Source: a virus. Taken from it: a DNA stretch of 42,736 bases. The notes under the pieces were generated by a model. That model did no database searches and was not told where the DNA came from. It worked only from the letters and a program-made list of their open reading frames with translations. The translations under genes were made by a program, and so were the position numbers. Every line of letters starts with the position of its first letter. Within the stretch, counting starts at the first letter, position 1. Positions 1 through 42,736 of this stretch are shown here, piece by piece. Where the stretch lies: UHGV virus genome UHGV-0389216, one strand, 5' to 3'.

Positions 1-1
1 T

Positions 2-169
2 AAGGCTGCCGTGGCAGGAATTAGTGGCAAAGTGACAGAGGTTAACCAGCAAAATACCTACCACATTTACGGTGGCGGAGATCCGCACGCTGTCGGTAAT
101 GAGGTTGCACGTCGGCAACAGTCTGCAAATGCTCAGGTCATGCGAAGTAATCAGGTGAGGGTGGGTTAG
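2..169 (+). CDS. 3' end of an upstream tail-module gene (partial, start lies outside window)
   Basis: Frame is open from the window edge to TAG at 167-169, and the stop overlaps the GTG start of the next ORF (TAGTG coupling). No start codon in window. Confidence 0.35.
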   Translation, partial: KAAVAGISGKVTEVNQQNTYHIYGGGDPHAVGNEVARRQQSANAQVMRSNQVRVG

Positions 170-756
170 TGGATATTCTCTCTACACTTTTTCATCAGCA
201 GAGCAGAAAAATAGGAATGATTGTTCCCAGTGTTGTTATTTCAGAGAAGCATACAGATATGCTTGAAATAACAGAGCATCCGGTAGAGGTCGGGGCTGCT
301 GTCGCTGATCATGCCTATAAAAAACCGTCAGAAGTGGTGATGGAGGTTGGTTTCGCCGGTGGCGGCGCATTGCTGGATTTTGCCAGTAACCTGACGGCTA
401 CCAGCCTGCTCGGCCTGAGTCCTCAGCAGACGTATCAGGAGCTACTGGATCTGCAGGAAAGCCGTATCCCCTTCGATGTGGTAACCGGTAAACGGCTGTA
501 CAGCAACATGTTGATCCGGGCGCTGGAAGTGACGACGGACAAGACAACCGAAAACGTCCTGTCCGCCGTCCTCACCCTGAGGGAGGTCCTTATCTCCCGG
601 ACACAGCAGATCACCGTCGCTGATAAAACCAACATGAAGGAAGGGGCCAGCACGTCGGCGGTACAGAACAGCGGCAACAAAACCACAAAGCCTCCAGATA
701 CTTCACTGCTGAAAAGCATCACGGGTAACGTGGTGTCATTACTGGGAGGCGGATAA
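169..756 (+). CDS. phage tail/baseplate-module protein, function unknown
   Basis: 195-aa ORF with GTG start preceded by GAGGGTGGG; translationally coupled to flanking ORFs in a tail gene block. Confidence 0.45.
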   Translation: MDILSTLFHQQSRKIGMIVPSVVISEKHTDMLEITEHPVEVGAAVADHAYKKPSEVVMEVGFAGGGALLDFASNLTATSLLGLSPQQTYQELLDLQESRIPFDVVTGKRLYSNMLIRALEVTTDKTTENVLSAVLTLREVLISRTQQITVADKTNMKEGASTSAVQNSGNKTTKPPDTSLLKSITGNVVSLLGGG

Positions 757-1058
757 TGACAATTCAGGAAATTCCGCTGACAGCGGACAACCAGCAGTTC
801 AGCATCGTCCTGGGTGGTGTCACCTGGCGGATTAGCATCATATGGCGCGATCCTTACTGGATTATGGACCTGCAGAACGACAGAGGGGAGCCGGTAATCT
901 CCGGTATACCTCTCGTCACTGGCGCTGACCTGCTGGCGCAGTACGCCTGTATGGGACTTGGTTTTAAGCTGTTGGTGGTCTGCGATGACAACACACAGGA
1001 TTATCCCACGAAAACTGACCTGGGCGGGCGCAGTCATTTACTGGTATCAACGGAGTAA
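756..1058 (+). CDS. small tail/baseplate-module protein
   Basis: 100-aa ORF; ATG at 756 overlaps previous stop (TAATG); position in baseplate block. Confidence 0.4.
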   Translation: MTIQEIPLTADNQQFSIVLGGVTWRISIIWRDPYWIMDLQNDRGEPVISGIPLVTGADLLAQYACMGLGFKLLVVCDDNTQDYPTKTDLGGRSHLLVSTE

Positions 1059-1060
1059 GC

Positions 1061-2122
1061 ATGACACAGAACTGGATGAGACATTTCGAGCTGCAGCTTG
1101 TGGACGGGAACGGTCAGGGAATTGAGCTAAGTGATTTCAAAGTCACCTTTACGATCGACTGGTTCAACATCAGCAGCGCGTCCCGGGTAGGGACTATCAA
1201 AATTTATAACCTCTCGGCAGATACTGTGAACCGAATTACCGGGCAGGAGTTTTCGAAAGTGCGTCTGATTGCGGGTTACGATGGTATCGCGCCGGAGGTG
1301 TCGGCAAGCGATGTCGGGACCGTGCGGGAGGTTGATGCGGCGGACGTGGGCCAGAGTGATGGCCGCAACTACGGACTGATTTTCAGCGGTGAAATTCGCT
1401 ACTCGGTCACAGGAAAAGACAGCCCGGTTGATTCCTACGTCCTGATTCAGGCAGCCGATACAGATCTGGCTTTTGCCACCAGCATAACTTCGCAGACGCT
1501 GGCGGCCGGTTATACGGTCGCAGACGTGAATCGCGCGCTGATGAAAGACTTCGAGGCCAAAGGCGCGACTGAAGGTCTGACGCCTGAAATGCCTGCTACC
1601 GTTTTCCCCCGGGGCCGGGTGCTATTCGGCATGACACGTCATCTTATGGATAACGTGGCCGGACAATGTGGCGCAACATGGCAGTTCGTGGATGGTCAGC
1701 GCCAGATGGTGGCGAATAACGAATATGTTCACGACGCGATTGTGCTCAGCAGTGCCACGGGGCTTATCGGTATGCCACAGCAGACTATCGGCAACGGCGT
1801 AAACGTCCGCGCGCTGATTAACCCGAACATCCGGGTTAACGGGCTCATTCAGCTGGATCAGGCTTCAGTATTCCGCACCGCGCTGTCGAACAACGATATC
1901 GCGATGGCCGGCGGGCAGATCACCGACCAGAACACGGACGGAAATATCACGCTCAGCGGCACCACATCGCAGCCTGCCAGCATCGCAACGGATGGCGTTT
2001 ATATTGTGCGCGGGATTATGTACAGTGGCGATACAAGGGGCCAGGCGTGGTACATGGATATGATGTGCGAAGCGCGTGGCGCGGCGGATCTGTATACGCA
2101 ATCGGCTTTGCAAAGGGGATGA
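1061..2122 (+). CDS. baseplate hub-like tail protein (putative)
   Basis: 353-aa ORF, ATG 1061 with GGAG upstream; size and position upstream of spike/J-like genes. Assignment is positional. Confidence 0.45.
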   Translation: MTQNWMRHFELQLVDGNGQGIELSDFKVTFTIDWFNISSASRVGTIKIYNLSADTVNRITGQEFSKVRLIAGYDGIAPEVSASDVGTVREVDAADVGQSDGRNYGLIFSGEIRYSVTGKDSPVDSYVLIQAADTDLAFATSITSQTLAAGYTVADVNRALMKDFEAKGATEGLTPEMPATVFPRGRVLFGMTRHLMDNVAGQCGATWQFVDGQRQMVANNEYVHDAIVLSSATGLIGMPQQTIGNGVNVRALINPNIRVNGLIQLDQASVFRTALSNNDIAMAGGQITDQNTDGNITLSGTTSQPASIATDGVYIVRGIMYSGDTRGQAWYMDMMCEARGAADLYTQSALQRG

Positions 2123-2125
2123 GCA

Positions 2126-2467
2126 ATGAGGGGTATTATTTTTCTGTTAGCTGTCTTTTCTGCGTGCAGCGCGTGGGCGGATGGCTTCACGGTTAAATGC
2201 GGTGGCTACACTATGGTTGCAAACCAGGGCGAGTTATCGACAATCAACGGTGAAAGAGTTACCTCTCAAAAAATCACCGAACTGGGTACCAATGGTTTGA
2301 AAGTAGACATGGGGCTTATGCCTGCCAAAGACGGTAACAACTACGGCTTTGAATACATTCGTCGCCCTGGTACCGAAACGCGATTCCTGAATGTCCAACT
2401 GCTGCAGAACAGCATGGATGCGCCGAAAATCATCGGTTCCTTTCCATGCAAAAAGATTGTTGATTAA
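2126..2467 (+). CDS. small secreted protein / possible lipoprotein (moron)
   Basis: 113 aa; N-terminal signal peptide MRGIIFLLAVFSACSAW with lipobox-like FSAC; inserted between baseplate genes. Confidence 0.5.
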   Translation: MRGIIFLLAVFSACSAWADGFTVKCGGYTMVANQGELSTINGERVTSQKITELGTNGLKVDMGLMPAKDGNNYGFEYIRRPGTETRFLNVQLLQNSMDAPKIIGSFPCKKIVD

Positions 2468-2520
2468 TCACTCGTAATTATAATGTGATACTTCTACTTT
2501 CACGATAAGGAATTTGTCGC

Positions 2521-2760
2521 ATGTTCGGATTTGATAAATTAATAACTCCAAAAATCATCAACGTTCTGTATGGCATCACAATGTTACTTCTGGTTGTTGC
2601 CGCCATTATAACGTTTGTTAATGGGAAGGCTGCTGGCGCTTTAGTGCTTTTGTTATGTGCTGTATTTTGCCGAATATTCTTTGAGTGCATCATGGTTTCA
2701 TTTAAAAACAATGAGTATCTTCGCCGAATAGCTGAAGCGTTAGAAGCAAACAAGCAGTAA
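2521..2760 (+). CDS. small two-helix membrane protein (moron)
   Basis: 79 aa with two hydrophobic segments (ITMLLLVVAAIITFV; ALVLLLCAVFCRIFF); AT-rich upstream region; followed by terminator. Confidence 0.45.
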   Translation: MFGFDKLITPKIINVLYGITMLLLVVAAIITFVNGKAAGALVLLLCAVFCRIFFECIMVSFKNNEYLRRIAEALEANKQ

Positions 2761-2778
2761 TGAAACTTCAATAATGAA

Positions 2779-2800
2779 CCCGCCACCCGGCGGGTTTTTT
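2779..2800 (+). terminator. rho-independent terminator
   Basis: CCCGCC-ACCC-GGCGGG hairpin followed by TTTTTT. Confidence 0.7.
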
Positions 2801-2819
2801 GCTTTCTGGAGCCTACTAA

Positions 2820-3572
2820 ATGGCAGTATCTGACCAGACCCGCAGCGGCGACCTTGCTGAAACATTCAAATCTGAACGGGAAACAACAAAGAACCAGATC
2901 CGTGTCGCCTTGCCTGGCATTGTTCAGTCATTCGATCCCGACGCGGTGACGGCGGTTGTGCAGCCAGCTATCCGTTCGGTTGAAAAGGATAACGACGGTA
3001 ACCGCATTACCAAAAATTACCCGTTGCTGGTGGATGTGCCAGTGGTATTTCCGCGCGGCGGAGGCTGTACGTTGACTTTTCCGGTTAAAGCCGGGGATGA
3101 GTGTCTTGTCGTTTTTGCCGATCGTTGTATTGATTTCTGGTGGCAGAGCGGTGGGATACAGGAGCCGGTCGATGACAGAATGCATGATTTATCGGATGCG
3201 TTTTGTATTGTCGGTCCCCAGTCGCAGGCGAGGAAGATTAGCGGTATTAATACCAGTGCTACACAGTTGCGTAGTGACGACGGCAGCACCTATTTTGAGC
3301 TTAATCCTGATACCAGGAAAATTAAAATTGTCGCTCCGGGGGGCCTTGATGTGGTTGCCCCTCTGGCTGATTTTTCTGAGAAAGTAACCATTCATGGCCT
3401 GTTAACCTGGATGGGGGGCATGGTGGGGTCTGTTGTTTCTGGTGTAGCTTCAAAAATCACTGGTGCTGTTGAGTTTTTGGGTAGCGTGAAGGCTAACGGC
3501 AAGCCAATCGATGATACGCACACTCATGGCGGTGTTCAGCGCGGTGGAAGCAATACCGATGGGGTAAACTGA
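2820..3572 (+). CDS. baseplate assembly/spike protein (gpV-like, putative)
   Basis: 250-aa ORF, ATG 2820 after CTGGAG; position before small baseplate protein and J-like gene; Gly-rich C-terminus. Confidence 0.5.
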   Translation: MAVSDQTRSGDLAETFKSERETTKNQIRVALPGIVQSFDPDAVTAVVQPAIRSVEKDNDGNRITKNYPLLVDVPVVFPRGGGCTLTFPVKAGDECLVVFADRCIDFWWQSGGIQEPVDDRMHDLSDAFCIVGPQSQARKISGINTSATQLRSDDGSTYFELNPDTRKIKIVAPGGLDVVAPLADFSEKVTIHGLLTWMGGMVGSVVSGVASKITGAVEFLGSVKANGKPIDDTHTHGGVQRGGSNTDGVN

Positions 3573-3925
3573 TGCGATACAGACGTGAAGACGCCGATGG
3601 CGATTACACCTTTGGCAGCGGTGATGACACCTGGCTGATTAACTCACCGGAGGCCGTGGCGCAGGCGGTAAAAACGCGATTCGAATTGTGGTATGGGCAA
3701 TGGTTTCTCGACACCACCGAAGGGACTCCGTGGATCCAGTCCGTGCTCGGTAAGCAGAAGCCGGAAACCTACAACCTGGCGATCCGTAAGCGCATCCTCG
3801 AAACGCAGGGCGTTAAATCAATCCTCTCTTTCAATACGACGGTGGATACCACGACCCGACGTGTCATGTTTTCCGCTGAAATCGACACTCTTTATGGAAT
3901 AACGACTGTTACATCGGAGGCGTAA
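3572..3925 (+). CDS. small baseplate protein (gpW/gp25-like, putative)
   Basis: 117 aa; start overlaps previous stop (TGATG); conserved V-W-J-I type order. Confidence 0.45.
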   Translation: MRYRREDADGDYTFGSGDDTWLINSPEAVAQAVKTRFELWYGQWFLDTTEGTPWIQSVLGKQKPETYNLAIRKRILETQGVKSILSFNTTVDTTTRRVMFSAEIDTLYGITTVTSEA

Positions 3926-5124
3926 TGGCTCTGAACCTTGATTCTCTCGGTTTATCTGCAAAGGTAACCGCGGAGGGGATCAGTGCGCCTGATTATCAGA
4001 CGATACTCAGCACCCTGATTAGCTATTTTCAGCAGATTTATGGCAGTGATGCCTACCTCGAACCGGACAGCAAAGACGGCCAGATGGTGGCTCTGATGGC
4101 GCTGGCGATTCATGATGCCAATAATATGGCGATAACTGTCTACAACTGTTTTTCACCGGCAACCGGCTATGGGGCCGCACTGACCAGTAACGTGAAAATA
4201 AATGGTATTTCACGTAAAGGCGCGACGAATTCTACGGTTGATTTGCTTCTTACAGGAACTGCCGGAACAACCATCATTAATGGCAGCGTGAAAGACAGTA
4301 ATAATGTGATATGGCGTTTGCCTGTTTCAGTGGTGGTCGGCGTGGATGGTACAGTGATGGTGACCGCAACATGTTCCGTCAGTGGTGCAGTGGCGGCGCT
4401 GGCTGGAACAATCACTGAAATTAATACGCCAACCCGTGGCTGGGTTTCGGTAACTAATCCTGCTGCGGCTACTGTTGGCTCTCCGGCAGAAACTGATGCT
4501 GAGTTACGTATCCGCCAGTCGCAAAGTGTTGCGTTGCCATCAATAACCCCATTTGAAGCACTGGATGGTGCTGTTTCTAATGTTGTCGGTGTAACCCGCC
4601 ACAAACTCTATGAAAACGATACTGGTTCGGAGGACGGTAACGGGTTACCGCCACACTCTGTTGCTGTAATTGTGGATGGTGGTGATGTGACGGATATTGC
4701 TCAGGCTATCAGAGGGAATAAAGGCCAGGGGACAGCCACTCACGGTACAACATCCGTTACGGTTCCGGATAAATACGGCAATCCCCATGTAATCAAATTC
4801 TCGCGTTCCAGTGATGTGCCTGTTTATGCCCGGATTAAATTAAAAGTTTTTACGGGTTATACCTCACAGATAGGGCAGCAGATCCAGCAGGCTATTTCCG
4901 ACTATATCAATAGTCTGATGATTGGTGATTCGGTCCTTTTAAGTCGCATTTACTCACCGGCGAATCTTGGCGTGGTGAGTGGCGGGAATGCACGCTATTA
5001 CGATATTCAGGAACTGACGATTGGTAAATCCCCGGGGGCTTTGTCGTCATCAAACATTGATATCAGATACAACGAATCTGCGTCCTGTACCCCGGAAAAT
5101 ATCGTTATAACGGTGGAGTCATGA
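3925..5124 (+). CDS. baseplate J-like protein
   Basis: 399 aa; ATG 3925 after GGAGG, overlaps previous stop; size and order typical of baseplate J. Confidence 0.55.
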   Translation: MALNLDSLGLSAKVTAEGISAPDYQTILSTLISYFQQIYGSDAYLEPDSKDGQMVALMALAIHDANNMAITVYNCFSPATGYGAALTSNVKINGISRKGATNSTVDLLLTGTAGTTIINGSVKDSNNVIWRLPVSVVVGVDGTVMVTATCSVSGAVAALAGTITEINTPTRGWVSVTNPAAATVGSPAETDAELRIRQSQSVALPSITPFEALDGAVSNVVGVTRHKLYENDTGSEDGNGLPPHSVAVIVDGGDVTDIAQAIRGNKGQGTATHGTTSVTVPDKYGNPHVIKFSRSSDVPVYARIKLKVFTGYTSQIGQQIQQAISDYINSLMIGDSVLLSRIYSPANLGVVSGGNARYYDIQELTIGKSPGALSSSNIDIRYNESASCTPENIVITVES

Positions 5125-5801
5125 GCAAATACACCGAACTAATCACGAACTACCACGCCACCAAACCTAAATTTCTTGCACATGTTGATCTGATGACCCG
5201 GCCGCTTATTGATGTTGCGGCTGCCACCAGAGGGCTGATTACTGCATTTGATATTGACTCTGCGGTTGGTGTGCAACTTGACATTCTGGGATTGTGGATC
5301 GGACGTAGCCGTGTTGTCAGCCAGCCTATCTCAGGTGTCTATTTCAGCTGGGATACCGACGGGCTTGGATATGATCAGGGTGTATGGCAGGGACCATACG
5401 ATCCTGATTTAGGATACATGTATCTCAGCGATGAAACTTATCGTGTCATTCTTAAAGCGAAGATTGCGATTAATAACTGGGACGGACGGAATGATTCGCT
5501 TCCGGCAATTCTTGACGCGGCAACAGCAGGATCCGGGCTGCGAATGCAGATAGTCGATAACCAGGACATGACGATATCGGTCTGGGTCTTTCCTGATACT
5601 GATATTTCAGATGTATCGCGTGAGTTAATTGCGGCAATTAAACAGGGGTATCTCACAGTAAAAGCCGCCGGGGTATGGGCGGGTGGCATTGAAACACCTT
5701 CTGTGGAAACCCCATCGGAAGGTTCAAAATTTTTTGGTTTTGATATGGATAACGAATTCATCAGTGGTTTTGATGTAGGGGCATGGGGAGTATTACTCTG
5801 A
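5121..5801 (+). CDS. baseplate/tail protein I-like
   Basis: 226 aa; ATGA overlap with J-like gene; precedes tail fibre gene. Confidence 0.45.
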   Translation: MSKYTELITNYHATKPKFLAHVDLMTRPLIDVAAATRGLITAFDIDSAVGVQLDILGLWIGRSRVVSQPISGVYFSWDTDGLGYDQGVWQGPYDPDLGYMYLSDETYRVILKAKIAINNWDGRNDSLPAILDAATAGSGLRMQIVDNQDMTISVWVFPDTDISDVSRELIAAIKQGYLTVKAAGVWAGGIETPSVETPSEGSKFFGFDMDNEFISGFDVGAWGVLL

Positions 5802-6868
5802 TGGCAAAAAATGACTTTAAAGCATTCGCAACGGGTAAAAATGCCAATGTTATGCCGCAGGAGGAATGGGAAGCGTTGCCTGCGCTTTTATCCGGATTTA
5901 CAGCAGGGAAAGCATCCAGTGCGCAGGTGAACAAAGCCATTCGACAGGCCAGCTTTATTACGGCAGCGCTTGCACAGTACACAGCTAATAAAAGTGGGCT
6001 GGATGTGCTTGATGATGGTGACCTGAACGGGTTTATCTCCAAAATGGAAGCGGCTTTGGGGAAGGATTTCCAGGCGCTTGACGCCACGCTCACTGCACTG
6101 GCAGGCCTTGCCACTGCGGCAGACAAACTTCCGTATTTTACGGGGAATGATACAGCCAGCCTGACAACCCTGACTAACGTTGGACGGAATATTCTGGATA
6201 AAGCAAGCACACAGGCGGTTATTCAATATCTTGGTCTGAGCGATGCAAGTGGATACGTTGGACGCTGGCTGAATACCCGGGTTTTCACCTCATCAGGTAC
6301 GTACACCCCGACGCCAGGAACAAAACGGATCAGGGTCACAATAACGGGCGGCGGTGGCGGAGGGGGCGGCTGCAAGGCTACATCCAATAATGAAACGTTT
6401 TTCGGTGCTGGCGGTGGGGCCGGTGGAACAATAATTTCAATAATGACCCCGACACAGAATAGTTATCCAGTCACTATCGGCGCAGGTGGGGCCGGTGGTG
6501 TTAGTGCAACGTACGGCATCAATGGCGGTAATAGCTTATTCGCATCGTTAATTGCTCCTGGTGGCGCAGGCGGCGGAAAGTCAGGAGTCACAAACACAAA
6601 TGGTGGTAACGGAGGTGTGCCGAGTACTGGCAATATCAATATCATTGGTGGATGTGGAGGCGACGGTCAGTCCGGAAATATCGGCGTCAGCGGTGAAGGC
6701 GGAACATCGTACTGGGGAGGTGGTGGACGCGCAGGCGCTGGCGGTGGCGTTAGCGGTAAGGCATATGGTTCAGGCGGAGGTGGTGCATACGATGCTGGTT
6801 ATAGCGGAACCAGTATGACGGGCGGGAAAGGCGCTTCAGGGATTTGTATTATCGAGGAGTTTGCATAA
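5801..6868 (+). CDS. tail fibre protein with glycine-rich C-terminal domain
   Basis: ATG at 5801 overlaps previous stop (TGATG). N-terminus MAKNDFKAF...; C-terminal half is GGxGG-rich (TGGGGGGGGC...GAGGAGG...GGNGG). Confidence 0.6.
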   Translation: MAKNDFKAFATGKNANVMPQEEWEALPALLSGFTAGKASSAQVNKAIRQASFITAALAQYTANKSGLDVLDDGDLNGFISKMEAALGKDFQALDATLTALAGLATAADKLPYFTGNDTASLTTLTNVGRNILDKASTQAVIQYLGLSDASGYVGRWLNTRVFTSSGTYTPTPGTKRIRVTITGGGGGGGGCKATSNNETFFGAGGGAGGTIISIMTPTQNSYPVTIGAGGAGGVSATYGINGGNSLFASLIAPGGAGGGKSGVTNTNGGNGGVPSTGNINIIGGCGGDGQSGNIGVSGEGGTSYWGGGGRAGAGGGVSGKAYGSGGGGAYDAGYSGTSMTGGKGASGICIIEEFA

Positions 6869-7284
6869 TGAATGCGTCATATGCAGTTATTGAAAATGGG
6901 ATGGTTGTGAATGTCATTGTCTGGGATGGCGAGGCTGAATTCACAGTGCCGGATAATCAGCAGCTCATTGATATTTCTGATATCAGTGAGCATCCCGGAA
7001 TCGGCTGGGCGTATTCAGACGGGGGATTTACTGCGCCGCTCCCTCCGGAACGTTCTCATGATGAACTGGTAGCTGACGCTGAACAGAAAAAACAGTCGTT
7101 GGTAGACGCAGCAATGGTCAATATCAGCGTGATTCAGTTAAAGCTGCAGGCCGGGCGCAAACTGACGCAAGAAGAAACTACCCGACTTAACGTTGTGCTG
7201 GATTATATCGACGCTGTGACGGCAACAGATACCAGCACTGCACCGGATATTGAGTGGCCGGATGAACCGTGCTTCGCTGAATAA
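6868..7284 (+). CDS. tail fibre assembly protein (Tfa-like)
   Basis: 138 aa from ATG 6868 (TAATG overlap with fibre gene); C-terminal ...DIEWPDEP resembles Tfa chaperones; last gene of tail block. Confidence 0.5.
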   Translation: MNASYAVIENGMVVNVIVWDGEAEFTVPDNQQLIDISDISEHPGIGWAYSDGGFTAPLPPERSHDELVADAEQKKQSLVDAAMVNISVIQLKLQAGRKLTQEETTRLNVVLDYIDAVTATDTSTAPDIEWPDEPCFAE

Positions 7285-7539
7285 AATCTGTTGAGAAGTG
7301 GTTTAATTGTATCTCAATTCTTTTTGAGTAATAAAAGTAGGACAAAGCTGAGACAAATAAAGCCTCGCAATGGTTGCAGGCTTTGAACACTTCTATATTG
7401 AGTATGTGACGAGGTTTTGTTTATTTACATTCTATATATTGATCTCAATTTTTATGAATGTAGAGCATACGGATAAACCGCAGTGTGATTAGAGTCAAGG
7501 TAATAACTGTTGACTCTAATCATTGCAAAGTAACTTTAT

Positions 7540-8607
7540 TTATTGAAATTTATCTCGGATGAATTGCTGCGATGGTTTTTCAATGAATATATATGACATA
7601 TAGCTAATTGCCATTAATGTAAGCATGAATAAAATGAATACATTGGAGCTGTAAAAAAGATCGCGTCCATAGCCAATCCTGTCAGCTAAATAAACAGCAA
7701 TGATTTGCAAAGGAAAATGTAAAAGATAAGATGAATAACTGATATCACCCAACCATTCAATTTTCTTCCCAAAGTCGTTTCGCATTGCGCTAATTGATAC
7801 AAGGAAAAATATTATGGAGGTAAATCCAAATAAAATAATTGAGAATATATCTGCTACTTGCAGGATAAAAATAACTCCCCACGAGATTAATAGAAAAACA
7901 CAAGCGAAAATAAAAAATGATTTTGTGCCAATATTTTTTATGAACGCAATCGTAATTTTATAGGTCAGACCACCAATAAAGAAAGAGAATGCGCCGATCA
8001 TTATGGGATTGTTAATTTTGAAAAAGTAGTACGACAATGCAACTATTAAAATTGATATGAATGTTGTTTTTGATGTGAACTTGCATAATATAAAAAATAT
8101 CATGTACATAAGTACTTCAATCGACACGGACCATGTCGGTGCGTTGAAGGACCAACCTCGCTCAAATCCCCATGATTGAATCATCAATAAATTCAGAATG
8201 GCATGGTAAATGTCATTCATAGGATAAACAAAAAAATAATTATAACTTTTAAAGAAAATAATTTGTAATATTACCACGACAGCAAATGTAAATATATAAA
8301 GTGGATATAATCTACTGACACGGTTAACTATAAAAGTTTTTGCTGAGGTTTTATTGCTGTGTATATTGTCAGCGTATAGATAAAAAAATATGAATCCAGA
8401 AATCATAAAAAACAATTCGACAGCATATAAACCGTAATGATAAAAGACGGAAAAAAATTCATAAAAAGGTTGGCGGTTTATGATTATGTCAGATGCAGCA
8501 TTCTTTTTCATAAAAAAATGTTGCCAATGCCATAACACAACTGAAAGTGCGGCAAATCCTCTCAGAACATCTAGGGTATATATTCTTTTCCCAAAAACAT
8601 TCGTCAC
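7540..8607 (-). CDS. acyltransferase family 3 membrane protein, O-antigen acetylase-like
   Basis: 355 aa, GTG start. N-terminal LDVLRGFAALSVVLWHWQHFF motif and about 10 hydrophobic helices as in Oac/OafA-type acyltransferases; strongly AT-rich; opposite strand to tail genes. Confidence 0.75.
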   Translation of the reverse strand: MTNVFGKRIYTLDVLRGFAALSVVLWHWQHFFMKKNAASDIIINRQPFYEFFSVFYHYGLYAVELFFMISGFIFFYLYADNIHSNKTSAKTFIVNRVSRLYPLYIFTFAVVVILQIIFFKSYNYFFVYPMNDIYHAILNLLMIQSWGFERGWSFNAPTWSVSIEVLMYMIFFILCKFTSKTTFISILIVALSYYFFKINNPIMIGAFSFFIGGLTYKITIAFIKNIGTKSFFIFACVFLLISWGVIFILQVADIFSIILFGFTSIIFFLVSISAMRNDFGKKIEWLGDISYSSYLLHFPLQIIAVYLADRIGYGRDLFYSSNVFILFMLTLMAISYMSYIFIEKPSQQFIRDKFQ

Positions 8608-8849
8608 AACGAACCTCTTTTAATAAAGTCAAGTGATAATGAAAAGTAAATATTGTAAACGAAAAAACACTGGACTGGAACATATATCTCTGCCTGTAAT
8701 TTAACCAAGATAGTTTTACTAACATAATCATAATTCGTTTATATGAACACATCCCGTTTGCAAGGCATCCATTGTTATGACATTGACGGTAGGTTGCAGC
8801 TTTATATCCGGCTTTTTGCAGCCGCAAAGCTGCTAGCCCCTATGTAATT

Positions 8850-10260
8850 CGCTGACTCACACCTCATTTCCTGTGCGGGCTTTAAGCTCAAAGAATTATT
8901 CAGGTTTAGCGAGTCACGGTCTTACCTGTCGTTGTCATCACTCTGGCCGCCAGAGCAACCTTTCAGTATTCACCCTTTCATTAAAAGTTAATATTTATCG
9001 GTATCAGCGATTAATATGGTCTGATACTGACATGATTCTTGTCGTATTTACTTCCATGAGCTGCTATCGCCCATACTGTTCGTGCCAGTTTGTTTGCCAT
9101 GGCGACGATTGCCACGCTGGCTGGACGACGTTTTTTCAGTTCGGTTATCCACGGACCAGGTTCTTTGGTCAGTAATGCTGCCGCCCTTGCGCCATGAATA
9201 AACAAGGCTCGCAGATATGTATCACCACGTTTGCTTATCCCCAGCAGGCGGATTTTCCCTCCTGAGCCAGTCTGTTTGGGCACCAGACCAACATAAGCCG
9301 CGAACTCTCGCCCTGATTTAAACGCTGATGCTTCCCCCATGGTGGCCACCGCTGCCGTCGCAATAAGTGGCCCAACGCCGGGAATATCCAGCAACCGCTT
9401 ACAGGTTTCATTCTGTTTCGCCACGCTGGTAAGCTGTTTTTCAATATCCTCTATCAGTGAGTCCAGCTCATTCAGCCGGTTGTACTGGTTTTCCAGCACA
9501 GTAATGAGATACGGTGGCAGTCTCTCTTTCATCCGCTCCAGTGCTTCAGGGAACTCCCGCTCCATTGCTGCCCGACCTTTGTGAATTGTTTCACCAAATT
9601 CCAGGAGCGTGCCGTGCAGGGAGTTAATCTGCATGGTGCGGAACTTCACCAGTTGTCTGCGGGAACGATGCAGAACCAGTACCGACTGCTGTTCTTCTGT
9701 TTTGACAGCGATTTCCTTGCCGGGCTGTTGTACTGCCATCCAGATAGCCCGGGCATCCATAACATCGTTTTTATTACCCATGACGAACGCTTTAACGAAG
9801 CGGGCCTGCAACAACCGGACTTTATGACCCAGCTTTGTCAGTTCACGTGCCCAGTGCTGCGAGCCTCCACAGGCCTCCATACCAATCAGGCAGGGTTCCC
9901 GATTACAGAAGAACATCAGAAAATCCTGACGACGCAACTGCTTATCAATCACTTCACCTGTGTGCTCGTCGATGAAGTGAACCTGAATGACATGTTTTGC
10001 GATATCAACGCCAACCGGTGTATATTTCATTTGTGGAGTCTCCAGTCTGAAGGAGCTTTATGCATCCCGTATTGGGCACTATGATGCCGGAAATCTGCGA
10101 GGCTCCACACCTTCCTGTATTTCCCTTCATCTATCACTGTGCACCTTACTTAATGGGGGGGATGTGTTCATTACATTTCATGTATACCAGATGAAAGTGC
10201 ATGTTCTATGAAACAGGGTTTTGCCTGGAGTTTGAAGGGTTTTAAAGATTATACCTGTTT
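8850..10260 (-). mobile_element. IS110-family insertion sequence (boundaries approximate)
   Basis: Contains a single IS110-type transposase ORF with about 160 bp 3' and about 230 bp 5' non-coding flank. Exact ends not determinable by eye. Confidence 0.5.
9011..10030 (-). CDS. IS110-family transposase (DEDD-type)
   Basis: 339 aa starting MKYTPVGVDIAKHVIQVHFIDEHTGEV with ...GMEACGG...NDVMDARA..., the N-terminal DEDD fold pattern of IS110/IS1111 transposases; C-terminal domain follows. Confidence 0.85.
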   Translation of the reverse strand: MKYTPVGVDIAKHVIQVHFIDEHTGEVIDKQLRRQDFLMFFCNREPCLIGMEACGGSQHWARELTKLGHKVRLLQARFVKAFVMGNKNDVMDARAIWMAVQQPGKEIAVKTEEQQSVLVLHRSRRQLVKFRTMQINSLHGTLLEFGETIHKGRAAMEREFPEALERMKERLPPYLITVLENQYNRLNELDSLIEDIEKQLTSVAKQNETCKRLLDIPGVGPLIATAAVATMGEASAFKSGREFAAYVGLVPKQTGSGGKIRLLGISKRGDTYLRALFIHGARAAALLTKEPGPWITELKKRRPASVAIVAMANKLARTVWAIAAHGSKYDKNHVSIRPY

Positions 10261-10628
10261 AATCTGCTACCCATGTTTTTTGATATTATCCACCGCACAC
10301 GATACCGGATGCCAGGTAAACTGATTTGCTGGCACAAAGTCGCTGAGAATTCTTTACCAACAATATATTACCACATCTTTTCCCGCACAGTTTCGGCAAC
10401 AGAATCAGCGGGCGGCGGTCATCAATATTCACTAGACATTGATCTGCCGTACTATCTGACCTGTATTTTGCTGAGACTGCTTATTTCCAGTTTTTACTAG
10501 TGCTGTACTGGTACTGCCCAATCATGATTGGTGGGGGCGGAGTTGAGACCGCAGCCACGTCGTATGCAAGAACGTGCCACGGCTGGCTGATAAGCTTGTA
10601 AAAATCTTGAACAGGGAGTGGAGCATTT

Positions 10629-11276
10629 CTATGAAGCTAATTTGTTTAATTTCATTTGTAGCGACTTTACTTCTTGGTCGATAATGTTGAATCCCTTATT
10701 GACTGCATCTCTTAGCTCTGCATCAATATTTTTTATCCCTTGAGCATAATCTACCATTACATCTATTTTTGCATCATGTAATCTTTTATACATGGTTTTA
10801 TCTTTGTTATTGTCAGCCATACCAATAAGGATTTTTTCATAATCCTCAATGAGTTTGTTGTTTCCTTTAAATGATTGTATTAATGACCGTGAATATGTGT
10901 AGATATTAATTATTGAGTCTCTGGCAGAATCATTTAGTTTTGCAATGACATTCGCATTTTGCTCATAGAATGTGAAATTATCATCCCCTACAGGGAAAGT
11001 GAGAATTAACATCTGTCCGGGTTTGATATTATCAATGTGTGTTTTCATCCTTTTATTATATAAATTGATTAGGGTGAAAACTTCTCCCTTAACACCTTTT
11101 AATACTGAAAGTTGCAATTCAAGGGATTCTCTTTCTGTCTCTACTTTAGACAGCTTAGCTTGTTGGGTAACTCCTTTTAGGGTAAACCATCCGCCAATAA
11201 GAGTACCAACTAGAGCAGTGAGGGAGGAGGATAACCATCCAGGAATGCTATTTAAAAGATTACTAAATTCACTCAT
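10629..11276 (-). CDS. hypothetical membrane-anchored coiled-coil protein
   Basis: 215 aa; N-terminal hydrophobic helix (LSSSLTALVGTLIGGWFTL) then Lys/Glu-rich helical region; AT-rich; no family recognised. Confidence 0.45.
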   Translation of the reverse strand: MSEFSNLLNSIPGWLSSSLTALVGTLIGGWFTLKGVTQQAKLSKVETERESLELQLSVLKGVKGEVFTLINLYNKRMKTHIDNIKPGQMLILTFPVGDDNFTFYEQNANVIAKLNDSARDSIINIYTYSRSLIQSFKGNNKLIEDYEKILIGMADNNKDKTMYKRLHDAKIDVMVDYAQGIKNIDAELRDAVNKGFNIIDQEVKSLQMKLNKLAS

Positions 11277-11334
11277 TATAAGTACTCGCTAATATTGAAC
11301 GATATATATATCAAATTATTATGAAACTCGTCAG

Positions 11335-11613
11335 CTACTGGAGAAGGCTACCTGAACTTCGAGCTATTCCTGCATCCATATAGTTGATGGTCTTCTGGAG
11401 CTCTTCGATTAGGGCAACAGCTTTTGCTCGAGAAATGCATATTAGTTGATCCGGAAATTCTTGTAAGGGCCAGTTTGGTATACAGGCCATGTTATCAGTG
11501 AAGGATGCAGACAAGTAAACTTCATTGGTAACCAGAGAATAGCTTACCTCAAAATTGGTGAGTTCCGGCAAACTGCTAACGTTTGACTCTTTTCTGCGCA
11601 TAATATTATCCAT
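11335..11613 (-). CDS. hypothetical protein (start uncertain)
   Basis: Open frame runs to 11778, but the first 55 codons translate the tandem 12-mer repeat (LLNVLLNVLL). ATG at 11613 (MDNIMRRK...) is proposed as start; no clear SD. Confidence 0.35.
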   Translation of the reverse strand: MDNIMRRKESNVSSLPELTNFEVSYSLVTNEVYLSASFTDNMACIPNWPLQEFPDQLICISRAKAVALIEELQKTINYMDAGIARSSGSLLQ

Positions 11614-11750
11614 GACTGTAATTATATACAGGTGATGGTCTTCAATTTCGAAGAGGGAGTCAAGGGGAGTCTCAAATGAACCGTTATAGAAAGGGGGGGA
11701 TCTTTGTGTTGCTGAACTTATGCAAAATTTTTCGCACCATAAATCCAACA

Positions 11751-11782
11751 ACACATTCAATAACACATTCAATAACACATTA
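11751..11782. repeat. tandem direct repeat, 12-bp unit ACACATTCAATA (2.7 copies)
   Basis: ACACATTCAATA ACACATTCAATA ACACATTA read directly, in the AT-rich region upstream of int. Confidence 0.7.
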
Positions 11783-12081
11783 CCGTATCATCATGAAAAT
11801 AAATATATTTTTATTTAATTTCACACATATCACAATTAATACAGCGTTTAGTAATTAGTAAAGACATTTCAATGGATTACCGTTAAATCATTTTAAAATC
11901 AGTAAGTTGTATCGAGTTTGTATGCTTTACTGTCATTAACTTACTGTATGTTGATCCAGTGTATTTAACCTTGATAAACTCAGTCCAGCAACACAAAACC
12001 GCAACACATTGCATTTTGTCCCGTAGAAAAGACTTGTATGTGTGAGCTTGTTTTCTGCGCCTACGCAGATAAGGATTGAGA

Positions 12082-13479
12082 ATGCCGCGCACTGTAACAC
12101 ATAATCCGGATAGCCCCAATAATGACGATGTTTTAGCCGCATCTGAAAAATGGGACGCCTGTAAACCCCCCTATACCAGCGCACACATGAAAATCTGTGT
12201 TGCTGCCGCCAAAATCATCCTCGCTGCTTCCGGCGTGGCTCGCCGTTCCAAATACGAAAAAGAGAACTATCTCCGTATCGATTTCAGCAAAGCCGGTAAG
12301 GTTACATTTTACGCCGAGTTTCCAAAAAAGATGGGCCTCAAGGGTAAAAAGCTCGGCGAGTGGCCGGAGCTCGCTATCCAGCTGGCGCGCGAAAAAGCGC
12401 TAGGTATGGCTGACTGTGGCCTGCGGGCAGAGTCCGTACATGCAGCGCTGGAAATGTACCGGGATGACCTCAAAGCCAAAGTCGCCCGGCAGAAGCTGAG
12501 CCCGGACAGTTTCACAACCTACGGGGTGCGTATCGACCGGATTAAAGCAACGTTCGGCGAGCGCGAGGTGTTCAGCGACGTAACATACAATCGGCTGGTG
12601 GAAGTGCTGGACGAGTGGATCGCTACTCGCTCGAACAATAACGCCCTGGAGTTGTTTGCCGAGCTCCGTCGGTTCTGGAAGTTCTGCGCACCTACTCTTT
12701 GCAACGGCCGCAATGTTGCCGCCAGTCTGCCAGATGATTATGTTTCCTCCCGCGTACAGAAACCTACCCCCACACGGCTTTTTACCGATATTGAATCAAT
12801 CGCCCGACTCTGGCTCAATGTTGCTGCCTGCACCTCTGTACACCAGAAGAATGCTGTTCGCTTCATGATCATCACTGGCGTTCGTCCGATTAATGTCCAT
12901 AACCTGCGCTGGGACTACGTTCACGAGGAGGCTGGTGAAATTGTTTATCCGGAAGGGGTTATCGGCATGCGAGGGGCTATGAAAACACAAAAGGCTTTCC
13001 GCCTGCCGATAACGCCTGAGATCCGGCGGATTATCGACGAGCAGAAAGCCTGGCGTGATTCAGTTCCTGAGTGCAACAGGGATTATGTATTTTTGCAGCC
13101 ACGTGATCCAATGCAGCCATTTTCAAAACGATCACTGGATAAGCTGGTGAAAACATACAGCCCGGACGGGGCTGTAAAAGGAATAAAACATGATGGGACT
13201 GTTAAAGGGAAAGACGGTGCATTTAATACGATGTGCCGTAAATTCCTTAAGAGCAATGTTATTGCCTTGATGAAGGAAAGAGGCTATTCCCGATCAGACC
13301 GAAGGGAAATCAGCCTCCTTTGCCTTCACCACTCCAGTAAGTCAGATGACCCGATGGCAGAACATTACGACTTTTCTGATGAGATTTTACAGGAAGAGAT
13401 TGCGTTAAAGCGCGAAGCTTTCGAGGCTCACGAGCGGAGCATACTTGCGCAGGTGGCATTGCTACGGCGGCGAGGTTAA
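12082..13479 (+). CDS. int: tyrosine-type site-specific integrase
   Basis: ATG 12082 preceded by AAGGA. Contains ...MIITGVRPINVHNLRW... and C-terminal ...LCLHHSSKSD...AEHY consistent with R/H/Y catalytic boxes; adjacent convergent AlpA/Xis-like gene. Confidence 0.7.
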   Translation: MPRTVTHNPDSPNNDDVLAASEKWDACKPPYTSAHMKICVAAAKIILAASGVARRSKYEKENYLRIDFSKAGKVTFYAEFPKKMGLKGKKLGEWPELAIQLAREKALGMADCGLRAESVHAALEMYRDDLKAKVARQKLSPDSFTTYGVRIDRIKATFGEREVFSDVTYNRLVEVLDEWIATRSNNNALELFAELRRFWKFCAPTLCNGRNVAASLPDDYVSSRVQKPTPTRLFTDIESIARLWLNVAACTSVHQKNAVRFMIITGVRPINVHNLRWDYVHEEAGEIVYPEGVIGMRGAMKTQKAFRLPITPEIRRIIDEQKAWRDSVPECNRDYVFLQPRDPMQPFSKRSLDKLVKTYSPDGAVKGIKHDGTVKGKDGAFNTMCRKFLKSNVIALMKERGYSRSDRREISLLCLHHSSKSDDPMAEHYDFSDEILQEEIALKREAFEAHERSILAQVALLRRRG

Positions 13480-13676
13480 TACCGGCTGCGACACTTTTGA
13501 ATAAAAGCATCGACATTGCGGCGCTCATAACGAACTACTTTTGCACTGAAACGAATTGGTGCCAGGATAGCCCGATGACGATGCTTAATATTCCACTCAC
13601 ATAGCGTTTTCTGTGTAATACCTAACTTTTGGCATACTTCATCCGGGGTGAGTAAATCGTCGGGTTTCTCGCTCAT
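13476..13676 (-). CDS. AlpA/Xis-family small DNA-binding protein (putative excisionase)
   Basis: 66 aa; ...LLTPDEVCQKLGITQKTLCEW... is a MerR/AlpA-like helix-turn-helix; last gene of early-left operon, abutting int. Confidence 0.65.
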   Translation of the reverse strand: MSEKPDDLLTPDEVCQKLGITQKTLCEWNIKHRHRAILAPIRFSAKVVRYERRNVDAFIQKCRSRY

Positions 13677-15067
13677 GCTATACCTCTCTTTTTCATGGCA
13701 TCGAGCAGGATGTCCTGCACTGTTCGTTTTGAGTTGCGCCGTTCCATCACCATTTCGTCCATAGTGTCGGCGGCGATAATGTGGTGAATGAACACCGGGC
13801 GGTTGTGTCCGGCCTGTATCTGCCTGGTGGGGCCGATACGTTCAATAATTTGCTGATATTGCTCCAGGTCCCACCAGTGTGAGAAAAATACCAGTATATT
13901 TCCGCCGTCCTGCATGTTCAGACCGTGGCCCGCGCTGGCTGGGTGTGCAAAGAGAACAGGAATCTTTCCGGAATTCCAGTCGCGCAGTGTCTGTGGATCC
14001 TGGTCGAGGTGACGACCGCGAGGGAATGCTTTAAGCAAGCGTTCAAGATCGTGTTTCCAGTGATAAGCAACCAGCACAGGTGCGCCAGCTGCTTCGGTCA
14101 GTATGCTGTCCAGCGCCTGCAGTTTGGTGTCATGCAGTTCTGACCAACTTCCGGTGTCGTCTGTGTATACTGCGCCACTGGCGATTTGCAGACACTTCAG
14201 TGTCTTTGCCGCGGCGTTCGGTGCTTCGATGCCTTCGCCATTCAGCTCGAGGAACATTTCCTTTTCCATTTCACGATACTGCTGACGGGCCTTCGGCGGC
14301 ATATCCACGCGGATTACGTTATGGATGGGGTCTTTGATATCGAACCAGTCGGCCGCATCCAGCGATAGGGTCACATCGGCTAACGCTCGCTGTATTTCAC
14401 CCTGTGAGTGAGCAAACGGCTCCAGTTTGGTCCAGCTCTGCCCCGGAAACTGTATCGAGTTGAACCAGCGTGAGGTAAACGCGCCGTAAGTGCGTCCGAG
14501 ACGTTGCCCCTGGTCCACAAACCACGCTTGTCCCCACAAATCTACCAGGCCGTTCGGTGCTGGCGTACCAGTGAGATTTATCCAGCGCCGGACATACTTA
14601 TGCGCCACTTTGCCCAGCGCCGCCGCGCGCTTACCACCACCTCGCAGCCGGAAGGATTTTAGCCGGGTGCTTTCATCTGGAATGACAGTACCGAACGGCC
14701 ATCGTTCTCCCAATTCCTCAACCAGCCAGACAAGGTTATCGTAGTTGATGGTGAACACGCTCGCGTTGCTGTTCGCCAGCGCTGCAGAGCGCGCTTTGGC
14801 GTTACCAACAATAGGCTGCACCTCGATATTGCGCAGATGCCCCCATTTTAGCGCTTCATCCGGCCATGTGCTTGCTGCAACGCGTAGCGGCGCGAGGACC
14901 AGTGCGGGGCGTGTTTCTGCCCCTGCCATAAAGAGATTTTCCAGCGCAGTGAGCGTTGCCACGGTTTTACCCATTCCCATACCTGCCCAGATGTTGCCGC
15001 GCAGGGTTTCGGTTTCGTGGTTGATAATGAGATCTTGGTAGGGGCGAGGTATATATTTTGGGGGCAT
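13673..15067 (-). CDS. SNF2/DEAD-like superfamily 2 helicase
   Basis: 464 aa; Walker A GMGMGKT, Walker B/DEAD-like VIPDESTRLK, C-terminal helicase motifs; coupled to downstream gene. Confidence 0.8.
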   Translation of the reverse strand: MPPKYIPRPYQDLIINHETETLRGNIWAGMGMGKTVATLTALENLFMAGAETRPALVLAPLRVAASTWPDEALKWGHLRNIEVQPIVGNAKARSAALANSNASVFTINYDNLVWLVEELGERWPFGTVIPDESTRLKSFRLRGGGKRAAALGKVAHKYVRRWINLTGTPAPNGLVDLWGQAWFVDQGQRLGRTYGAFTSRWFNSIQFPGQSWTKLEPFAHSQGEIQRALADVTLSLDAADWFDIKDPIHNVIRVDMPPKARQQYREMEKEMFLELNGEGIEAPNAAAKTLKCLQIASGAVYTDDTGSWSELHDTKLQALDSILTEAAGAPVLVAYHWKHDLERLLKAFPRGRHLDQDPQTLRDWNSGKIPVLFAHPASAGHGLNMQDGGNILVFFSHWWDLEQYQQIIERIGPTRQIQAGHNRPVFIHHIIAADTMDEMVMERRNSKRTVQDILLDAMKKRGIA

Positions 15068-15081
15068 ATAATATGGCTCCT

Positions 15082-15117
15082 AAACAACAAAAGGCCAATT
15101 TAGGCCTTTTGTTGTTT
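15082..15117. terminator. long perfect hairpin, probable terminator for the 305-aa accessory gene
   Basis: AAACAACAAAAGGCC-AATTTA-GGCCTTTTGTTGTTT, 15-bp stem with U-rich 3' arm on either strand. Confidence 0.5.
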
Positions 15118-15129
15118 TAAAAATGTTAT

Positions 15130-16047
15130 TTATAATAGTGCTGTTACTATTGCATCTTTAAAAATATTTTCTTCTTCATTTATTAAAGGTGATGACAGAT
15201 GAATAATTACTTCTTTTCCTGTCAATACTATTTGCTCGACTTGAAATCCTGCGTTGTGTAGTCTTTGGCGTAACTTTTCTAGTGCTGATTTTGATATACT
15301 AAATCCTTCACTCCTTATAGTATAACTGGCAACTCCATTTTTAATAATATCTACAGAGTTGTCAATTTCCTGCTGCGAGTAATTTTTCGGTGAGTCGAAA
15401 AATCTGGATTTTGTCGTTGCTGTTGCCCTAAGAGATATCAATAATGATTTGATATCTTTAATCTCAGATGCCAGATACTCAGTTTCTGATACTTCTTTCT
15501 GGTCTAGTTGTGCAACTTTGAAAGTGCCAAAATGTTTGAGGAATGTTGTGTATTCAGGATCAGTTACTGACTTTAAATATGTTTCTTTTATCTTGCTCGC
15601 AAGTCTTTCTTTGAATAAATTGATTGATTGGTATCTTAAATCCGAAGGGTACTCTAAATGTTCAATTGATGAAATGTCAAAGCTATAAGGAGTGCGCTCG
15701 TCCTTAATAATTACGGTCGGTTTGTCAAATGCGAGACGCATTCCTAATTCAAACATTACATTAGCGTTTCGAGCACTTATATCGCAAACAACTATGGGGT
15801 TTTCATAAAGATTTTGAACAATTCGTTTTTGTATTACTGCAACATCATCATCTGAACTTACCAAATTTGCCTTGAATCCGGCATCATTTGATGCTTCACA
15901 AATAATGTCATGAACATTTCTCCAATGTCCAGTGGGATAACCTTCTATGTCCGCAATTGGCATAATAATGCCGCATATATGAGGTGGCATATTTTTGTTG
16001 TCTTTTACATCATCTTGGTTTATTTCTTTCGTTTGTTGCTTAGCCAT
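15130..16047 (-). CDS. accessory protein with N-terminal Rossmann-like TIR/NDT-like domain and unknown C-terminal domain
   Basis: 305 aa. Residues about 20-140 show alternating hydrophobic strand/helix pattern with ...PIVVCDISARNANVMFELGMRLAFDKPTVII..., the NV-x-x-E-x-G motif class seen in nucleoside 2-deoxyribosyltransferase-like and TIR-like folds; AT-rich; hairpin terminator downstream. Confidence 0.45.
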   Translation of the reverse strand: MAKQQTKEINQDDVKDNKNMPPHICGIIMPIADIEGYPTGHWRNVHDIICEASNDAGFKANLVSSDDDVAVIQKRIVQNLYENPIVVCDISARNANVMFELGMRLAFDKPTVIIKDERTPYSFDISSIEHLEYPSDLRYQSINLFKERLASKIKETYLKSVTDPEYTTFLKHFGTFKVAQLDQKEVSETEYLASEIKDIKSLLISLRATATTKSRFFDSPKNYSQQEIDNSVDIIKNGVASYTIRSEGFSISKSALEKLRQRLHNAGFQVEQIVLTGKEVIIHLSSPLINEEENIFKDAIVTALL

Positions 16048-16062
16048 AGCTTACACAGACTC

Positions 16063-16347
16063 CTATTGTAATTTTTTGCCTAATATACATGAAAGCTCCT
16101 TACTATCCAGTACTACCACGGTAAAGCCCAGTTTTCGCAGACGTTCATGCTCGCGCAACTGATCAGGTCGTGGTGGTTTGCCTGGTGCTTTGCATTCGAC
16201 AAAGACGATGCGACCGCCGGGTAGCAGAACAATGCGATCTGGTACCGAGCGGAGACCGGGAGATACGAACTTAAAGGCAACCCCGCCAGCCTTTTTTACT
16301 TCAGCGACGAGGTGCTTTTCGATTAGGTTTTCACGTTCATAGGCCAT
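16063..16347 (-). CDS. VRR-NUC domain nuclease
   Basis: 94 aa with ...RIVFVECKAPGKPPRPDQLREHERLRKLGFTVVVL..., characteristic of VRR-NUC (PD-(D/E)XK) proteins. Confidence 0.7.
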   Translation of the reverse strand: MAYERENLIEKHLVAEVKKAGGVAFKFVSPGLRSVPDRIVLLPGGRIVFVECKAPGKPPRPDQLREHERLRKLGFTVVVLDSKELSCILGKKLQ

Positions 16348-16541
16348 TAGCTTTCGCCTTCCTGCTTTTTGCGTTTCTTCATGCAGATAGCGCAGTTCTC
16401 AGGATGGTCATGCCATTCGTCAATCCTGATACCTGTGAACATCCATTTTCCGCATAGTGATATGGCTTCCCCCGAATTAAAGAAATGTGCTTTTTTCGAC
16501 AGGGCGGGGAACCCCCAACCTTTATTATCGATATTAGACAT
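16347..16541 (-). CDS. small Cys/His-containing protein, function unknown
   Basis: 64 aa; stop overlaps VRR-NUC start (ATGA); AAGGAGGTGGACG precedes ATG 16541; C/H cluster WHDHPENCAIC. Confidence 0.4.
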   Translation of the reverse strand: MSNIDNKGWGFPALSKKAHFFNSGEAISLCGKWMFTGIRIDEWHDHPENCAICMKKRKKQEGES

Positions 16542-16730
16542 CGTCCACCTCCTTACGCTTTTCGCGCATGTTCTGCATCAGACAAAAATCAAACCGACGT
16601 TCGCTTTGGCCCAGACCTGCATCGCCCGGTCGTACCCGCTGGACTGTTCAAGGCGCAAAGCCTCCCGCGCAGTCCGGTAATAAAGCGGACTGTCCCGGTA
16701 TTTAAATGACATAGGGTTTTTATTCCCAAA

Positions 16731-16753
16731 TAAAAAACCCCGCAATGCAGGGT
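16731..16753 (-). terminator. rho-independent terminator (minus strand) after TIR-like gene
   Basis: Minus-strand CCCTGC-ATT-GCGGGG hairpin followed by TTTTTT. Confidence 0.55.
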
Positions 16754-16776
16754 TGTAATCAACAATAAGGGGGTAA

Positions 16777-17538
16777 TTACGAGGAAGCGTTAGCTATTTG
16801 AGCTTGTGTAAATTCGAAACCAGAATTTTGTAACCGTTGCACTAGACGAGGAACTGTTTCACGTACATGGTCGTTGAAATTCAGATACAAAATCCCGTTA
16901 GCATCAGAAGGCTGTTCTAGGTGCTGTTTCTGAAGGATTGCTACATTGCTGCGCCCTAAGGACGAAAGAAGCATACCCATCTCGAGTACAACGTTCTGTC
17001 TTGCGCGGGGTTGGATTTCTGCTTCACCGGCGCGCTTTGAGTATCCCATATCATCAGGTGTCAAAAGAACAATCCCGAAACGGGTAGCAGTTTGTCCTTG
17101 CCCAATTTCACGTTCAAGCTCTTCAATAATGGTGAGTCCAGTCCCTCCCGTATTCTGCAAAATGAAATGGTCTGGTAATCCAAGTTTATGAAGGATTAGC
17201 TCAAGTTGTTCCTTTGCAGTATGGTCATGGCCGTGAACAATGAATATCTTTTTGGGAAGCTCAGATGGCTGTTCTACGGCTAGTGGTGTTGCCGTGGGGG
17301 GCGTTCCTAAATGGGACATTATTGCAGTTTCAACATTGGGACGTTCTTGAGGGTTACCTTGAAACTGAATGGTCCGGGTGGTGTAAAGGTTAACAATTAC
17401 GCCATTCGTTAAACGATAGCAGTCATAAGTCTCACGCTGTTCGTGGGAAAAATTGGTGAACCCACACTCCCTCAAAAAGTCAGGAAAAGATTCTCTCGGG
17501 TATGGATAGGTGATCGGCATTTCAGTTAGTTCCTGCAT
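16777..17538 (-). CDS. TIR-like (Cap12/PycTIR-type) nucleotide-binding domain protein with unassigned N-terminal domain
   Basis: 253 aa; C-terminal domain KKIFIVHGHDH...GIVLLTPDD...RQNVVLEMGMLLSSLGRSNVAIL matches the TIR-like predicted nucleotide-binding fold signature as I recall it; N-terminal 85 aa unassigned. Confidence 0.5.
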   Translation of the reverse strand: MQELTEMPITYPYPRESFPDFLRECGFTNFSHEQRETYDCYRLTNGVIVNLYTTRTIQFQGNPQERPNVETAIMSHLGTPPTATPLAVEQPSELPKKIFIVHGHDHTAKEQLELILHKLGLPDHFILQNTGGTGLTIIEELEREIGQGQTATRFGIVLLTPDDMGYSKRAGEAEIQPRARQNVVLEMGMLLSSLGRSNVAILQKQHLEQPSDANGILYLNFNDHVRETVPRLVQRLQNSGFEFTQAQIANASS

Positions 17539-17602
17539 AAGTATTGTTCCTTTAATTTACTCGAATTCAGCATGTCGCCATAGCTCGATAAGGTGAGTTA
17601 TA

Positions 17603-19699
17603 TCAATCTTTTTTGTAGTGGTACGCCTCAAAGCCGCCAGCGTTCAGCGGAATATCGGGTGCCCATTCGGGGTTAGTGGAGAGAAGCGCGGAAAGCGCTT
17701 TATCGTTGAAATCTTCTGTGTCTGGTGCTTCGGTGATCACCTCGTCGTGTACCGTTAGCACAATGCTGTAACCGGCACCCTCGATCAGCGGCATGTTTCT
17801 GGCCAGAACGTCGCGGGCGGCCGCCTGGGTGACGTTCTCCACCAGCTTTCCGCCGTAGGTTTTGAGTCGTTGCCATTTACGCGAATAAGAGTTAACACCC
17901 ATGTAGGTGATATTCCCTTGTTCGATAACCGGAGACGGGTAGCATACAGCGCGTCCGGATGGTAGCTGTATGCGCAGCCACGCGCCATCACGTCGGATTT
18001 TAAGATAGCCGCAATACAATGTTTTTTGCGGTGTGGCGATTGCTGTGCGGACAGTGCGCTCCAGCTCGTACCAGAAATCGCAGGTCGCCGGGTGCGCCCT
18101 GCGCCACAGGCGCTTGAGCGAGTCACATGCGATGAATACACGCTCGGACAGGCCAAAGGTCGACTTACGCTTAACCGATTCGTCGTACCAGCTTTTTGCC
18201 TCGCGGATAACATCGCGGGGAATGTTTGGCAGTGCGGCGTTCGCCAGCTCGTCGAGATCGAGACCGTAAACCAGAGCAAAAGTGATGAAAGCCGATACAC
18301 CACCTCCATAACCCAGACCGAGTTCCATGACTTTACCGATCTGACGCATGTGTTTATCAACATCATCTGGTGCAATATCGAAAGCTTTTGCATACGCCAG
18401 TTTATATAAGTCCGGACCCGTTCCAGCGTCATACTCTCTGAATGCATTCAGTTTCCATTCTTCTCCCGCCAGCCATGCCAGCATACGGCCTTCAATGTTT
18501 GACAAGTCACTTACCACTAGTTTTTTGCCTGTTGGCGCGATAATGCAGCCACGTAACGCTGAACTGGTTAGTTCCATGATATTGTCAAACAGCAGGTCTG
18601 CACATCCGGCTTTCAGTGCTTCGATGCCTTCGTCTATTTGTTCCTGTTTTAGTGAAGGGCGGGGAAGGTTCTGGGGCTGGAATAGCCGTCCGGCCCAACG
18701 ACCGGTACGTGATGCCCCGCAGAACTGTAGCGTACCGCGTAAGCGCCCGTCGTGGCTTACGCCTTTCATCAGTGCCTTGTATTTACTGGTGCTGGTAGTA
18801 CTGGCTTGCAGGCGGATAGCCAGCAGTTCTTTCACGGCAGATGATAAATCGGGGTCGGCCATACGACGTTCCAGGGTACTGCGTTGCATGTCTGGTAGCT
18901 CCACACCGTAGGATTCAACGATGTGCTTAATCAACGCGTCCCGTTGTGTGGCTGCCTGCACTTCGCCATCAGTCATTTCCTGTGTACGCTTTGCCAGGCG
19001 CTTTTGCTCCTGGTCTACCGCTTCGATCGCAGCGCGCGCGAGTTGCATGTCCATGCAGACGCCCCGGTCGTTGATCTGCTGATCACGATGCCAGAGCGCC
19101 AGCTCTGTCCCCTGATAATTCCACTTCGGCAGACGTTTATAGACTTCGCGCATTGCTTCGATATCCAGTCCGGCGTAAGCAACAAAGCGCCGCCATTCTT
19201 CCGGATGGGTTTTACTGGTGGCCCGACGCAGTTTGCTGTTTTTCGGACGTGGCTTACAGAACAGCTGGATCAGCGCTTTACCTTCTTTGTCCTTCGCTTT
19301 GTCTTGCGGGACGCCTAGTACTTCGCAGAGTTCCCCCAGAGACCCCGGGAGACCGTGCGCCAGCGCCTGCACCATCGTGTCGCGCCAACGTTCGACTGGC
19401 GGTGCCAGTCGCGGCATTGCATAACGCAGAACGGTGCGGTCGAAGTGAGAGTTATGGAAATAAAGCAGGGTTTCAGGGTCTGCGATTGCTTCGTATAAGC
19501 CGTGTGGAATACCACCACCGGCAGTGATATCCCACACGTTTACTGGCCCGTCGTTGATAGCCCATGCGAAAAGCATCACTTCAACGCCTTCGGCATACGC
19601 ATGGGTACCGTTCGTAATAGGGATTTCGCAATAGGTTTCCAGGTCGCCCCAGAGAATACTTTGATGTTGTTTATTTGAGGGGACTATATTATTTTTCAT
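17603..19699 (-). CDS. family A DNA polymerase with 3'-5' exonuclease domain
   Basis: 698 aa; Exo [10 protein letters not shown]; Pol motif A DLSNIEGR, motif [17 protein letters not shown], motif C VHDEV. Confidence 0.85.
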
Positions 19700-19733
19700 A
19701 TGGGCAAACTAGCTAATAAAGTTGAGGAAAAAA

Positions 19734-19937
19734 ATGTCTGAATCTAAGTTCAAACCTGGAGACCGCGTACAACATCTTTCTGGTGGGCCTGTTCTTGTGG
19801 TTGTTAGCACAGGATATATTCCTGCAACAGCTTTTAATGGCGACTTCATTCGCGTAACTTGTGAATTTTGGGATGAATCTAAAAAAGCTTTCGTAAAACA
19901 GGATTTTGTTGAAACTTCTCTTGAAGATTACGAATAA
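19734..19937 (+). CDS. DUF2158/YodC-like small protein
   Basis: ATG 19734 preceded by GAGG; KPGDRVQHLSGGPVLVVVS motif; only plus-strand gene inside the minus-strand operon. Confidence 0.55.
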   Translation: MSESKFKPGDRVQHLSGGPVLVVVSTGYIPATAFNGDFIRVTCEFWDESKKAFVKQDFVETSLEDYE

Positions 19938-19954
19938 CTCATAACACAATCCTC

Positions 19955-19976
19955 AAAGCGCCCCTAAGGGCGCTTT
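19955..19976. terminator. bidirectional hairpin terminator
   Basis: AAAGCGCCC-CTAA-GGGCGCTTT perfect 9-bp stem between convergent gene ends. Confidence 0.55.
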
Positions 19977-19981
19977 GGCGT

Positions 19982-20530
19982 TTAAATCAGTGCTTCAGCA
20001 TCAGCACCTTCGCTGATATCGTCGAAATCGTCAGCGCTTGCCACTCCGCCGCCAGCGAATGCATCGCCGTCTCGCAGGAACTGGACTCCGCCGAGTGAGG
20101 CATTAATGCGTTTACCGAAATTATTGTCCTGTGCCCAGATATCGATAACGGCGTTTACATAGCACCCTGCATAGGGACGTCCATCAGCCTGAATTAGTGG
20201 CGAACGATCACGATCAAGAACAGCTGGGCGCGCTTTGTTAGCAGCATTCAGGAAGAAATTACCGGGAAAGCCTTCATACTCTGCTTTTTCATCACCATCA
20301 TGCAGGCACAGATTGAGTTTTTTCTCCAGCTGGTTATAAATGGACTCCCACTTCTCCCCCCATTTTTCCTTCGCTACCTGCTTCATAGCTTTACGGATTT
20401 CTTCCAGTTGTGGGTGTTTGGGAGACATTAAAAATACTGCGGAGAAACGCGGATCGCCTTCGCCGTTTACAGTTTTAGCTTCAAACAGAGACGGGAAGGC
20501 CAGACGAACATTGTTCAGCTTCAGTTTCAT
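19982..20530 (-). CDS. phage replication-module protein (DUF2815-like, possible ssDNA-binding)
   Basis: 182 aa with acidic C-terminal tail (DDFDDISEGADAEALI) as in SSB-like proteins; sits between polymerase and nuclease. Confidence 0.5.
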   Translation of the reverse strand: MKLKLNNVRLAFPSLFEAKTVNGEGDPRFSAVFLMSPKHPQLEEIRKAMKQVAKEKWGEKWESIYNQLEKKLNLCLHDGDEKAEYEGFPGNFFLNAANKARPAVLDRDRSPLIQADGRPYAGCYVNAVIDIWAQDNNFGKRINASLGGVQFLRDGDAFAGGGVASADDFDDISEGADAEALI

Positions 20531-20545
20531 GGGGATTTCCTTAAA

Positions 20546-21847
20546 TCAGATGAGGTCTGCGGTTAGTGTATCGTCGGATACGTCGTCGAAATCATTTACA
20601 GGGTTGATATTGAGTGCGGGGCGTGGGTCTGACTCGGGAACGATGGTGGGTTTACCATCAGCTCGTGTTATCAGTGCCTCGACTTTTGACCAACGGCGCG
20701 GACTGGCCTTTTTGATAAGTTTTTCGGCTTTTGTGGGGCTAATAAGTTTAAAGTCGAATACTTCTTCAGTTTTGTACCTGAACTGGTCCTTCAGAAGTGC
20801 GCGAGCTGCCTCTTCATCACTCCAGGCCCGGTTACCTTGTTTTCCTGTTACCAGTTTAAACCCCGGTACCGGATGTCCGGCATTGAGTTCATTGTGAACC
20901 CGGTCTCGTACTGCCTTTAGCCAGGATTCAATAAAGTCGGCCTGGCTATAGATCTCCGCAAGCTGCTCAATGGTTAACAGAGGTACACGTGCGCTGGCAT
21001 TGGTGATTATTTCGCTGACAGGCTTTGTCAGATCTTCAAAATCGCTGGCCGCTGTTTGTAAATGCTGCATTTTCTGGGCAGTGCAAATAGCTTTTGCTTT
21101 ACAGAAGCGGCACTGTTTTTCTCCAGGTATGAAGTTTTCCAGCGGTAGTGTCTCAATGCCTTCGCATTCAGCAATATTGAGAACAAGGATCGCACTGGTT
21201 GCGGCCTCCTGTGCCCGTTCACCGAACGCCTGGAGCTCTTCCACCGTCAGAGCCCACTCTGAAACGTGGTTAAGCCGCGGCTGGTGGATGAACAGGCGCA
21301 CCGTCTCGAAGTCGTACAGCATGCTGAATTGTTCGAGCGCACCCAGAGCATACAGTTGTAGTTGCTCATTTTGTTCTGCATCAATGCGGACGCCTTTGCC
21401 ATATTTCAGGTCGTGGATTTGTAATTCGTTACCCGCGATGATTATGCCGTCGGCAGTTCCGAAAGATTCTTCCACACCCGTTATATGTGAGAAATCAACA
21501 CGTTGTTCAACCAATAGTTCATTATTCTTTGCAAGAGTCCAGACCGTATCAACATACCGGCCGACGGCTTCGACCATTTCATCATCCACCTGTGGGCCAG
21601 ATGTATCATCAGGATTTTCGCGAAGGGGGTATGAGCCGAGAAACATAGAAACATTGCATCCGGCGTAGTGTTCCGGGTGGCTTTGCCTGTTTCGTAGAAC
21701 TTTTTCAGCAAGCGCGTGCGCTGCAGTGCCCTCGATTGCAAAAGTTGTTTCTTTATCCGGTTGTGTGGCCTCCAGCGCCAGACTTCCTGGGCAGCGCATC
21801 CATCGATGCGCTGATGATGGCGAAAGTTGTGCGTGAACGTCTGGCAT
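20546..21847 (-). CDS. PD-(D/E)XK Cas4/RecB-like nuclease (DUF2800-like)
   Basis: 433 aa; N-terminal [14 protein letters not shown]; ...IHDLKYGKG... nuclease core; C-terminal Cys cluster [12 protein letters not shown]. Confidence 0.65.
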
Positions 21848-21849
21848 GA

Positions 21850-22752
21850 TTAACCCTCCAGTGCTTTTTCAGCTAGGGTGATTACTTCAGCGAGATTTTC
21901 ATCCGTTACTTCACCAAGTTTCCTGGCTCCCTGTTTTTCCAGAATTGCAATAGCTTCTGCCCGGTAGCCCCCTTTTGCTAACTGGAGGATCAACCCTTCA
22001 GCTTGTTTGCGTAGTGCCGCGAAATCAATTGTATGGTCATCTTTTGCGTCATTATTCTGGCTGGAATTTGCTGCGTCTCTGCGTGCAAATTCTTCCTGCA
22101 GCTGAAGGTACTCAACACGGTTGATCTCGATATGGCCTTTTTTCAGCATCTCGTTCAACTTGCGTAAGGTGTGGAGTTCACTGGCTGCTGTGCCGGATAC
22201 ATTTTTGACGTAAAACGGCCCCGTGCGTTCTCCATCTTTGTTACTGGCCTTTTTCGGCTTAACTTCATCACGCCCATCCGCAGGTGCATCAAGTAGCTGC
22301 TCGGCAAAAGCACGTCGCTCGCCGATGGTTGGCAGGTCGTCCCAGAACTTAAGGATGTTACGGGACAGGTCCAGGAGAGCAGGTTTAAGCAGCGCCCTGG
22401 CTCGTTTGACGCCCTGCAATGCGCTGTCGAGAGCATCAATCTGAACTACTCGTTTATCGCCTTCAGCATCACGGTAGGCAACAGCACGTTGCAGCATGTC
22501 TTCTGTGATAGGGGTGGCTACCGGGTAGAAACCAGCCAGTGCGATAACGTCGCTGAACTCCAGATCATCCAGTGTCATTGCCGCTGACATATTTTCAGTT
22601 TCAGTTGCTGTATCCCGACATTCCTGCACTCGTGAAATCGTGTCAGGATGCATAACAATGCCTGATGCCATTGTGCAGATAAGACGTTCAAGCAGCGCAT
22701 TATGTTGTGCCAGAAGTTGATTATTAAGTTCTAGACTGGTTTCTAAACTCAT
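21850..22752 (-). CDS. hypothetical early-operon protein
   Basis: 300-aa ORF coupled to flanking genes; no family recognised. Confidence 0.45.
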
Positions 22753-22931
22753 ACTGTGGTCCTCGCTACAAGGAGAATGAAAGTGATGATCAGACCGAGC
22801 GCAGTGGCAACGGCCAGACCGGTCATCAAATCGAAGTTTTTACGGCGATAACGGAGAACATCGCGCCCCGTCAGTCGATGGATGTGTTCAGGTTTCATCG
22901 GTTGTATTCCTTTTTTCATATCGGGGAGCAC
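22749..22931 (-). CDS. small C-terminally membrane-anchored protein
   Basis: 60 aa; basic N-terminus, C-terminal helix LAVATALGLIITFILLV; first ORF of early-left operon. Confidence 0.35.
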   Translation of the reverse strand: MLPDMKKGIQPMKPEHIHRLTGRDVLRYRRKNFDLMTGLAVATALGLIITFILLVARTTV

Positions 22932-22956
22932 GCTGTTGCGAGTGCGCTTTCAGACA

Positions 22957-22984
22957 TAAAAAAGCCCGTCACTTGAGGCGGGCA
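22957..22984 (-). terminator. rho-independent terminator (minus strand), tL1-like position
   Basis: Minus-strand GCCCGCC...GGCGGGC hairpin followed by TTTTTT, between the zinc-ribbon gene and the early-left operon. Confidence 0.55.
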
Positions 22985-23014
22985 AAGACTACACACAGCA
23001 ATTACATGGATGAT

Positions 23015-23209
23015 TCAGTTGGTATTGTGCGTACGTGGTACCACAAGGTTGAAGCGGACACGCCAGTGCGTTGCAATGGTATGCAGGAAAGCACCACATC
23101 CAGGGCAGTGCTCATAACATTCGTTGATTTGGTATCGTTTTGGCTTTGGTGTCAGAAGCTGTGTTTGGCAAGCAGGGCATTCACCTTTGAGCGGTTTATA
23201 CGTTTTCAC
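23015..23209 (-). CDS. zinc-ribbon protein in the lambda N position
   Basis: 64 aa; CPAC...CYEHCPGC four-Cys ribbon; located between the CI-like gene and the terminator. Confidence 0.4.
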   Translation of the reverse strand: MKTYKPLKGECPACQTQLLTPKPKRYQINECYEHCPGCGAFLHTIATHWRVRFNLVVPRTHNTN

Positions 23210-23531
23210 GCCGTTTCCTCATTCAGTTCACTTTGGTGGTTCGGCGGCTTCGACTTGTATCAGTAGACAGTGCTTCGCCGCACCCCAAAGGGAACTTACT
23301 GACCCGTATTGCCGACATCCTGTCCCGCCACGGTCCCGACGCATGGTTTAGAGTCGCGCCGTTCGACTTGTGGCTAAAGATACAATTTGAGTTGTATTAT
23401 GTAAACCACAAATGTGGTATTTTGTGGGGTGTTAATACTACTTTATTGATATTTAAGTGAATTTAATTTGTAAGACTTTACAAATGGGGTAAGGGAGGCT
23501 GTTACACCTCCCGATATTTACGGTGGGAATA

Positions 23532-24155
23532 CTAACGTTTACGGCGGTAAATACGGTGTTCGATCATTACACCTATGATCTGTAAGTTCATATCTGCACT
23601 ACGAAAAATAGGGTAATCAGGATTTAGGGGGATTAATTCAAAGTCGTCGATGCCGATTCCTAATGGACGGTATTTTTTAAATGTAGCTTCGTGACCGTCG
23701 TTTTTGGCGACAACAAACTCCCCTGGTGCAGGACATAGATCAGGATCGATGATAACAATGTCTCCTTCTTTAAACTCTGGTTGCATGCTGTCGCCATCGA
23801 TACGTAATGCGAAGCATGTTTCTGGAATGTCAGAGTCTGCCAAAATATATTCAAATTCCCCTGTCAGATCTGTTATGTCTCTTGCTTCTGTAAGCTCTCC
23901 TGCCTGAACGTAACTTAATATAGGTATGCGTCTGGTACTTATCTCCGCGAGAGGCATAATATTTTTACCGTTCAGTAGCCAGTCTGGGCTACATTTCAAG
24001 GCCTTAGCCAGATCCAGAAGATTGCGTGGCTTTCTGGTTCGTCCACTTTCGATGGATTCTATGGATTGTTGGCTAACCCCTGCAGAATTCGCTACTTCCA
24101 CTTGAGTCATTCCTAATTCCAAACGACGTGCTTTAAAACGGGCTGCGAGAGACAT
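23532..24155 (-). CDS. CI-like repressor (HTH plus S24 LexA-like peptidase domain)
   Basis: ATG 24155 with AGGA upstream; HTH MTQVEVANSAGVSQQSIESIESG; peptidase motif RIDGDSMQPEF; divergent from Cro-like gene. Confidence 0.85.
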   Translation of the reverse strand: MSLAARFKARRLELGMTQVEVANSAGVSQQSIESIESGRTRKPRNLLDLAKALKCSPDWLLNGKNIMPLAEISTRRIPILSYVQAGELTEARDITDLTGEFEYILADSDIPETCFALRIDGDSMQPEFKEGDIVIIDPDLCPAPGEFVVAKNDGHEATFKKYRPLGIGIDDFELIPLNPDYPIFRSADMNLQIIGVMIEHRIYRRKR

Positions 24156-24178
24156 GGGATTAGTCCTTCTGGGTTGTA

Positions 24179-24256
24179 TTAATGTGTATCCCCACATTAA
24201 AAACAATTTTTGTTGTATTTGACAAACCTCGTTTGTTGTTGCTAAATACCACTAAA
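24179..24256. promoter_or_regulatory. operator palindrome plus PR-like promoter of the immunity switch
   Basis: Perfect inverted repeat TTAATGTG-N6-CACATTAA (24179-24200); TTGACA (24219-24224), 18-bp spacer, TAAATA (24243-24248), then Cro start. Confidence 0.5.
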
Positions 24257-24275
24257 ATTGTATGAGGTGAAAGCA

Positions 24276-24488
24276 ATGACCTTAGCGACCCGAGTAAAAG
24301 AACGACGTAAAGAACTCAAAATGACGCAAGTTACGTTGGCTGAGCTCACAGGAGTGAGCCAGCAGGCAATAAACAGAATTGAAAGTGGTGTTATTGCTCG
24401 GCCACGTTATCTTCTTGAAATGTCTATAGCATTGGATTGCGACCCTAATTGGCTGTTGTATGGCTCACAAAACGATAAAAAGGCTTAA
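24276..24488 (+). CDS. Cro-like HTH regulator
   Basis: ATG 24276 preceded by GAGGTG; HTH MTQVTLAELTGVSQQAINRIESG; 71 aa. Confidence 0.7.
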   Translation: MTLATRVKERRKELKMTQVTLAELTGVSQQAINRIESGVIARPRYLLEMSIALDCDPNWLLYGSQNDKKA

Positions 24489-24491
24489 CCC

Positions 24492-26684
24492 ATGTCCGAT
24501 AGCAAACCATGGGGAGCTACGCCTGATGAGTGGTTTCATTTCGACCTGGTATTGGGGAGAACTGATCATCTTCTCCCAGTTGTATGTAACCCCAGTGCGA
24601 CCATATCCCCTGATAGTAAACTGAAAGCGTTGGGTAAGACGCCGAGTCGCTATAACCGGGACCGCCAGGTCACCGGTATTGCTCAATGGACTGGGCATGT
24701 TGTTACTGAGCATGATTTTGCCCGCTGGTCGAATGAACCGGATTATGGCATCTGCGTGCGTACAGGCCATGGCTGGCTGGCGCTGGACTGCGATAGCGAA
24801 GATGAAGACATTCAGGCAGATATTCGCAAAACGCTTGTGCAACTTCTGGGGGAGTTGCCGCCGCGACGCTGGCGAGCAAACAGTAATAAGTGTCTGTATC
24901 TGCTGGCCGTTGATGGTGATTTCCGTAAACGTATCCATCGCCTGGCGGGGGATATGGGCATTATCGAGTTGCTGGCGAACGGGCAGCAGTTCGTTGCCTG
25001 CGGTACGCACAGCAGCGGCGCGCGTATTGAATGGGACGGCGGTTTGCCGGATGAACCTCCGGCTATTACTGGTGAGCAGCTTGAAACGCTGTGGCAGCGC
25101 CTGGCTGAACAACTCCCTGTGTCGGTAACCACCGAAGCGGGCAACACGAAGATGCGCGACCGATCAGCATTCACGCCCGGCGCGACGGATGATACAGCTG
25201 AATATCTTGATGCCAATGGCTGGACGCTGCTGGATGGCGCAAATGGTGAACGATATATCCGCTGTCCGTTTGAAGACGGCCACAGTAGCGGGGGCGATCC
25301 AACAAGCACAGTTTATTTTCCTGCGGGAACCGCGGGCTTTGAGCAGGGGCATTTTAAATGCCTGCATGCCAGTTGTGCGCATCGTGATGACGGAGATTTC
25401 CTTAATGCCATCGGGATCCGCAACGACGATTTCGAAGATCTGACCAGCATCGAAGTGGCGGAACCTTTACCGCTGCCTGCTTTCGAGCGTGATAAATGGG
25501 GGCGTATCGAGGCAACCATCAGCAACGCAGCCAAAGCAGTAGTACGCCCTGATTTTGTGGACATCGATATTCGCTTTGACCAGTTCCGCGACGAAATCAT
25601 GTTTGCCCCTGCAGGATCCGGACAATGGCGGGCATTCACCGATGCGGATTATGCGCGCCTGCGCATCACGATGGAAAAGCGGGGATTTAAACCTGTTGGC
25701 CGTGAACTTATTCGCGATGTGGTGTTACTTGCAGCCGATGAACAACCATTCGATTCAGCGATCACCTGGCTGAACGGACTGGAGTGGGATGGCGTGCCGC
25801 GCATCGAATGTTTCTACCATACGCACTTCGGTACCGCCGACACGCCTTATACCCGTGCGGTGTCTATGTACATGTGGACCGCGTTGGCGGGGCGAGTACT
25901 GGAGCCAGGCATCAAAGCGGATATGGTGCCGATCCTCGTTGGTCCGCAGGGCTGCGGTAAGTCTTCCGGAGTGGAGGCACTGAGCCCTGATCCTGCGTTT
26001 TTTACTGAAATCTCTTTTGCCGAAAAAGACGATGATCTCGCTCGAAAAATGCGTGGTCGGCTGGTGGCAGAGATTGGTGAACTGCGCGGACTTAATACCA
26101 AAGAGCTGGAGTCAATCAAAGCGTTTGTGACGCGTACTCACGAAAACTGGATCCCGAAATACCGGGAGTTCGCCACCCAGTTTCCTCGTCGCCTGGTGTT
26201 CGTTGGTACCACCAATGAGGACGAATTCCTTGCGGACAAGACTGGTAACCGTCGCTGGCTCCCCGTGGAAGTGTCGAAAGTCGACGTGAAAGCGATAAAA
26301 AGAGATCTCCTTTTACTTTGGGCTGAGGCTCGTGAGGTGTTTCAGCGTCTGGGGGGTATCCAGTTCCGTGAGGCTGAACAACTGGCAGCGAGTGTCCATG
26401 AACAGTACACCATCAAGGATGCTTGGCTTGAAACGGTAGAGAAATGGCTCGACACGCCAGACCTGATGACTAATGAACTTCCGCGAAATTGCGAATTTTT
26501 ACGCGCAAGTGATGTTTTGCGTGATGCGATTGGGCTAAATCCTGACCGCATCGGAAAACGCGAAGAAATGCGAATTAGTAATGTTTTGCAAAATTGCGGG
26601 TATAAGCGTGTTCAACGTCGTGTTGACGGAAAAATGACTCGAATTTTTGAGGCGGTGTCCCAACCTGTACCAGCCTCAAAATAG
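24492..26684 (+). CDS. bifunctional primase / P-loop NTPase (primase-helicase, P4 alpha-like)
   Basis: 730 aa; N-terminal prim-pol-like region, Cys/His cluster; C-terminal Walker A VGPQGCGKSS with downstream NTPase motifs. Confidence 0.8.
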   Translation: MSDSKPWGATPDEWFHFDLVLGRTDHLLPVVCNPSATISPDSKLKALGKTPSRYNRDRQVTGIAQWTGHVVTEHDFARWSNEPDYGICVRTGHGWLALDCDSEDEDIQADIRKTLVQLLGELPPRRWRANSNKCLYLLAVDGDFRKRIHRLAGDMGIIELLANGQQFVACGTHSSGARIEWDGGLPDEPPAITGEQLETLWQRLAEQLPVSVTTEAGNTKMRDRSAFTPGATDDTAEYLDANGWTLLDGANGERYIRCPFEDGHSSGGDPTSTVYFPAGTAGFEQGHFKCLHASCAHRDDGDFLNAIGIRNDDFEDLTSIEVAEPLPLPAFERDKWGRIEATISNAAKAVVRPDFVDIDIRFDQFRDEIMFAPAGSGQWRAFTDADYARLRITMEKRGFKPVGRELIRDVVLLAADEQPFDSAITWLNGLEWDGVPRIECFYHTHFGTADTPYTRAVSMYMWTALAGRVLEPGIKADMVPILVGPQGCGKSSGVEALSPDPAFFTEISFAEKDDDLARKMRGRLVAEIGELRGLNTKELESIKAFVTRTHENWIPKYREFATQFPRRLVFVGTTNEDEFLADKTGNRRWLPVEVSKVDVKAIKRDLLLLWAEAREVFQRLGGIQFREAEQLAASVHEQYTIKDAWLETVEKWLDTPDLMTNELPRNCEFLRASDVLRDAIGLNPDRIGKREEMRISNVLQNCGYKRVQRRVDGKMTRIFEAVSQPVPASK

Positions 26685-26836
26685 AGGTTGGTACATTTAA
26701 CTAATTGAATTTAAAGGCCAGTACCAACTGTACCAACTGTACCAACCTAATTACTAAGAACCCCATATATATATATAAGTCGCTTGGGGAAAAGGTTTGA
26801 AAAGAGCTGGTACAGGTGGGTACAGGCTGGTACAGG
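26664..26836. repeat. iteron cluster with AT-rich spacer (candidate replication origin)
   Basis: GTACCAAC three times at 9-bp spacing (26721, 26730, 26739), inverted copy GGTTGGTAC (26686-26694), (TA)n tract 26765-26777, GGTACAGG three times at 10-bp spacing (26809, 26819, 26829), inverted copy CCTGTACCA (26664-26672). Confidence 0.6.
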
Positions 26837-26964
26837 CCGAACAAGGAATTTTTTGCACATAACAGCGTGTAATAAGCGAATCGAAACTGCGTTATCCACA
26901 CCCACGGATAAACAGACGTAGTTCTCAGAAAATTTTTTCGTAGCAAAACGTAGAGGTCAGAGCT

Positions 26965-27387
26965 ATGCGTAATATTCAACAGGTTTTAGAGCGCTGGGGT
27001 GGCTGGGCAGCGAGTGAAGGTGGTAGCGTCTACTTTCCTCCTGTTGCAGCTGGGTTTAAGAATCTGCTACCCGCGACGCACTCTGGAAGGCTGAAATGCA
27101 GTGACAATGACGGTCTTATCATCAACTCCGCTATGAGCTGCCTGAAGAAAAAAGATCCGTATCTGTGCACGCTCCTTGAGTGGCATTACGTCCAGGCCAT
27201 GCCCGTGCGGACGATGGGTGAGAAGCTCGGCGTATCTCACACCCACGTTCTGAAGAGGCTTCAGGCGGCAGAGGGATTTATTGACGGTTGCTTAGCCATG
27301 CTGGATGTGGTGCTCGAAATGGATCAGTCGGTTCAGTCAAAGCCTCAGGCTATCAGGACATTGCGTAGGAGCTGCTCGGCGGCATAA
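26965..27387 (+). CDS. late-gene antiterminator Q-like protein
   Basis: 140 aa starting MRNIQQVLERWGGWAASEGG, similar as I recall to Q-type antiterminator N-termini; upstream of the lysis cassette. Confidence 0.55.
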   Translation: MRNIQQVLERWGGWAASEGGSVYFPPVAAGFKNLLPATHSGRLKCSDNDGLIINSAMSCLKKKDPYLCTLLEWHYVQAMPVRTMGEKLGVSHTHVLKRLQAAEGFIDGCLAMLDVVLEMDQSVQSKPQAIRTLRRSCSAA

Positions 27388-27418
27388 TATCCAGCAATCA
27401 ATCACGTAAGGGAACCAG

Positions 27419-27760
27419 ATGGCTCTGATCAGCGTTCGCAACAGATTTGAAAGCTTCATGGAACAGAGGTATCCAGACTTGTCGTTGCAGGTCAAAGGTA
27501 ATATTGGCGCATCAATGAAGGCTCAACTTGGCATCAGGATTGAACGAGAATTGTACAGTGAAGATGTTACTTATTGTGATTCAGCAGTTCAGTTGATGTG
27601 GACACTCTTTCAGGCAGGTGTTCTGGCCGAACGAAGAGCTACCAGCGTTACGCTTCCTGCGCTGAAGGCAAAGCCGGATAGCTTCTACGATGCGGGTTAT
27701 AACGAAGGTATTCAGGACTGTCGTAAACATCTGACGGCATCAGGCATCAAGGTAAGATAA
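27419..27760 (+). CDS. hypothetical protein
   Basis: 113-aa ORF between Q-like gene and first late-region terminator. Confidence 0.4.
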   Translation: MALISVRNRFESFMEQRYPDLSLQVKGNIGASMKAQLGIRIERELYSEDVTYCDSAVQLMWTLFQAGVLAERRATSVTLPALKAKPDSFYDAGYNEGIQDCRKHLTASGIKVR

Positions 27761-27828
27761 AAAATAGTTGTGGAATTCCAAAAAGCCGATTAGCCTAATA
27801 TCTGTTGAAAACAGTTCATCACGAAGAG

Positions 27829-27850
27829 GCTCCCGCAAGGGGGCTTTTTT
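27829..27850 (+). terminator. rho-independent terminator
   Basis: GCTCCC-GCAA-GGGGGC hairpin followed by TTTTTT. Confidence 0.6.
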
Positions 27851-28080
27851 AATGCTCTATTCTCAGTAAAAGTTAATAAAACAGGGTTTTCGTCGCGAAA
27901 AAACGCTATGCAGTTTTTGCCCTTTTTTATGCACCTTTTATTCACTCGAATTTCGCCATTCTGGACCACTTAAGTTGATTAAATAGGCCTTTCATCGCAA
28001 ATCTATTGCGAGCGGGGATCGTGTGGTTCCTATAACGTACATTATGTTAAATAACCTTCTTTTTTAACAAATTTAACAAG

Positions 28081-28103
28081 GTTCGCTATGGCGAACTTTT
28101 TTT
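28081..28103 (+). terminator. rho-independent terminator (tR'-like, before lysis genes)
   Basis: GTTCGC-TATG-GCGAAC hairpin followed by TTTTTTT, about 100 bp upstream of the holin start. Confidence 0.6.
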
Positions 28104-28204
28104 GTATTCAGGGCCCACCGAAGGACGGCTCATAACCCAATTCTACGGGCGTATACGCAGGGCCCGCCTTTCAACAACACCCCGTAATGGCGGAGGTGGG
28201 AAGT

Positions 28205-28546
28205 ATGAAAATGCACAATGCTCCTCATTCCTGGCCTGACTTACTGGAACTCTTACAAAGTTGGTGGCGTGGAGATACGCCGTTGGGCGCAGTGGTTATG
28301 TCAATTGTTATGGCTGGTTTGCGCATTGCCTATTTTGGCGGTGGCGGCGGCTGGAAACGAAAAACGCTTGAGATTTTGCTCTGTGGTGCTCTGACGCTGA
28401 CCTTTGCATCCGCTCTTGAGTATGTTGGATGGCCTAAATCGCTTTCTGTTGCCATTGGTGGTGGTGTTGGGCTGATCGGTGTCGATGCTATTCGTGGGGC
28501 TGCAATGCGAGTAATCGGTAACAAGTTTGGTGGCTCTAAGGAGTAA
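28205..28546 (+). CDS. holin (three predicted TM segments, dual-start MKM)
   Basis: GGAGG 9 nt upstream of ATG 28205; Met-Lys-Met dual start; three hydrophobic helices; immediately upstream of endolysin. The ORF-track start at 28187 has no SD. Confidence 0.7.
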   Translation: MKMHNAPHSWPDLLELLQSWWRGDTPLGAVVMSIVMAGLRIAYFGGGGGWKRKTLEILLCGALTLTFASALEYVGWPKSLSVAIGGGVGLIGVDAIRGAAMRVIGNKFGGSKE

Positions 28547-28549
28547 TTC

Positions 28550-29026
28550 ATGCAGACACTAAATTCCCAACGTAAAGCTTTCCTGGATATGGTGGCATGG
28601 TCAGAAGGAACGGATAACGGGCGACAACCAACACGTAATCACGGTTATGACGTTATCGTCGGAGGTGAGTTGTTCACTGATTACTCCGATCACCCTCGCA
28701 AACTTGTCACGCTAAACCCGAAGCTTAAATCAACAGCTGCAGGCCGGTATCAGCTTCTTTCACGCTGGTGGGATGCCTACCGCAAGCAGCTTGGCCTGAA
28801 AGATTTTTCGCCAGAAAGTCAGGACGCTGTGGCGCTGCAGCAGATTAAAGAGCGTGGCGCTTTACCGATGATTGAACGTGGCGATATTCGTCAGGCAATC
28901 GACCGTTGCAGCAATATCTGGGCGTCGTTACCTGGTGCAGGTTACGGTCAGTATGAACATAAAATCGGTGACCTGATTTCCAAGTTTAAAGATGCTGGTG
29001 GGGTGGTAAATGAAGCTGACTTATAA
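28550..29026 (+). CDS. R: endolysin, lambda R-type lytic transglycosylase
   Basis: 158 aa; ...NQRKAFLDM.AWSEGTDNGRQ.TRNHGYDVIVGGELFTDYSDHPRKLVTLNPKLKST.AGRYQLLSRWWDAYRKQLGLKDFSP... is near-identical over long stretches to lambda R as I remember it. Confidence 0.9.
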   Translation: MQTLNSQRKAFLDMVAWSEGTDNGRQPTRNHGYDVIVGGELFTDYSDHPRKLVTLNPKLKSTAAGRYQLLSRWWDAYRKQLGLKDFSPESQDAVALQQIKERGALPMIERGDIRQAIDRCSNIWASLPGAGYGQYEHKIGDLISKFKDAGGVVNEADL

Positions 29027-29534
29027 GATTGTCATCGCGGCACTTTTCTTCTCTGCCCTTGGGGCGCTCGTCTGGTCTGCAAACCATTACCACAGCAAGT
29101 ATCAGGCAGAAAAGTTGCGGGCTGATAAAGCGGAAGGTGAAGCTGAATATCAAGGGAAAGTGATAGTTAATCAGGCATTAAACTTCAATCGTTTTAACCA
29201 GATAGCAGAAAACGCAAGCCGATTAAATTCTCTGGTCGACATCGGTCACGAGAAGACAGTCATCAAATACCGTGAGGTTCTGCTCCGTGAAAAGAACTGT
29301 GATTTCCCTGTTCCTGCTGATATTGCTGTCGGGTTGCTCAACTACGCGAACCGTTTACGCGCCAGCGCATTGCACGCCGATTCCGGGGACATTGACTCAG
29401 CCAGTGATCGTGCCACTACCACCAGAACGTTGACATATTGCCAGGCTGTTCTGTGGATTAACCCACTGTTGGCAGCCATCGAGAAGGCGAATAACCAGTT
29501 GGCTGGTGTCCGACAAATAGAACAATCCCGGTAA
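29010..29534 (+). CDS. Rz: Rz-like inner-membrane spanin (i-spanin)
   Basis: 174 aa; N-terminal TM helix IVIAALFFSALGALVW then coiled-coil periplasmic domain; overlaps endolysin end; contains embedded +1-frame lipoprotein ORF. Confidence 0.65.
   Translation: MKLTYKIVIAALFFSALGALVWSANHYHSKYQAEKLRADKAEGEAEYQGKVIVNQALNFNRFNQIAENASRLNSLVDIGHEKTVIKYREVLLREKNCDFPVPADIAVGLLNYANRLRASALHADSGDIDSASDRATTTRTLTYCQAVLWINPLLAAIEKANNQLAGVRQIEQSR
29287..29433 (+). CDS. Rz1: Rz1-like outer-membrane lipoprotein spanin (o-spanin), embedded, GTG start
   Basis: +1 frame inside Rz: GAGG then GTG 29287; translation MKRTVISLFLLILLSGC STTRTVYAPAHCTPIPGTLTQPVIVPLPPER gives a signal peptide, LSGC lipobox and Pro-rich mature part. 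Confidence 0.6.
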   Translation: MKRTVISLFLLILLSGCSTTRTVYAPAHCTPIPGTLTQPVIVPLPPER

Positions 29535-29595
29535 TAGCATTACAGAAGCTCTTCCAGGAGGGGCTTCGATAATGACCTGATAACTGGAAAATAAA

Positions 29596-30168
29596 ATGAC
29601 TAAGAAGCTGAAAGCAAAACACGAGGTGTTTTGTCGCGAGTTTCTTGTCGATCTTAATGCTACACAAGCAGCTATTCGCGCAGGCTACGCCTCCAGGCGA
29701 GCACATGTTACGGGGGCTGAACTATACGGTAAACCTGAGATACGCGCCCGCATCAACGAGCTAAAGCAGGAGCGTATTGATCAACTGGGCATTGATGCGA
29801 ATTATGTGCTGATGCGACTGGTTGAGATCGACAGGCTCGATGTGGCTGACATCCTGGAGGACGATTTAAGTATTAAGCCTCTGTCTGCGTGGCCGGAATC
29901 GTGGCGTCGGTACCTGAGTGGATTTAACCTCGCTGAAATGTTTGAGGGGCGAGGAGATGACAGAGAAATGGTCGGGATCCTTAAAAAGATTAAGTGGCCT
30001 GATAAGGTTAAAAACCTTGAGTTGCTTGGGCGTCATGTTTCTGTTCAGGCGTTTAAAGACAACGTCAAAAATGAAGTGACTGGCGCTGATGGAGGACCAG
30101 TCAGAACAGAAATTACCAACTTAACGCCGGAGCAGGTTGCAGAAGCGTATAGAAAAATGATGGGCTAA
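29596..30168 (+). CDS. terminase small subunit
   Basis: 190 aa; N-terminal DNA-binding-like region [25 protein letters not shown]; immediately precedes large terminase. Confidence 0.65.
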
Positions 30169-30170
30169 GT

Positions 30171-31793
30171 ATGCCGTTACCATTCCCCTTCGATTTTAAA
30201 CATCCTGATTACCAGATGGTTTTTGAATGGCGGATGGAACGCCTACAGCGCATTCGCCAGAATCCTGAAATATTGCCTGCACTAAAACAGTTTTACCGAA
30301 CCAATCCGGCTCAGTTCATCATCGACTGGGGCATGACAACGGACCCGCGTAATATTGATTATGGCCTGCCGGTGACCATTCCGTTTTTACTCTTCCCTAA
30401 GCAGGAGGAGTGGATCCACTGGATTATGGAACGCTGGAGCAATCGGGAGAATGGTATTACCGAAAAATCCCGTGAAATGGGGCTCAGTTGGACCGCGATC
30501 GGACTGGCATGCTCGCTTTGTCTCTTCAACAAAGAAATGGTTATCGGTTTTGGCTCCCGTAAAGAGGAATACGTCGACAGCACTGGTGACCCGAAAGCAT
30601 TGTTCTGGAAGGCGCGCAAGTTCGTGGAAACGCTACCTGTAGAGTTTCGCGGTTCGTGGAGTGAGAAGAAGCACGCGCCATATATGCGTGTTGAGTTTCC
30701 TGAAACTGGTGCCGTTATCAAAGGCGAGGCTGGCGATAATATTGGTCGTGGTGACCGTACCACGCTTTATCTGGTTGATGAGGCTGCATTCCTTCAGCGT
30801 CCTCTGCTGATTGATGCGGCGTTGTCACAAACGACGCGTTGCCGTATCGACCTGAGTTCAGTTAACGGCATGGCTAACCCGTTCGCTCAGAAGCGTCATG
30901 GCGGGAAGATACCGGTATTCACATTCCACTGGCGGGATGATCCTCGCAAGGATGAAGAGTGGTATCGCAGGGAATGCGAGAAAATCGATAATCCGGTGGT
31001 GGTGGCACAGGAACTTGATCTGAACTACAGCGCATCAGCGGAAGGCGTCCTGATTCCATCCGAATGGGTACAGGCTGCCGTTGATGCGCATATCAAACTG
31101 GGTATCCAGCCAACAGGCAAACGACTTGGCGCGATGGATGTCGCCGACGAAGGCAGGGACAAAAATGCCTTTTCCACCCGTCATGGCTTCCTCCTGGAAA
31201 ATGTGCGGGAATGGTCCGGTGTGGGCAGCGACATTTATCAGTCCGTCGAGAAGGTTTTCGGCTTTTGCGAACAGGATAACCTCGAAGAGTTTCGCTTTGA
31301 CGAGGACGGACTGGGCGCTGGCGTTCGCGGCGATGCACGCGCTATCAACGAACTGCGTAACGCTGCGCGTCGACCGTCAATACTCGCCACACCGTTTCGA
31401 GGTAGTGGCGCGGTATTTGATCCGGATGATGAAGCTGTTCGCGGGGACAACGGGCAAGCCGCACGTCTTAACAAGGACTTCTTCGCTAACGCCAAAGCCC
31501 AGAGCTGGTGGCGGTTACGTAAACTTTTTCAGAATACCTGGCGCGCCGTGGTTGAAGGTATGGCTTACAACCCGGACGAAATCATCTCAATCAGCAGTAG
31601 CATGGCACTCAAAGATAAACTCATCATCGAGCTTTCGCAGCCGACCTATTCCATTAATAGTGTGGGAAAAATCGTTATTGATAAACAGCCTGATGGAACC
31701 CGGTCGCCAAACCTTGCCGACTCGGTGATGATCAACTATGCCCCAATGAATTCAGCCCTGAACATCTGGGAGCTGCTAGGGAGACAGGCCTGA
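30171..31793 (+). CDS. terminase large subunit
   Basis: 540 aa; Walker B-like [11 protein letters not shown] in N-terminal ATPase part, C-terminal nuclease-like region; order small terminase, large terminase, portal. Confidence 0.8.
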
Positions 31794-33259
31794 TGGCACG
31801 AAACAAACGAGCCCTGCGGCGAACTGCGCAGGCCACAGCTGATGGTTATGAGAATTTTATTGCCCGCGTAGGGATGCAGACACCTAACCAGCACTCAGCA
31901 TCCACCTACCGGGCTAATTTCACCAGTCGTAACCGCATGCTGGTGGAATGGTCCTATCGTTCATCCTGGATCATCGGCGAAGCAGTCGATGCTATCCCGG
32001 ATGATATGACCCGCAAAGGCATTCGCATCACTTCGGAAATTGATGCAAAAGATCGTGGCATTCTCGAATCACAACTGGATGAGTTGCAAATCTGGGATGC
32101 GCTGAATGACGTGCTGAAATGGTCGCGCCTCTACGGCGGCGCGGTGGGTTTCATCATGATTGAGGGGCAGGCACCAATGACCCCGCTGCGACCCGAAACC
32201 ATCGGTAAGGGCAAGTTTAAGGGGATTCTCCCGCTCGACCGCTGGATGATTGACCCGGTACTGACCCGCCGCATTAAAGATATGGGGCCGGACCTGGGTA
32301 AACCTGAGTTTTACGATGTGGTGACCACAGCAACGGGAATTCCTGCCTGGCGCATTCATCACAGTCGACTGATTCGCTTTGATGGCGTCACGCTGCCATT
32401 TCAGCAGAAGATGACCGAGAACGAATGGGGAATGTCGGTTGTAGAGCGTATCTGGGATCGTCTTACCGCGTTCGACAGCGCTACTGTCGGCGCGGCGCAG
32501 CTGGTCTACAAAGCGCATTTGCGTACCTACAGCGTGGAGAAGCTACGCGAGCTTATCGCACTTGGTGGTCCTGCGTATGAAGCGTTGCTGAAGAATATCG
32601 ACCTGATTCGACAGTTCCAGAGCAATGAAGGCATGACGCTCATGGACTCGCGGGATAAGTTTGAAACCCATCAGTACAGCTTCAGTGGTCTGGATGACAT
32701 CCTTTCACAGTTTGCAGAACAGATTAGTGGCGCTGTTGGTATCCCACTGGTGCGGTTGTTCGGACAGTCCCCGAAGGGATTTTCTACCGGCGATGCAGAC
32801 CTTGCCAACTATTACGACCGGGTAAGCTCGTTGCAGGAGAGGCGTTTACGTCTTCCGGTGCGGCGGATACTGGACATCATGCATCGTTCGGAACTTGGCA
32901 AGCCGCTCCCGGATGATTTCACGTTTGAGTTTAACCCGCTCTGGCAAATGTCTGATGTCGATCGTTCAACGGTGGCGTTAAATACCACCAACGCAATCAG
33001 TACAGCGCTGGGTGATGGTCTGATGACACTGAAAGCCGCTATGACTGATTTGCGCGAAAATTCTGACGTAACCGGCATCGGGGCATCCATTACCGACGAG
33101 GACATCGAGAATGCCGAAGATGAAGCGCCGCCCGGCATCGGCGAACCTGATGACGAACCGCAGGAACCGTCAGGCGGAAATCCGCTATCGAACCAGCCTA
33201 CGCAGGATAGCGCGGGCGGTCGGAGACATCGTAAATGGTCGCTACGATGGTTCAAATGA
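31793..33259 (+). CDS. portal protein
   Basis: 488 aa; ATGA overlap with terminase; acidic C-terminus; position. Confidence 0.7.
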   Translation: MARNKRALRRTAQATADGYENFIARVGMQTPNQHSASTYRANFTSRNRMLVEWSYRSSWIIGEAVDAIPDDMTRKGIRITSEIDAKDRGILESQLDELQIWDALNDVLKWSRLYGGAVGFIMIEGQAPMTPLRPETIGKGKFKGILPLDRWMIDPVLTRRIKDMGPDLGKPEFYDVVTTATGIPAWRIHHSRLIRFDGVTLPFQQKMTENEWGMSVVERIWDRLTAFDSATVGAAQLVYKAHLRTYSVEKLRELIALGGPAYEALLKNIDLIRQFQSNEGMTLMDSRDKFETHQYSFSGLDDILSQFAEQISGAVGIPLVRLFGQSPKGFSTGDADLANYYDRVSSLQERRLRLPVRRILDIMHRSELGKPLPDDFTFEFNPLWQMSDVDRSTVALNTTNAISTALGDGLMTLKAAMTDLRENSDVTGIGASITDEDIENAEDEAPPGIGEPDDEPQEPSGGNPLSNQPTQDSAGGRRHRKWSLRWFK

Positions 33260-33884
33260 CAGTATCACGGAAATTATTGAGGTGCTGGAACGCTACAGTG
33301 AAATCATCACCCCCTGGGCGACAAAGGTCGCGGAAAACTTTACTGCGGACCTGACCCGGCAGAACGAGAAAGTTTGGCGGCAACACAGCAAGAACATCAG
33401 TCGCGAGCTCCGCAATCTTGTGGAAAGCGCTCCTGTGGGCCAGGTGATGCAATCCATCATCGCCGAACAGGTCAAGTACATCAAATCGCTCCCCCTCGAG
33501 GCGGCTGACAGGGTGTACGACATCCAGAATCGGGCGATAGAAGCTGTTGTGACCGGTGGGAGAGCAGAACATTTTGCTAAAGAAATTGCAGCATCGGGTG
33601 ATATAGCAAAGTCCAGAGCTGACCTGATTGCCCGTACTGAACTTGGACGTGCAACCGGCGCGCTGGATCAGGCACGTGCGCTGTCAATTGGTTCGAATGG
33701 TTATATCTGGCGTACAGCCGAAGATGGTGACGTCAGGCATTCTCATCGGGAAATGGAAGGTAAATTTGTCGAATGGGGCAAACCTCCAACGCTTGACGGC
33801 ATGACCGGTCACGCTGGCGAGCTCCCGAATTGTCGCTGTTATAAAGAAATCGTTTTTCCCACCTCCCATTCTTATCCCGCCTGA
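33111..33884 (+). CDS. head morphogenesis protein (Mu F-like / SPP1 gp7-like); start uncertain
   Basis: C-terminal ...HSHREMEGKFVEWGKPP...ELPNCRCYKE as in F-like minor head proteins. The ORF overlaps the portal 3' end by about 150 nt, so the true start is probably internal or non-ATG. Confidence 0.55.
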   Translation: MPKMKRRPASANLMTNRRNRQAEIRYRTSLRRIARAVGDIVNGRYDGSNDSITEIIEVLERYSEIITPWATKVAENFTADLTRQNEKVWRQHSKNISRELRNLVESAPVGQVMQSIIAEQVKYIKSLPLEAADRVYDIQNRAIEAVVTGGRAEHFAKEIAASGDIAKSRADLIARTELGRATGALDQARALSIGSNGYIWRTAEDGDVRHSHREMEGKFVEWGKPPTLDGMTGHAGELPNCRCYKEIVFPTSHSYPA

Positions 33885-33898
33885 ATCGCAGGTAACAC

Positions 33899-35119
33899 AT
33901 GAAATATTTTTTCAATACCCGGCTGGGGGAAACCCGCTATCAGCTGGCTGACGGCTCGTTGCTGTGCAAAGACGTGCCGATAGGACGAACAGGTAAGCAG
34001 CTCTATGGTGCTGATGACCTGCCAAAACTGAAACCCGATAAGTTCGGTGAAATAGTCGTCACGCGTTCTCCTGAGCAGGTATTCCATCCCGCCACGCTTG
34101 CCTCATTCGAAGGAATGAGTATCACGGTGTTGCATCCCGAGGATGAAAACGGGGATGTGCGGCTGGTGAATCCAGAGAACTGGAAAGAGCTCGCGGTCGG
34201 GCATCTTCAGAATGTCCGGCGCGGGGCGGGTGTGCAGTCTGATTTGATGCTGGCTGACCTTATCGTCAAAGACGAAAACGCCATTCAGCTGATCGAAGAT
34301 GGCCTGCGCGAAGTGTCGTGTGGCTATGACGCGGAATATAAACAGGCTGAGCCGGGTAAGGCTCAGCAGGTCGATATTACCGGAAACCATGTGGCTCTTG
34401 TCCCTAAAGGCAGAGCCGGAAATCGTTGTGCAATTGGAGACAGAGACACAATGGCAAATCAAAAGAAAAGCTGGTGGACCCGCATGCGCACGGCCATCAA
34501 AACGGGTGACGCTGACACCATGAACGAACTGGTGGAGTCGGCTCCCGCATCGGTTACAGGAGATGAGGGGGATTTGCCGCAGGGCGTTAATCTCAACATC
34601 AACCTGTCCCCGCAGCAACCGCTACCGGACAAAGCACCAGAGATGGGCGGAGGTCCAACCGGCGACAGTGATGATGACCTCAAAACATTACTGAAAGCCC
34701 TGCTGGCTAAGCTGGAAGGAAATGCGACGGGCGATAACGACAATAAGCCTGACGATAATCCGACCGGTGACGGCGAGGACGATGAAGAGGAAACCACGAT
34801 TACTGGTGACTCAGCCTGGCGTGCCGAAGTTATCGTTCCGGGTATCGATCTGAGCCGTAAGATGAAACCGACCGCGTTCAAACGTGAGGTTCTGGCTTCT
34901 GCTGACAAAACGCTGGTTCGCCAGATAGTCGGTGATGCGGATATCCGCAAATTACCGAAACAATCGGTCGACATGGCGTTTAATGCCGTGTCTGAGATTG
35001 CCAAAGGGCGAAACACCCGCGCCACCACCGGCGATGCACAGCGCCCAAACATGGGCATGACCAGTATCGCTTCCCTGAACAAACAAAACGCTGAATTCTG
35101 GGCAAACCGTAAAGGGTAA
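33899..35119 (+). CDS. putative scaffold/prohead-protease-like head protein
   Basis: 406 aa; acidic, low-complexity middle (GDSDDDL...GDGEDDEEE); position between F-like and major capsid genes. Confidence 0.45.
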   Translation: MKYFFNTRLGETRYQLADGSLLCKDVPIGRTGKQLYGADDLPKLKPDKFGEIVVTRSPEQVFHPATLASFEGMSITVLHPEDENGDVRLVNPENWKELAVGHLQNVRRGAGVQSDLMLADLIVKDENAIQLIEDGLREVSCGYDAEYKQAEPGKAQQVDITGNHVALVPKGRAGNRCAIGDRDTMANQKKSWWTRMRTAIKTGDADTMNELVESAPASVTGDEGDLPQGVNLNINLSPQQPLPDKAPEMGGGPTGDSDDDLKTLLKALLAKLEGNATGDNDNKPDDNPTGDGEDDEEETTITGDSAWRAEVIVPGIDLSRKMKPTAFKREVLASADKTLVRQIVGDADIRKLPKQSVDMAFNAVSEIAKGRNTRATTGDAQRPNMGMTSIASLNKQNAEFWANRKG

Positions 35120-35122
35120 AAA

Positions 35123-35629
35123 ATGAATAATGTATTTCTGTACCGGATGCCTGTTGGCATTGCCGGGGCCGTCTCTCGCCCGCAGGACTTAACCGTCGAA
35201 CCGGTGGTCCTTAAATCCGATAACGCCTTCGCTGCCTATGGCCTGGCTGGTAAATACGATGATGACGGTTTTTTCGTGCCGCTGGCAGATGGTGATACCG
35301 CAGACAAGGTGAAGGGGATCTACGTGCGCCCTTATCCGACCACTTCGCAGCCGGACATGGTTCGCCAGGTGGGGACTGGCAAGAACTTCCCGGGCGACGC
35401 CATGAAGCGTGGCTACGTGACCGTTAATCTCGGTTCTGATTTTGATGCCAGCACCATCAAAAAAGGCGACCCGGTATACGTTGTCGTCTCCACTGATGAA
35501 TCCATCAAAGTGCCGCTGGGTGGATTCATGGCCACGTCAGTCAGTGGCAAAAACGTGGTGCTGACCAACGCTGAATTCACAGGTGCCGGAGATGCTGACG
35601 GCAATGCAGAAATTTCCTGGAAGATTTAA
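35123..35629 (+). CDS. head structural/decoration-like protein
   Basis: 168-aa ORF immediately upstream of major capsid gene. Confidence 0.4.
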   Translation: MNNVFLYRMPVGIAGAVSRPQDLTVEPVVLKSDNAFAAYGLAGKYDDDGFFVPLADGDTADKVKGIYVRPYPTTSQPDMVRQVGTGKNFPGDAMKRGYVTVNLGSDFDASTIKKGDPVYVVVSTDESIKVPLGGFMATSVSGKNVVLTNAEFTGAGDADGNAEISWKI

Positions 35630-35640
35630 GGAACAGACGA

Positions 35641-36582
35641 ATGATTACTTTTGATCAGGCAACCGTTGACAGCTCTGGTGCCTTTCTCATCGGGGAGCTG
35701 GAGCGACTCGACCAGACGCTGAACCTGCCACTGGTGGGGTACACCTGGACCCGCGATATTCAGTTGCGTGAAGATGTCTCCATCGCAGATGACATTTCCA
35801 GCTGGACGAATACCAGCTTCGCCGCTGCGGGTACTGGTGCAAATCCGAATGGCAAAAACTGGGTAGGCAAAGACTCAACCGCTATTGCTGGCGTGAACGT
35901 GGATATCGGCAAATCCGGTAACCCGATGAACCTGTGGGGGATGGAACTTGGCTGGACGGTCATAGAATTGCAGGCTGCTCAGCAGGTCGGACGCCCGATT
36001 GATACGCAGAAGTATGACGGGATGCAACTGAAATGGCAGATGGATAACGATGAACAGGTATATGTTGGCGATTCCGCATTAAACCTGAAAGGTCTTGTTA
36101 CCCTGGACGGCGTGCCTGTCAACAACGCTGCCAAAACGTGGGCAACCTCAACACCGGACGAAATCCGCGCAAGCATTAACCAGGTGCTGTCTGATGCGTG
36201 GGCCGCTTCCGGTTACTCTGTGGTTCCGCGTGATTTGCTGATCCCGCCTGAGCAGTTTGCTCTGTTGTCCAGCATCATCGTTTCATCTGCGGGTAACCAG
36301 TCCCTGTTGACGTACCTTCAGACCAACACCATCAGCTATCACCAGAACGGTGTTCCGCTGAATATCCGCGCGGTTAAATGGCTGAAAGGCCGTGGTGTGG
36401 GGAATAAGGATCGCATGGTTGCGTACACCAACGATAAAAAATACGTCCGCTACCCGCTGGTTCCGCTTCAGAGCGTGCCGGTGCAGTATCGCGGTCTGTA
36501 TCAGATCGTCACTTACTACGGCAAGCTGGGTGCAGTCGAGTCAGTGTACAAAGAAACCATTTCGTACGTTGATGGCATTTAA
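35641..36582 (+). CDS. major capsid protein (putative)
   Basis: 313 aa; position after scaffold-like gene; size typical of Mu T-like major head proteins. Confidence 0.6.
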   Translation: MITFDQATVDSSGAFLIGELERLDQTLNLPLVGYTWTRDIQLREDVSIADDISSWTNTSFAAAGTGANPNGKNWVGKDSTAIAGVNVDIGKSGNPMNLWGMELGWTVIELQAAQQVGRPIDTQKYDGMQLKWQMDNDEQVYVGDSALNLKGLVTLDGVPVNNAAKTWATSTPDEIRASINQVLSDAWAASGYSVVPRDLLIPPEQFALLSSIIVSSAGNQSLLTYLQTNTISYHQNGVPLNIRAVKWLKGRGVGNKDRMVAYTNDKKYVRYPLVPLQSVPVQYRGLYQIVTYYGKLGAVESVYKETISYVDGI

Positions 36583-36623
36583 CAGCCACATGGCCCCCTG
36601 GCGGGGCCATTAAGGATGACCCG

Positions 36624-36845
36624 ATGGCAAAAAATAATGCAGTAATATACGTACATACCCCGTTTGTGCTCACGCTTCCCGACGGTTCACGGCGCGAGTT
36701 TGTTAAAGGCCGTCATGCTGTGGAGGAAGACGTTGCCACGCACTGGTTCACTCGTGCGCACGCGGAAGTATCCGTTGGCAAAGCCACAGACGCGCGTAAC
36801 GAGGTAAAAAATGCCAAAGAATCAAAGTCTGCCAGCGGTAAGTGA
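36624..36845 (+). CDS. small hypothetical head-module protein
   Basis: 73-aa ORF overlapping start of next gene. Confidence 0.3.
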
Positions 36846-37218
36846 TTTTCGCCGCGACTTCCCGCAGTTTGCTGACCCTGCCAAATATCCCGAAGCGCAA
36901 ATCCAGTTTCGTCTGAATCTGGCCGATGAACTGCTGAGCGAAAACGTCACCGGCAAAAAGTTGTTTCCGTACTTTGCCGGGTTGTTCGTTGCGCACTACA
37001 TGACGCTCTGGGCGGCAGACAGCCGGGCGATGCTGGCTGGCGAGCCGGGCGGTTCAACCAATGGTGTTCAGTCCTCAAAGTCCGTGGATAAGGTAAGCGT
37101 CAGTTATGACACCAGCGCGACGCTGAATCCTGATGCAGGTTTCTGGAATAACACCCGATATGGCGCTGAATTTTATCAGTTGATCACGATGTTCGGTGCA
37201 GGTGGTCGCCAGCTATGA
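36811..37218 (+). CDS. head-tail connector/neck protein (putative)
   Basis: 135 aa; GAGG then ATG 36811; position after capsid gene. Confidence 0.4.
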
Positions 37219-37769
37219 GTTTCAAAAGCGGTGTAACAACGAGGGTGGATAACGCTAAGGCTATTCTGGATGCGCTCAGGTCGTTAACCAAAAAAGATGT
37301 GCTGGTCGGCATCCCTTCGGAAGACAGCGAGCGGGATGATGTTCCGTTTGGTAATGCGGGCATCGGTTACCTCAACGAATACGGCTCACCAGAGCAGAAC
37401 ATCCCGCCACGACCTCACCTGGTCCCCGGCGTTAAATCGGCAGAAGAGCAGACGGTGCCGCAGCTCAAAGCCGCGGCGCAGGCTGCACTTGATGGTAATG
37501 CTGCGGGAGCAGAAAGCGCACTCAACCGTGCCGGAACACTGGCCGCTAATGGCGTCAGGCGTTACATGACCATTACCGGCTTTACGCCGCTTGCTGACAG
37601 TACTGTTGAAGCCCGGGCTCGTCGGGGGCGCAAGGGGGCAACACTGGAACTTGCCCGGCGTGCTGCTGGCGAATCCCCGGGAACCGAACTGGCGAAACCA
37701 TTAATTGACACCGGGCAATATCGCAGAGCGATTACCCATGTTGTGAGGGATAAAAATGCCGACTCTTGA
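37215..37769 (+). CDS. neck/head completion protein (putative)
   Basis: 184 aa; ATGA overlap with previous gene. Confidence 0.4.
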
Positions 37770-38145
37770 TGTAACAGATGTGCTTTTTGACCCCGATTTT
37801 TGCGACTTCAATTTGTGGGTAACACGCCGTGTGCAAACGGTGGATGAGGACGGGATCGGCAGCGACAGCGAAGTTAAAAAGCAGTTTGCCGGAGTCGTAA
37901 CTGTTGATCGCTCTCTGGAAAACCGTCGTATGCAGGCCGGGCAGGTAATCAGCGGTGCAATTCTGATTGTGACGACTGAGCGACTGACGCAGGGACAGAC
38001 TGGCCGTGATGCCGATATCGTGACGTATCAGGGCCGTGATTATCGTGTGACTTTCGTCGACCCGTATACAGCGTATGGTGCCGGATTCGTTCAGGCGCAT
38101 TGTGAGTTGCTGCCGTTTGATGGGGGAATTCCGGTTGAGCAATAA
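37756..38145 (+). CDS. neck/tail completion protein (putative)
   Basis: 129 aa; overlapping coupled ORF. Confidence 0.4.
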   Translation: MPTLDVTDVLFDPDFCDFNLWVTRRVQTVDEDGIGSDSEVKKQFAGVVTVDRSLENRRMQAGQVISGAILIVTTERLTQGQTGRDADIVTYQGRDYRVTFVDPYTAYGAGFVQAHCELLPFDGGIPVEQ

Positions 38146-38683
38146 CACCAGCACAGAGCGCGGATGGCTGATACCAACCAGTGGCGATCCGGATTATGAC
38201 GAAGCGCTCGACAGGCTGTTAAGCCAGTGGATGCGTAACGTTTCCGGTCTGTCTGCCGGGATGGTTCGCCCGCGCTGGCAGAAAGAGCAGCCGCCACTGC
38301 TACCGGCTGAAACGAACTGGTGTGCGTTTGGGGTTATCGGATGGTCAGGTGATGACAGTCCGGCATTCACCAGACAGACTGATGATGGCTCTCAGCTCTG
38401 GCGGCATGAAACGATTGAGTGTATGGCTTCGTTTTATGGTCCGGCGGGGATGGTGTATGCGTCCCGGTTTCGTGACGGTATATCTGTACCGCAGAACAAC
38501 GCAGCACTGAATGTGCTGGGGCTGTCTCTTGGCGATTACACAGGTCTGACTCCCTTCCCTGAACTTATTAATCAGCAATGGGTCCGCCGCTACGATATGA
38601 CGGTGCGTCTGCGCCGGAAGGTTGTGCGCGAGTACGGTATTAAATCGCTGGTGGAAGCACCAGTCATCTTTTTCGGAGATTAA
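38120..38683 (+). CDS. tail completion protein (putative)
   Basis: In-frame ATG at 38120 overlapping previous gene end; ORF ends 38683. Confidence 0.4.
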   Translation: MGEFRLSNNTSTERGWLIPTSGDPDYDEALDRLLSQWMRNVSGLSAGMVRPRWQKEQPPLLPAETNWCAFGVIGWSGDDSPAFTRQTDDGSQLWRHETIECMASFYGPAGMVYASRFRDGISVPQNNAALNVLGLSLGDYTGLTPFPELINQQWVRRYDMTVRLRRKVVREYGIKSLVEAPVIFFGD

Positions 38684-38686
38684 GCT

Positions 38687-39832
38687 ATGGCACAGGGCTT
38701 GCCTGTATCAAACGTTGTTAATGTTGATGTGATCATGTCGCCGCGTGCAGCATCAGGGCGAAATTTTGGTGCATTACTCATTCTCGGCCCGTCCACAATC
38801 ATTCCGGTAAGTGAGCGCATTCGCCGTTATTCTGCCGCGGAAGATATTGGAAAAGATTTTGGCGTGGAATCACCAGAATATAAGGCTGCGCAGGTGTTTT
38901 TCTCTCAATCACCGAAACCTCAGGAGGTTTTTGTTGGTCGTTGGGTGAAAACGAAGGGAGACAGCGAACAGGCCACGCCTGAGACGCTGGAGCAGGCTGT
39001 GAATGCCATGCTCGATTATACTTCATGGTATGGGCTGGGGATTGCAGACGATGCAGATATTCCGGATGCAGACTGGCTGAAAGTGGCTGCGGCGATCGAA
39101 TCCTCTTCTGTAAGCCGTATTCTGGCGATTACGACAAGCGATGAGAAATGCCTGCAGACTGCATCCAGCGATGATTTGGCATCAAAACTGAAAACCGCCG
39201 GATATTCACGCAGTTTTATTCAGTATTCATCGGGTAATAAATACGCTGCGTTATCTGCATTTGGCCGGGCATTCACGGTTAATTTCAATGGCAGTAATAC
39301 CGCGATTACGCTCAAGTTTAAGCAGGCGCCGGGCGTCGGGTATGAAACACTGACAGTCAGCCAGGCATCGGCACTTGATGCAAAAAACTGCAATGTATTC
39401 GTGTACTACCAGAATGATACGGCTATCCTCCAGCAGGGAGTGATGGCTAACGGCGATTTCTTTGATGAACGCCACGGCCTGGACTGGTTACAGAATTATG
39501 TGCAGACCAACCTCTATAACCTGCTTTATACCAGCACCACGAAAGTACCCCAGACTGAAGCCGGTATTACCAGACTGTTATCAAGTGTTGAAAAATCACT
39601 GGATCAGGCCGTTCAGAATGGACTGATTGCTCCGGGCGTATGGAACGGTGGCGACCTGGGTCAGTTGTCATCAGGTGACACGCTGCCCAAAGGTTATTAC
39701 GTATACGCCCAGCCACTGGATGAACAGGCACAATCAGAACGTGAAGCCCGTAAGGCTCCGGTGATTCAGGCTGCAATAAAACTTGCAGGCGCGGTTCATT
39801 ACGCTGACGTACAGATTAACGTTGTTCGCTAA
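38687..39832 (+). CDS. tail sheath protein (putative)
   Basis: 381 aa; first and largest of the sheath, tube, chaperone, tape-measure series. Confidence 0.55.
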
Positions 39833-39842
39833 GGGGAAGTGA

Positions 39843-40283
39843 ATGTCTACCTATTCTTTTATGGATGTCACTGCGACGCTGACCGGGCCGACCGGTTCGA
39901 TTGACCTCGGGTACGGTTCGGCAAGTTCTGAAGAGGGGATTGTGGTTGCGATGGGCGGTCCTAAAAACACCATGACCATCGGTGCTGATGGCGAAGTGAT
40001 GCACAGTCTCCATGCAGATAAAAGCGGGACGATTACCGTTAACCTTCTGAAGACATCACCGACAAATAAAAAATTGTCGCTGGCGTATAACGCACAGAGC
40101 CAGTCTTCTGCCACATGGGGGAATAACGTTATCGTGATCCGCAACAAGGTCAGCGGCGACATCATCACGGCACGCAGTGTTGCGTTCCAGAAACAACCGG
40201 ATAACGCCAACGCTAAAACCGGTAATACGATGCCGTGGGTGTTTGACTGCGGCAAGATTGACCAGGTTCTCGGGGAGTTTTAA
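39843..40283 (+). CDS. tail tube protein (putative)
   Basis: 146 aa; GGGGAAG upstream; between sheath-like gene and chaperone. Confidence 0.55.
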   Translation: MSTYSFMDVTATLTGPTGSIDLGYGSASSEEGIVVAMGGPKNTMTIGADGEVMHSLHADKSGTITVNLLKTSPTNKKLSLAYNAQSQSSATWGNNVIVIRNKVSGDIITARSVAFQKQPDNANAKTGNTMPWVFDCGKIDQVLGEF

Positions 40284-40286
40284 TAC

Positions 40287-40739
40287 ATGGAGTTCGAAAT
40301 CAAAGGCGTGAAATATCGCGTGGCAAAACTCAGCGTTTTTGACCAACTGAAAGTGACCCGCAAACTTCTGCCGGTGCTGGCAGGAATGATGTCAGATTTC
40401 GGGAGCATTCGCTCCCGTTTGCCTGCTGATGGCAAAATCGACACCGTGAAATTCGAGCAGTTAAAACCGGTGTTTGAAACCATGCTCCCGCGTATCGCTG
40501 AGGAACTGTCTTCCCTGACCGAAGATGACACCAGTGCGATTATTCATCCCTGTCTTGCGGTGGTATCGCGGCGTCATATGGACGGATGGGTTCCGGTATT
40601 TACCCAGGGCGAACTGATGTTTGATGATATTGACTTGCTGGTCATGCTGCAGCTGGTGGCGCGGGTGGTCGCCGATTCGCTGGGAAATTTTTTGCCTACA
40701 CCCCTTACCAGCACGACGCAGAGCCTGCAACAGGGCTGA
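40287..40739 (+). CDS. tail assembly chaperone (with candidate -1 frameshift extension to 40927)
   Basis: 150 aa immediately upstream of tape measure; slippery run GGGAAATTTTTTG near 3' end; -1 frame open from 40682 to TGA 40925-40927. Confidence 0.5.
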   Translation: MEFEIKGVKYRVAKLSVFDQLKVTRKLLPVLAGMMSDFGSIRSRLPADGKIDTVKFEQLKPVFETMLPRIAEELSSLTEDDTSAIIHPCLAVVSRRHMDGWVPVFTQGELMFDDIDLLVMLQLVARVVADSLGNFLPTPLTSTTQSLQQG

Positions 40740-40916
40740 CGTTTAACAGCCTGCCGGACGGGCTGTCCTACCTTCTCAATCCGGTTGACGCCGGGTTAAT
40801 TCCTTATACAGCACTTAAAGATGGCTCTGTCGATTTGTACGATATTGCTCTTTTGAATGACCATCTGGCGGTAAAAGCGGATAACCAGCGGCGCATTGAG
40901 AAATGGAGAGAGGATA

Positions 40917-42736
40917 ATGAACGCTGAAACTATTAAAGATTTCCTCGTCTCGCTTGGCTTCAGTGTGGATGATGCAGGAGCGAAAAAGTTCGGTTCTGTC
41001 CTCGCCGGTACAACTGCAAATGTCATCAAAATGGGGCTGGCCGTTGAAGGAGCCGCGCTGTCCGTGGTGGCCTTCACGGCTAAGATCGCCTCCGGTCTGG
41101 ATAATCTTTACTGGGCGTCACAGCGCACTGGAGCGACAGTCCAGGGAATTCAGTCTATTGGCTATGCGGTTTCGCAGGTTGGCGGCAGCGTGGACGCTGC
41201 GCGATCTTCTCTGGAAAGCCTCTCCCGGTTTATTCGTAATAATCCCGGTGCAGAGGGATTTCTGAATCGCCTGGGGGTACAGACACGGGATGCCAGCGGT
41301 AACATGCGTGACATGGCCGCTATTTTTACAGGTGTAGGCCAGAAGCTCAGCGGCATGCCGTATTACCGGGCTAACCAGTATGCGCAGATGCTGGGCATTG
41401 ACGAAAATACCCTTATGGCGATGCGTCGGGGTGTGGGTGGTTTCTCCGGGCAGTACAGCGCAATGGCGAAAGCTATCGGCTTCAATGCTGACGAGGCGGC
41501 CAGAAGCTCCAACAAATTTATGACCTCCCTGCGTGAGTTTAGCGCGATGGCAGGCATGGCCCGTGACAAAATCGGCTCTAATCTTGCGGGTGGGCTTGCG
41601 GGTTCGCTGGACACCCTGCGCCGCCATATCCTGGACAACTTCCCTCGTATCGAGCTGACCCTGACGAAAGCCATAAAAGGCATTCTGGCGCTCGGGGATA
41701 TTATCGGGCGGCTGTTCTTCAGACTGATTGAAGGAACATCAGGTCTCATCACCTGGTGGCAATCGCTGGATAAGCAAACGCGGCAGTTGATCTCGCTGTT
41801 TGGCGCACTGACGATTGCGCTGCGCATTCTGAACAGTACGTTCTGGATGTCGCCGATTGGCCTTATTACTGCGCTGGCGGCGGGGATTGCCCTTCTGTGG
41901 GAGGACTATCAGACCTGGAAGGAAGGCGGCGACAGCCTGATTGACTGGGGCAAGTGGAAACCGGAGGTCGATGCCGCGTTGAAGATGGTTCGTGACCTTA
42001 AAACAACCGTTAACGACCTGGCGAAAGCGCTGGCGAAACTGCTCAATATTGACCCCAAATCATGGTCCCTGAAGTGGGATTTCAGCAACTTCATCGACCA
42101 GATGGGCGAATTCAGCAAAATGCTGAACATGATCGCCGACCTGCTCAACGCTATCAAAGATGGCCGCTGGGCTGATGCCGTCAGCATCAGCAAACAGATA
42201 CTTAATCAGGGCAGTGAAAATCCGTCAGCGATGCCGATGGTTACAGACAGCGCTAACAGTACTGCCGACTGGATTAAAGAGCACTGGGGATTCGATCCTC
42301 GCAGCGTGGGCCGGACGGTACGCGGCTGGTTTGGTGATGATGAGCCGGAACAATATGCACAGGCTACGAAACGAGGAGAACGGAATAACAATCCGGGAAA
42401 CCTTAATTTTGCTGGTCAGGCAGGGGCTTCTCTTGAACGCCCGGGCGGGCGATTTGCCAGATTTGAAACTGCTTTTGATGGATTACGGGCTCTTGCTCGT
42501 CAGTTAATGCTGTACGCCGGACGGGGAATAAACAGTGTGGAGAAAATTATCTCTACCTGGGCACCTGCGTCTGATAATAACAACACAACTGCGTATATCA
42601 GGGCTGTATCGCAACGACTGGGAGTGGATCCCCGGGCTGCCCTGAATATGAGCGATCCGCAAACCATGTCAGCATTGATGAGCAGCATTATCCAGCATGA
42701 AAATGGAAGAAATATCTATTCCCGAGAGCTGATTAA
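40917..42736 (+). CDS. tail tape measure protein (partial, continues beyond window)
   Basis: ATG 40917 preceded by GGAGAGAGGA; 606 codons open to window end; Ala/Gly-rich helical N-terminus with hydrophobic segments. Not in ORF track because no stop in window. Confidence 0.7.
   Translation, partial: MNAETIKDFLVSLGFSVDDAGAKKFGSVLAGTTANVIKMGLAVEGAALSVVAFTAKIASGLDNLYWASQRTGATVQGIQSIGYAVSQVGGSVDAARSSLESLSRFIRNNPGAEGFLNRLGVQTRDASGNMRDMAAIFTGVGQKLSGMPYYRANQYAQMLGIDENTLMAMRRGVGGFSGQYSAMAKAIGFNADEAARSSNKFMTSLREFSAMAGMARDKIGSNLAGGLAGSLDTLRRHILDNFPRIELTLTKAIKGILALGDIIGRLFFRLIEGTSGLITWWQSLDKQTRQLISLFGALTIALRILNSTFWMSPIGLITALAAGIALLWEDYQTWKEGGDSLIDWGKWKPEVDAALKMVRDLKTTVNDLAKALAKLLNIDPKSWSLKWDFSNFIDQMGEFSKMLNMIADLLNAIKDGRWADAVSISKQILNQGSENPSAMPMVTDSANSTADWIKEHWGFDPRSVGRTVRGWFGDDEPEQYAQATKRGERNNNPGNLNFAGQAGASLERPGGRFARFETAFDGLRALARQLMLYAGRGINSVEKIISTWAPASDNNNTTAYIRAVSQRLGVDPRAALNMSDPQTMSALMSSIIQHENGRNIYSRELI

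What the first reader, a model, noticed from the sequence alone, without database searches (positions are those of the whole stretch)
26664..26836. Iteron-type origin candidate immediately downstream of the primase-helicase gene
Two sets of three direct repeats (GTACCAAC at 9-bp spacing; GGTACAGG at 10-bp spacing), each with an inverted copy, flank a (TA)n tract (26765-26777). Helically phased iterons next to an easily melted AT tract, placed at the 3' end of the initiator gene, is the standard architecture of phage/plasmid origins (lambda ori within O; P4 ori/crr bound by alpha). The shared GTACCA core is the likely recognition element. The minus-strand ORF predicted here is a translation artefact of the repeats.
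Basis: partly seen in the sequence, partly recalled or inferred. Interest (0 to 1): 0.5.

Follow-up and report, generated by a model that had tools for sequence, protein, structure and literature searches.

The report
Iteron replication origin after prophage primase-helicase
The repeats just after the primase-helicase gene of this E. coli prophage are very probably its replication origin, built like the origins of staphylococcal pathogenicity islands; related phages keep the same layout but swap the repeat sequence together with a few residues of the initiator's DNA-binding wing.

Summary
Window 26656-26834 holds nine copies of a single 9-bp motif, TGTACCAAC. Two direct copies and one inverted copy straddle the stop codon of the primase-helicase gene. 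Three direct copies follow at a 9-bp period. Next is a 59-bp spacer whose (TA)6 tract is the least stable 15-bp duplex in the whole window. Three inverted copies at a 10-bp period close the element.

The upstream gene encodes Prim-Pol, a VapE/SF3 helicase and a C-terminal winged helix. Its helicase domain is homologous to SaPI1 Rep1 (PDB 7PDS, E=8e-34). SaPI Rep origins are described as iterons immediately 3' of rep, placed in opposite orientation around an AT-rich centre.

105 of 110 distinct relatives keep this layout, including YeP4, APSE-1 and a Caulobacter Rauchvirus. The Enterobacterales loci fall into 12 iteron consensus types. In each locus all copies change together, and they covary with the wing hairpin residues 707-708 and 715-720. 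They do not covary with equally close flanking DNA.

My verdict is a SaPI-type, self-loading initiator-helicase origin in a temperate phage: a new member of a known kind. Replication and binding were not tested. I found no description of this origin for this phage group in the papers I could search.

The parts
24492..26684 (+). Initiator gene of 730 aa. It encodes Prim-Pol (AEP primase-polymerase, aa 53-185), a VapE/SF3 helicase (aa 427-639) and a C-terminal winged-helix domain (about aa 640-721).
   Evidence: Pfam VapE-like_dom E=2.3e-60. Prim-Pol PF09250 E=2e-10. PHROG helicase and primase families. PDB 7PDS, SaPI1 Rep1, E=8e-34 over aa 393-657.
26379..26681 (+). Coding region of the C-terminal domain (aa 630-730). 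Helix H3 is aa 689-701 (nt 26556-26594) and is nearly invariant. The wing hairpin is aa 704-721 (nt 26601-26654) and is variable. It is the inferred iteron reader.
26656..26664 (+). Iteron 1 (TGTCCCAAC, one mismatch). It lies inside the last codons of the gene.
   Evidence: The position is conserved in relatives.
26666..26674 (+). Iteron 2 (TGTACCAGC). It lies inside the last codons, and the tail peptide QPVPASK is its translation.
26687..26695 (-). Iteron 3 (TGTACCAAC on the - strand). With iteron 2 it forms a 12-bp inverted repeat around the TAG stop codon at 26682-26684.
   Evidence: Inverted repeat I10. As RNA the hairpin folds at -23.5 kcal/mol, z = -4.9.
26720..26746 (+). Left array: iterons 4-6 (AGTACCAAC, TGTACCAAC, TGTACCAAC), contiguous at a 9-bp period.
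   Evidence: E. coli strain 16F5M1D1 has four copies here.
26747..26805 (.). Central 59-bp spacer, the putative unwinding element. It contains (TA)6 at 26765-26777, bracketed by CCCCA and TGGGG. The sequence ACTAAGAACCCCAT(AT)nAAGTCG..GGGGAAAGGTT is conserved among relatives.
   Evidence: Least stable 15-bp window of 42.7 kb. GC is 0.36. Conservation is shown in the alignment.
26806..26834 (-). Right array: iterons 7-9 (TGTACCAGC, TGTACCCAC, TGTACCAGC on the - strand) at a 10-bp period. It is inverted relative to the left array.
26892..26900 (+). Perfect DnaA-box consensus TTATCCACA, a possible accessory host-factor site. Whether it belongs to the origin is uncertain.
   Evidence: It is the only perfect match in the window. 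It is present in only 21 of 96 relatives and travels with one type of downstream flank.

Best explanation
This is the replication origin of the prophage. It is a SaPI-type origin served by a self-loading initiator-helicase.

Proposed mechanism:
1. After induction, the rightward early operon (cro, primase-helicase, Q) is expressed.
2. The C-terminal winged-helix domain of the primase-helicase binds the 9-bp iterons, mainly through its beta-hairpin wing.
3. The two arrays face each other across a 59-bp spacer and position initiator oligomers on both sides of the (TA)6 tract.
4. The tract melts and the SF3 helicase rings load themselves onto single strands.
5. The fused Prim-Pol domain primes synthesis.
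6. The phage's own DNA polymerase I, encoded in the leftward operon, extends the primers.

What is shown here: the anatomy; its conservation; the domain architecture; homology of the helicase domain to SaPI1 Rep1; and covariation between the wing residues and the iterons.

What is inferred: binding, melting, helicase loading, priming, the roles of the stop-codon cluster and of the DnaA box, and the order of events.
For: 1. Anatomy. Nine copies of one motif, arranged as inverted arrays around the least stable 15-bp tract of the window.

2. Initiator. It combines Prim-Pol, VapE/SF3 helicase and a winged helix. The helicase domain matches SaPI1 Rep1 (7PDS) at E=8e-34. Qiao et al. 2022 (PMC9371898) describe SaPI Reps as initiator-helicases. 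According to that paper, the C-terminal winged-helix domain binds iterons that lie immediately downstream of rep. An AT-rich centre has at least 2 iterons on each side pointing in opposite directions.

3. Conservation. 105 of 110 distinct relatives meet the repeat criterion, against 13 of 218 controls. The relatives come from IMG/VR, from GTDB genomes of Entero-, Beta- and Alphaproteobacteria, and include YeP4, APSE-1 and Caulobacter phage Jess A. The same layout is visible by eye.

4. Concerted specificity swaps. There are 12 iteron consensus types on a conserved scaffold. Within a locus all copies carry the same variant.

5. Protein-DNA covariation. Iteron distance correlates with wing distance at r=0.74, and at partial r=0.75 given the rest of the protein. 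In a multiple regression on distance matrices, the two wing strands have betas of 0.57 and 0.40 (p<=0.001). Equally linked controls have betas of 0.08 (upstream nucleotides), 0.09 (central spacer) and 0.02 (downstream flank), all non-significant. Mutual information peaks at residues 715, 716, 720, 707 and 708, while helix H3 is nearly invariant. The same wing goes with the same iteron in distant hosts. GKQQR[VI]F goes with TAGACAACC in YeP4, Morganella, Providencia and Phlomobacter. QIRVW goes with TAGACCACC in Pectobacterium and Caballeronia.

6. Small untyped plasmids carry a helicase-plus-CTD homologue as their only replication-like gene. It is followed by iterons, an AT-rich stretch and inverted iterons.
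Against: - No experiment shows binding, melting or replication from this fragment.
- The AT-rich element is short. At 20-60 bp scales the region is not the least stable in the window.
- Wing codons and iterons are adjacent, so joint inheritance inflates the raw correlations. The regression with linked controls reduces this objection but does not remove it.
- The simple rule 'W goes with C-C-AC, F/Y goes with C-A-AC' holds 96/96 in the aligned set. It fails in APSE-1 and Arsenophonus, where W goes with GTAACAACC. It also fails in two alphaproteobacterial loci.
- Symbiopectobacterium carries two copies of the same type in one genome. This does not fit a strict incompatibility model.
Confidence: 0.8

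Rival explanations
1. The repeats are bound by the primase-helicase, but their main job is regulatory. Possibilities are autoregulation, copy control by handcuffing, or a roadblock or attenuator in front of the late-gene activator Q. On this reading initiation occurs elsewhere.
For: The cluster lies between the replication gene and Q in one operon. Iterons 2 and 3 form a stable hairpin at the stop codon. Iteron plasmids are known to use iterons for copy control as well as initiation (general knowledge; reviewed in PMC4980987, listed).
Against: No other iteron cluster or comparable repeat plus AT structure exists in the window. The inverted arrays around an easily melted tract match the tested SaPI origin plan. 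Small plasmids have the same module as their only candidate replicon. A regulatory role could also coexist with origin function.
Confidence: 0.08
2. The feature is essentially an RNA-level signal. The inverted repeat at the stop codon would be an intrinsic terminator or attenuator separating early genes from Q, and the other repeats would be incidental.
For: The hairpin folds at -23.5 kcal/mol with z = -4.9. The YeP4 version is followed by UAUUUUU. Both arms change together between relatives.
Against: The consensus scan calls no + strand terminator there, and the tail in the window is AUUUAAC, with no U run. The compensatory changes occur equally in seven copies that are not part of any hairpin. 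There is no Rfam match. This reading does not explain the two phased arrays around a TA tract.
Confidence: 0.04
3. The repeats are binding sites for a different protein. Candidates are Q, CI or Cro, a partition protein, small terminase (a pac site), or integrase arm sites.
For: Repeat arrays of 9-10 bp occur in many such systems (general knowledge).
Against: Iteron type is independent of the downstream Q-proximal flank (beta 0.02; the same flank occurs with many iteron types). Iteron type does track the initiator wing. The operators would lie in the cI-cro gap at 24207-24257, and the motif is absent there. No partition genes are nearby. Terminase and integrase lie kilobases away.
Confidence: 0.04
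4. The repeats are neutral slippage products with no function.
For: Copy number varies. There are 3 or 4 copies in the left array among E. coli strains.
Against: The layout is conserved from Enterobacterales to Alphaproteobacteria, while the sequence is replaced in concert on both strands. Shuffles never reach the observed counts.
Confidence: 0.01

Closest known systems
SaPI (staphylococcal pathogenicity island) origins with Rep1 / PriRep5 initiator-helicases (Ubeda 2007, 2012 as cited in Qiao et al. 2022, PMC9371898)
   Same: - Iterons start immediately 3' of the rep ORF.
- There is an AT-rich centre with iterons on both sides in opposite orientation.
- The initiator is an SF3 (VapE-like) helicase with a C-terminal winged helix.
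- The primase is fused to the helicase, as in PriRep5.
- The helicase domain is homologous to Rep1 (7PDS, E=8e-34).
   Different: - The host element is a complete temperate phage of E. coli with its own DNA polymerase, not a satellite.
- Iterons are 9 bp rather than 5-6 bp.
- An extra cluster of two direct copies plus one inverted copy overlaps the stop codon.
- The C-terminal domain has no detectable sequence similarity to the SaPI domains; the phmmer alignment stops at aa 657.
Satellite phage P4: alpha protein with ori and crr
   Same: One polypeptide combines primase, SF3-type helicase and a C-terminal winged-helix origin-binding domain that reads short octamer-like iterons. This description of P4 is from my own knowledge and was not tested here.
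   Different: P4 needs two separated cis sites, ori and crr. Here only one cluster exists in the window. 1KA8 did not appear among the listed fold hits. As I recall, the P4 primase domain belongs to a different family; I did not test this.
Lambda ori / O protein and the lambdoid O-ori specificity types
   Same: Iterons lie next to an AT-rich region inside the rightward early operon. Initiator and iterons are genetically linked, so specificity modules can be exchanged between related phages (general knowledge).
   Different: The initiator is not an O-type protein; Pfam gives Prim-Pol plus VapE. It carries its own helicase rather than recruiting DnaB through a P protein. The iterons lie after the gene rather than inside it, and they are arranged as two inverted arrays around the AT tract.
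Archaeal plasmid pRN1 ORF904 (prim-pol + SF3 helicase + winged helix)
   Same: It has the same three-domain initiator plan. Essential cis sequence lies within 166 bp downstream of the gene (abstract of PMC4234260 and title and abstract of PMC2777425, both listed).
   Different: It is archaeal. I found no report of inverted iteron arrays in what I read. Homology to this protein was not tested here.
Iteron plasmids (pPS10 RepA, R6K pi, RK2 TrfA)
   Same: Winged-helix initiators bind phased direct repeats beside an AT-rich unwinding element, often with DnaA boxes (review PMC4980987, listed). A perfect DnaA box lies 58 bp from the right array.
   Different: Those Rep proteins have no helicase or primase and depend on DnaA, DnaB and DnaG. 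Their iterons are about 17-22 bp direct repeats on one side of the unwinding element. The DnaA box here is not conserved among relatives.

Membership tests
SaPI-type origin served by a self-loading SF3 initiator-helicase | Iterons lie immediately downstream of the initiator ORF. | tested here: met
   The first iterons overlap the last 9 codons, and the last iteron ends 150 bp after the stop codon. The same holds in 105 of 110 relatives.
SaPI-type origin served by a self-loading SF3 initiator-helicase | An AT-rich centre has at least 2 iterons on each side pointing in opposite directions. | tested here: met
   Three copies on the + strand (26720-26746) and three on the - strand (26806-26834) flank the (TA)6 tract at 26765-26777.
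SaPI-type origin served by a self-loading SF3 initiator-helicase | The initiator contains an SF3 helicase domain related to Rep1 / PriRep5. | tested here: met
   phmmer against the PDB hits 7PDS (SaPI1 Rep1) at E=8e-34 over aa 393-657. Pfam VapE-like_dom E=2.3e-60.
SaPI-type origin served by a self-loading SF3 initiator-helicase | The initiator has a C-terminal winged-helix domain. | tested here: met
SaPI-type origin served by a self-loading SF3 initiator-helicase | The C-terminal domain binds its own iterons specifically. | not testable with these tools
   The evidence is indirect only. Wing residues covary with iteron type while linked flanks do not.
SaPI-type origin served by a self-loading SF3 initiator-helicase | The ori fragment plus the initiator suffice for replication. 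| not testable with these tools
   The only hint is that small untyped plasmids carry this module as their only replication-like gene.
Phage-inducible chromosomal island (SaPI/PICI) as an element | The element is a satellite that lacks its own virion and lysis genes. | tested here: not met
   The element encodes holin, endolysin, terminase, portal, head and tail genes. It is a full prophage, so only the origin type is shared.
Lambda-type ori/O | An O-family initiator with the iterons inside its coding sequence. | tested here: not met
   Pfam finds Prim-Pol and VapE, and no Phage_rep_O domain. Only two of the nine iterons touch the coding sequence.
P4 alpha ori/crr | A second, separate iteron cluster (crr) is required in cis. 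| tested here: not met
   The motif occurs elsewhere in the window only as isolated single copies. Only the 42.7-kb window was searched, and it does not include the distal end of the prophage.
Classical iteron plasmid origin | The initiator lacks a helicase and depends on host DnaA and DnaB; DnaA boxes are conserved. | tested here: not met
   The initiator carries helicase and primase domains. The DnaA box is present here but in only 21 of 96 relatives.

The most novel reading that the evidence does not exclude
Specificity would be read mainly by the beta-hairpin wing of the winged helix, with the canonical recognition helix nearly invariant.

- Residues 715/716 would track the 5' half of the 9-mer.
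- The aromatic residue 719 would track position 7.
- Strand residues 707/708 would also contribute.

On this reading, this family of temperate phages (APSE, YeP4, BPP-1-like early modules and many enterobacterial prophages) has diversified into a dozen or more orthogonal initiator/origin pairs on an otherwise 90-99% identical protein. The presumed driver is selection against cross-activation or hijacking by co-resident relatives and satellites. It would be a natural, ready-made set of orthogonal replicons and a compact protein-DNA recognition code.
Probability: 0.45. Interest if true: 0.6.

Novelty: new member of a known kind. Interest (0 to 1): 0.45.

Why it matters
It gives a concrete, testable origin for a widespread replication module. 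The module combines Prim-Pol, VapE helicase and a winged helix. It occurs in E. coli, Enterobacter, Salmonella and Klebsiella prophages, Yersinia phage YeP4, the aphid-symbiont phage APSE, Rauchvirus-type phages and some small cryptic plasmids. The papers I could search on APSE and YeP4 do not mention an origin.

It extends the SaPI 'self-loading initiator-helicase plus flanking iterons' plan from Gram-positive satellites to complete temperate phages of Proteobacteria.

The series of concerted iteron/wing swaps is a natural experiment on how initiator-origin specificity evolves. It could supply orthogonal replicons.

It also flags annotation artefacts over origins: the minus-strand ORF here and the 'P4' CDS of APSE-1.

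Tried and rejected
- **Rfam.** A scan of 26300-27200 at E<=1 found nothing.
- **Promoters and terminators.** The consensus scan of 24000-28300 found no more sites than shuffles give, and no + strand terminator at the stop-codon hairpin.
- **N-terminal domain against the PDB.** phmmer with aa 1-369 gave no hit.
- **Protein search with the C-terminal domain alone.** It returned only 19 close fragments and was of little use. The exhaustive representative search was more informative. It gave 239 clusters at E<=0.001. Where the proteins are full-length, the match lies at the extreme C-terminus of proteins of about 440-830 aa.
- **A one-residue code.** The rule 'Trp goes with C, Phe/Tyr goes with A at iteron position 7' was perfect in 96 aligned loci. 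I reject it as universal. APSE-1 and Arsenophonus pair W with GTAACAACC, and alphaproteobacterial loci L116 and L127 also break it.
- **GC skew.** Skew in the primase gene follows transcription direction, so I did not use it to locate the origin.
- **DnaA box.** I considered it an integral part of the origin but downgraded it because it is not conserved.
- **P4-like second site (crr).** None is present in the window.
- **Primary SaPI origin papers.** PMC1964853 and PMC3804134 are not held, so the SaPI features are taken from Qiao et al. 2022.
- **pYe4449-2.** No paper describing this plasmid was found.
Full report
**1. What is in the sequence**

Tandem Repeats Finder reports a 9-bp array at 26721-26746 with 100% matches. 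It also reports a 10-bp array at 26809-26837 with 89% matches.

GTACCAAC occurs 6 times in the 42.7-kb window against 0.91 expected. GGTACAGG occurs 6 times against 0.61 expected. In both cases none of 100 dinucleotide-preserving shuffles reaches 6, and four of the six matches lie inside the feature.

Reading both strands shows that the 'two sets' are one motif. As 9-mers the copies are:

| Copy | Coordinates | Strand | Sequence |
|---|---|---|---|
| 1 | 26656-26664 | + | TGTCCCAAC |
| 2 | 26666-26674 | + | TGTACCAGC |
| 3 | 26687-26695 | - | TGTACCAAC |
| 4-6 | 26720-26746 | + | AGTACCAAC, TGTACCAAC, TGTACCAAC |
| 7-9 | 26806-26834 | - | TGTACCAGC, TGTACCCAC, TGTACCAGC |

The layout therefore has four parts:
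- a proximal cluster of two direct copies and one inverted copy around the TAG stop codon at 26682-26684;
- a left array;
- a 59-bp spacer;
- a right array inverted relative to the left one.

The spacer carries (TA)6 at 26765-26777. By nearest-neighbour energies this is the least stable 15-bp window of the whole window, rank 1 of 42,721. At 20-60 bp scales it is not exceptional.

**2. Context**

The window is identical to a prophage of E. coli strain E62. About 45 complete E. coli genomes carry the 401-bp region at 96-100% identity, always between a 'VapE domain-containing protein' and an 'antiterminator Q family protein'.

The gene order is as follows:
- a leftward operon running from the integrase end, with SNF2 helicase, methyltransferases, VRR-NUC, DNA polymerase I, DUF2815 and DUF2800;
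- a CI-like repressor at 23532-24206 on the - strand;
- a Cro-like gene at 24258-24488;
- the 730-aa primase-helicase at 24492-26684;
- the repeats;
- Q at 26965-27387;
- holin, endolysin, terminase and structural genes.

The 730-aa protein has three parts:
- a Prim-Pol domain, PF09250, E=2e-10;
- a VapE/SF3 helicase domain, E=2.3e-60;
- a C-terminal ~90 residues with no Pfam match.

**3. Link to a studied system**

phmmer against the PDB gives one hit, 7PDS, at E=8e-34 over aa 393-657. 7PDS is the SaPI1 Rep1-DNA complex.

The paper describing it (Qiao et al. 2022, PMC9371898) makes these statements about SaPI Reps:
- They are initiator-helicases that load themselves.
- Their C-terminal winged-helix domain recognises short iterons.
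- Six to twelve iterons lie immediately downstream of the rep ORF.
- An AT-rich region sits in the centre.
- At least two iterons on each side point in opposite directions.
- SaPI5 has the primase fused to Rep.

That is the plan seen here.

In protein numbering, helix H3 is 689-701 (KREEMRISNVLQN). The wing is 704-721 (YKRVQRRV-DG-KMTRIFEA).

**4. Relatives**

Yersinia phage YeP4 has a primase 74% identical to this one. It shows the same layout with a different motif, AGACAACC(T).

I collected further loci from three sources:
- Eighty IMG/VR loci with primases 72-99% identical.
- Forty-seven GTDB loci found with the C-terminal domain. These reach Xenorhabdus, Photorhabdus, Providencia, Morganella, Burkholderiales, Nitrosomonadales, Guyparkeria and Alphaproteobacteria.
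- Individual phage records examined by eye.

I scored the stretch from 45 bp before to 300 bp after the stop codon. The criterion was at least 6 copies of one 8-mer with at most 1 mismatch, and at least 2 copies in each orientation. 105 of 110 distinct loci pass. Of 218 control windows inside the primase gene, 13 pass.

Two of the five failures are decaying copies in insect endosymbionts. The other three are distant loci.

The layout is also plain in APSE-1, with iteron GTAACAACC. It is plain in Caulobacter phage Jess A, a Rauchvirus, with iteron TGTAACCAC.

**5. Concerted swaps and covariation**

I aligned 96 Enterobacterales loci from a fixed anchor in the protein. The scaffold is conserved, including the spacer ACTAAGAACCCCAT(AT)nAAGTCG..GGGGAAAGGTTAGAAAA. 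The iteron columns are replaced in all nine copies at once.

This gives 12 consensus types. Several of them are alignment-register variants of the two TAGAC-type motifs, so the table below groups them into nine motif classes. Each goes with its own wing sequence:

| Iteron type | Wing sequence |
|---|---|
| TGTACCAAC | GKMTRIF, GKVTRIF |
| TGTCCCAAC | GKKMRIF |
| TGGAACCAC | GKKCKVW |
| TGTAACCAC / TGTATCCAC | GKVQRVW, GKVLKVW |
| TGTTACCAC | GKLMKVW |
| TGTCCCCAC | GKKQRIW |
| TGTAGCCAC | GKMTKAW |
| TAGACAACC | GKQQR[VI]F |
| TAGACCACC | GKQIRVW |

The statistics are as follows.
- Iteron distance correlates with wing distance at r=0.74. The partial correlation is 0.75 given the rest of the protein.
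- The wing codons sit next to the iterons, so linkage is a confound. I therefore regressed iteron distance on wing and on equally close control segments.
- The two wing strands have standardised betas of 0.57 and 0.40, both p<=0.001.
- The 90 nt upstream, the central spacer and the downstream flank have betas of 0.08, 0.09 and 0.02, all non-significant.
- The same downstream flank occurs with many iteron types.
- Per-residue mutual information with iteron type peaks at 716 (0.70), 715 (0.65), 720 (0.53), 707 (0.44) and 708 (0.41). H3 is nearly invariant.

Identical wings go with identical iterons in hosts whose proteins are otherwise only 41-74% identical. One example is TAGACAACC in YeP4, Morganella, Providencia and Phlomobacter. 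Another is TAGACCACC in Pectobacterium and Caballeronia.

A one-residue rule holds 96/96 in the aligned set: Trp 719 with C, and Phe/Tyr with A, at iteron position 7. It holds in three different 5'-half contexts. It fails in APSE-1 and Arsenophonus and in two alphaproteobacterial loci. It is therefore a local regularity, not a general code.

**6. Other supporting observations**

- *Copy number.* The left array has four copies in E. coli 16F5M1D1.
- *Tail peptide.* The last eight residues of the protein (SQPVPASK) are the translation of iterons 1-2. In relatives ending ...FEPV* the stop codon lies in front of those iterons. This explains the different protein lengths of 722-730 aa.
- *Small plasmids.* Untyped plasmids of 12.9-16 kb from Serratia, Enterobacter, Klebsiella, Yersinia and Arsenophonus encode a 431-aa homologue with only the helicase and C-terminal domain. 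It is their only replication-like gene. It is followed by direct iterons, an AT-rich stretch and inverted iterons.
- *Size of the C-terminal-domain family.* It has 239 cluster representatives at E<=0.001. Where the proteins are full-length, the match lies at the extreme C-terminus.

**7. Mechanism proposed**

What is shown: the anatomy, its conservation, the domain architecture, the homology to Rep1 and the wing-iteron covariation.

What is inferred:
1. After induction the rightward early transcript provides the initiator.
2. Its winged-helix wings bind the iterons.
3. The two inverted arrays place oligomers on either side of the TA tract.
4. The tract melts and SF3 rings load on each strand.
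5. Prim-Pol primes and the phage DNA polymerase I extends.

Some points remain open:
- The proximal cluster may add binding sites or act as a roadblock or attenuator before Q. Its hairpin is stable as RNA (-23.5 kcal/mol, z=-4.9), but in this phage it lacks a U tract.
- A perfect DnaA box at 26892-26900 is the only one in the window, but only 21 of 96 relatives have one. Host DnaA may assist in some lineages.

**8. Rivals**

- *Purely regulatory role.* This is not excluded, but it would leave the phage without any other candidate origin in the window. It also ignores the match to a tested origin plan.
- *Pure RNA terminator.* This does not explain the seven copies outside the hairpin. Rfam finds nothing.
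- *A different binding protein.* This is unlikely because iteron type is independent of the Q-proximal flank and tracks the initiator wing.
- *Chance.* This is excluded.

**9. Comparison with known systems and novelty**

It works like, and by its origin architecture belongs with, the SaPI Rep-iteron origins. The features I could test are met. Binding and sufficiency could not be tested.

It is not a SaPI or PICI element, because it is a full prophage. It is not a lambda O-type origin, because the initiator family and iteron placement differ. It is not a P4 ori/crr pair, because there is no second cluster in the window. It is not a classical iteron plasmid origin, because the initiator carries its own helicase and primase.

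The searchable literature on YeP4 and APSE describes P3 as an ATPase or helicase and says nothing about an origin or iterons.

I rate it a new member of a known kind. The added value is a natural series of initiator-origin specificity variants.

The minus-strand ORF at 26701-26979 is best treated as an artefact. The APSE-1 'P4' CDS lies on the equivalent spacer and right array and is probably one too.

Noticed in passing
window 26892-26900 (+): A perfect DnaA-box consensus, TTATCCACA, lies 58 bp to the right of the last iteron. It is the only perfect box in the 42.7-kb window. It is present in only 21 of 96 relatives and travels with one type of Q-upstream flank.
   Followed up: partly
window 26656-26684: The last eight codons of the primase-helicase (SQPVPASK) are simply iterons 1-2 read in frame. 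In many relatives a TAA in front of these iterons ends the protein at ...FEPV. The tail is therefore probably dispensable, and this explains the protein lengths of 722-730 aa.
   Followed up: yes
L133 (APSE-1, NC_000935.1) 2261-2482 = record 3445-3666: The annotated hypothetical protein P4 of phage APSE-1 lies on the AT-rich spacer and the right iteron array of the equivalent origin (iteron GTAACAACC). It is probably an over-annotation.
   Followed up: partly
L131 (NZ_CP096191.1) 7826-9460; L132 (NC_012209.1, pYe4449-2) 8115-9917: Small plasmids with no assigned replicon type encode a 431-aa homologue with only the VapE helicase and C-terminal domain. Downstream of it lie iterons, an AT-rich stretch and inverted iterons (GTTCCACCC in L131, TGTCACACC in L132). 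This looks like an unrecognised plasmid replicon family.
   Followed up: partly
window 26750-26805: The central spacer is itself conserved among relatives (ACTAAGAACCCCAT(AT)nAAGTCG.TTGGGGAAAGGTTAGAAAA). CCCCA and TGGGG bracket the TA tract, and all spacer types keep TATATAAG. This may be a priming or loading signal. It is unexplained.
   Followed up: no
window 11746-11781 and about 11790-11800: A 12-nt x3 tandem repeat (CAATAACACATT) lies inside the annotated integrase CDS. Next to it are the least stable 20-30-bp windows of the whole window.
   Followed up: no
L093 and L096 (Xenorhabdus yunnanensis); L084 and L085 (Symbiopectobacterium sp. RP): One genome carries two such modules with different iteron types (TGTAACCAC and GTAACAACC). 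Another carries two with the same type (GTACCAAC). This bears on whether the types act as incompatibility groups.
   Followed up: no
window about 12.9-22.8 kb (L003 6281-16298): The leftward operon matches the APSE / YeP4 / BPP-1-type early module. It contains SNF2 helicase, VRR-NUC, DNA polymerase I, DUF2815, DUF2800 and an Nmad5 'nucleotide modification' protein. Here it is joined to a myovirus-type structural module.
   Followed up: partly

What the first reader, a model, noticed from the sequence alone, without database searches (positions are those of the whole stretch)
27761..28204. Late regulatory region with two intrinsic terminators between the Q-like gene and the holin
Two clean hairpin plus T-run terminators (27829-27850 and 28081-28103) lie in a 440-bp gene-free region upstream of the lysis cassette. 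In lambdoid phages Q modifies RNA polymerase at the late promoter to read through tR'. The second terminator is in the tR' position, implying a short 6S-like transcript starting between the two terminators; a direct repeat CAGGGCCC (28109-28116 and 28158-28165) lies just downstream.
Basis: partly seen in the sequence, partly recalled or inferred. Interest (0 to 1): 0.35.

Follow-up and report, generated by a model that had tools for sequence, protein, structure and literature searches.

The report
Plasmid-type Xer site in phage
The two terminators in the gap before the lysis genes are real, but what they bracket looks like a site of the kind small plasmids use to let the host enzymes XerC and XerD split dimers, not a lambda-style late promoter, and the same site is conserved in about a hundred related tailed-phage sequences.

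Summary
T1 (27823-27850) and T2 (28078-28103) are stable hairpin-plus-T-run terminators in a gene-free gap before a lambda-type holin. The Q gene belongs to the Q21/Q933W family.

The interpretation misses the main content. Between the terminators lies a conserved, non-coding element of about 185 bp (27868-28052). Its 3' end is a 28-bp XerC/XerD site: GGTTCCTATAA-CGTACA-TTATGTTAAAT. The XerD arm matches E. coli dif at 11 of 11 positions.

About 157 bp of phased A/T-rich DNA lies on the XerC side. A conserved box sits 100 bp upstream, which is the cer/psi architecture.

In 95 related phage loci the XerD arm is invariant, the 6-bp centre varies, and the box-to-core spacing is exactly 105, 106 or 116 bp. 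dif-hunting IS1202-family elements have inserted 5 bp from the predicted XerC arm in three independent subtypes.

The element occurs with three Q alleles (34-44% identical to the window's Q) and with a Q82-family Q. It is therefore not a Q-specific loading site.

The late promoter PR' most likely overlaps the 3' end of Q, with T1 as tR'. T2 corresponds in position to the terminator downstream of the ColE1 cer core. Function in an integrating tailed phage is inferred, not shown.

The parts
26965..27387 (+). Q antiterminator gene (140 aa), Q21/Q933W family
   Evidence: Pfam PF06530 E 8e-42. PHROG 79. About 42% identical to the Q of Stx2 phages.
27361..27388 (+). Candidate Q-proximal late promoter PR' (TTGCGT, 16-bp spacer, CATAAT) overlapping the Q stop codon. 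Inferred, not shown.
   Evidence: Read from the sequence. It sits at a similar position to PR' of Stx2 phage Sakai. The L035-type allele has TTGTGT-18-TATGGT, then TAGAAT, then its T1. No clear pause element was found in the window allele.
27419..27760 (+). ORF113, a dispensable accessory gene between Q and T1
   Evidence: No Pfam match. PHROG 343 and 37465, function unknown. Internally deleted in phage vB_EcoM-611R5 and absent from IAI1-type and L035-type prophages.
27823..27850 (+). T1, the intrinsic terminator closing the Q module. Probable tR' and upstream insulator of the Xer site. A mosaic junction lies inside it.
   Evidence: Fold dG -17.4, z -3.3. Homology with IAI1-type prophages starts at 27840. 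Each Q allele has its own T1 variant.
27868..28024 (+). Accessory sequences: 157 bp of conserved non-coding DNA on the XerC side, with A/T tracts roughly every 10 bp
   Evidence: Alignment A3 of 23 diverse copies. No consensus RNA fold on either strand. No conserved ORF. A/T-tract positions. The cer/psi architecture is described.
27925..27944 (+). Invariant box TTTTATGCACCTTTTATTCA, two 11-bp-spaced repeats, 100 bp upstream of the XerC arm. Candidate accessory-protein site.
   Evidence: Spacing to the core is exactly 105, 106 or 116 bp in 95 loci. It scores 8 of 10 against an ArcA direct-repeat pair at 100 bp. The psi site scores 9 of 10 at 96 bp. It is not a canonical ARG box.
28025..28035 (+). 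XerC-binding arm GGTTCCTATAA
   Evidence: 8 of 11 to dif GGTGCGCATAA. The family consensus GGTGCGGGTAA is 9 of 11. The inner TAA is invariant.
28036..28041 (+). Central region CGTACA (6 bp)
   Evidence: Fifteen different hexamers occur across 95 loci while both arms are conserved.
28042..28052 (+). XerD-binding arm TTATGTTAAAT
   Evidence: Identical to the XerD arm of E. coli dif. Invariant in 95 of 95 loci, although it was not part of the search pattern. It is the only such site in the window.
28043..28048 (+). Best conserved -10-like hexamer (TATGTT) inside the XerD arm. Candidate Pcer-like promoter. The window also has TATAAC at 28031-28036.
   Evidence: Weight-matrix scan over 23 copies. 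It is the best conserved -10 on the + strand, with no -35. Weak evidence only.
28060..28077 (+). Conserved T-run plus AACAAATT segment between the core and T2
   Evidence: Conserved columns 195-206 of A3. Also present in the phage-plasmid homologue.
28078..28103 (+). T2, an intrinsic terminator 26 bp downstream of the XerD arm. It corresponds in position to the hairpin-plus-T-run about 70 nt downstream of ColE1 cer, and is a second barrier before the holin.
   Evidence: Fold dG -10.4, z -3.2. The position is kept with different stems in L254, L026, L008 and the second copies. ColE1 has a hairpin-plus-T-run about 70 nt past the cer core.
28109..28165 (+). GC-rich leader.
   Evidence: Repeat confirmed. 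The fold is not significant (z -1.2). L026 has CAGGGCTC...GAGCCTG around the same motif.
28205..28546 (+). Lambda-type holin S with an MKM dual start. First late gene.
   Evidence: Pfam PF05106 E 1e-27. RefSeq start as in L002.

Best explanation
The gap is a composite of three things.

(1) T1 ends the Q transcription unit. It is most likely the tR' of a late promoter that overlaps the 3' end of Q.

(2) Positions 27868-28052 are a plasmid-type Xer recombination site. A 28-bp core (XerC arm, 6-bp centre, XerD arm) is preceded on the XerC side by about 157 bp of accessory DNA. That DNA has phased A/T tracts and a conserved box 100 bp away, as in psi of pSC101 and cer of ColE1.

By analogy, host XerC/XerD would recombine two directly repeated copies of the site, as found in a circular dimer of the phage genome, returning it to monomers. 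They would be helped by PepA and an ArgR- or ArcA-like accessory protein wrapped by the accessory DNA.

(3) T2, 26 bp past the core, would end any short transcript that starts in the core, as the Rcd RNA does at cer. It also blocks stray transcription from reaching the holin.

The site always points the same way as late transcription and lies downstream of tR'. It would therefore be untranscribed, and so able to work, until Q switches late transcription on.

Shown: the sequence anatomy, its conservation pattern, its independence from the type of Q, and its recognition by dif-targeting insertion sequences.

Inferred: XerCD activity, the identity of the accessory proteins, dimer resolution as the purpose, the roles of T1 and T2, and the position of PR'.
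For: Core site. The XerD arm matches E. coli dif at 11 of 11 positions and the XerC arm at 8 of 11 (family consensus 9 of 11). ColE1 cer and pSC101 psi cores, read from the plasmid records, have the same layout.

Conservation pattern. In 95 loci found with a pattern 100 bp away from the core, the XerD arm is invariant, the XerC arm varies at its outer positions, and there are 15 different 6-bp centres. These match the published rules for recognising Xer sites.

Accessory side. About 157 bp is conserved on the XerC side only, with phased A/T tracts (compare). The box-to-core spacing is quantised at 105, 106 or 116 bp. The box lies 100 bp from the XerC arm, against 96 bp for the psi ArcA site and 113 bp for the cer ARG box (start of box; its centre lies 106 bp away). 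There is no RNA fold and no ORF.

Independent biological support. IS1202-family 'dif-hunter' elements sit exactly 5 bp, with a 5-bp duplication, from the predicted XerC arm in three element subtypes.

Homologues. A homologous site lies next to repA and a toxin-antitoxin pair in 48-kb phage-plasmids. Second copies in relatives carry a 9-of-10 ArcA-type repeat 99 bp from the arm, followed by a terminator.

Not Q-specific. The element occurs with three PF06530 alleles and a PF06323 Q.
Against: - No experiment shows XerCD acting here.
- The window's XerC arm differs from dif at 3 of 11 positions.
- The conserved box is neither a canonical ARG box (10 of 14, which is background) nor a good ArcA site (8 of 10).
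- The phage integrates with its own integrase. All 138 E. coli copies are chromosomal. A need for dimer resolution is therefore not obvious, and resolving concatemers would work against headful packaging.
- Relatives with two directly repeated copies flanking essential genes would risk deleting them, although their central regions differ.
- Promoter evidence inside the core is weak: a -10 without a -35.
- No pause element was found at the Q-proximal PR' candidate of the window allele.
Confidence: 0.62

Rival explanations
1. The late promoter PR' and the Q-loading site lie between T1 and T2. T2 is tR', and a short 6S-like RNA runs from the promoter to T2.
For: The window has -10-like hexamers upstream of T2: TATAAC at 28031-28036 and TATGTT at 28043-48, followed by TAAATA. 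The conserved XerC-arm region would fall at -27 to -16, where Q21 binds in PR'21. The layout promoter, about 50 nt, terminator recurs in relatives.
Against: Identical DNA serves three Q alleles with different recognition helices, and a Q82-family phage. Most copies lie inside late operons with no terminator after them. TATAAC is GGTAAC in most copies. The conserved 28 bp is fully explained as a Xer core, and dif-targeting IS elements recognise it. In the related Stx2 phage, PR' overlaps the end of Q.
Confidence: 0.1
2. The Xer core is real, but its main job is regulatory. As at ColE1 cer, XerCD occupancy represses a promoter in the core. The promoter fires when sites pair in replicated, multimeric DNA. 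It then makes an Rcd-like small RNA ending at T2, or, where no terminator follows, drives TerL and portal transcription directly.
For: Pcer lies inside cer, is repressed by XerCD, is active in multimers, and reads from the accessory side outward. ColE1 has a hairpin-plus-T-run about 70 nt past the core, and the window has T2 26 bp past the core. The best conserved -10-like hexamer lies inside the invariant XerD arm. Every copy has the orientation of the late genes.
Against: There is no -35 and only a 4-of-6 match at -10. There is no similarity to Rcd and no conserved RNA fold. Invariance of the hexamer is already explained by XerD binding. Nothing shows promoter activity.
Confidence: 0.15
3. 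The site is a relic or a recombination landmark with no present function in the phage. It may have been inherited from a phage-plasmid ancestor, and now mainly marks a boundary where modules are exchanged.
For: It always sits at junctions between variable upstream DNA (Q alleles, TerS types, TerL types) and the conserved head module. Homologues exist in phage-plasmids.
Against: Arms, box and spacing are strictly conserved over about 100 diverged copies while the sequence between them drifts. That argues for ongoing selection. The mosaic junctions lie upstream of the accessory DNA, not at the core.
Confidence: 0.08
4. The site is an attP used for XerCD-mediated integration at the host dif site, as in CTX-phi and other Xer-exploiting elements.
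For: The XerD arm is identical to dif. Filamentous prophages integrate at dif by this route.
Against: In prophages the site is internal, with phage genes on both sides. The prophages lie at many chromosomal positions. The phage has its own tyrosine integrase at 12076-13479. Accessory sequences favour intramolecular events.
Confidence: 0.02

Closest known systems
psi, the multimer-resolution site of plasmid pSC101
   Same: A 28-bp core with a 6-bp centre. The XerD arm is TTATGTTAAA(C/T). Accessory DNA lies on the XerC side. A repeat box sits about 96-100 bp from the XerC arm.
   Different: It lies in a tailed, integrating phage, inside the Q-controlled late transcription unit. The window's box is only 8 of 10 to an ArcA repeat pair. 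The accessory DNA shows no sequence homology to psi. Some relatives carry two copies.
cer of ColE1, with its internal promoter Pcer and the Rcd RNA
   Same: Accessory DNA with phased A/T tracts, XerC and XerD arms, then a short stretch ending in an intrinsic terminator. Read-through transcription would enter from the accessory side.
   Different: cer has an 8-bp centre and a true ARG box. No Rcd-like sequence or fold is present here, and no promoter activity has been shown.
dif, the chromosomal XerCD site
   Same: The XerD arm is identical and the XerC arm is 8-9 of 11. The centre is 6 bp. The site is targeted by the same dif-hunting IS family.
   Different: dif has no accessory sequences and depends on FtsK at the replication terminus. 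This site has conserved accessory DNA and lies in a prophage.
Lambdoid late cassette: Q, PR', pause element, tR' and the 6S or StxS RNA
   Same: A Q gene is followed by a terminator and then by lysis genes. In the Stx2 phage a Q-family relative has PR' at the end of Q.
   Different: The real cassette is more likely the Q 3' end through T1, here with a 113-codon ORF inside it.
loxP/Cre of phage P1
   Same: A site-specific recombination site in a temperate phage that keeps circular genomes monomeric (abstract of PMC2409434).
   Different: P1 encodes its own recombinase and is a plasmid prophage. This phage would borrow host XerCD, and it integrates.

Membership tests
Xer recombination site (core) | 11-bp XerD arm close to the consensus TTATGTTAAAT, better conserved than the XerC arm | tested here: met
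   11 of 11 to E. coli dif. Invariant in 95 of 95 loci, while the XerC arm shows 12 or more variants.
Xer recombination site (core) | 11-bp XerC arm whose inner bases are conserved and palindromic to the XerD arm | tested here: met
   GGTTCCTATAA is 8 of 11 to dif. The inner TAA is invariant and mirrors TTA. Functional sites with weaker XerC arms are known, for example in R27.
Xer recombination site (core) | Central region of 6-8 bp whose sequence is not conserved | tested here: met
   6 bp, with 15 different hexamers among 95 loci.
Xer recombination site (core) | Bound and recombined by XerC and XerD | not testable with these tools
   Indirect support only: IS1202-family dif hunters inserted 5 bp from the XerC arm in three subtypes.
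Plasmid-type site with accessory sequences (cer/psi) | About 180-200 bp of accessory DNA adjacent to the XerC arm only | tested here: met
   157-175 bp conserved upstream of the XerC arm. Conservation ends about 25 bp past the XerD arm.
Plasmid-type site with accessory sequences (cer/psi) | ArgR or ArcA binding site at a defined distance from the core | tested here: inconclusive
   An invariant box sits at a fixed 100 bp (90 bp in the commoner form). It scores 8 of 10 to an ArcA repeat pair and 10 of 14 (background) to an ARG box. Second copies in relatives score 9 of 10 at 99 bp, equal to psi at 96 bp.
Plasmid-type site with accessory sequences (cer/psi) | A/T tracts phased at about 10.5 bp between the box and the core | tested here: met
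   Tracts lie about every 9-15 bp through 27868-28001. The length variants differ by exactly 10 bp (compare).
Plasmid-type site with accessory sequences (cer/psi) | PepA-dependent, intramolecular resolution of dimers | not testable with these tools
   Needs recombination assays in xerC, xerD, pepA, arcA and argR strains.
Pcer/Rcd checkpoint RNA | A promoter inside the site reading outward past the XerD arm, and a short terminated RNA | tested here: inconclusive
   T2 is in the right place. Only a weak -10 and no -35. No Rfam hit, no conserved fold, no similarity to Rcd.
   The same DNA is paired with Q proteins 34-44% identical to the window's Q, and with a Q of another family.
   The window has TATAAC, then TATGTT and TAAATA, then T2. 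In most copies TATAAC is GGTAAC and there is no terminator.
Q21/Q933W antiterminator (the protein) | Match to PF06530 across the domain | tested here: met
   E 8e-42, covering positions 1-118 of 118. Only a weak direct match to the Q21 structure (E 0.25).
Xer-exploiting integrative element (attP at dif) | The prophage is bounded by the recombined site at the host dif | tested here: not met
   The site is internal to prophages at many loci, and the phage has its own integrase.

The most novel reading that the evidence does not exclude
Tailed temperate phages have adopted a plasmid cer/psi-type Xer site as a sensor of genome multimerisation. XerCD, PepA and an accessory protein hold a promoter in the core silent on single copies. 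When replicated genomes pair their sites, the promoter fires. It then yields a short Rcd-like RNA (ending at T2) or directly boosts terminase, portal and head gene transcription. Late functions would thereby be coupled to DNA replication. Q-driven read-through would later switch resolution off so that concatemers can be packaged.
Probability: 0.12. Interest if true: 0.85.

Novelty: new variant of a known kind. Interest (0 to 1): 0.6.

Why it matters
Xer sites with accessory sequences are known from small plasmids, and bare dif-like sites from chromosomes, large replicons, filamentous phages and Acinetobacter resistance modules. I found no report, in the searched library, of a cer/psi-type site conserved inside the late transcription unit of integrating tailed phages.

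If it is active, these phages borrow a host recombinase to manage genome multimers, or to sense them. That would be a new link between replication, late transcription and packaging, and a new target class for dif-hunting insertion sequences.

Practically, it corrects the annotation of a region that looks like a textbook PR'-tR' cassette. It also gives a sequence signature (box, 105, 106 or 116 bp, 28-bp core) with which such sites can be found.

Tried and rejected
- Known RNA: no Rfam family at E up to 10, and no tRNA.
- Structured RNA: RNAalifold gave no consensus fold on either strand for 23 diverse copies. A candidate 5' hairpin showed no covariation, 68.6% paired, equal to shuffles.
- Small protein: no frame stays open across copies.
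- Strong sigma-70 promoter: only a -10 without a -35 on the + strand. A minus-strand TTGTTA-18-CATAAT is not conserved at -35.
- pac or cos site: rejected, because the element is shared by phages with unrelated TerS and TerL.
- Mu-type late promoter with a Mor/C activator: no such gene in the window.
- DnaA, CRP, IHF and ARG-box readings of the conserved box: none fits (for ARG and ArcA; the others by inspection).
- boxA-like TTTAACAA after the core: absent from the TerL-adjacent copies, so kept only as a note.
Its chance harvest of chromosomal dif and Acinetobacter pdif sites is what revealed the identity of the core.
- Klebsiella '37-42 kb plasmids' carrying the element: the one record inspected (37 kb) is a linear phage contig with an integrase, which is not evidence of a plasmid lifestyle.

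Full report
**Observation**

The interval 27761-28204 lies between a 113-codon ORF (27419-27760) and a lambda-type holin (PF05106) whose MKM dual start is at 28205.

T1 is GAAGAGGCUCCC-GCAA-GGGGGCUUUUUU (27823-27850), dG -17.4 kcal/mol, z -3.3. T2 is AAGGUUCGC-UAUG-GCGAACUUU plus a T-run (28078-28103), dG -10.4, z -3.2.

The consensus scan found only T2, and its count did not exceed shuffles. Fold energy and conservation carry the case.

The CAGGGCCC repeat is present at the stated coordinates. No tRNA, Rfam family or conserved ORF occupies the gap.

The upstream regulator (26965-27387) is a Q21/Q933W-family antiterminator (PF06530, E 8e-42). It is about 42% identical to the Q of Stx2 phages.

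**Genomic setting**

The window is a complete 42.7-kb temperate phage genome. It encodes:
- an S24 repressor and Cro, a VapE primase, family-A DNA polymerase, and an integrase;
- Q, and a lambda-like lysis cassette;
- a Mu-like head module: Phage_portal_3, Mu F, DUF2213 and a major capsid protein.

The gap is present at 95% identity or more in 138 E. coli chromosomes, and is almost always unannotated.

**A conserved element between the terminators**

Parts of the gap recur at about 70-85% identity in other prophages, in gaps between TerS and TerL or between TerL and portal.

Of 112 with enough downstream sequence, 95 carry a second block at exactly 105, 106 or 116 bp.

Using window proteins as probes, three contexts appear, always in the orientation of the late genes:
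- (a) Q, T1, element, T2, holin, as in the window;
- (b) TerS, element, TerL, with Q 6.6-6.8 kb upstream;
- (c) a different TerL, element, portal.

An alignment of 23 diverse copies shows invariant islands in drifting sequence. RNAalifold finds no consensus structure on either strand. A candidate hairpin shows no covariation. No reading frame is conserved. The element therefore acts as DNA.

**Not a Q-loading site**

From 27840 onward the window is about 98% identical to the IAI1 prophage. The IAI1 Q is only 44% identical, with a different predicted recognition helix. The junction lies inside T1.

A third allele, 34-36% identical, precedes the same element with its own T1.

A type-(c) phage has a Q of the unrelated Q82 family (PF06323), with its own promoter, terminator and tRNA region 4.5 kb upstream of the element.

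A Q-binding element cannot be shared across these. In Q21 it is a specific direct repeat between -35 and -10.

In Stx2 phage Sakai the -35 of PR' lies in the last codons of Q. Published mapping describes the promoter as closely associated with Q, with tR' 258 nt away.

Here each Q allele is followed within 25-85 nt by its own terminator. The L035 type shows TTGTGT-18-TATGGT, a TAGAAT pause-like hexamer, and then T1.

In the window allele the matching candidate is TTGCGT-16-CATAAT (27361-27388), with ORF113 inserted before T1. ORF113 is internally deleted in phage vB_EcoM-611R5. I infer that T1, not T2, is tR'. This is not proven, and I found no clear pause element for the window allele.

**Identity of the conserved block**

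A scan of bacterial genomes with TAA-N6-TTATGTTAAAT mostly returned chance hits. It also returned ...GCGCATAATGTATATTATGTTAAAT in Siccibacter, Pantoea, Vibrio and Halopseudomonas, and ATTTCGTATAAC...TTATGTTAAAT in Acinetobacter. In E. coli the same motif sits at the end of a filamentous prophage.

This is dif. E. coli dif is GGTGCGCATAA-TGTATA-TTATGTTAAAT.

| Site | XerC arm | Centre | XerD arm | Source |
|---|---|---|---|---|
| Window (28025-28052) | GGTTCCTATAA | CGTACA | TTATGTTAAAT | |
| Family consensus | GGTGCGGGTAA | CAGTCA | TTATGTTAAAT | |
| psi (pSC101 record) | GGTGCGCGCAA | GATCCA | TTATGTTAAAC | |
| cer (ColE1 record) | GGTGCGTACAA | TTAAGGGA | TTATGGTAAAT | |

Across the 95 loci the XerD arm is invariant. 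The XerC arm varies at its outer positions (7-11 of 11 to dif). The 6-bp centre takes 15 forms. These are the published criteria for a Xer site.

**Accessory side**

Plasmid sites need about 180-200 bp of accessory DNA next to the XerC arm. That DNA has an ArgR (cer) or ArcA (psi) site at a defined place, plus PepA, and phased A/T tracts.

Here 157 bp on the XerC side is conserved, with A/T tracts about every 10 bp. The length variants differ by exactly one helical turn.

Distances from the box to the XerC arm:

| Site | Box | Distance to XerC arm | Score |
|---|---|---|---|
| Window | invariant box | starts 100 bp upstream | 8 of 10 to ArcA pair |
| psi | ArcA repeat pair | starts 96 bp upstream | 9 of 10 |
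| cer | ARG box | starts 113 bp upstream (centre 106 bp) | 11 of 14 to ARG |

The window box is not an ARG box (10 of 14, which is background). The accessory protein is therefore undetermined.

Relatives carry a second copy after the Mu F gene. It has the same core (centre GAACCA), a 9-of-10 ArcA-type pair at 99 bp, and a terminator before the next gene.

**Independent support**

IS1202-family elements are described as dif hunters. They insert 5 bp from the XerC arm with a 5-bp duplication, and ISKpn21 is among them.

In Enterobacter plasmid pE76_003, which carries a window-type phage, ISKpn21 splits the element as ...gatCGCGT|TGTCAAGG...ATTACA|CGCGT|GGTGCAGATAA. The same kind of insertion occurs at the same relative position in two other element subtypes, with duplications CGGCT and TCGGT.

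A homologous site, sharing both ends of the element, lies beside repA and a toxin-antitoxin pair in 48-kb E. coli phage-plasmids.

**What the terminators do**

In ColE1 the Pcer promoter inside cer makes the short Rcd RNA. It reads from the accessory side outward. XerCD and FIS repress it, and it is active in multimers. The ColE1 record shows a hairpin-plus-T-run about 70 nt past the core.

T2 lies 26 bp past the XerD arm. Its position is kept with different stems in relatives. T2 is thus the positional counterpart of that ColE1 hairpin-plus-T-run, and a second barrier before a lethal holin gene.

Evidence for a promoter in the core is weak. TATGTT inside the XerD arm is the best conserved -10, with no -35.

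All copies lie inside Q-controlled late units, downstream of tR', with transcription entering from the accessory side. The same orientation rule is noted for ColE1-type plasmids. I infer that the site is transcriptionally quiet until Q acts, and that T1 provides that insulation in the window.

**Function and doubts**

By family membership, the expected activity is XerCD-catalysed resolution of circular dimers. Why an integrating, headful-packaging phage needs that is not clear. All E. coli copies are chromosomal. The one Klebsiella 'plasmid' record inspected is a linear phage contig.

Alternatives are a multimer-sensing promoter, a relic from a phage-plasmid ancestor, or a recombination landmark. 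An attP role at dif is excluded by prophage structure.

I found no paper in the searched library describing such sites in tailed integrating phages. That is not proof that none exists.

**Verdict**

The interesting content is a cer/psi-type Xer site bracketed by the two terminators: a new variant of a known kind.

Noticed in passing
window 26685-26964: The 280-bp gap between the VapE primase gene and Q looks like a replication origin. It has three GTACCAAC iterons (about 26721-26747), an AT-rich TATATATATATA (26766-26777), three inverted GGTACAGG iterons (about 26808-26836) and a perfect DnaA box TTATCCACA (26892-26900).
   Followed up: partly
L254 4640-6945; L030, L088, L095, L016 (viral contigs): IS1202-family insertion sequences (ISKpn21 and another) are inserted exactly 5 bp from the predicted XerC arm, with 5-bp duplications, in three different subtypes of the element. 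This family is described as targeting dif sites.
   Followed up: yes
L046 about 12740-13000; L037, L047, L059, L092 (2.4-4.3 kb downstream of the first copy): Relatives carry a second, directly oriented Xer site right after the Mu F-like gene. It has an ArcA-type repeat pair (TGTTAYNAAAATGTTG) 99 bp from the XerC arm, a different central region (GAACCA or GAACCC), and an intrinsic terminator just before the next head gene.
   Followed up: partly
window 27419-27760: ORF113 sits between Q and T1. If PR' overlaps the end of Q, it would be transcribed from PR' in lysogens. It is internally deleted in phage vB_EcoM-611R5 and absent from prophages with other Q alleles. It matches PHROG 343 and 37465, function unknown.
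   Followed up: partly
L026 has CAGGGCTC...GAGCCTG around the same motif. In L124 the motif follows a tRNA cluster, so it may be a decayed tRNA or a leader element. The fold is not significant (z -1.2).
   Followed up: partly
window 28060-28072: CTTCTTTTTTAACAAATTT, just after the Xer core, resembles the rrn boxA region (TGCTCTTTAACAATTTATC, from memory). The resemblance is absent from the TerL-adjacent copies.
   Followed up: no
window 28041-28070, minus strand: A sigma-70-like promoter TTGTTA-18-CATAAT points into the accessory DNA, with its -10 inside the invariant XerD arm. The -35 is not conserved in the TerL-adjacent copies.
   Followed up: partly
L253 3860-4070 (E. coli plasmid pHN68-3, 48.7 kb): Phage-plasmids of about 48 kb carry a homologous Xer site (GGTGCCGATAA-CGTCCA-TTATGTTAAAT) with the same 5' and 3' flanks as the element. 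It lies between repA and a RelE/ParE toxin-antitoxin pair.
   Followed up: partly
window 7540-10030 and 16777-17538: Cargo genes on the minus strand: an acyltransferase (PF01757), an IS110-family transposase (9011-10030) and a CAP12/Pycsar-type TIR effector (16777-17538) that may be an anti-phage defence gene.
   Followed up: no
L127 1978-2004 (Stx2 phage Sakai): A terminator-like hairpin with a T-run lies only about 25-50 nt downstream of the inferred PR' start. Yet published mapping puts the StxS 3' end 258 nt downstream, at the second hairpin.
   Followed up: no

What the first reader, a model, noticed from the sequence alone, without database searches (positions are those of the whole stretch)
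29010..29534. Embedded Rz1 o-spanin initiates at GTG; the Rz gene contains no internal ATG in any frame
After the Rz start at 29010 there is no ATG on the plus strand before 29572, yet the +1 frame encodes a textbook lipoprotein (MKRTVISLFLLILLSGC followed by a Pro-rich mature peptide) starting at GTG 29287 with GAGG upstream. This is the lambda Rz/Rz1 embedded architecture but with a non-ATG start that standard ORF callers miss.
Basis: seen in the sequence. Interest (0 to 1): 0.4.

Follow-up and report, generated by a model that had tools for sequence, protein, structure and literature searches.

The report
Embedded GTG-start o-spanin inside Rz
A small outer-membrane lipoprotein gene (the o-spanin that helps the phage burst its host) really is hidden inside the Rz gene and starts at GTG; its relatives are already catalogued, but here the usual o-spanin domain is split between the two overlapping reading frames.

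Summary
There is no ATG on the + strand between 29010 and 29572. GTG 29287, with GAGG 9 nt upstream, opens a 48-aa lipoprotein ORF (MKRTVISLFLLILLSGC...) in the +1 frame of Rz, directly after the holin and endolysin genes.

In about 75 related loci from Enterobacterales the same ORF, start position and stop position are conserved. The start is GTG in 48 loci, ATG in 7, CTG in 6 and TTG in 4. GTG follows from the overlapping Rz Arg codon, CGT. The ATG-free state is specific to this lineage and probably incidental.

This is a member of the embedded spanin family (HK225, mEp237, ZF40) already listed in SpaninDB (Kongari 2018) with the same 48-aa, GTG-started o-spanin. GenBank and RefSeq records mostly miss it.

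One thing goes beyond the finding. The Pfam LysC o-spanin domain is split here: its N-terminal half is Rz1 and its C-terminal half is the last ~35 residues of Rz. A conceptual join aligns without gaps to the overlapped o-spanin of phage SfIV. This points to a one-base frame swap linking the embedded and overlapped spanin architectures. Programmed frameshifting is not supported.

The parts
28205..28546 (+). Lambda-family holin with an M-K-M dual-start motif (ATG 28205, ATG 28211). An upstream in-frame ATG at 28187 also exists.
   Evidence: TIGR01594 holin_lambda 135 bits and Pfam Phage_holin_3_1. RefSeq and GenBank relatives annotate the 342-nt form. Sequence read.
28550..29026 (+). Endolysin (lambda R-like; called GH24 or GH104 by PGAP). 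Overlaps the Rz start by 17 nt.
   Evidence: phrog_90 endolysin, E = 2e-63. Annotated endolysin / GH24 in relatives.
29010..29534 (+). i-spanin (Rz), 174 aa. It has an N-terminal transmembrane helix, helical periplasmic segments, a variable linker (about aa 122-140) and a highly conserved C-terminal helix.
   Evidence: phrog_214 'Rz-like spanin', E = 1e-58. 1836 homologues found. Alignments A2/A3. 64.7% identity to HK225 Rz. 33% identity to the SfIV i-spanin over aa 1-130, E = 2e-20. AF2 secondary structure, low confidence.
29274..29277 (+). Shine-Dalgarno-like GAGG, 9 nt upstream of the Rz1 start. It is encoded by the Rz codons Arg-Glu-Val.
   Evidence: Sequence. The homologous cgGGAGat element is conserved in relatives and is marked as the SD in SpaninDB.
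29287..29433 (+). Embedded o-spanin (Rz1), 48 aa, GTG start, +1 frame of Rz. The mature lipopeptide is 32 aa (CSTTRTVYAPAHCTPIPGTLTQPVIVPLPPER).
   Evidence: phrog_456 'Rz-like spanin', E = 7.5e-7. Pfam LysC positions 1-33, 16.9 bits. Conserved in about 75 loci. 73% identical to HK225_EOS (my count against the sequence).
29326..29337 (+). Lipobox L-S-G-C (Cys17 is the acylated residue). The +2 residue is Ser, which implies outer-membrane sorting.
   Evidence: Sequence. Pfam LPAM_1 18.5 bits, just under its cut-off of 20. The position is conserved as [LV][VAT][GA]C in relatives.
29431..29433 (+). Rz1 stop codon TGA, lying inside the Rz codons TTG-ACA (Leu141-Thr142).
   Evidence: The stop is at the identical position in every locus examined: TGA 58, TAA 19. 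The Rz codon there is CTG 36, ATG 15, ATA 11, TTG 5, TTA 3, GTA 1. The amino acid varies, but T[G/A] never does.
29415..29528 (+). C-terminal segment of Rz (aa 136-173, ...TLTYCQAVLWINPLLAAIEKANNQLAGVRQIEQSR). It is homologous to the C-terminal half of LysC-type o-spanins.
   Evidence: Pfam LysC positions 31-68. phrog_3001, E = 2.8e-7. Ungapped alignment of the conceptual fusion to the SfIV o-spanin, E = 3e-13. It is the most conserved part of the family.

Best explanation
Window 28205-29534 is a lambdoid lysis cassette: holin, endolysin and a two-component spanin in the embedded arrangement.

The two spanin genes:
- Rz (29010-29534) encodes the inner-membrane i-spanin.
- GTG 29287, served by GAGG 9 nt upstream, starts a 48-aa prolipoprotein in the +1 frame. 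Inferred steps: signal peptidase II cleaves it before Cys17, the Cys is acylated, and the Lol pathway sorts it to the outer membrane (Ser at +2). It would then pair with Rz across the periplasm to disrupt the outer membrane at the end of lysis.

Why GTG: the start codon is made of bases 2-3 of the Rz Arg93 codon (CGT) plus base 1 of Glu94 (GAA). An ATG there would need His, Tyr, Asn or Asp in Rz. Relatives with His or Tyr at that position do have ATG.

Which family: the pair belongs to the HK225/mEp237/ZF40 spanin family.

Probable origin (inferred from homology): the family looks like an overlapped SfIV/Mu/P2-LysC-type pair in which a one-base frame change at the PLPP|LTY junction (about 29425-29430) moved the o-spanin's C-terminal helix onto the i-spanin. 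That left a short proline-rich o-spanin whose stop codon is now under selection.
For: Shown directly:
- ORF, GTG, SD and lipobox are in the sequence.
- The cassette context is holin then endolysin.
- Rz matches phrog_214 and Rz1 matches phrog_456, both 'Rz-like spanin'.

Comparative evidence:
- About 75 of 77 loci from many enterobacterial genera keep the +1 lipoprotein ORF.
- The start position is NTG in 65 loci, and the codon tracks the Rz residue: Arg or Ser gives GTG, His or Tyr ATG, Thr or Ala CTG, Phe or Leu TTG. The Arg codon is CGT in 44 of 46 loci.
- The stop position is invariant while the Rz amino acid there varies. Ile is always the rare ATA codon.
- Mature Rz1 is conserved at 0.74 pairwise identity, against 0.48 for the Rz frame beneath it.
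- No other lipobox ORF lies near the cassette.

Prior knowledge: SpaninDB lists HK225_EOS and mEp237_EOS as 48 aa from the homologous GTG.

Frame swap:
- Pfam LysC is split, with positions 1-33 in Rz1 and 31-68 in the Rz C-terminus.
- The natural 1-nt insertion variant in E. coli 99E2750 yields a 78-aa protein that PGAP names LysC. The same fusion extended to the GTG 29287 start (82 aa) scores 36.4 bits against a cut-off of 27.
- Nine of nine conceptual fusions from divergent loci score 37.8-47.5 bits end to end.
- The window's fusion aligns ungapped to the SfIV o-spanin, 38% identity over 65 aa, E = 3e-13.
- Rz aa 1-130 are homologous to the 130-aa SfIV i-spanin.
Against: - No expression, lipidation or lysis data exist for this phage or, to my knowledge, for any member of the family.
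- The start codon is inferred, not mapped. A second in-frame GTG at 29272 would give a 53-aa precursor, and one GenBank genome annotates that form.
- Rz1 alone is below the Pfam LysC and LPAM_1 cut-offs and has no NCBIfam hit.
- The direction of the frame swap and the number of steps are not established.
- The only closely related contiguous proteins found look like sporadic frameshift or assembly variants.
- The Rz structure model is of low confidence, pLDDT 54.
Confidence: 0.8

Rival explanations
1. The o-spanin starts at the upstream in-frame GTG 29272, giving a 53-aa precursor (MRFCSVKRTV...), not at 29287.
For: It is the longest ORF in that frame. It also satisfies a lipoprotein-signal pattern. 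GenBank annotates it as 'putative lipoprotein Rz1 precursor' in E. coli O103:H2 12009 (P0122). The mature lipoprotein would be identical either way.
Against: No purine-rich SD precedes 29272. In relatives the homologous codon is GGG, which is part of the GGGAG SD for the downstream start, so it is not a conserved start. The 29287 position is NTG in 65 loci. SpaninDB chose the 29287-equivalent start.
Confidence: 0.1
2. A programmed -1 ribosomal frameshift just before the Rz1 stop codon joins the Rz1 frame to the Rz frame. It would make a full-length LysC-like o-spanin of about 82 aa, alongside or instead of the 48-aa product.
For: The LysC domain would be restored exactly, without gaps, by a -1 shift in the last two Rz1 codons. 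The stop codon sits at an invariant position directly next to the LTY motif in all loci.
Against: There is no conserved slippery heptamer. The Pro codons vary at their third positions and the last two codons vary freely across loci. Selection on the stop codon and the full-length conserved Rz reading frame are explained more simply by a short o-spanin plus a long i-spanin.
Confidence: 0.03
3. The +1 ORF is a non-functional remnant of a frameshifted LysC gene. The spanin system here is degenerate, which is tolerated because spanins are dispensable under many laboratory conditions.
For: The LysC domain is interrupted. Many copies sit in prophages. No functional data exist.
Against: The split arrangement is conserved across genera at 38-69% identity and in a separate IMG/VR sub-family. 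The mature Rz1 peptide, the NTG start and the stop are under evident purifying selection, and the Rz C-terminal segment is the most conserved part of Rz. Inducible phages carry it.
Confidence: 0.05
4. The absence of any ATG in Rz is adaptive, for example to stop stronger internal starts from competing with the weak GTG start of Rz1.
For: It is the longest ATG-free stretch in the window. Synonymous resampling gives P = 0.025.
Against: Homologous Rz genes with the same GTG-started Rz1 usually hold 2-10 ATGs. The consensus Rz even has an internal Met. The statistic is post hoc.
Confidence: 0.05

Closest known systems
HK225 / mEp237 / ZF40 embedded spanin family (SpaninDB; Kongari et al. 2018, PMC6139136)
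   Same: Same architecture and clear homology. Rz is 64.7% identical to HK225 Rz over 80% of its length. Rz1 is 48 aa with a 32-aa mature part, about 73% identical to HK225_EOS. It shares the GTG start position, the SD and the stop position.
   Different: The N-terminal TMD region of Rz is of the SfV/SfIV type, not the HK225 type. The window's Rz has no internal ATG. That paper does not mention that the i-spanin C-terminus is homologous to LysC-type o-spanins.
SfIV / SfV / SfII (Mu o-spanin family) and P2 LysB/LysC overlapped spanins
   Same: The i-spanin is homologous over aa 1-130 (E = 2e-20). The o-spanin N-terminal half is homologous to Rz1 (E = 3e-7). The o-spanin C-terminal half is homologous to the window's Rz C-terminus. 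The holin and endolysin are 88% identical in DNA.
   Different: In those phages the o-spanin is one contiguous protein (P2 LysC 96 aa; SfIV about 91 aa from its likely start) that extends past the end of a 130-141-aa i-spanin, which is the overlapped arrangement. Here the reading frames are swapped at the PLPP|LTY junction, giving a 174-aa i-spanin and a 48-aa embedded o-spanin.
Lambda Rz / Rz1
   Same: It shares the embedded +1-frame arrangement after S and R, the type II inner-membrane protein paired with a short proline-rich outer-membrane lipoprotein, and presumably the membrane-fusion role.
   Different: No sequence homology is detectable, with no Pfam match to the lambda families. Lambda Rz1 starts at ATG. 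Lambda Rz is 153 aa and Rz1 60 aa, from my own knowledge plus the SpaninDB tables.

Membership tests
Two-component spanin, embedded architecture | The o-spanin ORF lies wholly within the i-spanin gene in another frame. | tested here: met
   29287-29433 lies inside 29010-29534, in the +1 frame.
Two-component spanin, embedded architecture | The i-spanin has an N-terminal transmembrane helix and a largely helical periplasmic domain. | tested here: met
   Hydrophobic stretch KIVIAALFFSALGALVW at aa 6-22. The AF2 secondary structure is helical, but the model is of low confidence.
Two-component spanin, embedded architecture | The o-spanin has a lipoprotein signal peptide with a lipobox Cys and no Asp at +2. 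| tested here: met
   MKRTVISLFLLILLSG|CS: K/R n-region, uncharged h-region, LSGC lipobox, Ser at +2. Pfam LPAM_1 scores 18.5 against a cut-off of 20. No dedicated LipoP or SignalP tool was available.
Two-component spanin, embedded architecture | The genes are clustered with holin and endolysin genes. | tested here: met
   Holin 28205-28546 and endolysin 28550-29026 lie immediately upstream.
Two-component spanin, embedded architecture | Both products are needed for outer-membrane disruption at lysis. | not testable with these tools
   This needs genetics: silent-in-Rz knockouts of Rz1, with lysis scored in the presence of Mg2+.
HK225 spanin family (SpaninDB criterion: at least 40% identity over at least 40% of length) | i-spanin identity to HK225_EIS. 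| tested here: met
   64.7% identity over 80% of the query.
HK225 spanin family (SpaninDB criterion: at least 40% identity over at least 40% of length) | o-spanin identity to HK225_EOS. | tested here: met
   35 of 48 residues are identical (my count against the SpaninDB sequence). Length, start and stop positions are the same.
Pfam LysC (PF23793) / NCBIfam P2_Rz1 (NF038368) | The whole protein scores above the curated cut-off (27 bits). | tested here: not met
   Rz1 alone scores 16.9 bits, covering profile positions 1-33 only. There is no NF038368 hit. Only a conceptual or mutational fusion with the Rz C-terminus passes, at 36.4 bits.
Lambda Rz / Rz1 Pfam families | Sequence match to the lambda Rz or Rz1 models. 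| tested here: not met
   Neither family appears among the Pfam hits at E <= 1.
Programmed -1 ribosomal frameshift site | A conserved slippery heptamer (X XXY YYZ) at the frame junction. | tested here: not met
   The junction is CCA CCA GAA CGT TGA. Third positions and the last two codons vary freely among about 70 distinct loci.

The most novel reading that the evidence does not exclude
This spanin family records a conversion between the 'overlapped' and 'embedded' gene architectures by a single-base frame swap. The C-terminal helical half of a LysC-type o-spanin has become the C-terminus of the i-spanin, its binding partner. What remains is a 32-residue proline-rich lipopeptide as the o-spanin, with its stop codon held in place by selection. 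That would be the first documented family bridging the embedded and overlapped architectures. Kongari et al. 2018 reported that no such family existed and argued that the two architectures arose independently.
Probability: 0.7. Interest if true: 0.55.

Novelty: new member of a known kind. Interest (0 to 1): 0.35.

Why it matters
For annotation:
- The i-spanin is labelled 'hypothetical protein' or 'endopeptidase Rz' in every near-identical E. coli genome and phage record I inspected.
- The o-spanin is missing from nearly all of those records.
- A simple rule would fix this family: an NTG 16 codons before the lipobox Cys, and a stop inside the x-T-Y codons.

For biology:
- The start-codon analysis is a clean example of a non-ATG start dictated by the amino acid needed in the overlapping frame.
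- The split LysC domain suggests that a domain can move between two interacting subunits by a frameshift in their overlap. It offers a concrete route from overlapped to embedded spanin genes.

Tried and rejected
- NCBIfam gave no family hit for Rz, Rz1 or the fusion.
- Searching the protein database with the conceptual fusion found only the E. coli 99E2750 variant and proteins that look like sporadic frameshift or assembly chimeras. No natural close contiguous o-spanin turned up.
- P0156, a 74-aa contiguous 'PLPPRKLTYGEVVLW' protein, looked like an intermediate form. It is not on record in the contig index. Its 31 IMG/VR relatives turned out to have the same split, embedded arrangement, and tblastn had joined pieces from two frames.
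- I looked for a conserved slippery site that would support programmed frameshifting and found none.
- I considered an intermolecular disulfide between Rz Cys144 and Rz1 Cys29 re-joining the two domain halves. There is no covariation. L048/L050/L052 lack the Rz1 Cys but keep TYC, and the IMG/VR sub-family has TYR in Rz but keeps the Rz1 Cys. I dropped the idea.
- AlphaFold2 on Rz with 23 sequences gave pLDDT 54, usable only for secondary structure. I did not run fold searches on it.
- Literature searches for HK225+spanin, DUF2570 and spanin+frameshift found nothing on the split domain beyond Kongari 2018.
- An adaptive explanation for the ATG-free stretch was rejected because relatives contain ATGs.

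Full report
**1. What is in the sequence**

The region is the lysis cassette of a temperate E. coli phage.
- The window's lysis region is 98.9% identical to Escherichia phage vB_EcoM-606R2 and three sister phages. The record is 42,743 bp, about the size of the window.
- The genes run holin (28205-28546, lambda family), endolysin (28550-29026), a 174-aa 'Rz' (29010-29534), then the small and large terminase subunits.
- On the + strand there is no ATG between 29010 and 29572. This 562-nt gap is the longest in the window; the next longest is 331 nt.
- In the +1 frame of Rz, GTG 29287-29289 opens an ORF ending at TGA 29431-29433. It encodes V/M-KRTVISLFLLILLSGCSTTRTVYAPAHCTPIPGTLTQPVIVPLPPER, 48 aa.
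- GAGG lies at 29274-29277, 9 nt upstream.

The signal has a K/R n-region, an uncharged hydrophobic core, an LSGC lipobox and Ser at +2.

**2. Is the ORF real, and where does it start?**

I fetched 77 loci encoding Rz homologues from one-genome-per-species bacterial contigs. They cover Kluyvera, Citrobacter, Enterobacter, Kosakonia, Pantoea, Erwinia, Serratia, Providencia and others, at 38-69% identity.

Conservation of the ORF:
- About 75 of the 77 loci carry the same +1 lipoprotein ORF...VKKPVICLFLLxLLVGCSNTRTVYVPAQCTPIPxxLTQPxIxPLPPxx*.
- The mature Rz1 peptide has 0.74 mean pairwise identity. The Rz frame beneath it has 0.48.
- That pattern is expected if the +1 frame is the selected one there and Rz has only a linker in that stretch.

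The start codon:
- The codon 16 positions before the lipobox Cys is GTG in 48 loci, ATG in 7, CTG in 6 and TTG in 4.
- It tracks the overlapping Rz residue. Arg or Ser gives GTG, His or Tyr gives ATG, Thr or Ala gives CTG, and Phe or Leu gives TTG.
- Where Rz has Arg, the codon is CGT in 44 of 46 loci.
- So the non-ATG start follows from dual coding. The start is bases 2-3 of Arg93 (CGT) plus base 1 of Glu94 (GAA).
- The upstream in-frame GTG 29272 corresponds to GGG in relatives, where it is part of the GGGAG SD. I therefore prefer 29287. One GenBank genome annotates the 53-aa form.

The stop codon:
- It is at the identical position in every locus.
- The Rz codon containing it is CTG, ATG, ATA, TTG, TTA or GTA. 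The amino acid varies (Leu, Met, Ile, Val), but the bases T[G/A] followed by the A of Thr never do.
- Ile is always the rare ATA codon. The stop itself is under selection.

No other lipoprotein-like ORF lies near the cassette. The only other candidate, 2126-2467, is 27 kb away and has no Pfam match.

**3. The ATG-free stretch**
- Relatives with the same Rz1 usually hold 2-10 ATGs in Rz.
- The family consensus even has an internal Met.
- Resampling synonymous codons of this Rz gives no out-of-frame ATG in 2.5% of trials.

I regard the feature as a lineage-specific curiosity, not a designed one.

**4. What is already known**

Kongari et al. 2018 (PMC6139136) list an embedded family (HK225, ZF40, mEp237).
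- Their table gives HK225_EOS as MKRPVICLFLLMSLVGCSNTRTVYVPAQCTPIPTDLTQPMIVPLPPAQ. It is 48 aa, with a 32-aa mature part, and is noted as 'found it emb in Rz'.
- In the HK225 record that start is a GTG at the homologous position.
- The window's Rz is 64.7% identical to HK225 Rz, and Rz1 is about 73% identical to HK225_EOS.

The finding is therefore a new member of a catalogued family.

Public annotation still misses it.
- The four near-identical phage records annotate only 'endopeptidase Rz'.
- 24 of the 25 listed RefSeq E. coli records call Rz 'hypothetical protein' and have no Rz1.
- A search of 1.84 billion representative proteins found only 23 relatives of the 48-aa product. Most are over-long calls ending at the same stop.

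**5. What went beyond the finding: a split o-spanin domain**

Pfam LysC (PF23793, 69 positions, the P2 LysC o-spanin family) matches in two pieces. Positions 1-33 fall in Rz1 (aa 12-46) and positions 31-68 fall in Rz (aa 136-173).

Evidence that the two pieces belong together:
- E. coli 99E2750 has a 1-nt insertion after window position 29400 that joins the frames. PGAP calls the result 'Rz1-like lysis system protein LysC' (78 aa) beside a 132-aa Rz.
- That fusion, extended to the GTG 29287 start (82 aa), scores 36.4 bits end to end against a cut-off of 27.
- Nine of nine conceptual fusions from divergent loci score 37.8-47.5 bits end to end. The genuine SfIV o-spanin scores 57.1.
- The window's conceptual fusion (Rz1 aa 1-47 plus Rz aa 140-174) aligns without any gap to the SfIV o-spanin: 38% identity over 65 aa, E = 3e-13. 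The two pieces alone give E = 3e-7 and E = 0.002.
- Rz aa 1-130 are homologous to the 130-aa SfIV i-spanin, E = 2e-20.

SfII, SfIV and P2 have the overlapped arrangement, with a contiguous o-spanin running past the end of the i-spanin. The two arrangements are thus colinear and homologous, and differ by one base of reading frame at the PLPP|LTY junction.

This C-terminal segment is the most conserved part of Rz in the family. An independent IMG/VR sub-family (...PLPPAE* followed by RMTYRQAVLW...) has the same split. The arrangement is old and maintained, not a recent lesion.

Kongari et al. state that no family combined embedded with overlapped members, and they favoured independent origins. 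This family appears to be a counter-example. I found no paper describing it.

**6. Mechanism, and its rivals**

Most likely (about 0.8): ordinary internal initiation at GTG 29287 yields a short outer-membrane lipoprotein. It works with a long i-spanin that now carries the former o-spanin helix.

Rivals:
- Programmed -1 frameshifting would regenerate a full LysC-like protein. No slippery heptamer is conserved at the junction, and the last two codons vary freely. I give it about 3%.
- A degenerate remnant is contradicted by the selection seen on start, stop and peptide (about 5%).
- A start at 29272 remains possible (about 10%) and would not change the mature product.

Expression, lipidation, outer-membrane sorting and the lysis role are all inferred from family knowledge. 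None was tested here. The Rz structure model is of low confidence (pLDDT 54) and supports only a helix-linker-helix outline.

**7. Verdict**

Interest is modest for the finding as stated. The split LysC domain and the codon-level evidence for dual-coding constraints raise it somewhat.

Noticed in passing
L002 (E. coli 99E2750, NZ_CP157170.1) 1501-2026; insertion corresponds to window ~29400: A natural 1-nt insertion (an A after ...GACTCAG) converts the embedded pair into an overlapped pair: Rz 132 aa and a LysC-like protein of 78 aa. PGAP annotates the latter as lysC, starting at the GTG equivalent to window 29299. It may be a real variant or a sequencing error.
   Followed up: partly
window 28205-28213: The holin begins M-K-M (ATG AAA ATG). 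This is the lambda S107/S105-type dual-start motif that gives antiholin and holin. A further in-frame ATG lies at 28187.
   Followed up: no
window 28078-28099 (+): A terminator-like hairpin (9-bp stem) followed by a T-run lies about 100 nt upstream of the holin and downstream of the Q-like antiterminator gene. This is where a lambda tR'-type terminator would sit.
   Followed up: no
window ~29126 (inside Rz): DNA similarity to SfV/SfIV/SfII (about 88%) covers the holin, the endolysin and only the first ~118 nt of Rz, then stops. This suggests a recombination junction inside the i-spanin gene, between the TMD-coding part and the periplasmic part.
   Followed up: partly
window 2126-2467 (+): A 113-aa ORF with a signal peptide and a possible lipobox (MRGIIFLLAVFSAC...) has no Pfam match. 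It is the only other lipoprotein-like ORF in the window and lies far from the lysis genes.
   Followed up: partly
L074 (Kluyvera genomosp. 3, CP022114.1): This locus has a frameshift in the opposite sense. The Rz N-terminal part reads straight into the Rz1 frame (...SAMHPIPGTLTQPVIAPLPPAQ*), which destroys both normal products.
   Followed up: no
L086-L116 (IMG/VR contigs): A second, more distant sub-family (Rz C-terminus RMTYRQAVLWIDPLLTLLDRANNDR..., Rz1 ...LLLSGCTTIRTVYVPGQCAIPANLTEPLLVPLPPAE*) has the same embedded and split arrangement and the same stop position. Its hosts were not determined.
   Followed up: partly
RefSeq E. coli genomes H31-H54: PGAP names this i-spanin 'hypothetical protein' in all listed genomes, and NCBIfam has no model for it. 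Pfam DUF2570 (PF10828) is attached to some homologues only.
   Followed up: no

What the first reader, a model, noticed from the sequence alone, without database searches (positions are those of the whole stretch)
40680..40927. Candidate programmed -1 frameshift in the tail assembly chaperone
Near the 3' end of the chaperone ORF lies the slippery run GGGAAATTTTTTG (40682-40694). The -1 frame is open from 40682 for 81 codons and terminates at TGA 40925-40927, overlapping the tape-measure start. A conserved -1 frameshift producing a G/GT-like extended chaperone just upstream of the tape measure is established for many tailed phages.
Basis: partly seen in the sequence, partly recalled or inferred. 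Interest (0 to 1): 0.45.

Follow-up and report, generated by a model that had tools for sequence, protein, structure and literature searches.

The report
Tail chaperone programmed -1 frameshift site
The phage's tail-assembly chaperone gene carries a conserved slippery run where some ribosomes most likely slip back one base to make a longer second protein; this is a well-known phage trick, but public annotation of this phage group misses it or splits it into a separate gene.

Summary
In the zero frame of the 150-aa tail assembly chaperone (TAC, 40287-40739) the run reads CUG GGA AAU UUU UUG. It holds three overlapping in-register X_XXY_YYZ heptamers. The -1 frame is open to TGA 40925-40927 and overlaps the tape-measure ATG (40917).

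- The -1 extension hits Pfam DUF6889 (E=1e-20).
- It has no conserved start codon.
- In 75 of 79 species-level relatives it runs 182-197 nt past the zero-frame stop, while the +1 frame closes.
- Amino acids are conserved in the -1 frame from the first codon after the slip, with many synonymous codons.
- Synonymous variation collapses only at GGA-AAT-TTT-TTG.

The U6 run is the core, kept in 77 of 78 sequences. It holds A_AAU_UUU and U_UUU_UUG, the latter being the P2 E/E+E' heptamer. Two relatives have a -1-frame stop directly 5' of it. No conserved stimulatory RNA structure was found.

Distant lineages encode the same fusion in one frame, collinear across the junction. The predicted product is 213 aa.

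Homologous frameshifts are already annotated in phages Mulock and Magia. RefSeq instead calls a 54-aa DUF6889 gene from a CTG. This is an ordinary new member of a known kind. Nothing was tested experimentally.

The parts
40287..40739 (+). Tail assembly chaperone, zero-frame product (150 aa; the short, 'G-like' form)
40682..40694 (+). Slippery run G_GGA_AAU_UUU_UUG: three overlapping in-register heptamers (40682, 40685, 40688). The U6 run 40688-40693 is the conserved core.
   Evidence: Among 78 sequences, U_UUU_UUN is kept in 77, A_AAU_UUU in 72 and G_GGA_AAU in 66. Codon use at the site: GGA 70/75, AAT 71/71, TTT 74/74, TTG 69/70. This is the only sharp minimum of synonymous variation in the whole fused ORF.
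40691..40927 (+). -1-frame extension translated after the slip (78 codons from 40691 if the slip is on A_AAU_UUU, 77 from 40694 if on U_UUU_UUG), ending at TGA 40925-40927. Predicted fusion is 213 aa: join(40287..40691,40691..40927) or join(40287..40694,40694..40927).
   Evidence: The -1 frame is conserved at amino-acid level from the first codon after the slip: mean column identity 0.73, against 0.50 for the zero frame and 0.51 for +1. Consensus Arg at fused position 138 is 99% conserved with 6 different codons. Extension length is 76-79 codons in 74 of 75 sequences. In-frame homologues are collinear across the junction.
40802..40918 (+). DUF6889 domain within the -1 extension
   Evidence: Pfam PF21829 E=1.3e-20, residues 41-79 of the 81-aa -1 translation. 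PHROG 4364, unknown function. AF2 pLDDT 85-91 for fused residues 161-211, helical.
40917..42736 (+). Tape measure protein start (ATG 40917, SD-like GGAGAGAGGA 40905-40914). The ORF runs off the window end and continues in frame at 1-169 (662 aa in all).
   Evidence: PHROG 2276 'tail length tape measure protein' E=9e-261. Joined translation gives 662 aa, the same length as in relatives.
39843..40283 (+). Tail tube protein gene immediately upstream (context)
   Evidence: Pfam PF11681 E=8.8e-61; the same Pfam accession is labelled Phage_Tube_PhiTE.
38687..39832 (+). Tail sheath gene (context; contractile tail)
   Evidence: Pfam DUF3383 E=2e-100. PHROG 205 'tail sheath' E=4e-135.
40663..40669 (+). 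SD-like GGGUGGU, 15 nt upstream of A_AAU_UUU and 18 nt upstream of U_UUU_UUG. A possible but unproven stimulator.
   Evidence: Sequence. The rare Arg codon CGG is used in 50 of 68 sequences and GTG in 68 of 75 at these codons. Synonymous variation is only mildly reduced there, 0.50-0.60 against a mean of 0.70. It is absent from the Acinetobacter relative. The role is inferred only.

Best explanation
This is a programmed -1 ribosomal frameshift site in the tail assembly chaperone gene of a SEN34-like temperate myovirus.

Most ribosomes read CUG GGA AAU UUU UUG in frame and stop at 40739, giving the 150-aa chaperone. A minority slip back one nucleotide on the U-rich run. This happens either with tRNA-Asn and tRNA-Phe on A_AAU_UUU, or with tRNA-Phe and tRNA-Leu on U_UUU_UUG. 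They then read the -1 frame to TGA 40925-40927. The result is a 213-aa protein made of the chaperone's first 135-136 residues plus a 77-78-residue extension that carries the DUF6889 domain. The junction reads ...SLGNF-FAYTPYQ... or ...SLGNFL-AYTPYQ....

Shown here:
- the site and both reading frames;
- their conservation in relatives;
- coding selection in the -1 frame starting at the slip;
- nucleotide-level selection on the slip codons;
- the lack of an independent start;
- the existence of the same fusion as a single ORF in distant lineages.

Inferred by analogy with lambda gpG/gpGT and P2 E/E+E':
- the slip is ribosomal and low-efficiency, which fixes the short-to-long ratio;
- the shared N-part binds the tape measure protein while the extension recruits the tube protein;
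- neither product stays in the virion.

No conserved stimulatory RNA structure accompanies the site, as reported for P2.
For: (1) Gene order is sheath, tube, TAC, [-1 ORF], tape measure.

(2) The -1 ORF encodes a Pfam domain, DUF6889, E=1.3e-20.

(3) In 75 of 79 species-level loci (TAC 37-86% identical) the -1 frame runs 182-197 nt beyond the zero-frame stop. The +1 frame usually closes within tens of nt. Among close relatives, 76 of 77 assessable copies are intact.

(4) The slip codons are frozen: GGA 70/75, AAT 71/71, TTT 74/74, TTG 69/70. Other Phe, Asn and Gly columns use their synonymous codons freely. Normalised synonymous entropy is 0.11-0.28 at codons 131-138, against a gene mean of 0.70, and this is the only such dip.

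(5) -1-frame residues are conserved with many synonymous codons from the first codon after the slip. The zero-frame tail is no better conserved than the non-coding +1 frame.

(6) There is no conserved ATG, GTG or TTG in the -1 ORF. The first one is scattered over alignment columns 147-204. Database gene calls for it vary from 43 to 78 aa.

(7) L152 and L147 have TGA or TAA in the -1 frame immediately 5' of the U6 run, so the shift must occur on or after it.

(8) More distant phages keep the arrangement with other slippery motifs at the homologous codon: A_AAU_UUU, G_GGA_AAU, G_GGU_UUU/U_UUU_UUC, U_UUU_UUU and C_CCU_UUU.

(9) In-frame TAC-DUF6889 proteins (for example Methylobacterium P0297, and P0211, P0271) align collinearly across the predicted junction and have no slippery sequence there.

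(10) Homologous frameshift products are annotated in Klebsiella phage Mulock, which has the identical GGGAAATTTTTTG, and in Burkholderia phage Magia (PMC7883833).

(11) P2 E/E+E' shifts at TTTTTTG without a downstream structure (PMC3091744).
Against: - There is no experimental evidence for the fusion protein in this phage or any close relative.
- No stimulatory element was found. RNAalifold on 29-42 diverse loci gives essentially no consensus structure, and Rfam gives nothing.
- In E. coli reporter work the U_UUG A-site tetramer is only 1.8-3.6-fold above background, and U_UUU is intermediate (PMC4066793). Efficiency may therefore be low, and the register is unresolved.
- One relative (L103, AAT ATT TTG) lacks the U6 run, and Burkholderia phage E192a has no canonical heptamer.
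- Part of the T-run conservation could come from dual-coding constraint (zero-frame Phe-Leu, -1-frame Phe-Phe) rather than from slipperiness alone.
Confidence: 0.88

Rival explanations
1. The -1 ORF is an independent small gene (the DUF6889 family protein as RefSeq annotates it), initiated on its own at CTG 40763 or at another non-canonical start, and not joined to the chaperone.
For: RefSeq/PGAP annotates a 54-aa 'DUF6889 family protein' at the equivalent of 40763-40927 in E. coli genomes. PHROG 4364 and many NCBI entries are stand-alone calls.
Against: - No ATG or GTG exists in the window's -1 ORF.
- No start codon is conserved across 75 sequences, and database calls have inconsistent lengths of 43-78 aa.
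- Amino-acid conservation with synonymous variation extends upstream of 40763 right to the slip site: Arg138 99%, Pro140 97%, Pro157 100%.
- The -1 frame is always open from the slip site.
- In-frame fusions in distant lineages are collinear across the junction.
Confidence: 0.04
2. The same fusion is produced by transcriptional slippage: RNA polymerase adds one U on the T6 run, giving an mRNA that is in frame, rather than by ribosomal slippage.
For: The core is a homopolymer (T6). A DNA variant with T7 (L166) encodes exactly the fused 213-aa ORF, which shows that a +1 U yields the product.
Against: - From general knowledge, productive slippage by bacterial RNA polymerase needs longer runs (about 9 or more A/T); six is short.
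- Distant homologues keep the arrangement with non-homopolymeric heptamers, such as G_GGA_AAU in Bordetella IFTN9 and C_CCU_UUU in Magia (T4 only). These fit tandem tRNA re-pairing, not polymerase slippage.
- The third-position A of GGA is conserved in 70 of 75 sequences. That matters for P-site re-pairing on A_AAU, not for polymerase slippage.
Confidence: 0.05
3. The arrangement is a decayed gene: an ancestral single TAC-DUF6889 ORF broken by a 1-nt deletion, with the downstream part no longer expressed.
For: In-frame single-ORF versions exist in other lineages. A T7 variant restores one ORF.
Against: - The split arrangement, with the same U6 run and an intact extension of 76-79 codons, persists across about 75 species-level lineages and 337 of 5426 complete E. 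coli genomes.
- The extension shows purifying selection on the protein.
- The window is a complete genome of a phage group that has been isolated as virions (PMC5261728).
Confidence: 0.02

Closest known systems
Klebsiella phage Mulock CPT_Mulock_014/015 and Burkholderia phage Magia CPT_Magia_015/016 ('tape measure chaperone' and its annotated frameshift product)
   Same: These are homologous genes (Phage_TAC_15 plus DUF6889) in the same tube-TAC-TMP position. Mulock has the identical GGGAAATTTTTTG and a -1 ORF that ends over the TMP start. [quoted passage not shown]
   Different: Those are bioinformatic annotations too, with no experimental proof. Magia uses C_CCU_UUU. The window's own clade (E. 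coli vB_EcoM-606R2-like phages, SEN34, YP3) leaves the region unannotated or 'hypothetical'.
Phage P2 E / E+E' frameshift
   Same: [quoted passage not shown] No downstream stimulatory structure (PMC3091744).
   Different: Different protein sizes: P2 E is 91 aa and E+E' 142 aa, against 150 and 213 aa here. Pfam gives only Phage_TAC_15 and DUF6889 for the window proteins. Here the U6 run is preceded by a second in-register heptamer, A_AAU_UUU.
Phage lambda gpG / gpGT
   Same: This is the paradigm. A low-level -1 frameshift links two products whose ratio matters for tail assembly. The shared part binds the tape measure protein and the -1-encoded part binds the major tail subunit. Neither is in the virion (PMC5009743).
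   Different: Lambda is a siphovirus and, from general knowledge, uses G_GGA_AAG. No sequence-family relationship to lambda G was seen. The binding roles are not tested for this family.
In-frame TAC-DUF6889 genes of distant prophages (e.g. Methylobacterium sp. J-043 P0297; P0211; P0271)
   Same: The same two domains in the same order, collinear with the predicted fusion across the junction.
   Different: They are encoded as one ORF with no slippery sequence. At least two lineages also carry a separate short Phage_TAC_15-like gene nearby. There the short/long pair is made by two genes instead of by recoding.
dnaX / IS3-type -1 frameshift signals in E. coli
   Same: Tandem-slippage heptamer of the X_XXY_YYZ type.
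   Different: Those rely on an upstream SD-like element and/or a downstream hairpin or pseudoknot. Here no conserved downstream structure was found, and the SD-like GGGUGGU is 15-18 nt upstream and not universally conserved.

Membership tests
Conserved tailed-phage tail-assembly-chaperone -1 frameshift (Xu, Hendrix & Duda 2004 type; lambda G/GT, P2 E/E+E') | Two overlapping ORFs lie between the major tail/tube gene and the tape measure gene | tested here: met
   Tube 39843-40283, TAC 40287-40739, -1 ORF to 40927, TMP from 40917.
Conserved tailed-phage tail-assembly-chaperone -1 frameshift (Xu, Hendrix & Duda 2004 type; lambda G/GT, P2 E/E+E') | [quoted passage not shown] | tested here: met
   Three in-register heptamers at 40682, 40685 and 40688.
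Conserved tailed-phage tail-assembly-chaperone -1 frameshift (Xu, Hendrix & Duda 2004 type; lambda G/GT, P2 E/E+E') | The downstream ORF lacks its own start codon and ribosome-binding site | tested here: met
   No ATG or GTG in the window's -1 ORF. No conserved start in 75 sequences.
Conserved tailed-phage tail-assembly-chaperone -1 frameshift (Xu, Hendrix & Duda 2004 type; lambda G/GT, P2 E/E+E') | The arrangement and slip site are conserved in relatives despite sequence divergence, with coding selection in the shifted frame | tested here: met
Conserved tailed-phage tail-assembly-chaperone -1 frameshift (Xu, Hendrix & Duda 2004 type; lambda G/GT, P2 E/E+E') | Both the short and the frameshifted long product are made in a fixed ratio and are needed for tail assembly | not testable with these tools
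   Requires protein detection and genetics. The only indirect support is that distant lineages carry separate short and long genes.
P2 E/E+E'-type signal | U_UUU_UUG heptamer with no downstream stimulatory RNA structure | tested here: met
   The heptamer is at 40688-40694. The RNAalifold consensus is essentially empty (-0.38 kcal/mol, no covarying pairs). P2 properties are taken from PMC3091744.
P2 E/E+E'-type signal | Sequence homology to P2 gpE / gpE+E' | tested here: not met
   The Pfam scan returns only Phage_TAC_15 and DUF6889 for the two parts, and PHROGs returns 1688, 1613 and 4364. So it works like P2 E/E+E' but is not a member of that protein family. A direct pairwise comparison with P2 E was not run.
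Pfam Phage_TAC_15 (PF21822) + DUF6889 (PF21829) | Scores above the curated gathering thresholds | tested here: met
   108.5 bits against a cutoff of 22, and 73.3 bits against 23.9.
dnaX/IS3-type stimulated -1 frameshift | A conserved downstream hairpin or pseudoknot 5-9 nt after the heptamer | tested here: not met
   The only recurrent hairpin (40778-40797) lies about 85 nt downstream and shows no convincing covariation.
dnaX/IS3-type stimulated -1 frameshift | An upstream SD-like element 6-17 nt from the motif | tested here: inconclusive
   GGGUGGU at 40663-40669 is 15 nt from A_AAU_UUU and 18 nt from U_UUU_UUG. CGG/GTG codon preference and a mild dip in synonymous variation are seen there. 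The element is not conserved in distant relatives. A candidate 4-bp upstream hairpin is paired in only 66% of cells.

The most novel reading that the evidence does not exclude
The site may be a compound, structure-independent signal in which two consecutive heptamers (A_AAU_UUU and U_UUU_UUG) are both under selection and both used. This would give two isoforms that differ at one residue (Phe or Leu at position 136) and an additive frameshift rate.

Separately, the family as a whole has switched repeatedly between recoding (with at least five different slippery motifs at one homologous codon) and a two-gene solution with separate short and long chaperone genes. That would make it a natural system for asking why phages fix the chaperone ratio by frameshifting.
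Probability: 0.3. Interest if true: 0.4.

Novelty: new member of a known kind. Interest (0 to 1): 0.22.

Why it matters
Practically, it corrects annotation. In this widespread prophage group the 178-nt 'gap' between chaperone and tape measure is left empty, called 'hypothetical', called 'NTP pyrophosphohydrolase', or called a 54-aa DUF6889 protein from a CTG start. The group is present in 337 of 5426 complete E. coli genomes and includes the Brunovirus type phage SEN34. The gap is most likely the C-terminal part of a 213-aa frameshift product. This also gives DUF6889 a probable role as the 'T-like' extension of a tail assembly chaperone.

Biologically it is one more instance of a rule established in 2004, so it would not surprise a specialist. 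The family-wide picture has modest interest for the evolution of recoding: variable heptamers at one codon, plus lineages that use two genes instead.

Tried and rejected
- First AF2 run, with an alignment lacking in-frame fusions: pLDDT 42, unusable. The second run, with in-frame homologues, was good: pLDDT 80, pTM 0.73.
- Foldseek against the PDB gave nothing significant.
- A PDB sequence search and NCBIfam gave nothing.
- Rfam found nothing in 40200-41100.
- RNAalifold downstream of the site showed no conserved structure.
- The upstream 4-bp hairpin 40658-40673 is paired in 66% of cells, with some apparent covariation at one pair. It is too weak to claim.
- The hairpin at 40778-40797 is recurrent but shows no covariation beyond shuffles, and it is too far downstream to stimulate the shift.
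- A naive within-window scan for long -1 extensions mostly finds ordinary overlapping downstream genes, so it is not discriminating. Only the TAC combines in-register heptamers with a start-less -1 ORF.
- Papers on SEN34 and Mulock do not mention the frameshift, and no paper in the library mentions DUF6889.
- I first took U_UUU_UUG to be the sole site. The distant relatives and the conserved third-position A of GGA show that A_AAU_UUU / the U_UUU A-site tetramer cannot be excluded, so the register is left open.
Full report
**1. The observation**

The sequence at 40680-40694 is CTG GGA AAT TTT TTG in the frame of the ORF 40287-40739 (150 aa). GGGAAATTTTTTG therefore sits at 40682-40694, exactly as reported. 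It contains three overlapping heptamers in the X_XXY_YYZ register required for tandem -1 slippage: G_GGA_AAU (40682), A_AAU_UUU (40685) and U_UUU_UUG (40688).

The -1 frame is open from 40634 to TGA 40925-40927. That is 97 codons, or 81 counted from 40682. It overlaps the next gene's ATG (40917) by 11 nt. The -1 ORF has no ATG or GTG, only two TTG codons far downstream.

From this sequence alone, an 81-codon open stretch has P of about 0.017, and in-register heptamers occur at about 0.35% of codons. This is suggestive, not decisive.

**2. What the genes are**

The upstream ORF is a tail assembly chaperone: Pfam Phage_TAC_15, E=4e-31, and PHROG 1688. It is preceded by a sheath gene (DUF3383, PHROG 205) and a tube gene (PF11681). 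It is followed by a tape measure protein with a lytic transglycosylase part (PHROG 2276).

The -1 translation hits Pfam DUF6889 (E=1.3e-20) and PHROG 4364, which has unknown function.

The window is a complete, circularly permuted genome of about 42.7 kb. The tape measure ORF runs off the end and continues in frame at 1-169, giving 662 aa as in relatives. It is 97% identical over this region to E. coli phages vB_EcoM-606R2 and 611R5. It is related to Yersinia phage YP3 (85%), Salmonella phage SEN34 (Brunovirus, 77%) and Klebsiella phage Mulock (about 73%). The same region occurs in 337 of 5426 complete E. coli genomes.

**3. Comparative test of the frameshift**

I fetched 80 near-identical viral contigs and 80 species-level loci from Enterobacterales genomes, with TAC identity of 37-86%.

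In 75 of 79 species-level loci the -1 frame runs 182-197 nt past the zero-frame stop, whereas the +1 frame usually closes within tens of nt. The exceptions are two broken or mis-anchored TACs, one interrupted extension, and one read-on.

In the close relatives the T6 run is always present, and 76 of 77 assessable extensions are intact. One has a 1-nt deletion.

In a codon alignment of 75 distinct fused ORFs, the slip codons are essentially invariant at synonymous positions:
- GGA 70/75
- AAT 71/71
- TTT 74/74
- TTG 69/70

Other Phe, Asn and Gly columns split their codons roughly evenly. Normalised synonymous entropy averages 0.70 over the ORF. Its only sharp minimum, 0.11-0.28, falls at codons 131-138, the slip site.

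Immediately after the slip, the -1 frame is conserved as protein with free synonymous change. The consensus is A-R-T-P-R-Q-R-D. Arg138 is 99% conserved with six codons, Pro140 is 97% conserved, and further on Pro157, Gly180 and Trp207 are 100% conserved. Over the first ten dual-coded codons, mean column identity is 0.73 in the -1 frame, 0.50 in the zero frame and 0.51 in the non-coding +1 frame.

The extension length is 76-79 codons in 74 of 75 sequences, and its stop typically overlaps the tape-measure ATG.

**4. Against an independent gene**

RefSeq/PGAP calls a 54-aa 'DUF6889 family protein' from a CTG that corresponds to window 40763. Other database entries are 43-78 aa long and are named DUF6889 or 'NTP pyrophosphohydrolase'. 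There is no conserved canonical start: the first ATG, GTG or TTG is scattered across alignment columns 147-204. Protein-level conservation extends upstream of 40763 to the slip site.

A library-wide HMMER search found 1358 clusters at E<=0.001. It shows that ordinary TAC homologues stop matching the fusion at about residue 136-142, which is at the slip.

A handful of proteins of about 200 aa from distant lineages match straight through. These in-frame TAC-DUF6889 proteins align collinearly across the predicted junction, for example ...DSLARFLAYEP... and ...ASLARFFTYAP... against ...DSLGNF[F/L]AYTP.... They are real ORFs in prophage tail modules with no slippery sequence at the junction. In two lineages a separate short Phage_TAC_15-like gene sits nearby. 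This is Rosetta-stone evidence that the two parts function as one polypeptide, and that both a short and a long form are wanted.

**5. Which heptamer**

Among 78 sequences, U_UUU_UUN is kept in 77, A_AAU_UUU in 72 and G_GGA_AAU in 66.

In four Erwinia/Kalamiella-type loci the Asn codon is replaced by GGT, GAT or AGT. The third base is still T, so only U_UUU_UUG remains. In L152 and L147 a -1-frame stop (TGA, TAA) lies immediately 5' of the U6 run, so the shift cannot occur upstream of it. G_GGA_AAU is thus dispensable, and the U6 run is the core.

A_AAU_UUU cannot be dismissed, for three reasons:
- The third-position A of the otherwise rare GGA codon is kept in 70 of 75 sequences.
- More distant phages retain a U_UUU tetramer at the homologous Phe codon with various P-site codons: Acinetobacter A_AAU_UUU with no U6, Magia C_CCU_UUU, Ralstonia G_GGU_UUU, Providencia U_UUU_UUU.
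- In E. coli reporter assays U_UUU is a better A-site motif than U_UUG (PMC4066793).

Part of the T-run conservation may also reflect dual coding. The two registers predict products that differ only at residue 136 (Phe or Leu). I leave this open.

**6. Stimulators**

No conserved downstream structure was found. RNAalifold on 29-42 diverse loci gives about -0.4 to -0.8 kcal/mol with no covarying pairs, and there is no Rfam hit. This matches what is reported for P2 E/E+E', which shifts at TTTTTTG without a structure (PMC3091744).

An SD-like GGGUGGU lies 15-18 nt upstream, with some codon preference (CGG, GTG) and a mild synonymous dip. It is not conserved in distant relatives. A 4-bp upstream hairpin is inconclusive.

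**7. Structure**

With in-frame homologues in the alignment, AF2 gives a confident model (pLDDT 80, pTM 0.73). It has three parts:
- an alpha/beta N-domain, residues 1-137, whose last helix (117-137) ends at the slip site;
- a low-confidence linker, residues 138-160;
- a helical C-terminal domain, residues 161-211.

**8. Mechanism and comparison**

The best-supported reading is a low-level programmed -1 ribosomal frameshift on A_AAU_UUU_UUG. It yields a 150-aa chaperone and a 213-aa chaperone-DUF6889 fusion.

Three points are inferred, not shown. They rest on analogy with lambda gpG/gpGT, where the 30:1 ratio is crucial, the G part binds the tape measure, the T part binds the tail-tube subunit, and neither is in the virion (PMC5009743):
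- the shared N-domain coats the tape measure protein;
- the extension recruits the tube protein;
- the frameshift rate sets the ratio.

In signal type it works like P2 E/E+E', but it is not a sequence-family member of P2 E or lambda G.

It is a true homologue of the 'tape measure chaperone' pairs annotated with a frameshift in Klebsiella phage Mulock (identical slippery run) and Burkholderia phage Magia. The Magia announcement explicitly reports a programmed frameshift (PMC7883833). The SEN34 and Mulock papers do not mention it, and no paper in the library mentions DUF6889.

**9. Verdict**

Its main value is in correcting annotation and giving DUF6889 a probable role. Rivals are unlikely: an independent gene about 0.04, transcriptional slippage on T6 about 0.05, a decayed gene about 0.02. 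Nothing here is experimental. A tagged-expression western blot, junction-peptide MS and a mutational reporter assay would settle both the existence and the register of the shift.

Noticed in passing
window 40917-42736 joined to 1-169: The window is a circularly permuted complete phage genome of about 42.7 kb. The tape measure ORF is cut by the record ends and reads through the junction for 662 aa, the same length as in relatives. The tail/baseplate genes at 169-7284 follow on from it.
   Followed up: partly
window 40763-40927; L165 1677-1841: RefSeq/PGAP annotates the -1 ORF as an independent 54-aa 'DUF6889 family protein' starting at a CTG. Older NCBI entries call it 'NTP pyrophosphohydrolase'. 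Called lengths vary from 43 to 78 aa. This is probably a systematic misannotation of the frameshift extension.
   Followed up: yes
L166 990-1010 (Logan SRR23924998): A 99%-identical copy has T7 instead of T6 (GGGAAATTTTTTTG), which gives a single in-frame 213-aa TAC-DUF6889 ORF (P0001, 16 member sequences). It could be a homopolymer sequencing error or a natural 'fusion-only' mutant.
   Followed up: partly
L173 1989-3130; L174; L176 37-597 and 3501-4100; L175 2501-3133: Distant prophages (for example Methylobacterium sp. J-043) encode TAC+DUF6889 as one in-frame gene with no slippery sequence. In two lineages they also carry a separate short Phage_TAC_15-like gene. This is a two-gene alternative to frameshifting. 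In L176 the fused gene lies downstream of the tape measure gene rather than upstream.
   Followed up: partly
window 40697-40720 (-1 frame): Directly after the slip, the window's clade reads AYTPYQHD where the 75-sequence consensus is ARTPRQRD. The Arg at fused position 138 is 99% conserved elsewhere with six codons. So three conserved arginines are replaced by Tyr, Tyr and His in this E. coli phage lineage.
   Followed up: no
window 40778-40797: A terminator-like GC-rich hairpin (AATCCGGT-TGAC-GCCGGGTT, followed by a weak T-rich tail) lies inside the extension, in the stretch that only frameshifted ribosomes translate. It recurs in about 76% of pair cells across 29 loci and coincides with a secondary dip in synonymous variation, but shows no covariation beyond shuffles.
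   Followed up: partly
L168, L169, L170, L171, L167, L172 (phage records): Homologous chaperones in Acinetobacter, Bordetella, Ralstonia, Providencia and Burkholderia phages keep the -1 extension but use different slippery motifs at the homologous codon. Burkholderia phage vB_E192a has no canonical heptamer at all (GGT TCT TTT ATC).
   Followed up: partly
L096, L163; phage record OM284015.1: Enterobacterial-type copies of this locus (70-78% identical TAC, 62% identical extension) appear in assemblies labelled Chryseobacterium sp. and Bacillus sp., and in 'Elizabethkingia phage EKP1'. The host labels look doubtful; contamination or mis-assignment is possible.
   Followed up: no
L103 1858-1911 (Salmonella enterica strain s1): This is the only species-level locus in which the U6 run is interrupted (AAT ATT TTG), although the -1 extension is still open. 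It either shifts on G_GGA_AAU or has lost the frameshift.
   Followed up: no
[not shown]
   Followed up: no
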